Positions 1-64,000 of a DNA stretch of 64,000 nucleotides are shown here, piece after piece. Location of the stretch: contig ADNK01000427.1 in the NCBI GenBank assembly GCA_000320545.1, positions 186,001 through 250,000 of the forward strand, written 5' to 3'. Below the pieces are notes generated by a model. That model saw only the letters and a program-made list of their open reading frames with translations, ran no database searches and had not been told where the DNA came from. The position numbers and the translations under genes were made by a program. Numbering within the stretch: position 1 is the stretch's first letter; every line of letters begins with the position of its first letter. This stretch comes from Bigelowiella natans CCMP2755 (lineage: Eukaryota > Protista > Cercozoa).

Positions 1-334
1 AGTGATAGTGCTTCCCGAAGAAGGCGTATCCGTTCAGAGCTAGCTCCATCATTTTCATCACCACTCTTGCTAGTTTGTACGGCTTCCATCACTGCTGCGT
101 CGAGACCCCGACAATCAATTATGGACGCTGTGAGCGCTCGAATTGCCGTGTGCCTGCGTGAACCCCGAAACGCATATATGAGTGCGTGCATGCATGTGTT
201 GGTGTTGTCTACAAAGCACATCGCTTGAAAAGGAAGTTGGTTGTGATCATGATGTTGATGACCATCCTTCAATCCGGCCATCCATCCAGTGAACCTCCTT
301 CACAGTGGAAGTCAGATAGCCTGGTATATTTCAG

Positions 335-370
<36 letters not shown>

Positions 371-1081
371 TGCAAAATCCATGGACTATTAAAACAAGCA
401 AAACCCTTGCCATATGTTTGTAAATGTTTGCCTCGCTTGCCCAGAATTTCTAGTAGCACTGAGTCTCCATTTTTTCATACATTTACGTGAATTGCAACGA
501 CTTTGTAAATCTTCAAGTTTTTCTTGCAGTTTTTTCCCCTTGGTCGAGAAGGCATCAAGGGTCCAAACATTTGCGCTGTTGAAACAAGAACGGTAAATTC
601 TAAGCTTGTGAGAACACATCTTTCATCTGTGCGGTGTACAATTAGTGATGGCAGCCGAGGCTCCTTCGCATACCCATTTTCAATAAGATCCTTCAGGTCT
701 TCAGAATTGCGGGGTTCAGATTTACCCCCGACAGCAATTTTTGTAAGCCGGATCTGGTCCCTGCATGCGATGATCGATCACAAGAATCATGCTATTTTCA
801 CACAACGCTGGAATGGATGAATGAATGAACGAACGAACGAAAGAATGATGAACAGCATCTTTTTAGTTCTAATGGCCACGAACCAACCGAATCGTGGATA
901 CGCAGAATGAGCGCCGGAGGAATGGTGCACGGAAATATCCTGCTGTTGCTAACGTTCGGAAGAGTACCCAATCAGTTTTTTGCTCAAACAAACCCAGGTG
1001 AGAGTGCAAATGAATACATTAAGAACACAATTTACAAGTCGCTGCTTTGAAGAAGGAGCGTGTGGTGAATCGGGCTGCCAT
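1..1081 (-). CDS. Spliced gene, 5' part (continues off the window); unknown protein with mitochondrial-type presequence
   Basis: ATG at 1081; GT-AG joins give MAARFTTRSFFKAATSTAGYFRAPFLRRSFCVSTIRDQIRLTKIAVGGKSEP...GIYRSCFNSANVWTLDAFSTKGKKLQEKLEDLQ; open frame at 1-155 (HTAIRALTASIIDCRGLDAAVMEAV...). The N-terminus is Arg/Ser/Phe-rich and acid-free. No family recognised. Confidence 0.55.
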
Positions 1082-1290
1082 TCTTCCTTGATTCTTTCTG
1101 CTGAGCTCTCCTCCTTGTCGAGGCCACGCGGTGAGATGGATGACCCGTTGATTGATTCTTCGGGTAAATGAGATTTTTTCCAGGATTTCATCCCAACCTC
1201 CTAAAAATAGATATACATTGGATATATTTAAGCCTAGTTTTTTAGAATATCGCAACATTAACAACAGTCTCGACACCAGTTTGGTTGCAA

Positions 1291-1310
1291 GACACGTGTC
1301 GGACACGTGT
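1291..1310. promoter_or_regulatory. Tandem palindromic G-box/E-box-like elements (GACACGTGTC-G-GACACGTGT) in a 280-bp divergent promoter
   Basis: Two CACGTG cores 11 bp apart between the divergent ATGs at 1081(-) and 1363(+). Confidence 0.35.
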
Positions 1311-1362
1311 GCGGGACAGAGGGTTCGGGGACCCCCACCCTTGAGGAGGGCGGCGTCTTTCA

Positions 1363-2616
1363 ATGTACGCAGTATCTCTTCTGCTGTGGGCATCAATGAT
1401 GCCGCACAACGTCAGAGGTATGGATCTCTTCGTCGTTCGTATTGTGTGGGAGGAGGAGGATGATGGTAGGCTTCTCGTTTGTAGGGGGCCACAGCACATT
1501 CTGTGCGTCGCTTTGTGGACGAGCAAGTGGTGTGAGGGAAAGCGGGCTACGAAACAGACCGGTTTTTCCGGATCCATCTACCTCCTTAGAACCCTTTCGA
1601 AGGAGCATGAGGTGCAAGGGAAAACAGCAAAAGGGGTCTCAAAGCAGAGCTTCGGGGCGTGCACTGACTACTCTCTGCGTCATCTCGATTTCCCAGCATT
1701 CAAAAAAGAATCATTGGTTGGCACCTACATTTGAAAAGACGGGAGAATAGAACTCAAAAATCCAAAAAATAGCGGCTGTGATGTGATGGACTAACATGAA
1801 AAACGCGTCATCATCAATTGGTTAGGTGCGATATCGCTTGCGAGGAATATACCCGTAGACTTGCTGGATATGATGGCGCCAAGTTTGGACTAGAAGAGGT
1901 TATTCTAAAGCCTGCACCAGGACCACCAAAAAACACGGAGGAACAACAAAAAAATCAGGAAGGGGTAAAACTGCAGCTGTAAATTTTGTTTGTTAGATAT
2001 CCCCTTCTGAACAATAATTTCTACTGTTGTCATCAGGACTCGTTATTGGCACGTGTCGAGGACGGAGATTATCTATTCGTCCTCGACGAACGCGGAAAGT
2101 CTATTTCAACTTTGTAGGAAAATATGACGTCGTATATTTTATGCTTTTTCTCTTCTACTCACTCAGTGTGAACTATCACAGTGAACTGGCTCAAGAAATC
2201 AGGAATCTTTCAAATGAAGGAATAAGGCGTATTGATTTTGCAATCGGCGGCTCAGCTGGCCATTCGGTAAAAAAAGAATCATGTCAACGTAATATGAGAA
2301 CAACCCTCAATTTTTAGTACATATATTCAGGATAAAGTTCGCAAGAAAGCCAACAGGATGATAAAAGTCAGCGATATGGTAATTCACGTCACGAGTTTCA
2401 TGAACTCTATCTTCTATCATCAACATATTTCATATATATTTTCGAGTGAAATGACTGTTCCGAACATGCAAAGTTTTACTTTTAAATTCCATCAAAGGCT
2501 TATACACGGTTCTCATTGATATCCAGGTTCTGAATCATCTGATTGCACGCGCATTACTAGTTGAGCAACTATACCGTGTCGCCACCATCTTACTAGGTGT
2601 TCCTTATCACAAGTAA
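1363..2616 (+). CDS. rlmH: 23S rRNA pseudouridine-1915 N3-methyltransferase RlmH (SPOUT), with a bipartite-looking organelle (plastid) leader; about 7 exons
   Basis: Spliced product: ...KNHWCDIACEEYTRRL...QKNQEG-DSLLARVEDGDYLFVLDERGKSISTFELAQEI...IDFAIGGSAGHS-DKVRKKANRMIKVSDM-VLNHLIARALLVEQLYRVATILLGVPYHK*. The LDERGK, FxIGG and EQLYR...G.PYH motifs are RlmH hallmarks. Confidence 0.9.
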
Positions 2617-2649
2617 TTTTCAGCAAACATAATATATGTGTAAAGATAC

Positions 2650-3300
2650 AGCTAGACGGTGGCAAATGCGCAATTACGCAACATGGAGATGCCTTATGAT
2701 GAGATGCACCACCAACACTAAGTGCAAAGCTAGAAAGCTAGAGGACAAATCAGCTTGACCATTGTGTGCATGTGAGACGGATGTAATGAAATGTTTTAAA
2801 TATTTTCAAGCATGTATGCCTACACCTAGTAGCTAGCTAGCGAGTAAGTAAGCTAGCATTAGGATTGCATGTAGCTGCATTGTTTGTAGAGGACATAGCA
2901 GCGCTTGTACATCCCTTGAAACATGGAGTATGTTGAGGTCTGTCTAGATCGATGTATAGATGTAGTTCGATTATGTGAACGCAATCGTTGTGCTATCATA
3001 AATTTAACCTGAGCAGCGCGGACTGCATGCATGAGTGTTGCAAAGCCTACCTAGCTACGCACCTCATCATCACATGCACGAGCGCACTGCATCGCATGCT
3101 CTAGCTAAGTACATGTGTTTGCGGAGTTTTTTTGACGTCGTGTCGTCAGTCTAGATGTATCGTACAATTTCATGTATAATTGAGACAGGACACATGCACT
3201 CCTATAGATTGGTTCACAATGCTTTCAAATACCACAATTATTCATACAAGTCAGTGACGTAGCAGTATGTAGAGCTATAGCTTGTGCTGCGCTTTCCGTA
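2650..3300. other. Palindromic-tetramer (RY-alternating) tract 1, convergent spacer
   Basis: e.g. ctagtagctagctagcg, gcatgcatgag, gcatcgcatgctctagctaagtacatgtg; lies between rlmH(+) and the coiled-coil gene(-). Confidence 0.7.
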
Positions 3301-3312
3301 ACATTTGATATA

Positions 3313-4806
3313 TTAATCGCATGGAACGTCAAAATCAACTTTACGACTTCTCAGCATTGAACGGACATCTCCCGAATCCCTGATCTGCGAGAGCCATTTT
3401 CCATTTTCATGGGTTCAACATTGAAAAATAGAAATCAGAACCTGATGTAGGAGCTCGTTGTGGCAATTTCAAATGCACATATGCACCTATTGCTCTGAAA
3501 GCATTCTGAGCAGAATACAAAAACACATCAAATGCTGTAGGTATTACGCTGAGCTTTTTAAAATTACTTTTCTTTTATAACGCGTAGAAGGTGCGAGACG
3601 CGATCATTCGTCCCACCGATGTCGGCCTTGATCACCTCTATTTTCTCGGTGTTACGTGAACCTTGTTCCTCTAATATTCTCTCGAATTTCGCTATTGTCT
3701 CTTTTATTTGCGTGTCGACTTTCAAAACAACATCTTTATGTTCGGTTTGGAGTGTTGCCAGCTTTGCCTCTGTTTCCGAGACCTTTTCAATTTTGGGAGC
3801 ATGATTATTTGTGCGATACTGAAGAGTCATCAATAAACTATACCGTGGTCATGATTTCTTCAATTTTTTTCCTTAGGGGCTCAAATGTTTCAAAACATAA
3901 TTTCTGGGTAATACGATTAAATATCAGGTAACCTGGAAGGTATGAAGTGATATTAAAAATCTACCAATTTACTGGTCATATTTTTTTCTGTGCTGTTTAT
4001 TCTTGCGCAAGATCCCTCCTCTGAGCTGTTAAGCCTATAATTGTTCCGAATGAGTACAATATGGAACGAAATTATAATAATTGTAACCTTTCTCCGAGAA
4101 TTTTATTCATGTCAATCAGTTTTGAAAATTGATCCTGATTTGCTTGGCTAATAATTTTCGATGTATCTTGTAGTCCACCAATTTTCCCTTTTATCTGATG
4201 GAAAAACGGAAGTTTGGAAACATATTCAGTGCTGTTTAATTTGAGGTCGGAATAAATTATAAAAACTTAGAATGTGAATGTTCTAACCGATTCAATCTCC
4301 TCTCGCAAGCTTCCGAGTTCGCCCTTTGCATCAGTTTGAAACCTACGCAGCACTATCAATAAAATGAAAACAGAACAATTATCAACTGTCACCTCTGGAA
4401 TATCTCTTGAGAACGTCGAACAGAGGCAAAATCAAGCTCCTGATTGGCTACTGATTCTGTAGTAAAAAGTGGCCCTTTCAATATAACATTGAGGTCATCC
4501 TAGTGAGATCAGTAAGCACTACCTGAAAGTGCTCGAAGAGGACGCATATGCGGTCCATGTTGTAGCTGATAATTGAAAAGGAAAGGAAACCATGATTTGA
4601 GAACATTGAATTTCAACAAAAGATCACCGTACAATTAATTGACTTAATAACGATGTAAATAAGCTATTACCTCCTTCGATATGGTCTCCAGCATCTCAGT
4701 GTGGAGTTCAGCTTTTAAAAGTCGACCTCTTCTTTTCATATTGAGTTCTATAGTCCTGCAGCCACCGTAAACCTAAGATTTAGATATTATTTTTGTTTCT
4801 ATCTGA

Positions 4807-4844
<38 letters not shown>

Positions 4845-5555
4845 AGTTCTTAAGAAAGAGGGGAAAGCTACTTTCGATATTGACTCAAGCCGTTCCTCTA
4901 TTCTTATCTGTCTTTCCTTGATGGCTCTCTGCTGATCGATGCAGATAGCATGAGACCGCTCAAACTGCTGAAACATATTTTTCATTGCATATGTTGGAGA
5001 GCATGAAGCCTGATTTTCCTCCAGGCGTTTTATCCTAATTTCCATGCTTGACAGTATTTTGTTCTCTTCGTTCGAAAATCTACTTGTCTTTTGGTAATCG
5101 CTTGAGTTTTTAGCTGTACTCATAGCACTATTATTATCGATTAGGTGAGGGTCCATATGTATCAATCGTCTTGGAGTATTCGCGGACTTTGCCTTTAGAG
5201 TATCCATATATTGATTAACCTGCTCCTGTTAATACAAACTAGCGTGAGACTTCGACACGCCTCTAAATTTTGAAAAGAATAATAGTCAGAACACTGCCAT
5301 TACTCATTACCTGAATATTGCTGAGTTTATGCTGGAGGACTCTAATCCCATCAAGGCTATCGCCTTTGATGTTTCTGAGATGCATTTTGCGCTGGGTTGA
5401 ACCGAATACAATCCATAACATACGACAATGAAGCTCTCAAAACAAGCGACATGTATCCACTCAGACGCAACAAGCAACACATTAATACGCAATATGCAAC
5501 ATGCAACACGCAGCACACAACACGCAGCCATATGAGCCCGAGTCCTACGTGCCAT
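3313..5555 (-). CDS. Multi-exon coiled-coil protein, function unknown (ends approximate)
   Basis: Exon ORFs 4809-5207 (MEIRIKRLEENQ...RQIRIEERLESISK) and 3564-3833 (EAKLATLQTEHKDVVLKVDTQIKETIAKFERILEEQ) show heptad character; many short GT-AG introns. Confidence 0.6.
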
Positions 5556-6463
5556 GGCAACCTTCCGGAGCCCTTAGCCGTTGCTGGGATGGAACTGGTA
5601 AATCTTGTAATTCCGAACGAAAATCGTCTAGAAATACAGGCAAATTATCGATTTTCATTTTTGAATCAAACAAATGACATTTTAGGTGGAGAATGCCGGA
5701 TCTCTCCGTAATTTTGAGAGTAACGGCAGTTATTACGGCTGCTGGCTGCCGGCTGCTGAAAAAAATGTAACCACCCCAGTCCTTATTTAACGACGACAAA
5801 GCGAGGACGGTCAAGTGTATTTTTCGGCTTTTTGGTGCCATGCGTAAATTACTTGATACATCTATCTTTGGATGTCGCTTAATATAAACGATATGGTTTT
5901 CTCTCATTTGATTCCTTGGGTGTCGTAGATAAGTTCCTCATCTTTTTACACTTGATTCAGACTGCACATTTCCTCCTGCTCATGTGGACAAACTTAGGGG
6001 AAAAGTGTTTAACATCAAATATGTATTGATGTCGCAATAAAATAACATAAGGGTTTCTCGCTAATTCCTTAAAAAGATTTAATTCTCAATCTGGAAAGAG
6101 GTTGGGGACGGAAAATCTATTTTGTGGGTTGGCATACTGTGTGTGTGTGTGGTGATGTATACACGTGTGAGCTGTGGCATTGGAGGGAGCGAAGACGATA
6201 GTTTACTGAGAAAGCATAATCGATTACCAACTAATACTGTCCCTCTAAAAATTTAACTCACTTTCAATGCGCAATGTTTTGTCATTCGTTTTAGGTTAAA
6301 AGAAAAACAAAGTTGGTGAATCGTCACCGGTTGTCTCCTTCACTTTGGTAAGCTGGAATGCTTTCCTAAGATGTTCGTTCTCTTAACGATCAATTTTTAT
6401 AGGCGGATAGAGAAGTTCGCATTTGAAACCCCCAGTCGAGGAGGTCGAGAGCATTTTTAAAGG

Positions 6464-9400
6464 ATGGAAGGCTTTCTGGAAAAATCGGGCGGGCTCAGTG
6501 CCTACAAGAAGCACTTTTTCCGGATGCAATCCAGCCAATTGCTTCAATTTAAATCAAATAAACCCGGAGAAAAGTGCAAGAAGTATATACCGTTGGAGAA
6601 CGGAAAACTTGTAGCGGTATGTATGTATACTGTGTTTACCAAGCCTTATTATGAACTTGTTATGAAGTGCCTAAATTTCCGGTATATTTGAATATTAGGA
6701 TCGTAAGGATACACGAGTATTTCGCTTAACATGCAAGGGGAGAAACTATTTATTTCGTGCAAAGGATCAGGAGATGTGTAATCTGTGGTTAGAAGCTTTG
6801 AAAGGCGTTGTCAGAGAGCATGACGTATCTAGAAGGTTTGACATTTTCAGCTTTATAAGCAGCCAAAGCGTAGCAGATTTCTTACTGATGTTCATCACTT
6901 TAGATCTGGAGGCTCCCTCTCTTTAAGGAGTCTTGTAAGCAAAAAGAAGGTTAGTAATGCACGCAGAAAGCTTACTACAAACTCAAATATATATGAATTG
7001 CCGCCAAGCTGAATATCTCTTGTTGATAAAGGTTCGATACACGGAAGACGGCTTCAATTTGGACTTGACCTACATCACAGACAGCATTATAGCGATGGGC
7101 TATCCAGCAACAGGAGCCGAAGCCATGTACCGAAACCCTCTCTCAAAAGTCAAAAAGTTATTGTCAAAGAAACACCCAGGGAACTACAAAGTCTACAATC
7201 TTTGTTCCGAAAAAACCTACGACTCAAAAACTTTCCAACAGGTTGATCATGTCCCTATATTAGCTTAATATCTGTGACTATTTTGGTGCTTCGAAATAGG
7301 GGGAGCTCAGTTTGGTAATTGTATTTTTATTTGGTCAGTTCGCTCATTTTCCGTTCACGGACCACAACACGTGCCCTCTGCACATTATCAAGGAATTCTG
7401 CGATGACGTACATGAGGTACCCGGAAATAATAGAGTACATTGAAATGAGGTCGTTGTTGATTCTGTGCATGTAATTTCACAACAGTGGCTCGAAGGTGGT
7501 GATGAACGTGTGGTCGCTATTCACTGCAAAGCGGGCAAGGTGACGAAAAACCTTTTATTCTTTACTATATAATGTTCTTCTTATTGTATTGGGCTTATTG
7601 TGTTATCCGGCTACTTGTACGTAAAGGGCCGCGCTGGGATGATGATATCTTCCTATCTCATTCGAGCTGGAATTTGTGATTCAGCAGAGGTACAGGCAAA
7701 ACGCTATCTTTGTCGTGGTCGAACAAAAAAGTATCTGTGTTTGATATGGAAAATCTTAAATTGTTCAGGAAGCCTTACAGCTCTTTGGCGACAAAAGATG
7801 CTATGATGCAAGGGGTGCTGCAAATTTAATTAGTCAATTTAATTTATCTTCTTTCTAAAACTGTAAATCTTAGTTGATAGTTCTTAATAATTGTTAAAAA
7901 CCCGTTTCATAAACTAATCTAGGAGTAACCATTCCATCGCAAAGGCGTTCAGTAGAGTATTACGAAAAGTAAGTTCTTCATGACTGAGATATGAAAATGT
8001 GCTTTTCCTGATCAAGTTTATGGAACACTATTCTCTAGGTATCTCAAAGAGTACATTTCAGTAGATCGCCCATTCCCGTTCGATGCCACCGTAGAACTGG
8101 TGCATGTCAGGATGTACACCACGGTAGAGCCAGTGTTAAGCAATTTATTACTCGATTGAGTTTTCTGATTTGTTGATTTCATAATGGGCAGCCAAACTTC
8201 GACCGGAATGGAGGATGCAATCCCTACTTCGAAGTCAGAAGATACGACGAGGAAACGTAATTTATATTCAAACAGTGTTGTTTTTTTGGCGTTGTTGCGT
8301 TTCTTGCATATTGAATGGCAGAATACATAATGATGATTGGTATTCCTCAGCGGAGAAATAGTGGAGATTTATGACTCGCAAATGCACCACGAAGTAAAGA
8401 AAGTCAGACAAGAGCCGGTAAGTGTCTTTGCAGATAGTCTAACGTTTTGAGGTGCTAATAGATGAAAACTCTTTCTCAGTTTATAGATATACCATGCCGC
8501 GTGGAATTGAAGGGAGATATGAAGATTCGCGTTAGGGATAAAGATCATTTTGGTATTATAGCTCATCACATTTTTGAACGAGTAATATGAAATTGTAAAC
8601 CCTTAACAATTTTGTTTAGGTAAAGATGATTCTATGTTATGGTTGTGGTTGAATGCCGCATTCTGTCCAAAGAACGGAAGGATTCTTCTCCCTAAGGTAA
8701 ATATAGAACTCAAGCATATTTTTACGGAGTTTCCGTTGTTTTCTTCAGGGATGCAGTAGTAGTTAGCATTGATTGAAAATCTAAATGCTGACTGAGCTTA
8801 TAAATCTTAGGATCAGTGCGATGGAGCTATGAAAGAGAACAAGAAATGTTTCGCAGATAATTTTAGGGTATGGCACCTTGTTTTTAGTATCGAGTGGAGG
8901 GAAGCTTACGGCTATATTTTTTTGCAGATTGTCTTGTATTTCGGGGCTCCTCCTACGAATTTAAACCGAAGCTTAGCATCTCTAGGTAAAGGGATAGATT
9001 GTTTTTCCATGCATGATTAAGGGAAACGATTTTCATAGCGAACATAACTTTTCATATCTCTCGGCAGAATCCCAAGAAATGTTGAAGTCAAGTTCATCGC
9101 TAGTAAGAGCTCTCGTTAGCAAAAAGAAGGTGATACATCATTTCTATGGGATTCGCACACACTGTTGTTGCAACAACATTTATATATACACATATATTTT
9201 TTCTTTACTACCAAATGGGTCTTATTTCTATCTTCAAAACACCTCGAAGGTCCGATTCGTCAAGGATGGTTTCGATCTGGATTTGACTTACATCACCCCC
9301 CAACTGATAGCTATGGGGTACCCATCTGAGGGAACAGAAGCTGTTTATCGAAACCCGATGTCCCAAGTCCAAAAGATGCTTAAGACGTACCACCCTGCCC

Positions 9401-11238
9401 GTTTTAAGGTGTACAATCTCTGTGCGGAGCGTGAATACAAAGCGGAAAAGTTTGGCGGCGAAGCAAGTTGCGCCCATTTCGGTTTTTTTGACCATAATGC
9501 TTCTCCATTGAAGATGGTGTACGATTTTTGCCTTGATGTTGAGGCTTTTCTCAAGAGGGGGAAAGACCACGTCGTCGCTGTTCATTGCAAAGCTGGTAAG
9601 GGCCGAACCGGAATGATGCTCTCGTGCTATTTACTGCACTGCAAAGCTTGCAAGACTGCCGAGGAGGCTCTTACTCTGTTCGCAGATAAACGTACCGCAG
9701 ATGGGAAGGGGGTTACAATCGCCTCTCAAATTCGTTATGTGCACTATTACGAGCGTTTCCTCAAGGAATACCTCTGGAAAGACAAGCCGTTCAAATTTTA
9801 CCCCAAATCTAAGCTTCTGCATCGTGTGAAGTTCGGCCCCGTACCGATTTTCGATAGCATGAGCGGTGGCTGCTTGCCATATTTCCATATTCTCGACCCT
9901 AATTTGAAGTGCATCTTCAAAAGCACCTCGCAAACGCAGATCAAGCTGGCGAAGGGGAATGTCTGCGAAATCGAAGTGCAGGCTCTGCTCACCGGTGATT
10001 GCAAGCTAGTGTTCTACCACGACAATTCGATAGGAAAGGACGATAAGATGATGTGGTGTTGGCTCAACACTGAAATGGAGGGCAAAACCGTACGTTACGG
10101 AAAGAAAGAGCTAGACGGGGCCTCTAAGAAACACAAGAAGATATTCGAAAACGACTTCGTGTTGGAATTGTCGATGGAGGAGATAAAGTCTCGCAAGATA
10201 TCAACTGCTATGAAATCTGGTATTGCGGAATTAGGCTCCCAACGTCTAAGGAGAGTATCTTCGACTGTAGTGTCAGATGATGACGGAAATGTAATGTCCA
10301 TCAAATACCCAATGAAAGATCTTGCCGCATTAGCCTTCTCTACAAGCACTACAAAGTCTATTGAAAGCCATGGTGCTTATCTTGCTGCAAAGCATCCAAG
10401 TTCGCACAAGGTCTACAACCTCGGCAATGAACCTATCTATGATAAAAACAAGCACGGTGGGAAACTATCGAGCTTTGATTTGTCGCCACTGGAACCGGCA
10501 TCACTGGAGAACATCGTCAATTTTTGCAAAGATGTGCAAGAGTTTCTTAAGGAAAAGAAGGAGAATGTTGCGTGTATTTACTACAAAAATGGTAACGGTG
10601 TAATGATGACAGCTTGCTTCTTGCTTTGGGATGGCAGGTGTCAGACCTCGCGAATGGCTGTCAAGCGTGCGAGTGTCAATTTCTCAGATGATGTTAAGCT
10701 TTCAACCCCGCAACCGAGCCAAATCCAACGAGTTGCAGATTTTGAGATGTACCTAAAGATGTTCAAGGCCGTCAAGAGACCATTTCCATTTGAGGGCATA
10801 AGACGCCGTTTGCAACGAATCATTTTACACACTGTTCCACGCTCCAAGATTGGGGTGAAATGCAAGCCATGGTTTAGGGCTTTCAAGAATAATCGCGCTG
10901 TTGCGACGTGTAAACCGAAGGCTGGAACAGCTGATGATGGAAAATTGCGTTTGCACGTATCAAATTGTGTTCTCAAGGGAGAAAACAAATTAGTATTCTA
11001 TGATGACAAAGAAACCAAACCACTATTTTGGATATGGGTTCACACAAGCTTCATTCCCAAAGGAAGCTCCAGAGTGTACTACGAGAAATCCAAGATTGAC
11101 GAAGCTTCCAAGGACATCTCGTGCAACATCTTCCATGAAGAATTCATGGTTGAGGTATGGTGGGAGGAAGAGGACGAGGAAGAGGATGAAAAAAATGCAA
11201 ACGGATCAAACCAGAATTCTGATGGAATTGAAATGTGA
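6464..11238 (+). CDS. PH domain followed by three tandem PTEN-like phosphatase+C2 modules (two with intact active sites, the third degenerate)
   Basis: PH: MEGFLEKSGGLSAYKKHFFRM...YLFRAKDQEMCNLWLEALK. Module 1 (spliced): LVSKKK-VRYTEDGFNLDLTYIT...FTDHN...HCKAGK-GRAG...GVTIPSQRR. Module 2: DGFDLDLTYIT...FFDHN...HCKAGKGRTG...GVTIASQIRY. Module 3: HKVYNL...CIYYKNGNG...PSQIQ. An in-frame TAA sits two codons upstream of ATG 6464. Confidence 0.92.
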
Positions 11239-11349
11239 TTTGCTTGCCCATCTTTTTCATAAATAGTAAAATGTACATTGAGCGTACCTGTAATGTAACT
11301 GGCTTCGCAGCAGTTATTAAAAATATTTATATTGGTGCACAAAAGATGA

Positions 11350-12050
11350 ACAGCAGCACGTACATATACGTACGATAAAAGCATTGCTGTATTTGCTTCC
11401 GATCCGCGCCACCATTACCAGCTACTTGCCGTTGTAAAACGCTATGCAGTGTCATCATTTCTTCTTTATTTGCGAATATCCTGCATCGTTCGTGCATCGA
11501 TCGCTATCATAGTAGGGCATCAGCATGCACGCAGGTGCAACATGCAAAACGCAAACGCGCGCCATGCGTACGAATACTCGCGTGCACAAATATATATGGC
11601 CTACACAGTACTGTATCGTACTGCAATATATATTGGTCGTGTCTCGGATAATCTATTATATGCGCTATGAGACAAAAGTAACAGATGAATTGAAATTTTC
11701 AAAGGCCATCCTAATATATGTAACAATGCTAGAATGCATGCAAAGCTAGCAACGGTCATGTATGCTACGTTGGCGTGCCGGTCTAGCTAGCGTGCAGCAC
11801 GATACGATCCTATCGTATGTAACGCCTTCATGCGTGCGTGCAGTACGTGCATGATCGTATATTAACATACCAATGCAATATCAGACGGCTGCATGCAAGC
11901 AAAGTAGCGAAACCTGCGGTGTGTGACAGCTAGCCGCAGCCACTCTAGCACTAGTAGAAGCCCCACGCTCACAACATGGAACATCGATAAGCAATCGCCT
12001 AGTTACCTGCGCTGCTATTTCATTTCATCATTCATCGCCGAAACAAATAG
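11350..12050. other. Palindromic-tetramer tract 2, convergent spacer
   Basis: gcatgcacgc, gtctagctagcgtgcagc, gcagtacgtgcatgatcg; lies between the PTEN-like gene(+) and NDUFAF7(-). Confidence 0.7.
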
Positions 12051-12164
12051 TAAATCCAAATCGAAAAATTTCCTCATAAATAGATAAATCAAAGCGCAAC
12101 TTGCAATAACATTAGTAAGCACCATCGTCGGGAAGCTTATGCGCATCTATGTAATCGGCCATTG

Positions 12165-14191
12165 TTACTGCATATACCCTTCAGCATCAGCTGGAAACCT
12201 TCGATAGTCGTCAAGAAATTAAGCATTACGAAGACGCAACAACAATAGTCTGACAACAGTTTTCATTACTACACCAGCATTGTACTTACCCTGCGGGCGC
12301 CCCGATTCCCGTCTGTGTTATTGCCATCACCTGCGAAGAACACAGATATTAATGTGAAATTGTAATCTGTTTGTGCTCATCCGAAAACGCTGTGGCTTAC
12401 CTTGAAGAGTAGCCCCATTTCATCTTCAGAGACCAGACGCTACGTATTTAGTTGAGCGATATTGAGGATGCATACGCATAATGCATAAGTAGAACTGTTC
12501 GTCATATAATGAGATGTATCTTTTGGCTAAAATGGAAGCGATGTGCGAAGGATATTTGTTTCGTGTGAGTATCTATGATCGTGGTTAAGTGAATGCTGTG
12601 TGACCATGACAGTCCTTTCAATGTTCTCTTTCTCTTCCTCCGTTGCATGTTCGCACAAAGCTGACATTCTTGCCTCTGACAATGACAGAGAAACGACGGA
12701 GATGGTGACGATGCCAAACGGTTTTAACAGCCAAAATCCGGAGAATTACTCCTCAATATTCTATCTAAAGAACAAGGCAAACCTATGTTCATGTTGATCA
12801 GAAATGCTCCCTGTGGCACGATAGGGAATACCTAGCGTAGGAATCAGCATCATAGACGATGAAACAATCGATGGTAACAAGTTGGAGGGAGAGCACAAAT
12901 TTAGTGCTGGGTGCGACGTTGCACATCCCATTGATGCCGCGAGGCTCATCATCATATTAAGGAGGAAAATGTATCTTCAAACTTGAAGGTTGTCCGGTGA
13001 AGCTCTTTGGGCAGCACTCCTGCCGTCAAAAACACCATGTAGAGCTCGATGAGAAAAGGCATGGACGGGTACAGATGGGAAGACGCAGTTGCGGAACACG
13101 TAGGAAGAAGTAGCTGAGTACCGTAGCGAGCTGAAATTGACGTGTGCACTCAGGTCCACCTGCCGACAATGATGATGATGATGATGATGATGACGATGAT
13201 GATGGTGATGAAAGTACAACGTCTTGCAAGTCGAATCACAAATGAAACATACAAAGCGACAGAAGTTGTGAGCGCGCTACCTCCCTACTAAGATGATGCT
13301 TGGACGAGTGAATGGTGGGTACCTCTCCGGGGGTTTCCAATACGTGTGCGAACTTGTGCTCTTTCACTCCCTTTTGATAATAATCATCATCGAGAGAAAC
13401 CAAAGCTTCCATTCAAACAACGTCTTAGTGCGTGCGTGCGTGCGTGTGTTGGTGAACACCATCTCTTCCCGAATCGATTAGAATGTGATGGAAAAAGTAA
13501 AATGTATCGATGAACTAAAGAGTTGCGGATGTAGTGGACATTGGTTCTAATTTCATCATCCATTGGACTGCTGCTGCTGTTTGATGCTGCTGTTTGATGG
13601 TAGTATGCGGTTGGTTGGCTGTCTGCAACCACCAGCACCTGCAGCGTTCCTTGTTGCGGAAAGTCTTCTCCGTAGTCCACTACAAGGCATGCACCCCCTA
13701 ACAACAACAACAACAACAACAGTACGACACAACACAGCATATAGAATAATCTCAAAAAATGCAAAAGTACTCTTCTTGCATCATCATCATCATCATCACC
13801 ACTGCATAATCACTATTATCATCATCATCATCATCAGCAGCAGTAGCAGGAGGAGGAGGAACAAAGGTTTATCCGTCTGTCCACTTCGTTTTTTGATGAT
13901 CTCTGAACAAGGTGTGGTTGGCGTTGTGAGTATTCTCTATTATTAAGATGTCAAGTGAGGGCAGCATCGTCCTCGTGGTTTTAATATGTAAATAGCGGAT
14001 CTTAGTCTTGACTTCATTCCCTCTTCCCCCGCCCCTGGTTTTTCAACTAAAGAACACCTTGATTGCCAATCTTCTTGGCGAGCATTTCCATGGTAATGTC
14101 TCGATATGGCCCTACTTCTAGCCTACAGATCATTATTGATGATGCCGACAATTCGAGACAAACTCCGAATCTACACGTATACATTTACATA

Positions 14192-14254
<63 letters not shown>

Positions 14255-15109
14255 ATTTTTATCAGTAAGTGGAAGAACCTTGCTCCTATGGGGATACCGT
14301 CATCTGGCTCGAGGACAACGCCATCATGCGTGCGTAACGTGTCCTACACACGATAACAAAGGCCCCCATATGAAGATTACGATGATGATGATACTAATCT
14401 GGATGTCGCAACAACAGCACAATAATAACTAAGAGTAGTAATGATGATGATGCACAGACACAGCATATTTTCGTGGAGAATGGAATGTCAAAGAGAGAAA
14501 GAGAGACAGAGAGAGAGGGGGGGGGAGGGGGGGGGATTTAAACATGCATCATTACACGTGTGTTGAATGCAATATCACATTACACGTACAGATGATGATG
14601 ATGATGATGATGTGAGCACTGTAGGAAAGCTCACAGAGCTAGGTTGTTGGGCATGGCCTCTTTTCATCGACGATTTCATGCTGCCATCACGATCTTGTTG
14701 CTCGAGCTGCTGAGCAGCCTCCTTTTCTTCCGTCCTATACTCCGATGGGATGCTTTCAAACAGCTTCCTCCTTGATGCCGCGTCACGCCCAAGAAACGCA
14801 CTTGAAGACGGCCCCGGGCTGAACATTTAATCCATTGTTTTCCCGTTACAATAAAGTATTGACGAAGAAGAGAAAGGAAGATACCTTGGAGCGAGGACAA
14901 ATTTAAGGTGGTGGTTATTGTGCTCTCCATCCCCATCGTCATTATCATCATCAACGTTCGTGTCAACCAGTACTTCGCACCATCCACGCTCTGTGTAGTA
15001 GGTGGTAGCCAAACATGCAAATACAAGCAGCAGCAGCAGCAGCAGTAGCATACTCCTTACGTTGTGATAATACCTCATGTCATAGCACTTAACTGTGTCT
15101 ATTATACTT

Positions 15110-15142
<33 letters not shown>

Positions 15143-17680
15143 GTCCTCGTTATCCCTATGGTCTTCCTACTTACAACCAGTGTGCTGAAACTGCTGAACC
15201 TGAATGTAGTAGCAACGATGATAAGGTGATAGCGGCATGCAGAATGTGTCACGTATCGTCGTTGACCAAAGCAAACCGCAAGAACAACCTACCGGCAATG
15301 CATCGAAGAACTCGTGCGCTATACAGAACAACGGAGCATCTAATCATCGTGTCAATAACGTCACTTAAATTGAGGAAGTAGTTGTTTTAAGGGCTGCTCA
15401 CGTTGATACCTTGCGGCAGCGAATCGAGGCCCCAATGCCAGGTTACGCGCAAACCTAGCAGGTGATGATTTTCAGTATCTTGGAAGATTCTGGCTAGTAT
15501 ATCCATGTTAAGTTGTTGTCCGGATCATTGTGAGCGGGGGCAATGGTATTATTACCTTCTTTTGTGACACCTGAGACCTTCTCTCCAGCCATGACTTCGT
15601 TTTTCTGTATCGTAGCATGCATGCATGGATAATACTTCTCGTCAGATAGATATGTGTATGCGATGGAAATGATTGCTTTCATACAATTGGCGAGTGAGTA
15701 ATGCATGCCCTATTGTAGCACGAATGCTCATCATACGTTATCGTCTTCTTCAGATGTGCTTCTTTCTTCACTAAGGTCAATTTCCACCTGAGAAAAGAGA
15801 TTCAGATGGACAATCCTCATTTTTCATTACAAATCCACACACACACACACACACACACAGACAGATTCGTAATGATGATCATAGCGATTAAGCTACCAAC
15901 CTCAAGTCTCTGTCGTTGTATTTCCCTCATCTGCAACGAATTTTCCACAAGATGCACTGAAGCGCCCTATGATACAATTCATGAAGAACCCATTCACAAC
16001 CAGTCCTATCGAAGTCGCCCCGCCAAATCGCAGGGCCTCCAAAGGGAAAGCATGCGAAAGACCGATATGTACCTCTAGGAAAGAAGGAAATGCCTTCGTT
16101 GTCCGTAGCAGATCAAACATTAGCGTTCCTTGAATGATGATGGTGTATATAGGAGGAAGAGGAGTCATGGTGAAATGGTAGTAGGCGGAAGAGTTACATG
16201 GGAAGGTGACTATAAACGTGTACAACAAGTGGCTTTTTATTATTATTGTTAGGTTTGCTTATCTTCTTAAATTCAGATAGATTCTGCATTGACTGTGAAC
16301 GTCGTATTTTATTACCTCTGCCAGGGCCCAGCTCAACCTGATATATGCCATCGGTTCAGCGAATGTTAGATCATTGAATACTTATTGTATTGACATGTTC
16401 GATTTGTTCGGAATATCAGGCTACCTAATCATCATCATCATCACCATCATCATCATCGTCATGGTTATCATTATCTCTCAATATTTCTTTCATATTACAA
16501 TGTGCATCGGATTTGGTTTGCCGCACTGAGACCAAGTTGTAAGCATCCATATCCCCAACAACTCACCGAACATCTAAATTGTTACGATAAAGCAAGAGAA
16601 TGCAGCGTCAATTTTCATCATAACGGTCTTAACCTGCTATGTTGTTTGTGAGCAGAGAAAACACAAAGATTCAGCAGCTAGCCTACCTGTGTTAGTTCTG
16701 GGGAGGTAACGAAATCGCCACGGCGCCCAAATATCTGTTACAAACTTTCATCATTCGTACTACCTTTCATATGCACTGAGACCTTACCTCTCTCTGCTGA
16801 TAATATCCGAAATCTGGGTGACTAAGATAGATGCATAGCAGCACAGTCGGCTTAATTCAGTGTTCCATAGTATTCAGCTGCTACAAAAGTACGTTATATA
16901 CGCATACAGGCATGTGTGTGTGTGTGTGTGCGTGTGTGTATGTGTGTGAGTGGATGAGTTTGGAGGGAGGGTGCTTTGGAATGTAAGAGGCGACTCATAG
17001 AAAGAGCGATGCAGCATAGTTCATATATTGTGTATGATACTTTAGTAGGTTAATGTTAGAACTTTAAGTAGCAAACAGCAAGATAGTATACGATCTTCTT
17101 ATTATTATTGATGAACGCACCCTAAGCACATCTGCATGTATTCTGCCACAGAAAGAGGCCCCCTTGTGGCAACGTGGGTATTAATTTCATCAAGCTGTGA
17201 TGTATTCAGGAGAAGGAGGAGGAGGAGGAGGAGGAGGAGGCACCAATTCGTTTACGTTGAGAACATTTTTGATCGAAACGATTCATTTGAACAAGTCACA
17301 TCATCATAATAATTTGTCCAGTCACCAAAGGAGTCATCGGAGTTTTCGGTGCGGCTTCGCTCTCCCCTCCCTCCTTTTCCGGTGAGCTGCTCGTAAGGAC
17401 TCGGTTCTTCTCCCCCAGAAGTCCTAATTCATACAAACCAGCGAAATCTGTCGGTTTTGCCAAGATTTTAAGGAAGAAAAGCCGTTTACCAACCTTGGCG
17501 ATCAATGGCAATGACTCTGAAATTTTGCTTATCGGTGTCTACCCCCTCCTTGCTGCAAAATTCTCTGGCTCTGCCCCCAACACAAGGGCGATTCTTCGTC
17601 AATGATTGCAATGCACTACGCCTGATCATCGAAGTCCATGGAGGCGCATGTCGGGGAGGGCGTAAGCATCGTGGTTTCAT
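12165..17680 (-). CDS. NDUFAF7: Mitochondrial protein arginine methyltransferase NDUFAF7/MidA (complex I assembly factor); many small exons
   Basis: Spliced motifs: [116 protein letters not shown]...PAGF; Arg-rich presequence from ATG 17680. Confidence 0.93.
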
Positions 17681-17938
17681 TCTCTCACCGAAACGGAACA
17701 CAGCCTCCTCCTCCTCCCAGCCCCTCTAGCCGGTTGGGTTGTTAGGAGCGCTCTCTCTCTCTCTCTCTCCCGTCGGTAACAGCGAGGAAAATGACGGGGA
17801 AAATGTATGTCGCAACACTTTTTCACAGGCGGTTTTTTAGATTTTTCCAGGAGAGAAAATTGCTCAAATTCCGAGCTGCAAGAGACAGATCACCCCCTCC
17901 CCATCCACATGTGCTCCTGAACCAATCTGCGGAGAAGA

Positions 17939-18992
17939 ATGGGAGGAATGCACATGGGCGGTCGTAGAAGGAATAAAGTAGGCCTCCTACTAATCATCAC
18001 TTCTGTCGCCATCGCAATCTCGAAAATTGGGGTGCAGCTGCATCTAACGCGTCGTCTCCAAACTTCGCCTCTTTCCGGAGATAACCTTCTTGAGACCCTT
18101 GAGTCGCTCCTACATGCATACCACCGAAGAGCGCGAAGTGAAATTCCAGAATTCCATTGTGGCGTTCAGCTGGAGTCTATTCGCTTGGACCAAATAACGT
18201 ACGATTAGAATCTAAAAAAGCTATCCCCTTCTGAATTCAAAATGTGCGATTATTTGCTAATCAGACGGAGCCGACGGCGGATGTGTACAGTGGCACCTGC
18301 GCACACGATTTTCGTAAACACGACGAAGTATTCTAGGCCGTTACTGCTTTTGTTAACATGCTTACTCACGGCAATGTTGATGTTATTTCCCAGAATACAA
18401 CACGACTCTAGCCCTGGATTTGAATTTGCCTCGAACATGACGCAGTAATATAAAGAATAACAACTTCTAAAATCATTATTCAGCAGTTCCAGCAGTAGAA
18501 CGTAACCTGTACTTTTCAGAACTTACGATGGAGCACTCGGGAGGATGCTGTACACCCCTCGGCCGGACTTGAGATTTGTGCAAGATCACTTCATCACAAC
18601 GCAGGAAGCGGATCTAATGGTGTGTCTGCCAGCTCACGCACTTACTACTCGCAACAACAATAACAACAACAACAACAATAATAACACTAACTTCGAGATA
18701 TTATCGAATGATGATGCCAATACGTTGTTGCAGAGAGAAAATTTCTTAAGCATCCTGGAATACCTATCAGCCCAGGGCGACGAATATGCTCTTGGAATAC
18801 CATCGAAGGTTTTTGGGGGTGGTGGTAGTGGTGGTGGTGGAATTATGTGAAACAACTAACAGTCGATCAGAACACGTTGTCTAATTTACTGTAGGCTGCA
18901 GCAAAACGTCTGGATGGGGAAGTCTACAAACTTATAACAAAGTACTGAAATTCACGATCAACAAGATTATGTACGTTACTCACGTGTGCGCG

Positions 18993-19037
<45 letters not shown>

Positions 19038-19644
19038 TGTGTTTGTGTGCGTATTTATGCAGAATCGTTAGTAAGGCATGCAAAGTAGTAAGAGCACTAG
19101 ATTGGTGAGTTTTCTTACGATGATGATACCGATCGAGCTCCATTTAAATTGCGATTACATGCAGTGCGAGAGGGGTAAAGCTTCTACGGAAATCAGCCCT
19201 CCTCGTCGTTCAACCCAGCACATCAAACCTACCTGCCAATAGAACTTGGTCTCAGAGAAACATGAGCGATATAAATTCCTACACCGGCCATCATCATACA
19301 CGGGTAGTTGCGGGTATCACTGAAATGCGAAGTCACAAGCACACATGGCTTTTTAAAAACATAGCGCCCTTGCTCGGCCACACCAAACCTTTTTCCTACG
19401 TGTTAGCGAACATGCTCGTTGTTCACGCTCGAATCAGTCTTCCGATCTCTGATTGTTTACTATTATTATTATTATTATTATTATTATTATCATATTATTA
19501 TTATTTGAACAACTGACAGCCACGCTGCGACAAGTGCTGGGATCCCCATTACGATGTGTCAGCGATTCTCTTCCTCAGTGATCAAGGAGCTCATCATCAG
19601 GTCGTCGTCAATTCTTTCTTCCATCACCATCATCGTCTACTGCA

Positions 19645-19677
<33 letters not shown>

Positions 19678-20095
19678 GCCACTACCACTACTGATTGTGG
19701 TACGTTTGGCTGAAATGCCGACAGGGAGGAGCTGGCGAGCTATTCGAGGATACTGATGCTGAACGAGTGGTTATGCACTAAATATGGATTTGTAGCATTT
19801 GCTACATTCTCATTCTTCTATAGAGTCTATAATGACTACTATTCCTGCTCTCATTGCTATCATCGTAACATCTGATTGAAAATCGAAAGGCTGCTGCTGC
19901 TGCTGCTGCTCTCGTCCAATGCTCAATGCAACGATTTCTCGTAATGCAGGTTGAAGCAAGAAAAGGGCGATTACTTTGGTGGTTCAGTCAGTTAGTTAGT
20001 AGTCGTGTTTCCCCCATTTATTTCGAGGGGGGGAGGGAGGAGGAGGACGAAAAATAACAGAACGACTAGAAATGCCTTATCGACTCAAATTTTGC

Positions 20096-20134
<39 letters not shown>

Positions 20135-21225
20135 CGTCAGTTTCAGCTCAGGATTTGAGAACATGCACAGGCCGCAGAACAGTTCTGATGATGGTATTGC
20201 TACCACTCTTCTTCATCAAAATAAATCAAGTTGAAAGGCTTGGAGTTGAGACAATGGTTGCCTGTATTATTATTGTTGGGGTTCATCGTCGTCCTCAAAG
20301 GGCGCAGAGTCATCTTAGAAATGTACTTCACCCGGTCGCACCTTGAAGCTTGGAATGAGCAACAACTCGAGGTTTGTTTGACTCATCATTATAGCAATGT
20401 GTATAAAGTGTGAATGCTCCTACAACCGTGTCACTGAACGTGGAAATCAACAGGAGGGAAGCTCTTTTTTCCAAGGAGGCCGATGTTCTGAGGACAATTT
20501 CTTTCCCCAGGATGAGAGGTGGGATCAGAATTTGAGAAGCTGTCGTATCAATCGCTCTTGACCCTGAATTGGCTTTCTAATATGAATACTACATCCTCAG
20601 TAAGCATTTTAAGCTGAGAGAAGATGCTAGGCCAGAAGAGGAAGGCGAACGTTTCGGTGAATTCCTCTCAAAGATAAAACAAGAAGAAGAAGAAGCTTCA
20701 AGGTAGCAAATGCTCTCGAGATGTTTTATCGGAAGATTTCATCAGTCGTTGCTGACTGGAGCAATTAACATATTCGCAAGTGATACTGAGGATGAGAAGA
20801 AAATGGAGTGGATAAAGGTATTAATGCTTTATATAACCGAAGGGACTTTAAGGCATAACATTGTTTTTTTAATGGTATCATCATCACGTAATCAATAAAA
20901 AGAGACACATGAAAACCTTGAAACAAGAGTCGCTGGTGGCTCCTCCTCGCACACACCGAGAACTCCTCAAGTTGATCGCAAGGTCTGGGGCACGCAGCTT
21001 ACCTATCTCGTTTTCTTGTCACACAAACTAAAACAAACAATTAATAACAGGGTGGAGAAACGCGACAGGGAAGTAGACCCTAATACAGGAGGAAACCAGG
21101 GTAGTGATGTTCCTGGTAGCAACGAGAAATCATTTAATACAAAAGATCCTGCAGAACAGGACGAAGCTACCGAGAATAATTTGGCAAGCCATAGTTTTGA
21201 TCTCTACCCTACTGGTGATCAATGA
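17939..21225 (+). CDS. 2-oxoglutarate/Fe(II) oxygenase-fold protein (OGFOD3/prolyl 3-hydroxylase-like) with N-terminal hydrophobic anchor and acidic tail
   Basis: Spliced: FVQDHFITTQEADLM...PRCDKCWDPHYDVSAILFLSD...GGAGELFED...VEARKGRLL.FSSGFENMHRPQNSSDDGRRVILEMYFT; this matches the family pattern (S.ILYL, GG, GR..FSSG.EN.H, R ten residues after H). Confidence 0.75.
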
Positions 21226-21289
21226 GCTGTATTACTGGGAATCTATTGGCCACGTAAGTGATGGCCGTGCTGTGTATGTCCTCATTTAG

Positions 21290-21760
21290 TCATCACCATG
21301 AATGCTCATTTCTGTACATGCTGCGGACTCGACGGCAATAATATGTCCTACGTACGTTGCGCTCATCTAGTGTACGTCTCGCAGTACGCTACTGCACATC
21401 GACCGGCATTCACCACATGTACACATGCTGCATGAATGCATGCTATGAATTAAGCGGTCAGAGTACGCATTGCAGACGTGCGCATGCTATGGCGAAAAAT
21501 CCAGAAATGCAGCATTCACGAAGCACATAGCATGTCCCTCTCAGCTCTAGCTGTACGTGTGCCTGGTGCTGGCAACCATGCACGATTTGCAACTTGCATT
21601 TGATAATCGTTCATTGCATATCCCATGATCTGCTAGCCACCGAAGCGCACACGTGCGAAGCGCGTAACAGTAACATGCTAAATACCTACAATTGTCTAGC
21701 TGTGTGATAGTAGCGAGTAAAGAGAAACATATAGGCTATGCTAATGGAACTTGTGTTGTT
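21290..21760. other. Palindromic-tetramer tract 3, convergent spacer
   Basis: acatgtacacatgctgcatgaatgcatgc, ctctagctgtacgtg, gcacacgtgc; lies between the oxygenase gene(+) and IFT144(-). Confidence 0.7.
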
Positions 21761-22013
21761 ATCATTATTTAGATTGTGAGCAGCCGACTCTCGTCATGAG
21801 AGCATTAACAAGGAGTCATTGCTTAAAAGCTTGCTATTGGTTCGTGCATTCGATGCGCAATCGTCGCACTTGCGCTGCACGGTGGATATTATCCTCTCAT
21901 TCTCGGAGAGGACAAGCAGGACGTTTTGGTGTATTAAATCATCAGTCCGGCCGTACTCAAAGCTTCAGGTTCTACGCAATAACGCGAATATCGACACTTC
22001 AAGTTAGGCGTCG

Positions 22014-25000
22014 CTACTCCGCTTTACCCTCCTTTTTTTCATCATCTGAGGTCCTCGATTTTAAGAGAATAGCTTTGACCTCTTCGTATGATAGTTTTTT
22101 CAAAGCATCCTTTTTGATGACTTTCTTGCACATGTAGCATGGCTGCCCCGCCTACAATTTTTGGAATTTCATGGATTATTTCAAATCAAATCATATTCCT
22201 ATGCTACATGTTGCTTCAAATAAGATTGTCGCTCCCAGTAGAATGTGATGAGTGTTACCTCTGCGAGTTGTGACATCTCTGAATGCAAAGCGGTGGTGTT
22301 GCACGACGGACACAAAGAGAAATCACCAGGAACCTTAAAAAGATGCACGACATGGGATGAATGATGATCAAACTCCACACTTTTTGTGTCTCGAGCGGAT
22401 TCCGAATAATAAAAGCTTGCACTACCATATGTCGCCCTGTGATGAGGCAAAACGGGATATCGTTCTTGCATTGGGGGCAAGTAAGGAGAGAGTTCGGAAC
22501 CTGCTTATCAAGAGAAGAGGAGCCATTCATTCACATGTGTCTCTCCTCGGATACAATGAGGATGTTGCGTTGAAGTCTAACATGGAATATAACCTTGAAA
22601 TGGCAGAACGGACAAGGGGAAACTTCTTCTTCCTCTTCTTTGGTTGGAGGCCTACGCACCATCTTCTCGATGCTCTTACGTACCTGCACAAACAAATCAT
22701 AGAGCATTTGTTACCCTGATCTCAACGATGGGTCTAAATTATTTCCCAAATCTTCAATTTAGCTGCAATGCAATACAATCTGGCAGCATATAATATTCCT
22801 GAGGTTATCATATCACAGAATCTGAGAAAGCAGCACCTTTTGCAAGATCTTGGGCCTGTACTCTGGCTGCATAAGTTTTACTGCATGCTCATATGCTGAT
22901 TTCTTCAAACCTGCAAAAAGGTGAGATCTCAGTACTTAAGAAACAAGCAAATCAACTACAGAAATCTGGATGCGATCATCTTTTCAGTCATTATCAGATA
23001 TCGTTGCGAAACTCACCTCCACGGGCGCATTCGATAACACACGAGGTGAGAATGGGGACAGTGTGTGCTGGAAACTTGGAGATGTTCTTGCATACCTGCG
23101 AGTTGATGAGCGCGTAGAAATTTAAGTGTTTGAAATATGGAAGAAGAATGAACTACAATTCCTATCCTAATAATTCCCCACACGATTTAATCCCACCCAC
23201 CCGGATAAGCATCCTTGCAGCGTCCTTGTGCTTCTTCCGCTCGACCAGCTTTCGCACGATGATGTACGAGTGCAAGAGGGTGAGAGTGCGCATGAGCTCG
23301 TTCGGAACCGCGATCTTGTTGTTTCGCAGCTCATTCAATGTCTCGAAAAGTAGATCGTGGGCTGTACGATATCCGCCAATCTTCTGCTCCTGAGTTGCAA
23401 TAATCACAGCCGTCTTCGATGCTTTCTGATGGTCTCCAATCGCCATGTAGAGCAAGTAGACGAATTTAGGCTCCTTCGGTTTGCCATCCTTCTCACCCAG
23501 TAGGTAGGCATGCAGCATCCGCACCAGCATAGGCCTCTCAGGGGATGTTCGTGCGGCCTTCACGATCTGCCATTTTTATCACCAAATTGCAACAGCAGCA
23601 ACAACAACGATGATTACGATAATCATGATGATGGTGGCCAGTAATATGGCAGCTACAGACTATCGCCCTCATCTCTACCAAACGAAAAGCTCTTTTAACT
23701 AACATTCCGCGTAAATAAGGTACGATTTATCCACTCGACGGCTAAATTTTAGATTTGCTGCTACAACGTTGCGGTGATGGTCTCTCACCTTGATTGCTGA
23801 TTCAATCTCCTCCTCACCGCAGCGAAGGAACAAGCGCATAGCTTTCGCGTGCATGTGACATCGAGCGTAATTCCTCCCCGCGGCGGCAAATTTCTCCTCG
23901 GATTCATAGTACCGAGCAAGCCTAAGGTATTGCTCCTCCGTACCTATGTTCAGACATGAAAAGGAGGTGAAGGCTTAAGTAATTGAGCACCGATTTATTC
24001 TTGAATATGCGCGTTGAGGTTTGTTGACCTTTATCTCCGAGGGTTTTAGCATATATGTCCATTTTGTTGTGGTTACGCGCTCTGTCGAAAGCCTGCTTGT
24101 CCAAATTCGCCATTAGCAAGAACTCAATCGCCATTTCGTAGTCTCCATTTGACATGCAAAACCTGTTAATATTATCAATGAAACACGTCAAAACTACAAT
24201 CTTTAGCTCAACCCTCTGGATAAATGAACGAAGTTGTGTACATATGTGGATGATATGTGCGATTACATAACATCGTATGCACACATAGCATGTTGTTTCG
24301 TATGCGCATGCGTATGAGATCATTTGGTAAGACTTACGTGGCCACCATCCCCGCGCCTTGAGGTGAATTGTTTTTCCTGACGAGCTCGAAGGCTCTTTGC
24401 GGTTGATCGAGATGCTTCAGGCACACGCGTATAACATTGTCCACGTCGTTTGCTGAAAGGATTAAATAAACAATAAGCGAGAGTAGAAACGTCACTCAAT
24501 GCAACTAATCTTCGTCAATTTTTTTTGAATGTCGCACCTCGCTCATAGGCCGAGGCAGCCTCCGTGTATTTTTTCTGTGCCTCCATGGATTTTGCGTAAT
24601 GCGTGAGCAGCTTCGGTGCGGTGATGTGTTCCATAAGCGCCTCCAGCTTTGTGAATGACTTGGTCTTGAGGTACATGTAAGCTGCCTTTTCGTATTGCTC
24701 GGCCAGGCGGTACAGCTCTGCTGCCTCCCCATACTGACGCATGGCTTCGAGAATACTGCCGCAAGATTTGACGAGTTCCTTGTCCTTTGACTGTCGCACC
24801 ATCGCCAGCCTAAGTAGTGTCATTTCTCACATATGTCCAACACGTAGAGAAGACAATGCGTGGCTTCTGGCTGAGGGGGGGAGGAGTTCATCGGAGACGG
24901 TGTTAGATAACACTTGTTTGTGACCAACCCTTGCTGCAGGCTCCCTGTCCTGAGAGTCATTCGCGCAATGCCCGCTTTGCACACTCTTTTGTGGGAGACG

Positions 25001-26006
25001 GACTCATTGCCACCATCCAGACCCCCTGTGAAATTATCCTCGCCTATGTACGTACGAATCATGAATCAACACGACAAATCAGGCTCACATGCACGCACCC
25101 ACCCACACACACATCTCTCTCTCTCTCACACACACACACAACGTAGACATCTGACGCATTCATTTGGACTTGTTTTTGTGAATTTGATGATGACCGAATC
25201 CGCCCTCCATGGTCTTGGAAAGGGCCTGGTTGTACATCCTCAATGCCATGCCGTACTCCCCTTTGAACTCAAGTTGTTGCGCATACCTGACCACATTGTT
25301 CAAAAAGCGATGATGATGATGATGATGATGATAATGACAATGACGATGACGATGACGATGACGATTATTAGCCTAAAGTCGATGTGTTAATAAAACAATG
25401 CTTCTGACTCGCGACAGATTGAAGGAATTTGGTCTGGTGCAAGTTGCTGGGCAAGCTTCAGCGCCTGAAGATTAACCGTGAGACGACGAGAACACGCGTT
25501 GATGATGACGATGACGATGACGATGACGATGATGATGATGATGATGATGAATACACAAAGATGCATAACTAAAATGCCTATTCCTCACAGGGAGCTAGAA
25601 GGGCGATAGACACCCCTTGTGCTACTGCTACAACGACTTCTTCCTCTCGAATATGAAAGAACCTGGTCCCACTGCAAGAGGTCTCTCCTCATTTCCAATG
25701 CAGTTATTGGTCGCTTCTTGGAGCTTGTAAAATGGCGCTGGGCCTTTTCAAACTCGTGGAACAACATGCATACGTGACCCTTTAACAGCTCCAAATCTGC
25801 TACATCTGCAAGTCGCTTGAGAGTCATCACCATTGCAGCATTGCCCAGCATCGTGTACACACGAATGGCCATCTCTATGTTGAGCACACGCAGCGCCTTC
25901 TTTCCCAGTGTCCTTTTTTCAAGTTGCAGGGATTGCTTAGATAGGCTCTCCTTCATCATCATTGCTGGATGGACATTCATTCAACAAAGCAGCATGCAGA
26001 CATGTA

Positions 26007-26044
<38 letters not shown>

Positions 26045-27077
26045 GCGCGCGCGTGTATATTGACGACATGCTTCTTACTTCCAAGCATCTTCTGAATCCA
26101 CCGCCTTTGCGAGTTCAAACGCCACAGTGAAATTGTTCAGATCCAGTGCTTGTGTCAATCCTAAAACAGTTGCCATACTCGTAATTTGCTCAATTCTACA
26201 GCGATCAGTGATGCAATCAATGCCTCGAAGTAAGTCAGTTAGTAGGTAAAATCATCGTGTATCTCTTCTCGTCGCTATACTCACCCTGGACCTCCATTCC
26301 ATGCCTTCGGAACCCTTGGAGAAGCATGTGCTGATGCGTTCTCAGCGTATCTGATATGATCTTCCCTGTGTTTGTCTGGCCCCAGTATCTATATGATGCA
26401 CAACATAACACACCAGGTTTTATTTTCAAAGCAATGAACGGATGGCACCCTGGCGCGAGGAAAAACGTGTTTTTGGCATCAATGGCGGACCTTCCACCGT
26501 GCACGACAGTCACATTTGCAGTGTCAGCAACTTTCGTCGGATTGTCCAATTTCTTCACCTACACAGTACAATTTTGCATATGTCGTCATCGATGTGTATC
26601 TGTTTTCATCTCACGAAAACAGTTTATACGTTCCCTAAATTCGTTGAATGAAAAATCAAAGAAAAATCAAGAAATTGTCTTTAATAAATGAGTGGCTGAC
26701 CGTTGCTCCGTCGGTAGTGTGCGTAGTGTAGACGAATGTCGTTAATTCGTTTTTCACCTTTTTATTTAAAAAAAAAACAATCATTCGCCAGTTTCAAATC
26801 ACATAACATGTCCGTAAAGCAGGACAACTTCACGTGCTTCTTCTCTCAGGAAAACAACGACGACGACGAAACGATTCTTAGTCGTGCTCAGTCACCACCT
26901 CGCTTTCAACACTAATGAAGATTCCTTCATTGACCATGTCCCAGATCACATTACTCGACTTTGGAAATCTGGAGAGCATTCAAAAGAAAAAACGTTCTTT
27001 TCTCACGACATGACCAGAAAGCAGTGGATTCGGAAGTAAAACAGCATCTCCTCTCATATTGAACAAAAGCGCATACT

Positions 27078-27108
<31 letters not shown>

Positions 27109-27881
27109 CACTACTACTTCTACTACCCGTCTATCTTGACTCTTGTGTCGGTGACGACGTTGTATACGAACGCCTCATTGCGAGAATCAACGACTATCAC
27201 GCGGGTGCCCTCAGGGTTAGGGAAGACTTTCAGAACCTGTGTAGTAGTAGTAGTAGTATACGGCATGATTACAAACCACTTGCTGTGTTGTGGGGCAGCT
27301 TTTTCCTTCACCCCTGATTAGCCATGAAATCAACAACAACTACTACTACTACTACTACTACTACCTTGGCGTCATCGTGGAGCGTTTCGATACAACTACT
27401 TGAGCTTTCCAAGTGGTAGTGATGGCATGCATTTGCGGTGGAATAAACGACAAAGTCGTTCGTCAAACCCATGCAAGTTACCTGAAACAAAATTCGCGAA
27501 TGTTGCACATGAGAGGAGGAATCTGCCGGCAATGGTAGTGAAAACGTGGTATGGAATTCGCGCGTTACGCTCTGTGCCACGCCAAAATATGCATATTTTC
27601 AAAAACCGTTTTTCTGTAAGGAGGGCTCTCGATAGGTTTTTGAAATACTGCTAAGAGCAGTCAAAATGTAACTCTTAGAAATCAGAGTTCTTCGGAAGAC
27701 AACCAAAAAATTATTCACTATTCCCTTCTAAAGGAGATTAACCAATTACCCCCCCCCCCCCCCCTCTCTGCTTTGTTACTTTTGCTTCTCCCTCTTCTGG
27801 GAACATCCTGGCTCCTGATTTTTGCTCTGAGGGCCCTGAAAGGATGAGGACAGAAGAAACAATATACAAACTGACATAAAT

Positions 27882-27936
<55 letters not shown>

Positions 27937-30900
27937 ATGAACTTGTACTTCCAGAAAAATGCGACCTATTGTTGCCAGGGCATCAACGAAGAGCTTTCCC
28001 TGACACAGTACTGCGACGTGCGTTTGATTGATCTTGATGTCGCTCACGGTTCCCAAGTACCTAAAATACACACCATCTCGTATGTCAAGTCAACCGTTCC
28101 ACATGGGTACTTGCACGCCAAAATACAAAGCTTGGATTAATAAGATTAGATGTCAATCTCGATATGATCCTACTCTTTCTCAAAGAGAAGCTGTGGCTTT
28201 TCGTCGGACATTAGATTGGCGCTGTAGAACCATACGTGGTTGTTCATGCCCGCAGCTAAGTAGGAACCAAAACGACGAACAAATCAAACAATTTTGTGCA
28301 CCGGGTAGTTCGTGCCTGTTGCACTCTCCCACACAAGGCGTGATCTTTGATCTTCTTTCTTTAGTTCTGCCTTCACTCTTCTGTGTCCTCTACCACCATC
28401 TTAGTTTGTGAGTATTACCAAGACATGTTGGGCCAATAGCGAGGAAGGACGGCTCTATTTTCAAATGGACCTCCATCATTTGCTTCTGATCCTACGAATC
28501 AGGGGATAAGGATGAGATGACTGCAAGTATCCAGTCGTAAGTCTCTCTCTCTCTCTCTTTGTGTGCTCGTAAGAGACTTGCACTTACCGCAACACTGATT
28601 ATCTTAACCGACTGCAAAGATTGTAAATAGGCGACCAGTATCCCTGCAATGTACGGAAAAGAAACGCCATCATATTGTACCCAACAGTGATTCAACTCAC
28701 CTCCTTCTCAAATTCGTTTCTTCTTCATCTAAAACATATCTTCTCGTGCTCGTGCAGAATTGAAATCATGATGATACTACAAAGTGGCAGGTGATCTGTT
28801 TTTCTTATCCATACAGAGCGATGCGAGCACATACCATTAGTTGTAGAAAGGACAGGTATGGAACCTAAGTAGCTCATCAGATTGCCGTTTTCGGTAGCCA
28901 CCTTAGTAACACACCAGCACAATTAATACACACTCTATCATAACTTATCTGCACGTAATAGTCATGCCACAGCTAGCCGCGAACACAACAGTGCTCTCTC
29001 TCCCTCTCTGTTTCTCTCTCGCTCCTTTGCAGCGTCGTCTGTCTGTCTGTGTGCTCGCGTCTTTTGTACCGTCAATATCTGCCCGTCAGAAGTCCATTCG
29101 ACACAAGACGGGTTCCCAGTTTCGTAGGAGAAATCTAACGTGTCCTTTGTTTCCTGAATATCATTCAATTATGAGTGAGTGTGAGATACCATTCGAGATA
29201 GGAAGAAAAGGGGGGTGGAGAAGGGGCAGTCTTATCATGGAGCTGTGTGCAATGCTTTTGTGCTGTGTTGTTGGGCACTTCTTCTTACTACTACCTCGGT
29301 CCATCGAGTCATGTCTTGCATATCGATCATACGCACCTTCGTCTAGGGATGGTGTGAAAGGAAGGACGGAGGAAAATGTTAAAACAACAAGCACATCCAT
29401 CAATTTAAAAAGAAATTGTAGTGTTTGGGGAATGTTTTGCTTTCATAGGAGTTACAGCTTAGAGCTTCAGTATCCTGCTTCACATCATCCTAGACGCAGG
29501 GAATGAGTGTGATGTTTCTCGTTGTGTGTATATAAGCGTTGTAGGAGTTATTCCTGTGTGTATGTGTGTAAACATTTATACGAAAGAATTTATTCGTTCT
29601 CTAATCTACCCCCATGATGGCAGCCATGCGATTCAAGCTCCGGGCGCAACTGAAACTCTTTAATGGCGCTGGAAAGACGTTAGATAATTTCATTATGACG
29701 GAACAGTCTTAGTTGAAGGAAGGGATATCGATGTAACGCATCATCTAGTGTATGCCATGTTACAAAGAAATATGTAAGGGTAGCAATTTAATGATCCTAC
29801 TACCTTCCAAATTTCCCCAATTGTGAATCTCTTCTCCTATTTCAGCTTCGTCGGTCGATAGAACGACAATCTGCACCATTCATCCAAGATCTCTTATGCT
29901 TTGCAAATGCGAGGCATAATTTTACACTTGCAACAACATGGAACAGCTCTCATCTAAGTCACGAGCATTTTCTGATTTCTCTCTCTCCACTGCGTGGTCC
30001 ATCAGGTACGCACGCACCTTTCCATTACTGAAGCCTACAAGCATGTAGCTACTTCCGTACGACACAACTTTGCCTATGGATCCATATCTACCAATACACA
30101 TACGCACACACAAAGAGAGAGGGAGAGAGAGGGAGAGAGGGGGGGGGGGGGACAGGCAAAAAAATGAGCTGGTGCACATAGCACTTACACACGGGGGTCA
30201 AATTACTCGGTTTTGAACTTAAGTTCGATCTGGCGCCTCTTCTCCTTGGTATTGTACGCATACAAGGTCTTTCCGTTTAAATTAAGCAGAAGAAAGTCGT
30301 TCTGAAAAAGATAATCAAAAGACATGTTGGCACCGACCCAGAATTTACGTTATTCAGCACAGCTCAAGACCTACCTTATTCAGGTTATCCCCCGTTTTGA
30401 TATTTGTAAAGCTGGCATTTATGGGGGCTTGCCTCAGCTTGACTTGCTCCACAAGGTCGCCATTGGCCTTGCTAAGTGTGAAGTTCATATCCTCCGACCC
30501 TAAAGCTAAGAGATCCTGCCGAGGGGCCCATGTCCCACAGGTGATCGCGCGTGAGTGCCTTCCCAAAAATTTTTGCTTGACTTTAGTAGTCTTGTCGTAC
30601 AAAAGAAGGTTCCCTTTTGCTGAGCCCACTGCCAGGTGCTTACCAACCGCAGACCATTCCATGAACGTGGGACTCTTCAACCCATCCCCAAGATCAAGAA
30701 CCTGCTGGTCGCCAGTGTGCACGTTGTATAGAACAATCTCTGGGCACTTTTGCTGCATGATCGCCACATGCTCGCCTTCCACATCCCATCGAATGCTTAG
30801 ACAGGGGCCAGAACCTCTAAGGGCGATTTCATGAACCTTTTCCCCTGACCGCGTCCAAATATGTGCTCGTCTGTTTACACCACAGGAACAGAGAAAGCGT

Positions 30901-30977
30901 CCAGTGGGGTCCCACTGGAACTTTGCCTCTCCACCTGAGCCGTGAACATTGTTCTTGATATCTAGGATGCACTTCAT
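22014..30977 (-). CDS. WDR19: Intraflagellar transport complex A protein IFT144/WDR19
   Basis: N-terminal WD40s ([35 protein letters not shown]...[12 protein letters not shown]); TPR region ([56 protein letters not shown]); C-terminal [19 protein letters not shown] zinc-binding motifs. Confidence 0.95.
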
Positions 30978-31876
30978 GATTTACTTTAGGCGTTTGTTGT
31001 TGCGGAGCAGTTCCTGGTGTCCTAGCTGAGTATCTTCTTGCTCACAGCCAAAGTCGACGACTTGAATTCCCCCCTCGAGTGTGCAAAAACGAGGATGTAT
31101 ACCGGACGAACTGAATCTGGCCGGTTGAATATGTCCAATTTTTCCCGATCCGTTGGTCCCAAGCCTCACCACAGGAAAGTTCCAACGACTACTTTGGGGG
31201 CACCGAGATGGGGGTTGCTAGGCGTTACGATCGCTCCGTTCTGATAGATCTATGATCGGTTGGATCAGTGACGGTACTAATGCATGTGCATGGCCAAAAT
31301 GTATGCGGTTAATATCGTAAATTTTTGCATGCAAGTTCCAAACGAACTCCCCACTTCCAATTTTGATGATTTAGTTAGAAACGCTGGTTGAGCAACTGCA
31401 GCATGCAACCGATTTCGACCTACTGATCAGGTGGAGTTTTACCTGTATTTTGTGCTTGTTGTTGGCTGCTGCGACAGAAAACCGCCGAATAATTAAAATC
31501 GATTGAAATGAAGTCGGGTTTACTTCTGCTGGGGGTTTGGCAGAGAGTCTCCATTTGATCACTCTTTGGAAAAGGTATAACAAATAGAAGAATTTCCCTA
31601 AAGCATCTTGTCGTCTAGAAGAAATAGGCTTCATATTTCCGATTTCTTAGGATCTCCCTGGAGAGTCTCTGAGGAGAGCGAAGGGAAAGCCCCAAGGTAA
31701 ATTATTTCCCTCCAAAACCCATTTTCTTTCCTGCGCAGGGAAGACATGTCCCACTGCACTTGACAATTTTGGACTGTGTGTCGCCTCCTGTACCTCGCTT
31801 CCTCCCTTTCACAGTATCACTACACTTTCTTCGAATAGGCGAAAGACGTCCGAGACGCCTTTAAGTTCCGAAAGAC

Positions 31877-33408
31877 ATGCAGCAAGCACCATTTTCTGCC
31901 CTAGTTGCGGCTACGATGTCTAAAGAGCTTCTAAAACGTGACAATCGCCGCACCCGCCAACCATCCATCAACTCCTCTCGTGTTGTATCTCTTCATAATT
32001 CCCGTGCACTCAACGGAAATCATAAAGTTGCGAGAAATGGGCATTCCGGCACTACAGGGGCTAAGGGGAAGAAGAAATCGAGTAAACCTACAGATTACAA
32101 GAGGAAAGATAAGTCCCTGGGAATGCTCTGTGACAGGTAGTCCACAATTTTGCATCAAATTGTCATCTGCCTAAGTTGTAAAATTCCAGATTCCTCCAGT
32201 TATACTCTGGAAGCAAGGAGGAAAGCATATCGTTGGATGATGCAGCACAGCAACTAGGTTGGAGATAAGCCGGTTTATGCTAATCCAAACATCAGTAGAA
32301 TTTTTGTTCTAATAGGAGTTGAAAGGCGTCGTGTATACGATATCGTTAACATACTGGAAAGCGTGGAGGTAATGTCAAGATTAGGGAAGAATCAATACAA
32401 GTGGAACGGGTTTGACATGCTCAAATCGGCGCTGCAGCGACTGCAGGTGACGATCATCAACATTCACGAAAAGTCAATATTTCTATCCTGAGATAATTAT
32501 TTACTTGCAGAACGAGGCTCAAGGAAAGGAAAAGGCTAGGTGACCATTTTCATGCTCCAGAAGAAATACAACTTCTGATTCTATGCTTTTCATCAGAGAA
32601 TCTCGTAGAGGGGAGACGAGGAAAGAAAAATCCCTAGGACTTCTCAGTCGAAGATTCGTGCAGATGTTTTTCAAATCGGAATCACGAATTGTCACACTAG
32701 ATCAAGCTGGGAACTCTCTTGTCGACAACAAGCCAACGGCTAACGCGAAGGTACATACACAGATTCTCCCCTTGCAAACAAATTCAACATATTTTTAACT
32801 CGCAGGGACCCCCGAAAAAAAACATGTATAAGTCCAAAGTAAGGAGGTTATACGACATTGCAAACGTCCTGACAAGTCTAAATCTCATTTACAAGGTCAG
32901 CATATATGATCATGTAATGCGACGGTACTTAATCGTGTTTGTACTCCTCCAGATACATCTCGTCGACACCAGAAAGCCTGCATTTATGTGGCAAGGGGCA
33001 GGAGTGTTTCCACTCAATACAAGTGTTGAACAAGATTCCTATGTTATTAGCAGCGAGAAAATTCCTTCAGCACCCAAATCCAAGAGAAAAGACACATCAA
33101 GTCGAGCTGAATCTGCAAAGAAGAGGTCTAAGAATACAAACAGCTCCACACGTGCTGCCGCTACACGTAGTCTCCCAACACCTCCAACCTGCCCTGTAGA
33201 TAAAGTACCGACGATGCTTCAGCAGCGAATTGACCCTTGCACGCCGAAACATTTCTCGGTACTCAATGGGCCAGCTTGGGAGGCATTTTACACACAATAT
33301 CAGACAGCATTTGACACCTGGGTTCAAAACAAGAAGCTTCACGAAGAAGGGGGCGGCAATGCTGAGAAAATGGTATCGCGTTTACGCACCACGCATGGTA
33401 CGCGATGA
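31877..33408 (+). CDS. Atypical E2F (E2F7/8, DEL type) with two DNA-binding domains
   Basis: DBD1: RKDKSLGMLCDRFL...LGVERRRVYDIVNILES. DBD2: RKEKSLGLLSRRFVQMF...KVRRLYDIANVLTSL...RKPAFMW. Confidence 0.93.
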
Positions 33409-33479
33409 CACCATTGATGGATCGAAGACGCGAGTCAGTGACAAATAGCCGCTTCTTCCACGTTTACGTATCATAACAT

Positions 33480-34164
33480 CGAATAGAAATGTGAGGATCT
33501 CTGGCGCACGTACGTAGAGTAGCTTCGATCATGTATCAATATCTTTTCATGTTTATGTATTACGTACAAGCATATAGCATAGCTACACCTCAGTAGAGCA
33601 AGCATACTTAACTCTGGAGCTTTAGTATTTTCACAGTTCTGGCTGCAGCTAATCTATATATAGTAATCTATACTAGCTCAATAATCCGACGTACGCTAGT
33701 ACATCGTATGAATGGCAGACTTATGAAGCAATGTGTGAAAAGTCTAGCTAGCTAGTGTACCGCTGCCTACTACTCGTTAAAGCAATAGCGCTGACCTAGT
33801 GACGGTCATCGACGGTTATCATCTACTGCCTAGATTACAGCATCTAGGCATGCTAGCATGCTAGCATGGCAAGCTAGCTAGATAGGCATAGCTAGATAGT
33901 ATTGCGGTATAGCGACGACATGCTGTGAGATCAAAAGAATATCTAGATAGCTAGCTAGATATGCTAGATATGGTTGCGATGATGGTGTGTGTACTAGCAA
34001 GCTAGCGCTAGTGTATGACAAATTATAACATTCATCTAGACTAGTCTAGCTAGCTAGCTAGCTGGTAGTAGACTTAACTAGATAGCTCTAGAGCTGTACG
34101 TCTAGACGTGCTAGCGTGTCTCTAGGTAGCTAGGGCTGTCTAGCTTTATGGAGCCATATCTGCG

Positions 34165-34209
<45 letters not shown>

Positions 34210-34320
34210 ATATGCATACGCATACGAACTCATTCGTGTACATCCAGACGCGCCACATCTACACATACTACATGGCTAGATGTTTATACAAGCCTGGCGC
34301 TCGTGCGGGCTATTGCACGT
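33480..34320. other. Palindromic-tetramer tract 4 (strongest example), convergent spacer
   Basis: gcatgctagcatgctagcatggcaagctagctagatag, ctagactagtctagctagctagctagctgg, ctctagagctgtacgtctagacgtgctagc, plus (TA)n. Confidence 0.8.
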
Positions 34321-34326
34321 AATATA

Positions 34327-34364
34327 AAATATATTATTCTGACCATATACAGAATAATATATTT
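34327..34364. repeat. Perfect 15-bp inverted repeat with 8-nt loop
   Basis: aaatatattattctg-accatata-cagaataatatattt; attctgacca(t/g)atac recurs at about 34401. Confidence 0.75.
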
Positions 34365-34754
34365 GTGGGGGACTCACTACATCCGTCTCATAAATAGGTC
34401 ATTCTGACCAGATACAATTTGCCGCAAATGTAGCTAATACATCACTATAGTCTTCAGCGAGTGACATAGTTTTTTTTATATGATGTCATTGTATTACACA
34501 TTAAATATCTGCATCTTCGTCCATAGGCAACTGTACTTGTTGAATGCTCAGATTAGGCTAACAAATTGTGGTACCACCATCGATGTTTCACCACCCTGCT
34601 CACTCTTGTATCAAAGTCTATCTGTTATTTACGATAAAAGCTTGCCAGGTGAGTTCCATCGTGGCTGCAGCAGCCTATTTGACCTTGCCCAACGCTCTTA
34701 TTTCTCAGTTATTCTTACATCCGATGGTGCCCCTAGGCGAATAAATGCTTCACG

Positions 34755-34831
34755 TTACTGAGTAGCTTGTTCGCCTTCTCCCGATCCAAATAGTGATAGT
34801 ACTCGGAATGGTTCTGAATGGTTATCGACGA

Positions 34832-34864
<33 letters not shown>

Positions 34865-35812
34865 ATTGAAGTACGACAAATGAACGATGTCATCTTAAAG
34901 AATCCATAGTGTGTGTCTTTGTGTGTGTGTGTGTGTGCGTGATCGATTATCACGTAGGGTCTACTACATATAAGGGAAGAATGACCTTCGGCCACTGCGG
35001 TGTCACATTTTCCTGCTCTTCCATCATTTTATCGAGGAGTTTGATTGAGAGCTCCCCCTCCTGGCCTGTTCGAAAGGAATCAGCAATACTCAATACCATA
35101 CAGTCATCAAGCAAAGGTATATGTTAGTGTGAGGGAGGATTTGATGATGATGGGCTTTTACTATTACTACTACAACAACTTACATTGCACGTTGGTGGTA
35201 TTGTTCTTATCCCTGAAACGGCAAGGGTCGGAGTCCTTAGTCTGCTGGTTCTCTGATTTAAGTGCGACCTGCCCCGAAGAAAGATGCATAGAAGTGGTAT
35301 TATCCTCTAGCTGCTCTGCACAGATCCAGTTGTCTCTCCTCCTGCTGCTGTTGCTTCGTTTGAGCTTTTTCGCGAATGGCATCTTGCTACTGATCCTCTC
35401 GGTGTTGTTTGCGGCGGAAATGGAACGTCGAGCCTGGACGCGTGATGCCTTCTGGGAGCTTGCAGGCCTTGGTTAGCGACAAAGCACAAAGTCAGGAGAA
35501 GAAGGAGGAGGAGGAGGAGGAGGAGGAGGGGGTGGTCGGCACAAACGACAGATGATGAATCATTGCATTCACACATGGCGGTACTCATGATGAGGCGATG
35601 TGTGAGTTTGAATCTGTTCCTCTACATGATGCGCCCACCTCTTGACGGATGAACTGCGCTTGCGCGAATGCCTGGGTGTTTGGGTTCGGCGGACAGAGGA
35701 GCTTCGGTTACGCGACGATCTTGATGCTGTGGCGGCTGTCGGGGTACGCGAGCGAGACCTGTTATTCATGACATTAGGGCAGTTTGCAAATACAATGTAT
35801 GCATGTGTATCT

Positions 35813-35858
<46 letters not shown>

Positions 35859-35871
35859 TAAATATTAGAGT

Positions 35872-35906
<35 letters not shown>

Positions 35907-36512
35907 AGTGAAACATGCCGTGGGCACAATCAATAAGACCTATACAAGCTACAACTCGCAAATAATGTCTTTTATTGCAACATTGTTGATTAACTCCTAC
36001 TACCGATGTGGCAGCCCCGCAATACATATTTGGTGAAAGTGAGTGCTCTTAAGAATAACCCCTCCTCCCTTTTCTCCCCCCCCCCTCCTTTTTTTCCCTT
36101 TTTCTTCCACTACTACTACAAAAAAATTCCATAACCTTTCTTTCCAATCACACCCCCCCCTTTCCCCCCCCCTTACTAATGACGTGCTACCGAGTGATGG
36201 CTTTGTGGGGGCCCGGTTTCCAATTTTTGGGAAGGGTCATCTTGCTTACAGACGGGGAGGCTGATAATGGCCGCCTCTTCATCATTTGCTAGAGAATTAG
36301 GAGGGGGGGAATGAATTGAACTGCTGGACGAGGAAGTATTCATAACACGTCAGCAGAATACTGCAGAACGCCCCTCAAAACGCAATCAAATAGAAGGACA
36401 CTTTATCGTGGAGAGGAACGCAAAATCTAAATTCTTGTTTTGTTTGTGGTAGTATGCATGCATGCACGTGCATGTGCATGTGCATGTGCATGTGCATGTG
36501 CATGTGTGTATT

Positions 36513-36543
<31 letters not shown>

Positions 36544-36675
36544 TTGAACGAATACCGTTATAGTAGCTCTTCGAGGGGTACTCGCTGGTGCCATAGTAAT
36601 AATTAGATCGATCAAAACAATAATATTCAAACAAACAACATCAGCAACAACTACTGCAACAACAACAACAACTAC

Positions 36676-36708
<33 letters not shown>

Positions 36709-37515
36709 ATACTACAACTGCCACTGCTACTACAAGTGGGTATGTAAGGAGTGCTGGGTGGTAGTATTAGTACCTTTCCTTCTACTACTACTTCTTCTAG
36801 TCCTGGAGAGGTCTCTGCCACGAGGAGAAGGTGGAGGCATGCCTGTTGTCGTTGAGCTGCTGCTACCGTTGTTACTCCGACCGTTATTTGCAGAACTCCG
36901 CCGGGCCGGTGGGGGCATGTTTGCAGCTGGTGCTGCTGCTGTTGTTGATGATGAGCTGCTGCAGAGGCCTTTGTTGTTTATTGAACCGCGTCGCGCTGAG
37001 CCTAAGGAATCACGAAGACCCCCGGTAATCCACGCCTTCGACTCGACTCCTGACCAGAATATGCATGCTCTGTGGGTATTGCTGTTGGAACTACTATGCT
37101 TGCACTCACCGGTGGCTGGTGTGCGTTGGTAGCGAGAGAAAGAGGAGAAGGAGGAGGAGTAGGGGGGGGAAAGAAGAAGAGGAGAAGGAGGAGGAGGAAG
37201 AAGAAGAAGAAGAAGAAGAGGAGGGAGAGGCAAAAGAGCTACCATTACTTCCAGATGAGCTGGAGGAGGCAGCTTCCGTGCTGCTTTTCTTCGCCTGAAA
37301 TAACCATCAAGGGGGGGGGGGAGACGGTTGATCGCGTTGTTACTGAGATCACAGCATCTAAGCCTGGAAGAAAGGCTGTCACGCACCTCTCTCAGGCGCG
37401 TTGAGGATCGACGCGGAGTGCTCTTTGTATTGCTACGGGTTAGTGAGCGGATCGCTATTCCGCCACGTGATGAGGGCCTTCGAGGAGAAGCAAGCCTTGA
37501 CGTATATATATACAC

Positions 37516-37552
<37 letters not shown>

Positions 37553-38408
37553 TATGTTTATGTGTGTATATACTACTCCGAAATGAGAGATGGGAGGTGT
37601 CAAAGCCAATAAAAATACAACTAACTCTGCTAAACGGCTGCTTCGTCTCGAGCTTGGTCTCGGGGTATCCTTCTGCATGTATATACATCACACAGTCGTC
37701 GTCTAATTCAGTTATCATCATCATCATAATCATCATCATCATTATCACCATCTCAGGGCGGATGGAAGTGGAAACATCAGAGTTGGGTGGAGAAATTATA
37801 GGCTGGTCTCTCGATTGCTCACATACTTTCCGGCACTTGGGAGTCGTCACATTGTTATCGGTAGTAGAGGCGACGGTAGAAGCAGTGGAAGCTGAAATTC
37901 CTATCATTTTGTTGTATTGCCGGACGAATCTCATGTGAAGATCCTGATATCAACAAGTATTCAGTAGTCAGGCACAGGATGTTTGTAGTGCAGTAACTAC
38001 TACTGATTCCTCTTCAATGTAGTCGATAGTATAGACATGTCAGTAATTAGCACTCCTCCTCCTCCTCCTCCTCACTCGTAAATCCCTTTCCTAATGACGT
38101 TACTCACCACTGATGGATGCGCCCGCAATGAATACTGAAGAATCTTTTCCCTGAAGAATGTAGTTGTATTACATCTTTCCCCCCGTTGTTTGTTGCGGAA
38201 GATGGGTGACAGGAAGCTTCTCCTCCCCCTCCTCCGCTTCTTCTCACTCGATGTTATCATATAGGTAAAAAGAACTACCTGCCAATCTTTGAATCCATCG
38301 TTTTGAGGATGGATTTGACGTGCGTGCGGACCATCAAGGAGCCATCGAAGCTCAATTCAGATACCATTTTCACTGAAAATCAGGCCGTTAGAAACGCATC
38401 ATGTCACA

Positions 38409-38440
<32 letters not shown>

Positions 38441-38758
38441 TTACTAGGAGGACACTTTTGTAGGAAAGGATTGAACTATATCTCAACTTATTGCATTCTT
38501 ACGGAGTTCGGTTGTGTCTTTGGAAGATAGAGGCCACTGATTGGACATTTTCCTATACCATCATATAAACGCATAAGCACTTCCACAGCAAAGGCAGCGC
38601 ACGCAATAGTGGTAGTGATGTGTTTAGAATGTGTAATTACTCTAGGAGGATGACGAGACCTTCGTTGATCATTTGGGTTACGATTGCTGACAAAGTAAAT
38701 ACGATGTCAAACATTCAGACTGCTAACCAAAAAGAGTGATATTTGTACAAAGTAAACA

Positions 38759-38813
<55 letters not shown>

Positions 38814-38916
38814 TATATATAATATTGTATTAGCTACCCAACCTCGATATTGAGATCCCTTTGAGGATGCGTTGGAATGACGTATGAGTAAGAGGATGAT
38901 TCGTCTGCCTGAAAAG

Positions 38917-38948
<32 letters not shown>

Positions 38949-40107
38949 GAAGAAAGTACGCTTAACATTGTTCCCCAAAAGTCCATCACAATGACTGTTT
39001 AAGCTAATATTTCTCATCTAGTACTCGAAACGAGCTGAAGAGCTAACCGTAACGCCTTTTCTGCCTGTTGTATGGAAATATTGATATTTCAGACTCAAGC
39101 GCGTATGAATTGTCATATCAATTTTCTAGATATTGCGTTAGTAGATTGCTGTGACTTGGGAGGCGAGAAATCCCTTGTCGCTTACAGCTGCCCGACGTAG
39201 AAGTACGATGTATGTTTTGTTGACCACCATCTGCAAGTGAGATACCCAGCAGTCACAGAAGAACAAGAAGAAGAAGAACAAGAAGACAAGAGTTTGAATA
39301 TTACAATCAATTTGTACTCAATAGATATCTCTTCTTTTGCACCTTGGTTTTGAGACCTTTGAACATCTCTGCGAAGCAGTTTATCGCATCACCAGCAACC
39401 TTTCAGTTAGATGTGTTTGTAGGCGGTGTGACGATGGATGAGTTACACCATCGGCAGAGTCATCAGTTACTATTCTTATTAATACCTGAGATCGTAAGCT
39501 CTCCACCCAACTTCCAACTCTAGAAATGATTTTCTGCAATATATCCGTCGGGAAAAAGTAAATCGTATTAGATCACACGCCCCATGATCCAAGCTTTAAA
39601 CTGGCAAACAACAGCTGCTGACCTTTATGTAGGGTAACAGAGCTTCTGGATTTTTCGAAGCAATCTTCGCAATGTTCTGCATGATCGATCTGAGAAAGTC
39701 GTAGATATTTGCTATTGGATAAGTTGGGTAAGATGTAATTCTATCTGGTATCATCGTAGATGAAGGGTGTTCTTCAGGTGAATCATTCGCTAAAGAGTTA
39801 GGTTTTAAGAAGAATTCGGTACATCTGATCTTTCCAATGATCTAGATTTTTCCCCGCGAAAATTTTCTCCATATTTCGTGATCAGATATACGTCCTTCTT
39901 CTTCTTATTCCCTGGAGTGATTCTTGAGCAGAGTAGCGAGACCTTACAGATTGTATTTTCATTATCACACAAATTCCGAGCTGGAGGATGTAATTCGAGA
40001 GGATGATCTTTGCGAAAAGGGGTGAAGAATGCAAACTTTCGATCATGTATTCGGGAACCCAAACAATGACTAAAATGCGAAAGCATGGCTTCAATTTTTG
40101 AACCCAT
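34755..40107 (-). CDS. TOG/CLASP-N (HEAT) domain protein with long Ser/Arg-rich basic tail, probably microtubule-associated (5' end uncertain)
   Basis: Exons SIMQNIAKIASKNPEALLPYIK-KIISRVGSWVESLRSQ-VAGDAINCFAEMFKGL carry the LRS.V..A TOG motif; downstream low-complexity exons RLASPRRPSSRGG and RSRSRTPTAATASRSSR. Confidence 0.6.
36455..36540. repeat. Intronic (CATGTG)n hexamer array followed by (GA)n
   Basis: gcatgtgcatgtgcatgtg... then agagag...; one of dozens of intronic microsatellites [(TA)n, (CA)n, (GA)n, (CAT)n, (TAC)n, (AAC)n] in the window. Confidence 0.85.
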
Positions 40108-40370
40108 CCATTCTAGCAGGACACTAACCAGGTTCGTTGGGAGAGAGCTCCTTGGGAGGGGTGCTCGGCGAACTATTGAAGATTAACGACCAAAATATTT
40201 ATTGTCGTTTCCACGAAATCGCCTGATTTCTCCGACAAATATTGACCGGTTCCGACCGATCTTTGTAGCCGTTGAAGGTGGAAATCCAAAAATGGCATTG
40301 ATTTTCGGCGATCGTCATCGAAAAATCTGTCCGCAATTAGGATTTTCTTTGTGCGACAAGGAACACACTC

Positions 40371-40378
40371 GGCGGGAA
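40371..40378. promoter_or_regulatory. Putative E2F-binding element GGCGGGAA in a divergent promoter
   Basis: Reverse complement TTCCCGCC matches the E2F core; lies between the TOG-like(-) and coiled-coil(+) genes. An 8-mer can occur by chance. Confidence 0.3.
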
Positions 40379-40590
40379 GCTGTTTCCTTCACATCCGAGT
40401 ACTGGCTTTCCCCCCCCCCTACGCTCTTTTAAGGGTACGACGAGTGTGCGTACGTGAAAAGATGACTTTCTTACCTTTATATTAATGGGGAAGGATTGGT
40501 GGAATACAGCGTTTCATGATCGTGCACAGATGTTTCATAGAGGTCCCCGTATCTGCCAAATTAGGATAGAAGCAGACCCCTTCAAGCACG

Positions 40591-41121
40591 ATGAGCGTTC
40601 ATGAGCTTCAGCAGGTAACCTGAAGAGAAACGGGAAAAATTCTTTAGAAGATGGTTGGCAATACTTGATGCAAATACTTGGTACAAATCTTAGTTTATGA
40701 AGAGATGTCGGGTATCTCGACACCAGCTCATCTCAACCTTGGAGGATGTGGAAGACCTGAAAGGCAAAATAGCTGTTGAGAAAGAGGTTCAATAACATCC
40801 ATTCCTTTGTAGCAAATCCTGATTATAGTATGAACAGAAACTTAAGAAGATCGAGAAAGAGAGCAATAAGGTATGTTATAATTTAGCACGGACCCAATTA
40901 TTGCGATTGTTAATTTGATCATATTGTTTACATGACCAACTGCCAAAGATGGTAAAGGAAGAGGTTCAAATGTCACGAGAGATGAATCAAATGGAAAAAT
41001 CCCACAAACATGCAACCGCGAGGAAAGTCCTCCTCACGGATGAAGCTTCTAAAATTCGATCAGTTATTGTGAAGAGGTAGTTGTGGACATCTGATTCTCA
41101 TGTGTGTTCATTTAAATTTAT

Positions 41122-41152
<31 letters not shown>

Positions 41153-41197
41153 TTTAAACATGCACACACAGACGCATGCACATGCACGCACACACGG

Positions 41198-41256
<59 letters not shown>

Positions 41257-41613
41257 TTTGAGATGGCCAATGTGTATTCGTGGTGTTAGTATCACTTCAA
41301 AAGTCAAACTGATTGCGTTTGGAAAAATCAGAAAAGCAGAAGTAAAAGCTGCGGGACAGGAATATAGAATGCTTGTCGGACATTTTCATAAATGGAATGA
41401 TGCACATGCTGTTGCTGAGAAGGAGGCACAAACTCTTTTCAAGGTCAAATTAAATGGAAAGCTTAACATATTATGTAATTTGTTCAATTGACAAATTTAA
41501 ATATATTCAGGAACTGGTGGCAATCAAGAAGGATAGAGATCAACTATTGTAACTAATGCAAACAAACACATTTATTTCATATATAACGACTAGTTTATGA
41601 CGTCCAACGCATA

Positions 41614-41650
<37 letters not shown>

Positions 41651-41950
41651 GTGTATTTTCCAATATTCAGAAAACAATATGAAATAAATACCAAGCTTGT
41701 TGTAGACAGACAGATGGAGATACAAGAGAAAAAACTTGTAATCAAAAAGGTATCTAAAATATCAATTGTCATGAACGTTCTTATGTAACCTTATTCCTTA
41801 TCAAATCAGATGAAGGACGTTCTAGCGTCTGGAATGAAAATAGCTCTTAAAAAAAACAATCAACAACCGGTGGAATTGTTAACTGATAAGGATTTGACGG
41901 AAGTTGTTAGATCTAGCGAAAAATTAGCAATTGGACCGCGATATCCCTAA
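40591..41950 (+). CDS. Coiled-coil protein of about 200 aa, function unknown
   Basis: Phase-consistent splicing: MSVHELQQ-FMKRCRVSRHQLISTLEDVEDLKGKIAVEKE-KLKKIEKESNK-MVKEEVQMSREMNQMEK...-ELVAIKKDRDQLLKQYEINTKL...-MKDVLASG...GPRYP*. Confidence 0.7.
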
Positions 41951-42199
41951 ATAGAGTGCAGGCCTTGTCATCACGAGCATAGTTTGTTCACAGCGAACAT
42001 GGTCTCAAAATTCGTCAGTGCTTGACGCTTAATCTATGTATGATCAATTAATACCAGCAGCAGTGCTGCAGCGCTGAAAAAGTGGATAGTTGCGATGCGA
42101 TATACGATGAAAACGGCAGAGGCTGTATCCATTCCAAGGAACAATGCAGGCAGCCCTAGAGCCTATGATATTGCAATTTTAGGAGCGAGAGTCAGCATG

Positions 42200-42660
42200 G
42201 CATCTAAATTACATGTGACGTCGCACGCCGCATACATAAGCATATATACCAACGTACGCGATGCAAAATGTTTACATGAGTGTTATTTGACGTGTCTAGC
42301 TAGCTCTAGAGCTAGCTAGGTGTGTATATTTAGATCTCTCTCTAGCTCCGATTATTCATAATATGCACAAGTACACTACAAGACTAGCTAGCTAGTACAT
42401 GCTAGCATACTCTAGTGCCTAGTGCTAGCTGGCTAGTGTAGCTAGCATGTTGCACATGCATTCTAGCATTGTTACTACTATGCATATTCGACCGAGCATA
42501 ATAGAGCGGAACCATTTAAGCTGAAAATACCGTTACATGCTCCACGCTAGCATGTACGCGCGCTAGCGCGCCGTGATGTTCTAGTGTTATGTATCATAGC
42601 AGGCGCGCTCCGCGTGCCGCGTATACCTACGATGATTTTGTTACTCAACTAGTAGCACTG
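42200..42660. other. Palindromic-tetramer tract 5, convergent spacer
   Basis: gtctagctagctctagagctagctagg, gactagctagctagtacatgctagc, gctagcatgtacgcgcgctagcgcgc. Confidence 0.8.
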
Positions 42661-42775
42661 AGCAATACAATTTATGGTTGGATCATTGCTAGTTTTCCAA
42701 TTTTGCACATTTATAATAGCTAGAACTTCAATACATGGATACTAGTCATTCGAAAGCTCTCACATTGTGCATATA

Positions 42776-43662
42776 TTATTCCCCAGTTGACCATTTTTTT
42801 GTAGCTAGCCGGAAGCGATCAAAGAGACCCGAAATACCTGTTGGTCTAGCATCAATGAAGTATTCTGTCTCACCATTTTCGTCTGTCCAATCATAGTAAT
42901 CGATGATGTAAGTGACCTAATTGTTAGAAGCTTATATTCATTTCACGATAAATACTCAAAAATATACACCCGAATACCTCAGTGCCACATCGGTCTATCG
43001 TCCAGTCGTGCCTATCAAACGGCAGTGGAGCTCCAAAATAACTTGCAACTTTCGCCTTTAGACTGTAGATTCCATCCTTACCTTGGAATCTTGCAAGCTT
43101 GGGATTAGGGCATTTTGACAAATGTAAGGCTTCGTATTCCATTATTGCTTTCCATGAGCCCTCGGTAACCAGAGTGTGGACGTGAGCGACGCTTGCTGAG
43201 TCTTCTTTCTCGATAGGTTTATTTTTACGTTTCAATGCCCGGTATAATTGGTTTGGAGAAGGATTCAACCATTTTCTCCCATCCTCCGAGTTCCCACGGC
43301 TGATTGAACAGACAAAAAGAAATGAGCATAATATACAACACCACCACACAAACTCATAATAAGACTCTTAACAAACGTTACCCTGCTGCTGGGATAAATT
43401 CTTCAGGAACCTCATCTCCCTCCTCCTTCTGCTGTGTGCTGACGGTGCGCATGCAGGGGTGAAGAGGACGGTCTTCACGATCAGGAGGTTCATCACGTCC
43501 GCTGCTTTCCCCCAGAGCTTTGTGGTCTACCGGGCACCCACCCTTCATAACACTACCCTTTATCTTTACATTCTTTCCTTCACCAGCTGCTTGTGCACGG
43601 ACTAAGATCGTTGTGGCCGCGCACACGGCTGGCAAAGAACGCAGTACTCGTGGCATCCACAT
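42776..43662 (-). CDS. HCCS: Holocytochrome c/c1 synthase (heme lyase, System III); 3 exons
   Basis: CPV motif; KWLNPSPNQLYRALKRK; VHTLVTEGSWKAIMEYE; PKLARFQG; PFDRHDWTIDRCG; YIIDYY; IDARP. Confidence 0.93.
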
Positions 43663-43856
43663 GTTTACCTGAGCGCACGGAGGAAGGACATTGAATGAAA
43701 GAAGGCCACAAACGAATGAGTCACCGATCCCCTTCTAAATCAGTTCACACATACGCATATGCTCGCAAGCGTCGGCGGCGGATAAGGGCTCCGGAATTTG
43801 CGTAATGTGTCTATCCTAGCCCGTGAGTACCCCTCTGTTCGCAGGAAGCCTCGGCT

Positions 43857-43930
43857 ATGTGGAAGGAGAACGACTGGTCAGGAGAATTGACAAATGGAGA
43901 CGATGATATAATAATGTTGAGTACAATTGC

Positions 43931-43961
<31 letters not shown>

Positions 43962-44730
43962 TACGATAAAAGTAAAGAGACATGACATAAGCTGCATTTT
44001 GTGAGATGTTTTATCGGTAATTATTGATCTAAAAGACTCGGTTGCGAATGGAGCAAAAACAAAACCAAATAATAATAGCTCTCGTGGTAGATCTAGTTGT
44101 GCTAATTGTTGCGTACTTTATGTGATCCAATTTTTTACCAATGTATGGAGAATGCAGTGTGTTCTTCCACGGGTTGTTCTAATAGTGTTGTTTTTATCAC
44201 AGAATATTGTAATAATTACTCGGTGAAACATCCTATGAGTATTTTCTTCTAACGAATCGTCGACACAATCCGTTCTACGGTAGTTCAAAGGTGCGTGCGT
44301 ACTCGAACGTAGTTTGCCAAGGGGGGGGGGGGCTCAAAGGGGTGTCTTTCCCTCAGCTACATTCTTTATTGACTTATCGCTATCCGATTCTGGAATACAA
44401 CTGCATGTCTGGGACTCATCCTACTTGATAATGCTAATTAATCAGCTGGAAAATGCTGTGGATGATTCAGTACGGCTTTCGCTATGCATACAACACAATC
44501 TATTATGGGTAGTCACACCTTCAATAGATCAGCTGAACGTATACTAATTTGTGAATGTGTTGGTAGATGGATCCCGTTCGTTTTCCTTGTTGGCGTCTAC
44601 ACTGAACCTCAACTTGCGATAACAGACGTGCTCTGTAAGACGAGTTAACTTTCTTCATTCCGCTTATCAAACTGACGAGTGATATGTTTTAGTTCCCGAC
44701 CCCCCGGCAGGAGACCAGATGCCGAAATAA
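43857..44730 (+). CDS. TOM7: Mitochondrial outer-membrane translocase subunit Tom7-like microprotein (about 62 aa, 4 exons; first exon tentative)
   Basis: Exons at about 44445-44508, 44567-44634 and 44693-44730 join in phase to WKMLWMIQYGFRYAYNTIYYGWIPFVFLVGVYTEPQLAITDVLFPDPPAGDQMPK*. YGWIPFV..G...P....L.P is the Tom7 signature. Absent from the ORF track. Confidence 0.75.
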
Positions 44731-45029
44731 GGCATAGAGGAGATATCAAATAGATTGGAATTCATTCGAATACTGTTGCTAGAACTTGCTGTCACGTCTT
44801 CGATGAAATAAATAACCCCCTTTCCGTGAATGGATTCGATCGATATGGGCTATAGGCCCTGGTCGATGTGTGTAATCAAAGAGCCATTTATCATCCAATT
44901 TGGACCGTTTGGGTATGGTCCAAAAAGGTACGAGTGGTTTGTTGAACGTGCGTTGTAGCACCATCAATTCTCACTCGTCGCGCGCGGCGACGCGATAGGC
45001 CTTCAACAGAGCCTTAATGTCGTACTGAG

Positions 45030-45500
45030 CGGCAGCAGAGCTACGCCCATGTGTACAGTAGATGTGTGGCATGATAATATTAGCATGCATAGGATGAGAT
45101 GAGCGAGGTTGATGCACCCCCTCTAGCCCTCCACCCACATATGCACATGCATCTGCTAGATGTGCATATGTCTAGCTAGCTTTAGATCTAGAGATGTATG
45201 TACATATACGCATGTACGCCATCACAACATGCGCCACTCGCTACACTAGTACATTTTGTTGAATTCCCACGAATAACGCATACGTGCGTATCGTAAGCGC
45301 TGGTATTAATATCGCGTAGCACGCATTTAGCTATCATGATTTGATGTGTAGTGTATGCATGTGTAGCAGATGTCGTATTATTTATCAGCAGCTAGTTATG
45401 ACGAATGAAGCTGTCACGTCGTTCAGAGCATGTGTTGTAAAGAACATGTGTACTGAACTACATATGTTCGTACGTGCGTACGCTATATAGCCTTATAGGG
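45030..45500. other. Palindromic-tetramer tract 6, convergent spacer
   Basis: cacatatgcacatgcatctgctagatgtgcatatgtctagctagc, gtatgtacatatacgcatgtacg. Confidence 0.75.
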
Positions 45501-45630
45501 CTACAGAGTGAAATTAGGCTTCACCAAGGATTTATAAATAGGTAGATAGACACGCCGTTTGTGATGGCACGTATTTATAACATTATTGACAACACGATGT
45601 GACGACGCAGAAATAACAAAGCTTTTGATT

Positions 45631-46142
45631 TCAGATTGAAACTTTACTGCATCCGAACAGTCCATTTAGACCTCCATCGATTCCACCCTCCCACGCTCTT
45701 CCTTCGGCCTGATTGTGAAAAATCATTTATGTGTTAGGCATGCACAGTGGAGGTTTTCCCACTATTACCTGTTGGAACTGCTGAAGCCAACGTTCTGAGT
45801 TGTGCGGGTCCTGCAAAAGCAAAGCTCGCACTCGAGAGGAATTGAACGCAGCCGGGTCTGGTATCGTTTCCTTTTATAGGATGAAAGAATAAGTGTCATG
45901 TACACAATGAATACACTGCTACCTCGCTTCTGTACACCTTCACGTATAATATTTGTATGAGTTTGTTTCGCACAAAAATTAGGGCAAGAGTACTCACCTG
46001 GCAGAGGGTAAATCCAAGACCGGGGCCAGGAGTAGGCTCCACAGTGGCTTGCTCAAACATCTCACGCAACTGACACAAGGAATATGAACATACGACACAG
46101 TAAAATAATACTCAAATTCATCACCTATCAATATTTTACTTT

Positions 46143-46210
<68 letters not shown>

Positions 46211-47837
46211 TGTGTGTGTCTGTTCACTCCGATGCACACCTGCCACCACCGCCACCACCACCTCCCCACACCTGTTTGCTATGTATGTCTGCCGTGGGCG
46301 CGGAGGCCATTAAATGCCCCACTGCAAAAGCTGCATCAGTGTAGCTGATTCCAAAATAATCATCAAAATTTTCAGATGACAGTAATATACAACAAAAAGA
46401 GAAGGCAGAAGAATAAAAGTGGGGCTGCTCGGACCAGAGAATTGTTACATACATACGAAATAAGCAACGTTCCAAAAATTCCAACGACAATTTCTGCACG
46501 CCTCTTGCACGTCGTCTACAGACGACGACACAACACACCACTTATGATCTACAACATGTGAACAAGATATCCCCTCCAGAGTCTCTGGCTATTAGTCTGG
46601 TTCTTTATAAGAGGGGCAAAATATATCAACACACTTCTGCTGCGACGCGTAGAAAAGCCATGTCATTGCTTTGGGAAGGTCTACTTCGACTCCAATATCT
46701 ACCCAAGATAGCAGAGATAGAGGCCAATAAGAACGACGAAACGGGTCGATGAAGAGGAGGGAGAGGGAAAATATGAAAATGATGGTATCAAAGGCACATA
46801 ATGAATGTACAGTGTGTTCCCTGCCCCACACAGCAAACATAACTCACACGCGCACACGCGCTGCTCGTACGAAAAGCATGTTCTTACAACGAATAGTATA
46901 AATTGTCGTACAAATGCAGATAAGCACATGCGCACACGCACATGTACGCACACACCTGGTCGACCAACAAGCAGCATGAAACCTAAGTCTCTCTGTGCGC
47001 TCGCTAATCCCTACGTTCGTGAGGATGTTTGTGTGTGTGTGTGTGTGTGTTTGTGTGTGCTTGTGTGCGCGAGAGGGAGAGGGAGAGGGAGAGAGGAAGA
47101 GAGGGAGAGAGTGAGAGAAAATTGTGTTTTCGCGTTTGTACGTTCTTCTCTTTTCACTCCCCCCCCCCCCCCCCCCCTCCCCTCCTCTCTCTCTCACTTG
47201 CGCGCGCGTGTGTATTTAGAAAAATATGTAAAACCTACACACACACACACACACACACACACATTTAGTTGACTATCTATGGTCCCCTGCATCGTCGTTT
47301 TATTCCAACAGCTCCACTTCCGTTCCAATTAGTTAATTACCGTTTCAGCGCCCTGTCTTGCCCAATACATGGCTCTCTCTTCCTAATGAGGTAGGGGTTA
47401 GGGATATCAGTACTGTTGCTGCTACTGTAAACACCATGAAACAACAAATAGTGAACGAACGACTGACGCATAAAATTAAAAAATCAAACGCTTGTCTCAA
47501 GCAAGAGCGAAAGCAGCAGCAGCAGCAGCAACCTTAGGGAGGGCGTGCTACATGCAATTACACGACACGCCAGCACCACCCCCACCACCATTACTGTTAA
47601 ATATACCTGCTCATGGTGAGATAACACAGGTGTAAGTTTGCGGTTATACAACTCTGTCAGGCGTCCCATGGCGTCTCGATGCCCTTGCTCTCCCGCCTTC
47701 AAAGAACATCATCAAATAAACGATCAGCTTCTATTCTATGAAGCCAAAGGTTGGTGCGTAAACGTACAGATACAGTTTCAAATGAGAGAGAATGGTTGCG
47801 CGTCTGAAATGCTACGACAACAACACCACCAACAATA

Positions 47838-47869
<32 letters not shown>

Positions 47870-49651
47870 AGGTATCTTTTAATAAGTTGCTGCTACAGTA
47901 CTATCATTGGCAGTAGCATCTACTACCTTTAGAAGCCAAAATTCAGCCCTTGCCACATTCTCCTTCCTTTCAATCTGGGGCTCATTCATTACAGTGACGG
48001 GTACAGCCTGCAATCGATTTCAAGTCACAACAACTGAAGAAGCAGCAGTCACAAAATCTTCTTCTTTAATGCTTCTAGCTGTTTGTCATCTAGCAGAAAT
48101 GCTACAGATAAAGCCTCGGACGGACCTTCACCTCGCGTCATCTATCATGATTATGATAACGAGCACCTTATTTGCGTATAAGACGCCAAGATTGAACTGT
48201 GCGTCTGCTAAGCCCTTTTTTGCAGCTGATACCATCAGCTCGTAGCCCCTACCCACATTTTGTTCCGTTCCCTACAGTATTTGAAGCAATATGGTGATGT
48301 GTATATATCACAATTGCGCATACACCACCACCATTTGCCCCTTCTCTTCTTCTTCTTCTTCTTATATACTTACTCTTCTATCACGCTGAACTTTACTTTT
48401 TACATAATCTCGAAGATCAAGGTCGGTTACCTGTCCGCGAAGCAGCATGTCTCCTAATCCATATTCTCCTCGTGGATGGCCGGTTTTGGCGGCCTTTTAA
48501 TCGAAAAATGAACAAAGTATATAACTTGATCATTGCCAAGCATAGGATTGCTTTTTGGCCCCATTCTCACATCTATGTATGCTCTCGAGCATGTTCGCAT
48601 GATTTATATCGATAGTTTGTGAATCATTCATCGTCAGTGCATCAAGAAAGGAGAGAAACGCAGCAGGTGAGAGAGATGGAATTCAACAACAACAACCCAA
48701 GAGTATGTCACAGGCAAACAGCACGAATGGATGACAGTCGGCCCTTTAAAGCTAATCTTCTCCTACCCGAGAATAGAGCGCTAAGGCCCGATCATAGCTA
48801 AGCCCGCCTTCTCCAAGCCCACGCCTATGCATCTTTCGCCAAATCATGAATCGGTTAGGTCGACATAAACGGATGGGGTGGGAGAGATATACATTTATAC
48901 TTTTATGAACCTCTGCCATTTTGACTTGAGCTTCTGGCTCATCTTGCTCGGCGGCCTTCTTCAGCCAAGAGTACCTGACAACGCGACGTCATCAATGAGC
49001 ACCTAGCTAGTTTCGCGCCAGTCATCATTATTGAACATGTTTGTGGCTTAACTCGTTTTTTGGACACTATTGATGAAAGAATGGGGCCATACGCAAGATC
49101 AGCATTCTTTTCCATCCCGTACCCCACCAGACTCATCGACCTGGAATAATACAATGCAAGAGGGTTCGAAAATATACTATGGTATAATATAATCAATGAC
49201 ACAGCTCCCACTATACGTACCCAAGCTCCGTCATTGCCTTTACATGGCCCATATTGCTCGAGATCAAGAAGTATTCTGCCGCGGCTTTGAAGTCTCGCTT
49301 TACACCCTTCGATGACCATAACTAGTATTAGTAAGGTAGCTAAGTGGGCCCAACCATATCGACCTTTGTCCCTAGTTTGAAGCTCCGTGCAAGTTCGTAC
49401 CCGGCATCTGCATCACCTTGGTCACACTTCTGTTTCAGCTCCTATTCAGGAAGAAGAGACGTGTCAAGAAACATTTGCTGCAGATTTACCACTTATGACC
49501 AAAATAAAAGATCAGCTAATAATATTGCTACCATCAGTTGTTGTGGGAGAGTGTTCGATCCCGAAAATCTACGCCAACGAGGGTACATTGAAAGTTTAAG
49601 GCGATAGGTGCCTGCGATGCGGCGGAGGAGGAGGTGGCATCGGTGTGCCAT
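45631..49651 (-). CDS. Sel1-like repeat protein with mitochondrial-type presequence
   Basis: MAHRCHLLLRRIAGTYRLKLSMYPRWRRFS leader; repeats QGDADAGYELA, GVKRDFKAAAEYF..SSNMGHVKAMTELG, WLKKAAEQDEPEAQ, AAKTGHPRGEYGLG, AAKKGLADAQFNLGVLY, AGEQGHRDAMGRL, IGVEVDLPKAMTWL. Confidence 0.85.
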
Positions 49652-50294
49652 GCTCCCGAACTATTAGTGCGACTTCGAAGGAAGGATAAAAATGTGGAAA
49701 TTAGGCCTAGTTCGAAGAAAAATGTAAATATTGTCAATATACTTTGTCGTATATTTAGATTAGACGAGATCGTAGTGGATTAATCTAAAACAAAAATCTT
49801 ATTGCTTTATTTTTCGGAATGAAAATATCTTTGCGCTCCCCAGTTGGAATGATTTACTGTTTATGCTCTACGACTTTCATTTTTTTAACTATGAAATGGA
49901 AATAGGACTCCCTTTTTCCTTGCTGCTTTGTCGATAAAAAGAATCGTGATAGTGCCAAATTATTATTTTCAGCCTATCTTCGACAGAAGCAATTCATGCA
50001 GACACTTTGGGGCAGATGCGACAATAATTGTATTCGAATAGGTAATATTTTATCTTCTTTTCCGCCTATCTTTTCCCCATTTTTGAAATCACTAGAATCT
50101 TGAATTCTCTGTGCGCCAGGTGATTCACTCTTAAAGTGCCACGCAAGAGAATGTTCATATTTCGGATGTAATACATGGAAGTATCCATGACGCATTGCAT
50201 AAATGCATGAAGATAGCCTGTCGGTGTATTTTGTCAAAGGCTTCCTGTTACACAGATTAAAGCTAAATCCCTAGTCGCCCCCCCCGTTCCCTCC

Positions 50295-51163
50295 ATGCTC
50301 AGAAAAGCTGCTCTCCTTCCCAAACGCTTGCTTCGACGCACTATCTCCACCCGATCCCGACTGCAGGGGGTAATCTATGAATCTATGCAATGCCTTTCAG
50401 CGATGGAACGGTCCGATAATTTTGCTGTCCCCGTTAGAACTACATGAGCTACGCAGAGTTATTCTAATTTTTGGCTGTTATGCAATTGAAAAGGCGAAGA
50501 GAAAAATATGAGATTCATCTTTAAATGGAATACATTAAATTGTTATTAAATTTTGCAGGGTGGCCACGGAGGTCCTGAACCAAAGGGACTCCTTGCCAAG
50601 ATTCAGTCGAAAGATGAATACGTACGATTACTAACTGCTAACCACAACATGAGGGAGATTTTCTCGACTTCTCACATGAAAATTCTATGATTAATTCAAA
50701 TTTTACTCCCATATACCAGCTTGTGCTTGCGACATTTGGCGGTGTTGCAAGTGTTATCTTTCTGAATAAGCTGCTCTCGGGAGGCAAAAAGGCACCGGAA
50801 CCTGCACCTTCTTCCTCCTCCTCTAGCTCTGATGGTGGAATCCCATCATTTACTGACCCATCTTTTGCTGAATGGGTTGGAAAGGAAGGTGATTCTTATT
50901 TACATATTCACAAGCACAACGAGTAGGCAGTCTCCATAAATCTTTCCGCATCGACTCGTATCAACTGCCGCCTTCCTACACTTTCTTTAAATTAATTTTG
51001 CGTGTAAAGTGAATTGTCGTGTTTGGGAAAATGGGAATAGTAAGTTGGGTGTGCTATGCATTCTTTTTACTTTATATCTTAGCCTTTATTGATCTAAGCC
51101 TTATTTTCAATCTACATTTACCCAGGAAACTTCGAGAAGCTCTTCGCTCAGCTCGACGGCTAA
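50295..51163 (+). CDS. Small single-pass mitochondrial protein, probably ATP synthase subunit k-like; 4 exons
   Basis: MLRKAALLPKRLLRRTISTRSRLQG-GGHGGPEPKGLLAKIQSKDEY-LVLATFGGVASVIFLNKLLSGGKK...GIPSFTDPSFAEWVGKE-GNFEKLFAQLDG*; presequence, one TM helix and an IPS...F.EW...GN motif. The subunit-k assignment is from memory of SAR-lineage sequences. Confidence 0.6.
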
Positions 51164-51179
51164 ACAGTTTGAATATATC

Positions 51180-51700
51180 TTAGCTAAGCATACAACAAAA
51201 TGCCCGGCACATAAAATTAAGGGTTGTTGTTGAACATGTGTGGTTTAGATGGTACGATTCAATAATATTAGCAATGGATGCATGTGGGTTCTTCAACATG
51301 CAACATGAATCTTTCGATCCTAAACGGTGTGTTGAACGGTGTCGCATACAGATTGCACATACAACCACACCATGCATGTGTGCACGCTCGCATGGTGTGC
51401 ATTGCTAGATTGCGGCACGTATAACGTACGTGTCTGTTGTCCTATGCTATGACGCTTCGCTAGCTAGCTGGGGCGACACATGCGAGTGTGCTGCTGAATG
51501 GCAGGTGCTCATAGCTGTATGCGGTGCGAAGCACAACAGACATACGATGCTGTCTAGCTGTGTACGTCTAGACGTGCTCTGTGCTAGCGTGCGCAGTAAA
51601 CATAGCTATTACATCATTTACACATGTCTAGACATCATTACACAAATGCCGCAATGGCAGCAATATACGATTGCGTGTGTGTGCACGTGGCGCACTTGCG
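51180..51700. other. Palindromic-tetramer tract 7, convergent spacer
   Basis: catgcatgtgtgcacgctcgcatgg, cgctagctagctg, gtctagctgtgtacgtctagacgtgc. Confidence 0.75.
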
Positions 51701-51805
51701 AAGATGAATCAAAGTTCTTGCCTCCGAAGACCTACATGTTTGAGCACCTATTGGCTAACTGTGTTCTTAGTTCAGAGGATTCTTGAGCCTTGCACTAGCT
51801 GAAAC

Positions 51806-54800
51806 CTAACCTTTTTCCTCATTAGATTCCACTATCTTTTCTATGGCCATTCGGAGTTGTGTGAAATTCCATTTTTTACTTCGTGAATCGAAGTATTTGG
51901 TCACTGTTGACATGATTTTGCTATTATGGAAGTCTTCCAGGAAGGTCTTAATTTTCCCCCGTGTATCTTCGGAATAGTATCCCGATTTCTCAATGGTTTC
52001 TTGAAACCAATCGGAAGCTATTTTCACCATGTCCGGGTTAGAAGTTATGAGTCGCATATATGTTGTCAGAGCTTCTGTTGAGTCGATACAAGGGATCACG
52101 ACATCCATTAGGGGTGAACCCTTTAATGCTGATTTGACTAACTCGCTTGCGGATTGAGGCACAGGCAGTGTAAATAAAGTAGCTTCCTCAATCATTTTCT
52201 GTATTTCTTGGTTTGCTGAGGCTTTACCTCTTATCTCTTCCCACGTTAAAATTTTCCATGATTTCTCTTCATCTTTAACTCCCTTTTCACTGTCGCCCTT
52301 GCTGTTAAGAATTCCCTTCTCTTCGAGAAGTTGTGTCAGCTTCTCACATCGAATTCGGTTGCATTGTCTCTGCAAATCCTTCAAATTTCGGCATTTTTCT
52401 ATTTCCCGAATATTTTCCTCTGATAATGTGAAACTAGGGATTACATTTGTAGTACTTGCCTTCTTCAGTTGTGAAACAATCACAGATACAGTCTTCTTCT
52501 CTGCTATTTCCAACACCTCAGAAACCGAGCCGCATCCCTTGAAATCATCTCTATCTACGTCCGCATACGGTTTCAGAACGCTTTGAAGCACTTGGGAACA
52601 GACCTGGACCGCACAAGAACTAATCGCTGATTGAATGGGTCGCTTCTTATCTAAAAGGGTTTGTTTTATGGAATTAAAATCGATATCTATTCCGTGATCG
52701 TTGAGAAGCTCAGCACCGCTCTTCAACCTTGTCGATACCACGTGTCGCACAAAGTCTTCCATCGTAGCAAGATCCAAAGACGGTTTCGTGATGATGTAAT
52801 TCTGGTTAACCATGATCATCATCATCATCCTCTCCAAATGTGTAAGCACTTCAGATGTGGTTTGCATCATCGACAGGGACGGAATACCGTAAACACCAGC
52901 ACCCATCAGAGTCCTATTCGACGTAAAAAATGAATTTAACGCTTCTAATCCTGACTTGAAATCGTCAAAAGACATCGTCCCCGTGCGAAACTTGAGAATA
53001 GAGGCAGTCAGTAAATCTTCAGGATTCCCAACACCTATAATGGATGCTATTAGTGACATTGAAGGAGACTTGTCAAGAACACCCTTTAGCATAGTCCCCA
53101 CAGCATCTGGCAGTTTGTTTTCCAGTGAGAGCAAGTTCTTCATGTCTTCTCTGTCACTAGCAAGTTTTGAGATTTCTTCCCAAGTTAGATCTCCAGCGGC
53201 TACAGCTTCTCCGACTTCGGTCAGATTTTCTTTCGCGAACCTTTTGAGAAATTTCCTGACACCGTTGATGGTGGTGCTCTGTTCCAATTCCTTCTTCTTA
53301 TGCTCTGGGAGCGTTATTTGTTCCTCAATGATGCACGTAAAATGCCTGACGAGAATAAGCTCGGCTTTTTCGAGGACACTTGCAACGGTGCCACAGCCTT
53401 TGAATTCACTCGCCTCGACTTTCCGTTCTAACACCAGAGGCGCTACATTTTGGAAAAGCTGAACGGTGAGCTCAGTACCACAGAGAGGCCCAAGTTCTGC
53501 TATGTGTATGTCCTGGTCAGTCAGGATATTGACTATGCTCTCGGGATTGAGGTGTATATCGAATTCCTTCAACTTTTGGGCGCCCTTGAGTACAGCTTTC
53601 ACGGCAGCAGATCGCACTGCTGTGTTCATATCTCCTATGGTAATGTGACTAATACTCCTTTCTTTGCTCTCTGCTCTCTCCTTCTCAACAACGAAAGTAC
53701 GCAAAATTGATTCTACAGATTCAAGTGAAGATGAGACCATCTGCGCAATTTTAGGCAATCTCGATGAACTCGGATATTTTGAGGGATGGAAGAAAGAAGT
53801 GAGGAGGGCTTGTATGTGCCCTACACTTAAAGTGTTATCCTCGAAATGTTCCACAACCTTTGTCAATTTCGTAACAACTTCTCTGTCAAATGTTTTGATG
53901 AGCTTAAGATTAGCACTATAAATCTTCGATACGTATGGAGGAATCCATTCTTCCTGATCTGCCACATCCAAAACAGTCTTCATAACATCCATTAAATGCT
54001 CCTTCTTACTGAACAGATTTTGTATGATATCAATCGGACTACCAAGAACGGAAAAGAAATCTGTGCTGATGCATGGCATTAGAAAGACCGCAGGAGAGTG
54101 CGTTTCGATGAGAAAATCACGGAGGATATGATCGGCTCTCTCAGGAATAATAACTTTTTCCAACAATTTGTTCCTCAAATTCATTGCTCGCTGGTACTTC
54201 ATACGCTCTCTACTTGATAACCTACGAACATCGACTTTACGCAACCTATTTTCGAGATTCGATGGAGTTTCCATCGGGTGATGCACCCAATTTTTATGCC
54301 TTACTTCTTCAAGACATTGCGATCTTAAAATATTCTGGACATGGTGCCTCAGACCAGCGAGATTTCGGATCGTTATAAATTGCTCGGGGGAAGTGAAAAC
54401 CCCCTCGTTACACAATCTTTCACCAAAAACTGTGACCAAGATACCTTCCATCTCGTCAAGCACCTCGCTGGTACTTGCACAATGTGAGAAAACTATTTTC
54501 TCCTCTGGGACTTTGTACTTCCTAAGACACGTCTCAGAGAGAGATTTTGTAAACTCCGTTGCTAGAAGCTTATAAGAAATTTTCTTTTGATCACGGACTA
54601 GATCCAGAACTTTGGATGGATTGAATGCAATACTGTTTTTTTCGGCTATATCTTCTAGCATTTTCACAACCTTCCTCACAACTTTGGTGACAAATGTTTG
54701 AGTACTCCAAAGCTCCTGCCCAAAGTCAAATCCAAATTTCTCCAACCAAATCGTAAAGAAAGCATCGGTAGCCCTTTCAATCGCCTCTAATCGCCTTAGT

Positions 54801-57800
54801 AGTGATATGCTGGCGGATATTTGCTCTCGTGAGAAATACCTTGGATTCGATACTAATGTTCTCATTTTTTGGAGAGCATTTTTAATATGTGAACGCTTTC
54901 CAAGTCGTCGCTTTAGCCTTGAAGAAGCTAGGGCCAGCCCTCCTTTTGCATCGCTGTATTTTCCTTCTTTTTTGTCCTTAGAGTCGCCGGCATCGCTACC
55001 GTTTTGGTCCTCGTCTAGATGCCTGAAAAGCCGCTTCAAAATTGTCCAAAACCTAACCCGCAATTCTTTTGTTCTCGCAATCTTTGTGAGAGCTTTCTTT
55101 AAGTTCGGATCACGGATGTAACTGGCTACTTGGTGCAGTATGGAAAAGGTGAGCGTTCTGAGAATCTTACTCCCAAGTTTCTTGGCGAAAAGAGAATTTG
55201 TGATACTGTCACGCATGGCTGCAAGCATGGACGATATCGAAGAATATACCAAGTCATCCTCTGAAGACAAATTAAAGAAAGGAGCCAGTATGCTGACGTA
55301 TGGATGCTCAGCAGTGCCAAGAAACAGCTCTTTCATGCTCTCTGGCAAACCAAGCTCTTTCATAGGGTCTACTTTATAAATCGTTGTACTTCCTCTTCTG
55401 CCATCTGATGAACTACCCATCTGTTTTCTGTTTGCCTGTAGTACTACAAATTCTTCTAACCCTTCCAAAGTTCTGATCTTTCTCAATGATTTTTCATCTA
55501 AATCAAGTTTCTTCCTAAGCGCGCGTTTTGCATGTCTTATCATGATTTTCTCCGCAGTTCTTTTCATTTTCGGGTAATCATCGACTGGAATGTGGATGTG
55601 GTCTTCCTTTACTCCTTTCATCTTCAAGACGTTTTGAAACATTGCGCTCATCAGAAAGTTCCCTGCGTAATCAATTTTATCAACCAAGCTGTTTTTACCA
55701 TTTTTCAAGGCATCTTCCATTTCCATCATATCGACGCCCAACCCTGGGATTCGCCTGAGCAGAAGGCCTGTAAAAACTTGAATCTCCTTCATAAGTATCG
55801 TCCTTATGATAGATTCTACTTGATTATTTGTTATGTTGGCTAAATTTGCCTTTGAGACTCCTCGAATTCCGTATACCTTGAGGACAATTCTCACAGATCT
55901 GAAGAATACATCCTGTTGTATCAAGGTTTTGAGAAATCCGAACGAGGATTCAAACCCAAACATGTAGCGTTTCATGAAGGCGATGAGTTCGCCTGCCAGC
56001 CATTCCCACTTGAATTGGCCTTCTCGAATTTTCTTCTGCATCGAAGACTCGATATAAAATAGCTCGTTAACACCTCCATTTAGTGATTGAAAGAGCTGGT
56101 GCATTTTATGCGTATTCATTCCGAGGGCCTTTTCAATATCACCAAGCGCTGACGTGATAGACGACAAGAGGCGATCCCATTTGTATTTCAGAGATTCAAT
56201 AAATTCTTCTCTGGCCTTCATAAATGCCTCCTTTTCTTGCACCCCCCATTCCTCATCTTCCACGGCGTGCAGATTTTCATTATGGAAAAAGTCCAAGCTC
56301 TCAAAAAATGAAGGACGCTTATTCTTTTTTTCCAAAGTCGGTGATGTCAAGCCGCTGGCTGTGGAGAATCTGCGAACCATACTTCTGGCAGAGCCAACAA
56401 GAGAATTGGTACTCAATGACTTGGGAATGAAGCTTCGAGCCTTCGTCCCGTGCTTCTTCTTGTCAACGTGAGAGCTTGAATTTACAGATACTTTCCGTTC
56501 CACATCTGCTGCAGGGCAAGGAGGATTTTGCTTGTGGTCTTGTTTATAGGAGCTGTTTCGTCTCTTTTTCTTCGCGCTTAGTTTCCGGTGGATAGCAGGA
56601 GCGTTGCCGTTCTTGAGGAGTGGCATCTGTAGCACGCAATCATGCCGTCATCACATCATCGTCGTTAGTATCATTCTGTACCCCTGACGGGACAAATCTA
56701 TGTGCTTCCAACGAACGAAACGCAAAACATTAAACACAAGGTATGTACAGATGGTATATCTACGTCGTTTCTCAGTTATATTCTCAAGCACACGCAAACG
56801 AATGATACTGCTAACGCAAGGTCCAGACCCCTGTAGGTGACGGAGTAGAGTTGGCCCCCATTCCTGAGTCAGGAGCCCTAGGAGATAACAAATTTTCCAT
56901 TTCCTTCTTGCTATCTTTGCTAGAGGCTGGTTCTCCTTTCCCTCCAGCATCTTCTCCGCTTGCTGTAGCAGGAGAGGCTAAGGAGGGTCCCCCATCGATG
57001 CTGACAATACTTTTCTCTCCCGATTTTACGTCCGAGTTTTTTGACTCGAAGTGCATTTCGTCCCCCTTTCCAAAATCCAGCAAAAGGTACTTTACTTAGT
57101 ATTATGTGACCTCCCAGAGTTGGTGTTGCACCAGAGAAATAGTACCTCATGAATGCTCATCTCACTATCCAGAGAGTATATACTGCTGAGCCCATCATCG
57201 TCTCCGCCATGGTCGTTCTGGTTGCATTTTTTATAAGTTAAAAAAACGAGGCACTTGTTTTTGTGTTTGGAAGAGAAATAAACCTACCCCTGGAAGCTTC
57301 TCATCGTCGTCAAAATCATTGAAGTCATCATCATCATCATCATCATTCTCTCCCCCTTCCTCAGGTTCATCATCTTCTGGATCCCCGAAGAGGATGTGCA
57401 TGGCGTTCCAAACCACGTTCTTTAGCCGTGTAATCGGGTCGAAGACTAATGGAGGAAGTCAAACAAGTTTACGTTTGGCCAAATACCAGTTTAGGTAGAT
57501 TGATGAAGTGATGCGGGATATGCGGCATTACTACCCAATCTGTGGAAATCGAGAGCAATCAGACCCATTCCAACCGTGACCACAATCTGTCAAGTGCGTA
57601 CATACAGCAGCCAATCTATAACACACTACTCCAGCAAAAATGGAAGAAGGTATTATAATAATGACGATGACGACGACGATGACGATGATGGTGGTGGTTG
57701 TGATGTGGTACTTACAGCAAGGAGGAAAGTAAGGATCAGGTTGTTCTGAGCTTCCTGCAAGACGATATCCTTTAGCGAAAATATCGCTGCGTTGGGACAA

Positions 57801-58933
57801 GAACTTCCTTCGATGTCGCTCAAACCTAGAGAAGAAGATGTTAATTGTTCAAATCACATCCGATTATATATATACCCGTGCGTACACAAAGATATGCGGC
57901 TAAATCGCCGACAACTCTCCCTTTATGAGCACGTGTTGATGTTACCAGATGAGGTCTACCATTGCAATCGTTCGTTCAATATGTATATATTTCGTGAAGA
58001 TATTCTCCCTCAGAAATGTGGAAGTTGATACATACTTAATAAATTGCCGCATGATCCTTGGGTTGCCACGAATTCCATCTCTCCCAACCTTAATGATTTT
58101 ACCTCGGACCTGCATCATAGAAATGGATATGTTCAGTATAGCCATTCTTGATGAGAATGTGCTAGATGGAGCTGAATGAAAGCTGCTAGGTCTCATGCTG
58201 TTTCCTCTCTCCCTCCTTCGCTTCCCCCCCTCCCTCAAAACGATTTGTCAGTCTTAAGGAAAATAGTAACCAATCTGAAATGAATTCGGTATTGTTGATC
58301 TTTAGATACAACAACGGGGATCCATTGTACTCGACCCCTGAAACAATAAGACTACGTTTAGGATTATGCCTAATTTCAAGTCGCCAACCCCCCCCACCCC
58401 CCCCTTCTCTCTCTCTCTCTCTCTGAACACATGTGTGTGTGGGTGTTTGTGTGCGTGTGTGCGCACGCATGTATGTGTATATATGTCAGCATGTACATGG
58501 ATGCACACACGGGAGGAGAAAGAACAAGGGAGAGAAGTAAGAGGTATCATCGTATCAATATTGCCTACTATCACCTTCCGGATTTCCCTCTTTGTACGTG
58601 TTAAGAACTGCTGAGAAGACCACTCCGTTTGTTCCGTTTGCATCGGCTTTCGCCGCGTTAACCACCATCTAACCCAAAGTAGAGATCAATCCTTCGACTT
58701 AGTACGGTGAAACCAATAAATCCATCAACCAATCAAACACAAATCCTTCTCTGCGCGACATATAATCTGTACCTCTAGGCCCTGAACCTTCTGCAGAGCT
58801 GCCATCTCAACTTCCAGCAGTGTGAAGACCACGAGAAGCAGTAACATCATGCAGGTAATCTGCACACATTCAAAACCATACACAAATGTAAGCTATTTGA
58901 GTCTTGCCATCGTTACAAAGTGTAACACAATAA

Positions 58934-59024
<91 letters not shown>

Positions 59025-60325
59025 CTAAACGGGGAGGGGGGGTGGTGAGTTCAAAAAGGGGATGTAGTGAGAAGTAAACCTTGGAAGTGAGCACTTCAAG
59101 AACGTATCCTCCGATCTTGCTGGGTTGAAGAATCTAAGTAAAAATCAATTTTAAAATTGGTGGCCATCCTGTAAGTCACTGTTCATTTTATCATTCGATG
59201 GGTTTTACGCTTATGTTGCAAATATATGCGACTACATAGTCATGTTGATGTCGAATGTAAAGAAACGGAGGAAGAAAAAGCAATATCGTGGAGGTTTTGA
59301 CAGGTTTACCAATTCCGCAGTGTCCACTTGGTGCCGCCCTCTGCGAATACAATGAAGACTTCAGTTAACTCCATACATCAAGATTAGAAGAAAAATACAA
59401 TCAAGCTACGAGCACAATTGAAATCATGCTCTCGGATGTTGTAATTACGTCTCTTCGTCATGCTTGAAGATTTCATCGTGCACGTCTCTTCCAAAGTGCT
59501 GCAGATAGGCTCCAGGAGCATTTGTCAAACCTTCCCATTGTTCAAAATTCTCGATCATTTCACAGAGCTTATTTTATTTTGTAGATCAGTGCAACTTCTA
59601 CAGCAAATGCATCGTAATAAATGATACCTAATTCTCCTTGGGCGTTGATTAGCTGTGGGTTTGTGGTCTTAGTGCTCGATTCAGCTTCTGTCTTCTTCGC
59701 TTCGTTCTTTAGATTTTCACTCTGCGTCATCACATTGAAAGGAGCATATGTTAGCAAACAGCGAAGTTCTCTCCCCTCTCAAAATAAAGCCAATGGATTG
59801 AAAACGCAAAAACTCAGTAACCTCTTTGCTTTTGCCCATTGCGTCCATTTCAACTCCATTTTCTAGATCCTATGGATTTATTGATATCAATTGCTAAGTA
59901 TCAACTCTATGCAAGACTGATGCTTAAGCACTTTCTGACCTTAATCTTCCCATCAGCTTTGTCACCATCTTCCTGATCTCCTTCTTGTTCATCGTCTTTC
60001 TCGGCATCACCATTAGCGCATGCTCCACGGCAGCGAATTATTGCTAGAGTAAGATCGATGACGAAAGAGACGAACTGTCCCAGTACTTTTGGAACCTTTG
60101 TCGCTCTACCCGCTCGGCTTCCAACCCTTGCAACTCTTGCCGTCCGCGCTACTACCCCAACAGATCCACTCCCAAACAAGATGTCTGAGAAATCGAGTTC
60201 TACTCCTTCAATCGTCAGTCGAATGAGCGTGAATATTCCCATCACTAACCACAGCATTACGTCACAAATTCTAGTCAGAAGACACATATGTAGGTATGTA
60301 CAATACACTACACACACACACTCAC

Positions 60326-60381
<56 letters not shown>

Positions 60382-60386
60382 TCACA

Positions 60387-60445
<59 letters not shown>

Positions 60446-61014
60446 TGTGTGTGTGTGTATGGAAATATCATCGCGTAGAATTCATATTCACGAGATGTGC
60501 ATTCGACTTCATAATGCAACCATGCCTAACGGTGGACTCCCAGCATTGCACCGCTGCTGCTACTACTACTACAACAACTACTATTCTAAAACTAACTGCG
60601 CGCCGGTCCGACCTCAACGACAAAAGTGAGGAAGCAGACAACTGTAGTCCAGCCAAGTACATTGTCGTACTCTTTTGAAATTTTGCATAATATCCATATA
60701 TCGTGCGCGAAAAGGGCAAACGCCGTCATGAATGTTATCTGTTTAAAATTTGTACAGTGAAGAGAATTGGAGAATAGGGAGAGGAGGAGGAGCGCAGGAT
60801 TAAGGGAGGAAAGAATAGTTAGAAAAAAAAAAAAAAAAAAAGAGGGCGGCGCAACACAACTATGGAGTTCTTCTAGTGTGTTACCAGGCGCCCAAACGCT
60901 GTTGACTTCCTTAGCCTTTCTGCGCAGGTGTTGTCGGTGTCCAAAATATGAACTTTGAACTCCGCATTCTCCCCGATCGCCGCCTGGTAATCCATCATAT
61001 GTTTTGAGAGTACT

Positions 61015-61049
<35 letters not shown>

Positions 61050-61172
61050 CTGAAACTCATCGCGGCTGTACCTTTTCTAGCATGTCGTTTTCAACTTCAA
61101 TGACAACTGTATACATCCGGTACAATTATCAGGAAGCGAATACGATATTAGATAAAGATTATAATCAGCCTA

Positions 61173-61219
<47 letters not shown>

Positions 61220-61254
61220 CGCGGCGGGAACAAACGCAGACAGATGGAGAGAGG

Positions 61255-61296
<42 letters not shown>

Positions 61297-61850
61297 ACAC
61301 TAAATTCCCATTATTTTTCTATGAAATATTAACAAAAATACTACCCTTAAAGGTCATTGTTCCCGAATCAGACGGGTCGTCGAATATGAATATCTCTATC
61401 TGTTTTTCTATTTCTCCTTCTTGGAAGCAAACTAGTTTATTGATGGCTCCGAAGTTTGAGCCTATTTGGTCGAGTGTGGGCAATACTTTATTGTGGCATT
61501 AGAAATTTCCATGAAGATTAAGAATTACCTGGAACGGCTGTTTCAGCAACGGTGTATACCACAACATCGAGGGCCACGTTGGGATCTCCATCACGCTTTA
61601 GCACAGCGGTCACACGTCCTTTGTTCTCATAAACTTGGGCCGATTTGGTGGCCCATTGGATGGTGCATGGTGCAGTAGTTATGTCAGCAACGGAAAGTTG
61701 ACTTCTTAACCCTCTCAGCCTTGAGAATGAATTGTCTCTACTCTTTTTCTGATCTTTTGAGTCTGCTAAATGCGTCGAATTGTCAAGGGGATTGTTCACA
61801 AAAGCCTCCTTGTGGTCGGCGGGTGCTTTTCCAGCGCTGGCCTCCTCCAT
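51806..61850 (-). CDS. Giant membrane protein: Calx-beta domain, voltage-sensor-like TM module, acidic linker, then about 1600 aa of helical tail with internal repeats
   Basis: Calx-beta: [26 protein letters not shown]...[12 protein letters not shown]...[22 protein letters not shown]: [12 protein letters not shown]; [10 protein letters not shown]; S4 [18 protein letters not shown]; [27 protein letters not shown]; [16 protein letters not shown]. The terminal exon is the 1609-codon ORF. Confidence 0.8.
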
Positions 61851-62219
61851 CCCTACTCCGCTATGGTATTTTAAGACAAGGTCGCAGTTGACAAGGCCTC
61901 TTCTGTTTGCATGTCCATCAAAATCTACTGCAGAGCTGAATCGAGGGTGGGGAGCTATTCCTCACTCAGTAGTTTGCATACAACCGCCGGCCGGAAACCG
62001 CCAACATTTCAAAAAATAAAACGGCGCGGGGATTTCTTGTCATTTCTCGGACTTTTGCTATGTCGCTTTATCGTATTCAAATGAAAATTTATTCCCATTT
62101 GACATTGTGCAAAAAAGCATGATGTTTTCTGCGAAATATGATATTTTGTTCTGTCGCAGGATAGATTCCGTGGAAAGGCGAAAAAGCTGAGAAACATCGA
62201 CAACGAGCTTGGCAGGATA

Positions 62220-62892
62220 ATGAGCGGGTCGTTGGACCTGGATGAGAACCCTGGCTCCGAGGCTAAGGAAGATTCTAAGTACATCAAACTCATCAGGTGT
62301 CATATTTAGATATTCTTAGAGTGTACTCGTAGTAATTTTGAGATGGATTTTTCATGTGTGGAGTTTTTTATGAACGAAACCAACATGGAAAAATAGAATC
62401 GGGATGATGCTTCCTCGTTCAAGAAGAGGGAGTCACTCCCGATGACTGATTATTATGTCATAGTTACTCTGACCGATTCTCATCCACCCACACACAAAAA
62501 TGCGGTTCTTACCTACATTTGGAGGTGTCTGAATGTTCTTTTCTCTTACCGGAATTAGCAAAGAAGGGGCTGAAATTATTTGCTCAAAAAAAGTGGCTGT
62601 CGCCTCTGGCACAATACGAGCGATGTTGACCGGACCTGGTAAGGATTTATACATTCAGCACTTTTACATACGGCTGATATAAAGATTTACTCTAGGTAAA
62701 TGGAAAGAGAACTCTGGGCCAGTTCCAACGATCCACTTCGAAACGATCGAAGCTTCTGTCCTAGAGAAAGTTGTCCAATATTTTTACTACAAGAGCCAAC
62801 ACGATAATACACAGGGTCCGATAGAAAAATTTGACATAGAATTAGGCCAAATAATCCCCCTTTTAATTGCTGCGAACTATCTCGATACGTGA
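62220..62892 (+). CDS. ELOC: Elongin C (SKP1/BTB family); 3 coding exons
   Basis: KYIKLI-SKEGAEIICSKKVAVASGTIRAMLTGPG-KWKE...HFETIEASVLEKVVQYFYYK...FDI...LLIAANYLDT*. Not in the ORF track. Confidence 0.93.
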
Positions 62893-62959
62893 TACGTTGA
62901 GCATCCCTTGTTGATGTAATTAAAGATATGAATTCAAGTTGTCGCTTCAACCTACATTT

Positions 62960-63800
62960 TCTGCAGCTGTGCTGGTGCTACATGTATCAGTGAATATATA
63001 ATAGGTAGTCTGCTGCATGTAATGTGGGCATGATATAATTTCTATATCTGACTGTGCATGTACAACGTGTGTGAGGCGAAGTACGTGCATCCCTATATGG
63101 ATCCAAATCGTTGTCGTCATTTTAATGATGATGAATATGCAAATTTTAATACAAGTCGGAATTGAGACAGTTGGGATTCGGGCTAGTATTTCATGCATGT
63201 GTACTAGTGTAGCCATTGTCCAATCAGCGCTCTGTGGTGTTAGCTAGTTAGTTTCAGCATTGTATCGTATCTACGTGCGCACATCATGGTACGCTGGCCT
63301 CACATATGCAGGGATTCTTCTAGCGGAGATTTGAGGGTGTAAAAATTAGAGATTCAGGGTGTAATAAGAGCAAACAAAATCAAAGCAAAATGCAGAAAAT
63401 TGATCGCAAATATTAGCGCTTCGCAGGGTGTAAGCTCACACCCATTTACACCCGGCCCTTGGAATAATCCCAGCACATATGTGTAGCAGGCACGCACTGC
63501 TGTGTGCACCGCGCGACTTCAACGACACAGCATGGTACTTATGCATGAATGCGGCACATAGTAGTAGCAGCAATCAACAGATGCAACATAGCTAGATAGG
63601 CGTTAATTTAGCCGCCACTTTTCATAGCTACATTAGGATGACTATTGAAAATATTTACTTAATCACATCATTACATCCGTATAGTCTTATATGCGTAGCA
63701 TGCGGCTGGTGTGACGGTAGTTGCTACTGTCTGGTAGTGTATAAGTTATGTGTCTATTGTTGATTATGCTACATGCTATGGCAATGCAACGCAGTTGATG
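62960..63800. other. Palindromic-tetramer tract 8, convergent spacer (interrupted by a MITE)
   Basis: gtgcatgtacaacgtg, catgcatgtgtactagtgtagc, tagctagttag, gcgtagcatgcgg. Confidence 0.7.
63309..63473. mobile_element. 165-bp non-autonomous hAT-type MITE
   Basis: 8-bp TSD CACATATG at 63301-63308 and 63474-63481; imperfect TIRs CAGGGATTCTTCTA and (reverse complement) CTGGGATTATTCCA; internal AGGGTGTAA x3 and an inverted TTACACCC. Confidence 0.85.
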
Positions 63801-63862
63801 CCGTCTGCCTATGATTCTATTGCGCCCGCCAGTTCAATAAAATAAACGACACTGATTGCTTA

Positions 63863-64000
63863 TCAGAAAGATTCTGGCGAAGGAGGCGGTTCTCTGATTT
63901 GCCTATGTTCTTCATACATCTGTAAGACAAATTTCCCACACGGCCGGTCCCGAAACATGTCGCTCTCTTTCTGTGCCTGTGGTGTCATCATTTCCCGCTT
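63863..64000 (-). CDS. 3' end of a minus-strand gene entering from beyond the window
   Basis: cag|ATG TAT GAA...: terminal exon MYEEHRQIREPPPSPESF* ending in TGA ahead of tract 8. Confidence 0.45.
   Translation of the reverse strand, partial: KREMMTPQAQKESDMFRDRPCGKFVLQMYEEHRQIREPPPSPESF

Follow-up and report, generated by a model that had tools for sequence, protein, structure and literature searches.

We propose that the 64,000-nucleotide stretch of Bigelowiella natans CCMP2755 DNA analysed here (the window) holds one gene whose product is a multi-pass membrane protein, about 2,197 residues long, in which a voltage-sensor module would act on a non-enzymatic helical tail. On the basis of sequence comparison, we put the probability of this reading at roughly 55%. 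From the N-terminus onwards, the protein has a Calx-beta domain and then S1-S4, in which S4 is rich in arginine; after a pre-S5 helix and S5, an outer loop with cysteines leads to S6. Downstream of S6 come a short helix, conserved in the family (F-x-P-I-x-R), an acidic linker and a 1,606-residue tail without introns. The Calx-beta, S4-like, transmembrane and tail elements named in the first-pass annotation are all present, in the order that it claimed and on the minus strand. No published description of an architecture combining a Calx-beta domain, a six-helix module and a helical tail was found.

Checking of splice sites and phases yielded a minus-strand gene running from 61850 to 51806, whose 14 exons make up 2,197 codons (6,594 nt); all 13 introns are GT-AG and their phases are compatible throughout. 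Exon boundaries were taken from homology mapping, and an ab-initio exon listing was discarded as too noisy. The family HMM used for the mapping was built from five foreign relatives and contained zero window sequence. In a profile search of the locus it matched 13 collinear exons, an order far beyond chance because the same 13 segments follow one another in a second copy of the gene in this genome (the paralogue) and in foreign transcripts. The exons were searched singly. Exon 14 lies in a 1,609-codon open frame with a likely acceptor at 56626, so that 1,606 of its codons are coding. The features of the gene are as follows.

Exon 1, 61529-61850, minus strand: start codon (first ATG of the open frame, at 61850), N-terminal low-complexity stretch and, at about 61706-61529, the first half of Calx-beta; donor GTAATT.
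Exon 2, 61345-61461, minus strand: second half of the Calx-beta domain; upstream intron of 67 nt, GT-AG.
Exon 3, 60885-61012, minus strand: end of the Calx-beta domain and linker to S1.
Exon 4, 60597-60738, minus strand: S1 and S2, with the F-x-x-E motif in S2.
Exon 5, 59940-60307, minus strand: S3 with its Asp, S4, PKVLGQ segment and acidic insert.
S4, 60150-60097, minus strand: 18 residues, within exon 5.
Exon 6, 59080-59133, minus strand: amphipathic pre-S5 helix of 18 residues.
Exon 7, 58773-58859, minus strand: S5, hydropathy peak 2.29.
Exons 8-11, 58668-58575, 58337-58271, 58109-58036 and 57825-57716, minus strand: outer S5-S6 loop and start of S6.
Exon 12, 57535-57586, minus strand: S6.
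Exon 13, 57288-57445, minus strand: post-S6 helix and acidic linker.
Exon 14, 51806-56626, minus strand: tail, 1,606 codons plus stop; acceptor ACAG, followed by ATG, at 56626.
Start of the tail, in exon 14, minus strand: basic Ser-rich linker.
Head domain A of the tail, 56263-55001, minus strand.
Tail repeat R1, 54868-53861, minus strand.
Tail repeat R2, 53863-52901, minus strand.
Tail repeat R3, 52933-52016, minus strand: followed by the C-terminal end.

Positions 61-119 of the family HMM match 61706-61527 in exon 1, exon 2 scores 29.5 bits (E 1.8e-9), and exon 3 corresponds to positions 173-206 (E 1.3e-5), with 59% identity to residues 196-222 of the transcript protein P0013 by tblastn. Exons 4 and 5 reach 54.7 bits (E 4e-17) and 77 bits (E 7.5e-24), with identities of 60-62% to P0013/P0015 and 42% to the paralogue, respectively. 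The pre-S5 helix of exon 6 is 74% identical to P0003 (HMM positions 471-491, E 5e-6), and S5 of exon 7 is 52% identical to the same protein (positions 488-520). Exons 8-11 were recovered as four collinear pieces of positions 523-631 and by tblastn of P0013, P0015 and P0017; conserved cysteines and N-x-T sequons occur in the outer loop that they encode. For exon 8 the donor could lie at either 58575 or 58569. S6 in exon 12 falls on positions 631-647 (E 4e-5) and exon 13 on positions 647-667, with matches to P0013 and P0015 at E 1e-5; the stretch from S6 to the segment VFDPITRL runs across these two exons.

Profile scores make the membrane module a homologue of the modules found in membrane-cyclase and membrane-phosphodiesterase fusions. 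A profile of the N-terminal modules of the family gave 96 bits for S1-S4 of P0008, in which a six-helix module is joined to Guanylate_cyc, and S5 and S6/post-S6 of this protein match collinearly. P0021, which has the architecture of a cyclase fusion, scored 50 bits, with weak collinear matches for S5 and S6 (-0.3 and 5.3 bits). The S1-S4 regions of the phosphodiesterase fusions P0007 and P0009 gave 50-67 bits against the family profile, and a HMMER search of the whole library returned P0008 together with two phosphodiesterase fusions. Single exons behave in the same way: the exon 4 region also aligns with P0008, S3-S4 of exon 5 aligns with P0009, P0007 and P0008, and the F-x-P-I-x-R segment of exon 13 also follows S6 in P0008. 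The earlier comparison of the transmembrane layout with that of AC-alpha cyclases is thus borne out by the score of P0008 and its collinear S5 and S6, with P0008 and P0021 serving as proteins of the same architecture in place of the named Paramecium or Plasmodium sequences. Channel/adenylyl-cyclase fusions of the AC-alpha type occur in Paramecium, Tetrahymena and Plasmodium (Weber et al. 2004, as cited in PMC10651576). They share with the window protein the six-helix module with an S4 of the type ARxARxxRxGxRAGR, pre-S5, S5, a long outer loop, S6 and the post-S6 F-x-P-I-x-R helix. In contrast, the window protein lacks the class III cyclase domain and has a Calx-beta domain before S1, and the part that follows S6 is an orphan tail, helical and 1,600 residues long. 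Toxoplasma TgPDE4 is a phosphodiesterase with an ion-transport domain (PMC7720076); the S1-S4 region of such phosphodiesterases, among them P0007 and P0009, is homologous to that of the window. P0007 and P0009 carry PDEase_I and no Calx-beta, whereas the window protein has Calx-beta and no PDEase_I was found in it. This homology implies that the module has been reused with differing cytosolic partners.

The first-pass annotation had found no cyclase motifs, and our scans agree. No cyclase or phosphodiesterase was matched in the tail frame by Pfam at E <= 1, and genome-wide scans for Guanylate_cyc (PF00211) and PDEase_I (PF00233) at E <= 0.1 gave no hit on contig C3310. On this basis we rejected the idea that either enzyme is concealed in the introns or in the tail. 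We also rejected the presence of the module on this genome's own cyclases, which are of the soluble type and lack it.

In the working that we propose, the conserved core would be a cytosolic Calx-beta domain directly before S1 and the cyclase-type six-helix module. Changes in membrane potential would move S4, and the post-S6 helix would receive this movement by way of the S4-S5 segment and S6, the route assumed for the cyclase fusions. The post-S6 helix would then alter the conformation of the cytosolic tail or the set of its partners; the tail would be a helical scaffold without enzymatic activity, and no enzyme would be switched. On the cytosolic side, the Calx-beta domain may add regulation by Ca2+ or by a partner.

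The S5-S6 region bears on a possible, though doubtful, alternative, namely that the protein functions as an ion channel proper. An assembly of four subunits would then build a pore from S5 and S6, gated by S1-S4 and perhaps by Ca2+ through the Calx-beta domain, and the tail would only anchor the channel or form the scaffold of a gating ring, as happens in channels whose cytosolic domains are large. The complete six-helix layout, including an S4-S5-like segment, is consistent with a channel, as is the retention of Calx-beta plus six helices in different lineages with varying tails. Moreover, an intrinsic K+ conductance has been reported for the homologous Paramecium cyclase (Schultz 1992 and Weber 2004, as cited in PMC10651576). 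However, the matches to Ion_trans cease at about position 138 of 241, so that the pore half is unmatched. The S5-S6 loop is cysteine-rich and long (P0013 and similar relatives have about 150 residues there, the window exon model about 116), and no selectivity-filter motif was recognised in it; nor did the family profile match any PDB channel at E <= 1. The window module thus has in common with voltage-gated cation channels (PF00520) the S1-S4 pattern and the charge-transfer residues, but differs from them in its sub-cut-off scores, its unmatched pore half and its absent filter motif.

The S4-like helix noted earlier, with R/K at about every third residue, was found in exon 5 at 60150-60097 and contains five Arg and one Lys, spaced +3, +3, +4, +3 and +3; the single four-residue step among these charges counts against the sensor reading. 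S2 reads FVVE and S3 reads ICDVM, which provides the F-x-x-E motif and the Asp counter-charge, and these two acidic residues, the Glu of S2 and the Asp of S3, lie as far apart as in P0013 under the proposed splice model. In a 15-row alignment the only nearly invariant columns (>=90%) are two arginines and one glycine of the S4 motif. The S2 Glu, the S3 Asp and the S4 arginines of the paralogue are in register with CatSper1. By these marks S1-S4 can be classed as a voltage-sensor type, and we infer that the membrane module of the window senses voltage.

It is improbable, in our view, that S4 is a look-alike, either because this is an unrelated multi-pass protein with non-sensing charges or because sensing has been lost in a divergent paralogue. 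Such a reading would fit the single exons of the window, in which Pfam gave no Ion_trans match at E <= 10 and the membrane exons of which gave no phmmer match to the PDB at E <= 10. It would also fit the degenerate S2-S3 linker of the window copy, which is the more divergent paralogue and in which the cytosolic end of S2 reads VEVGPAR, and the merely 46% probability (E 2e-4) that hhalign returned against this genome's own Ion_trans domains. Against it, the window copy retains the F-x-x-E of S2, the Asp of S3 and the R/K ladder of S4 alike. Its relatives match the S1-S4 part of Ion_trans repeatedly and in register: four relatives, and the paralogue as well, matched positions 3-138 of 241 (E 4.5e-5 to 1.3e-3), with scores (18.4-23.3 bits for the relatives, 18.7 bits for the paralogue) under the 25-bit cut-off. 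The whole-library HMMER search likewise returned Ion_trans proteins, and P0012 exceeded the Pfam cut-off.

The Calx-beta domain, previously placed at about 61300-61670, is supported by family HMM matches that cover exons 1-3 in order and by relatives whose domains score 42-58 bits, exceeding the Pfam cut-off. It is split between exon 1, exon 2 and the start of exon 3, and single exons score 15-17.7 bits against the curated cut-off of 27 for PF03160, the domain spanning all three. Pfam Calx-beta was matched by exon 2 at E 0.0036-0.025 (profile positions 53-94), while exon 1 gave only aBig_2, an Ig-like family, at E 0.0024. Against CBD1 of NCX1 the family profile gave E 7e-25. CBD1 of NCX binds Ca2+ through an acidic cluster, DDDxxEED, after strand E-F and through a C-terminal DDD. 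Aligned to NCX1 by eye, the window copy reads DDPSDSG at the cluster; its first two Asp are retained, as is the Glu in the ENxG turn, and the C-terminal DDD is absent. By this alignment the Ca2+-ligand cluster is partly degenerate, which sets the window domain apart from CBD1 and CBD2 of NCX1, members of the same domain family. The window domain, like those of NCX1, is probably cytosolic, but the window protein has one Calx-beta ahead of S1, whereas NCX1 has a pair inside its cytosolic loop. The Calx-beta membrane protein may sense Ca2+.

The 1609-residue helical tail described in the first-pass annotation corresponds to a real open frame, and AF2 models of the tail are all-helical (pLDDT 65-69, from alignments of five to seven sequences). 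It consists of a head domain and three mutually alignable repeats of about 300 residues (internal repeats E 4e-11), and a weak hhalign match (E 8e-4, probability 25%) hints that head domain A may be a fourth repeat. The tails of P0013 and P0015 match it at E 9e-12 to 5e-14, and the motifs F-K-G-C-G..EVLE and LTWEEI are conserved. As the earlier label of an unrecognised domain implied, no relative outside the family was found by Pfam, word search, ESM Atlas, Foldseek or VIA; Pfam returned only noise, and a word search with the entire tail returned nothing. The missing fold match is weak evidence, because the confidence of the AF2 models is middling. An EF-hand_6 candidate at tail residues 533-546 (E 0.2) was rejected, its loop having no hydrophobic position 8. 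In the relative from Cymbomonas the tail is non-homologous to that of the window, so that the conserved core is Calx-beta plus six helices and the term effector, as applied to the tail, is an assumption. Conservation of the tail is confined to chlorarachniophyte-like members, a distribution more in keeping with a scaffold particular to one lineage than with a conserved output.

The locus is best described, from its relatives, as a single gene joining the membrane module to the tail, because the relatives' transcripts, the Amorphochlora protein, the paralogue and an ENA contig all join the two. In two relatives, complete-ORF MMETSP transcripts (P0013 and P0015; 2,566 and 2,440 aa) combine Calx-beta and the membrane module with a homologue of the exon 14 tail, and so does P0017 from Amorphochlora. 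Module and tail also follow in this order on a single strand at the paralogue (contig C1940) and on the ENA contig L021. On the question of a single transcript, raised in the first-pass annotation, these comparisons favour one unit. That two adjacent genes, for a Calx-beta membrane protein and for a separate helical protein of 1,609 residues, were wrongly merged is highly improbable. In favour of two genes, the joining transcripts come from relatives and not from B. natans, the 661-nt gap between exons 13 and 14 contains another open low-complexity frame (57065-56816) and a Met stands in frame where the large exon is proposed to begin, but the relatives' joined proteins and the identical order in the paralogue and L021 argue against it, as do the phase-0 to phase-0 splice of exons 13 and 14 with its ACAG acceptor and a search of the genome in which no tail repeats were found elsewhere.

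A broader and rather tentative proposal is that the cyclase-type six-helix module is a portable voltage-to-cytosol transducer with at least three partners, namely a cyclase, a phosphodiesterase and the repeat tail. If so, the repeat tail would be a new kind of voltage-controlled output, either a scaffold with voltage-dependent partner binding or an unrecognised enzyme. According to the review PMC10651576, S4-type sensors with a partner other than a channel pore are known from few families (the phosphatase VSP, the proton channel Hv1, the exchanger SLC9C1 and protist cyclases). One more sensor-coupled family would broaden what membrane potential controls in cells. Ci-VSP, Hv1 and SLC9C1 resemble the window protein in pairing an S1-S4 sensor with a partner other than a canonical pore; they have S1-S4 only, beside a known enzyme or transporter, whereas the window protein retains S5 and S6. 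Since relatives carry the same module on a cyclase or a phosphodiesterase, they form a ready comparative set for the transmission from S4 to the cytosol. The members of the family found so far come only from chlorarachniophyte-like algae and one prasinophyte. PF26726 (Helical_RasGEFs) was suggested by the Atlas for P0016, and P0021 has it among its precomputed labels.

The gene under study runs from 61850 to 51806 on the minus strand of the window, which has a G+C content of 43% and many microsatellites (a 64-kb window, C3310:186001-250000, of a 91.4-Mb eukaryotic genome). The DNA is of algal and not of human origin. Its exons were placed from reading frames and splice sites.

Exons of the gene (window coordinates; all from reading frame and splice sites)
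61850-61529, minus strand, exon 1
61461-61345, minus strand, exon 2
61012-60885, minus strand, exon 3
60738-60597, minus strand, exon 4
60307-59940, minus strand, exon 5
59133-59080, minus strand, exon 6
58859-58773, minus strand, exon 7
58668-58575, minus strand, exon 8 (donor ambiguous, 58575 or 58569)
58337-58271, minus strand, exon 9
58109-58036, minus strand, exon 10
57825-57716, minus strand, exon 11
57586-57535, minus strand, exon 12
57445-57288, minus strand, exon 13
56626-51806, minus strand, exon 14

All 13 introns have GT-AG ends, the phases agree at all junctions, and the 14-exon model has a coding length of 6,594 nt (2,197 codons plus stop). A family profile built on the N-terminal modules of five foreign relatives, and on no window sequence, matched 13 segments of the window minus strand strictly in order, and its coordinates meet at the modelled exon junctions (77 bits for exon 5, 54.7 for exon 4, 29.5 for exon 2 and 23.1 for exon 11). 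These ordered, abutting matches validate the exon model. A low-complexity open frame at 57065-56816, whose phase is incompatible with the 56626 acceptor, could be an extra exon. Several introns are packed with long microsatellites of the (TA)n, (CA)n and (GA)n types (60310-60595, 58380-58520, 58900-59030, 61150-61300), and these give rise to spurious open frames of great length on either strand.

Searches, alignments and structure models of the gene all worked from separate exons. Within the genome, exon 5 has a single paralogue, which lies on contig C1940 (42% identity). S2-S4 of both copies served as query for a whole-library HMMER search that returned 12 proteins, the best matches being long proteins with the module near the N-terminus. 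These best matches are two MMETSP transcripts, P0001/P0013 (complete ORF, 2,566 aa) and P0002/P0015 (2,440 aa), a Cymbomonas tetramitiformis protein named solely 'Calx-beta domain-containing protein' (P0005/P0016), and two fragments, P0011 and P0003. Word search contributed a hypothetical Amorphochlora amoebiformis protein, P0017. The nearest relative with a name is a chlorarachniophyte. The window tail is homologous to residues 861-981 and 1237-1348 of P0013 and to residues 864-973 and 1551-2382 of P0015 (E 9e-12 to 5e-14), and both tails can be aligned with it over their full length. The C1940 paralogue carries Calx-beta, S1-S6 and collinear tail exons on a single strand in the same order as the window. 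On L021, the contig that encodes P0003 (ENA ERZ28548057, contig_20494), the N-terminal module at 6453-8183 is followed on the same strand by tail matches at 8612-12824. At least six loci or transcripts thus link module and tail, a conserved architecture from which the single gene proposed in the first-pass annotation, 4.8-kb exon included, appears to be correct.

The C1940 copy lies at about 51520-38000 on the minus strand (L003, L004, L005). Its tail is split over at least 10 exons, compared with the single 4.8-kb exon of the window copy, which fits a loss of introns at the 3' end of the latter. The foreign transcripts are nearer to the C1940 copy, in which S2-S3 is also more canonical (FEWIITAMALGSSYYW..GFLD). 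In the L021 relative (G+C 56%), the module from Calx-beta to S6 is nearly intron-less, versus 13 exons in the window.

Single window exons matched Pfam Calx-beta weakly (E 0.0036 and 0.025), since the domain is spread over three exons. The relatives score 42-58 bits, above the Pfam cut-off, and the family profile matches the Ca2+-binding domains of NCX1 (E 7e-25), which supports the Calx-beta domain of the first-pass annotation. The Ca2+-binding acidic cluster of NCX1 CBD1 is partly retained in the window copy (FDDPSDSG); Ca2+ sensing is thus possible but not supported.

Exon 4 encodes S1 and S2, the latter with F-x-x-E, and exon 5 encodes S3, with an Asp, and an S4 that bears five Arg and one Lys, in agreement with the R/K-rich S4-like helix noticed earlier. 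No Ion_trans or PDB match was found for window exons alone. Pfam Ion_trans matches the C1940 paralogue and four relatives (E 4.5e-5 to 1.3e-3), every time over profile positions 3-138 of 241 (S1-S4 only) and slightly below the Pfam cut-off. Against 13 Ion_trans domains from the same genome, a profile-profile comparison gave E 2e-4 and 46% probability over S1-S3.

The distant HMMER matches are the most telling. P0008 joins the module to a Guanylate_cyc domain, P0007 and P0009 (EukProt transcripts) join it to PDEase_I, and P0012 is an Ion_trans protein above the Pfam cut-off; the diplonemid P0021 resembles another cyclase fusion by eye, local Pfam giving no family at E <= 1. In P0007, ankyrin repeats precede the S1-S4 module. 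On P0008 the family profile scores 96 bits over S1-S4, and further collinear matches cover the pre-S5 helix with S5, and S6 with the helix after it; scores for the phosphodiesterase fusions are 50-67 bits. By sequence comparison, the window module is therefore homologous to cyclase-linked modules, in line with the likeness to the ion-channel-like cyclase module noticed earlier, and to phosphodiesterase-linked ones. The layout of P0008 is that of ciliate and Plasmodium cyclases, for which a passage of PMC10651576 cites Weber et al. 2004. An ion-transport domain is ascribed to the phosphodiesterase TgPDE4 in a one-line remark of PMC7720076, the only mention of voltage-sensor-type phosphodiesterases retrieved by our literature search. 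Profile scans found no cyclase or phosphodiesterase domain on the window's contig, so that the predicted lack of a cyclase holds, and the cyclases encoded in this genome are soluble-type enzymes that lack the six-helix module.

The tail consists of a basic linker, a head domain at tail residues about 125-545, where conservation with relatives is highest, and three repeats in tandem, each some 300 residues long, that share the motifs F-K-G-C-G-x-V-x-E-V-L-E, LTWEEI and SP-x-M...PCI. The head domain may be a degenerate fourth repeat. AF2 models are wholly helical (pLDDT 68.7 for repeat 2 and 64.8 for the head), and Pfam, word search, Atlas and Foldseek revealed no relative, as anticipated for a helical, unrecognised tail; a known catalytic domain is absent; the repeats have no other occurrence in the genome. 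The tail of the green-algal family member, Cymbomonas P0016, is repetitive (internal repeats at residues about 1080-1700, E 4e-8), without detectable homology to the chlorarachniophyte tail. What is conserved is thus Calx-beta together with the six helices; the tail either is specific to a lineage or evolves fast.

The favoured reading is that the module is a sensor coupled to the tail: it would respond to voltage, and S4 movement would be relayed by S6 and then by the conserved helix after S6 into the tail. In the predicted topology, Calx-beta and tail are cytosolic and the glycosylation-type sites outside. Because this core is the conserved part, a serious alternative is that the protein is a real channel, forming a pore, with a tail of structural role. 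The pore half of the Ion_trans profile is never matched, and in relatives such as P0013 the segment between S5 and S6, which spans about 150 residues and has conserved cysteines as well as N-x-T sites, shows no selectivity-filter motif. Our literature search retrieved no publication combining 'Calx-beta' with 'voltage-sensor' and no comparable architecture among protist voltage-sensor fusions.

Elsewhere in the window, a 741-residue open frame on the plus strand (9013-11238) encodes a PTEN-type C2 domain (E 2e-34) together with a dual-specificity/PTP phosphatase core.
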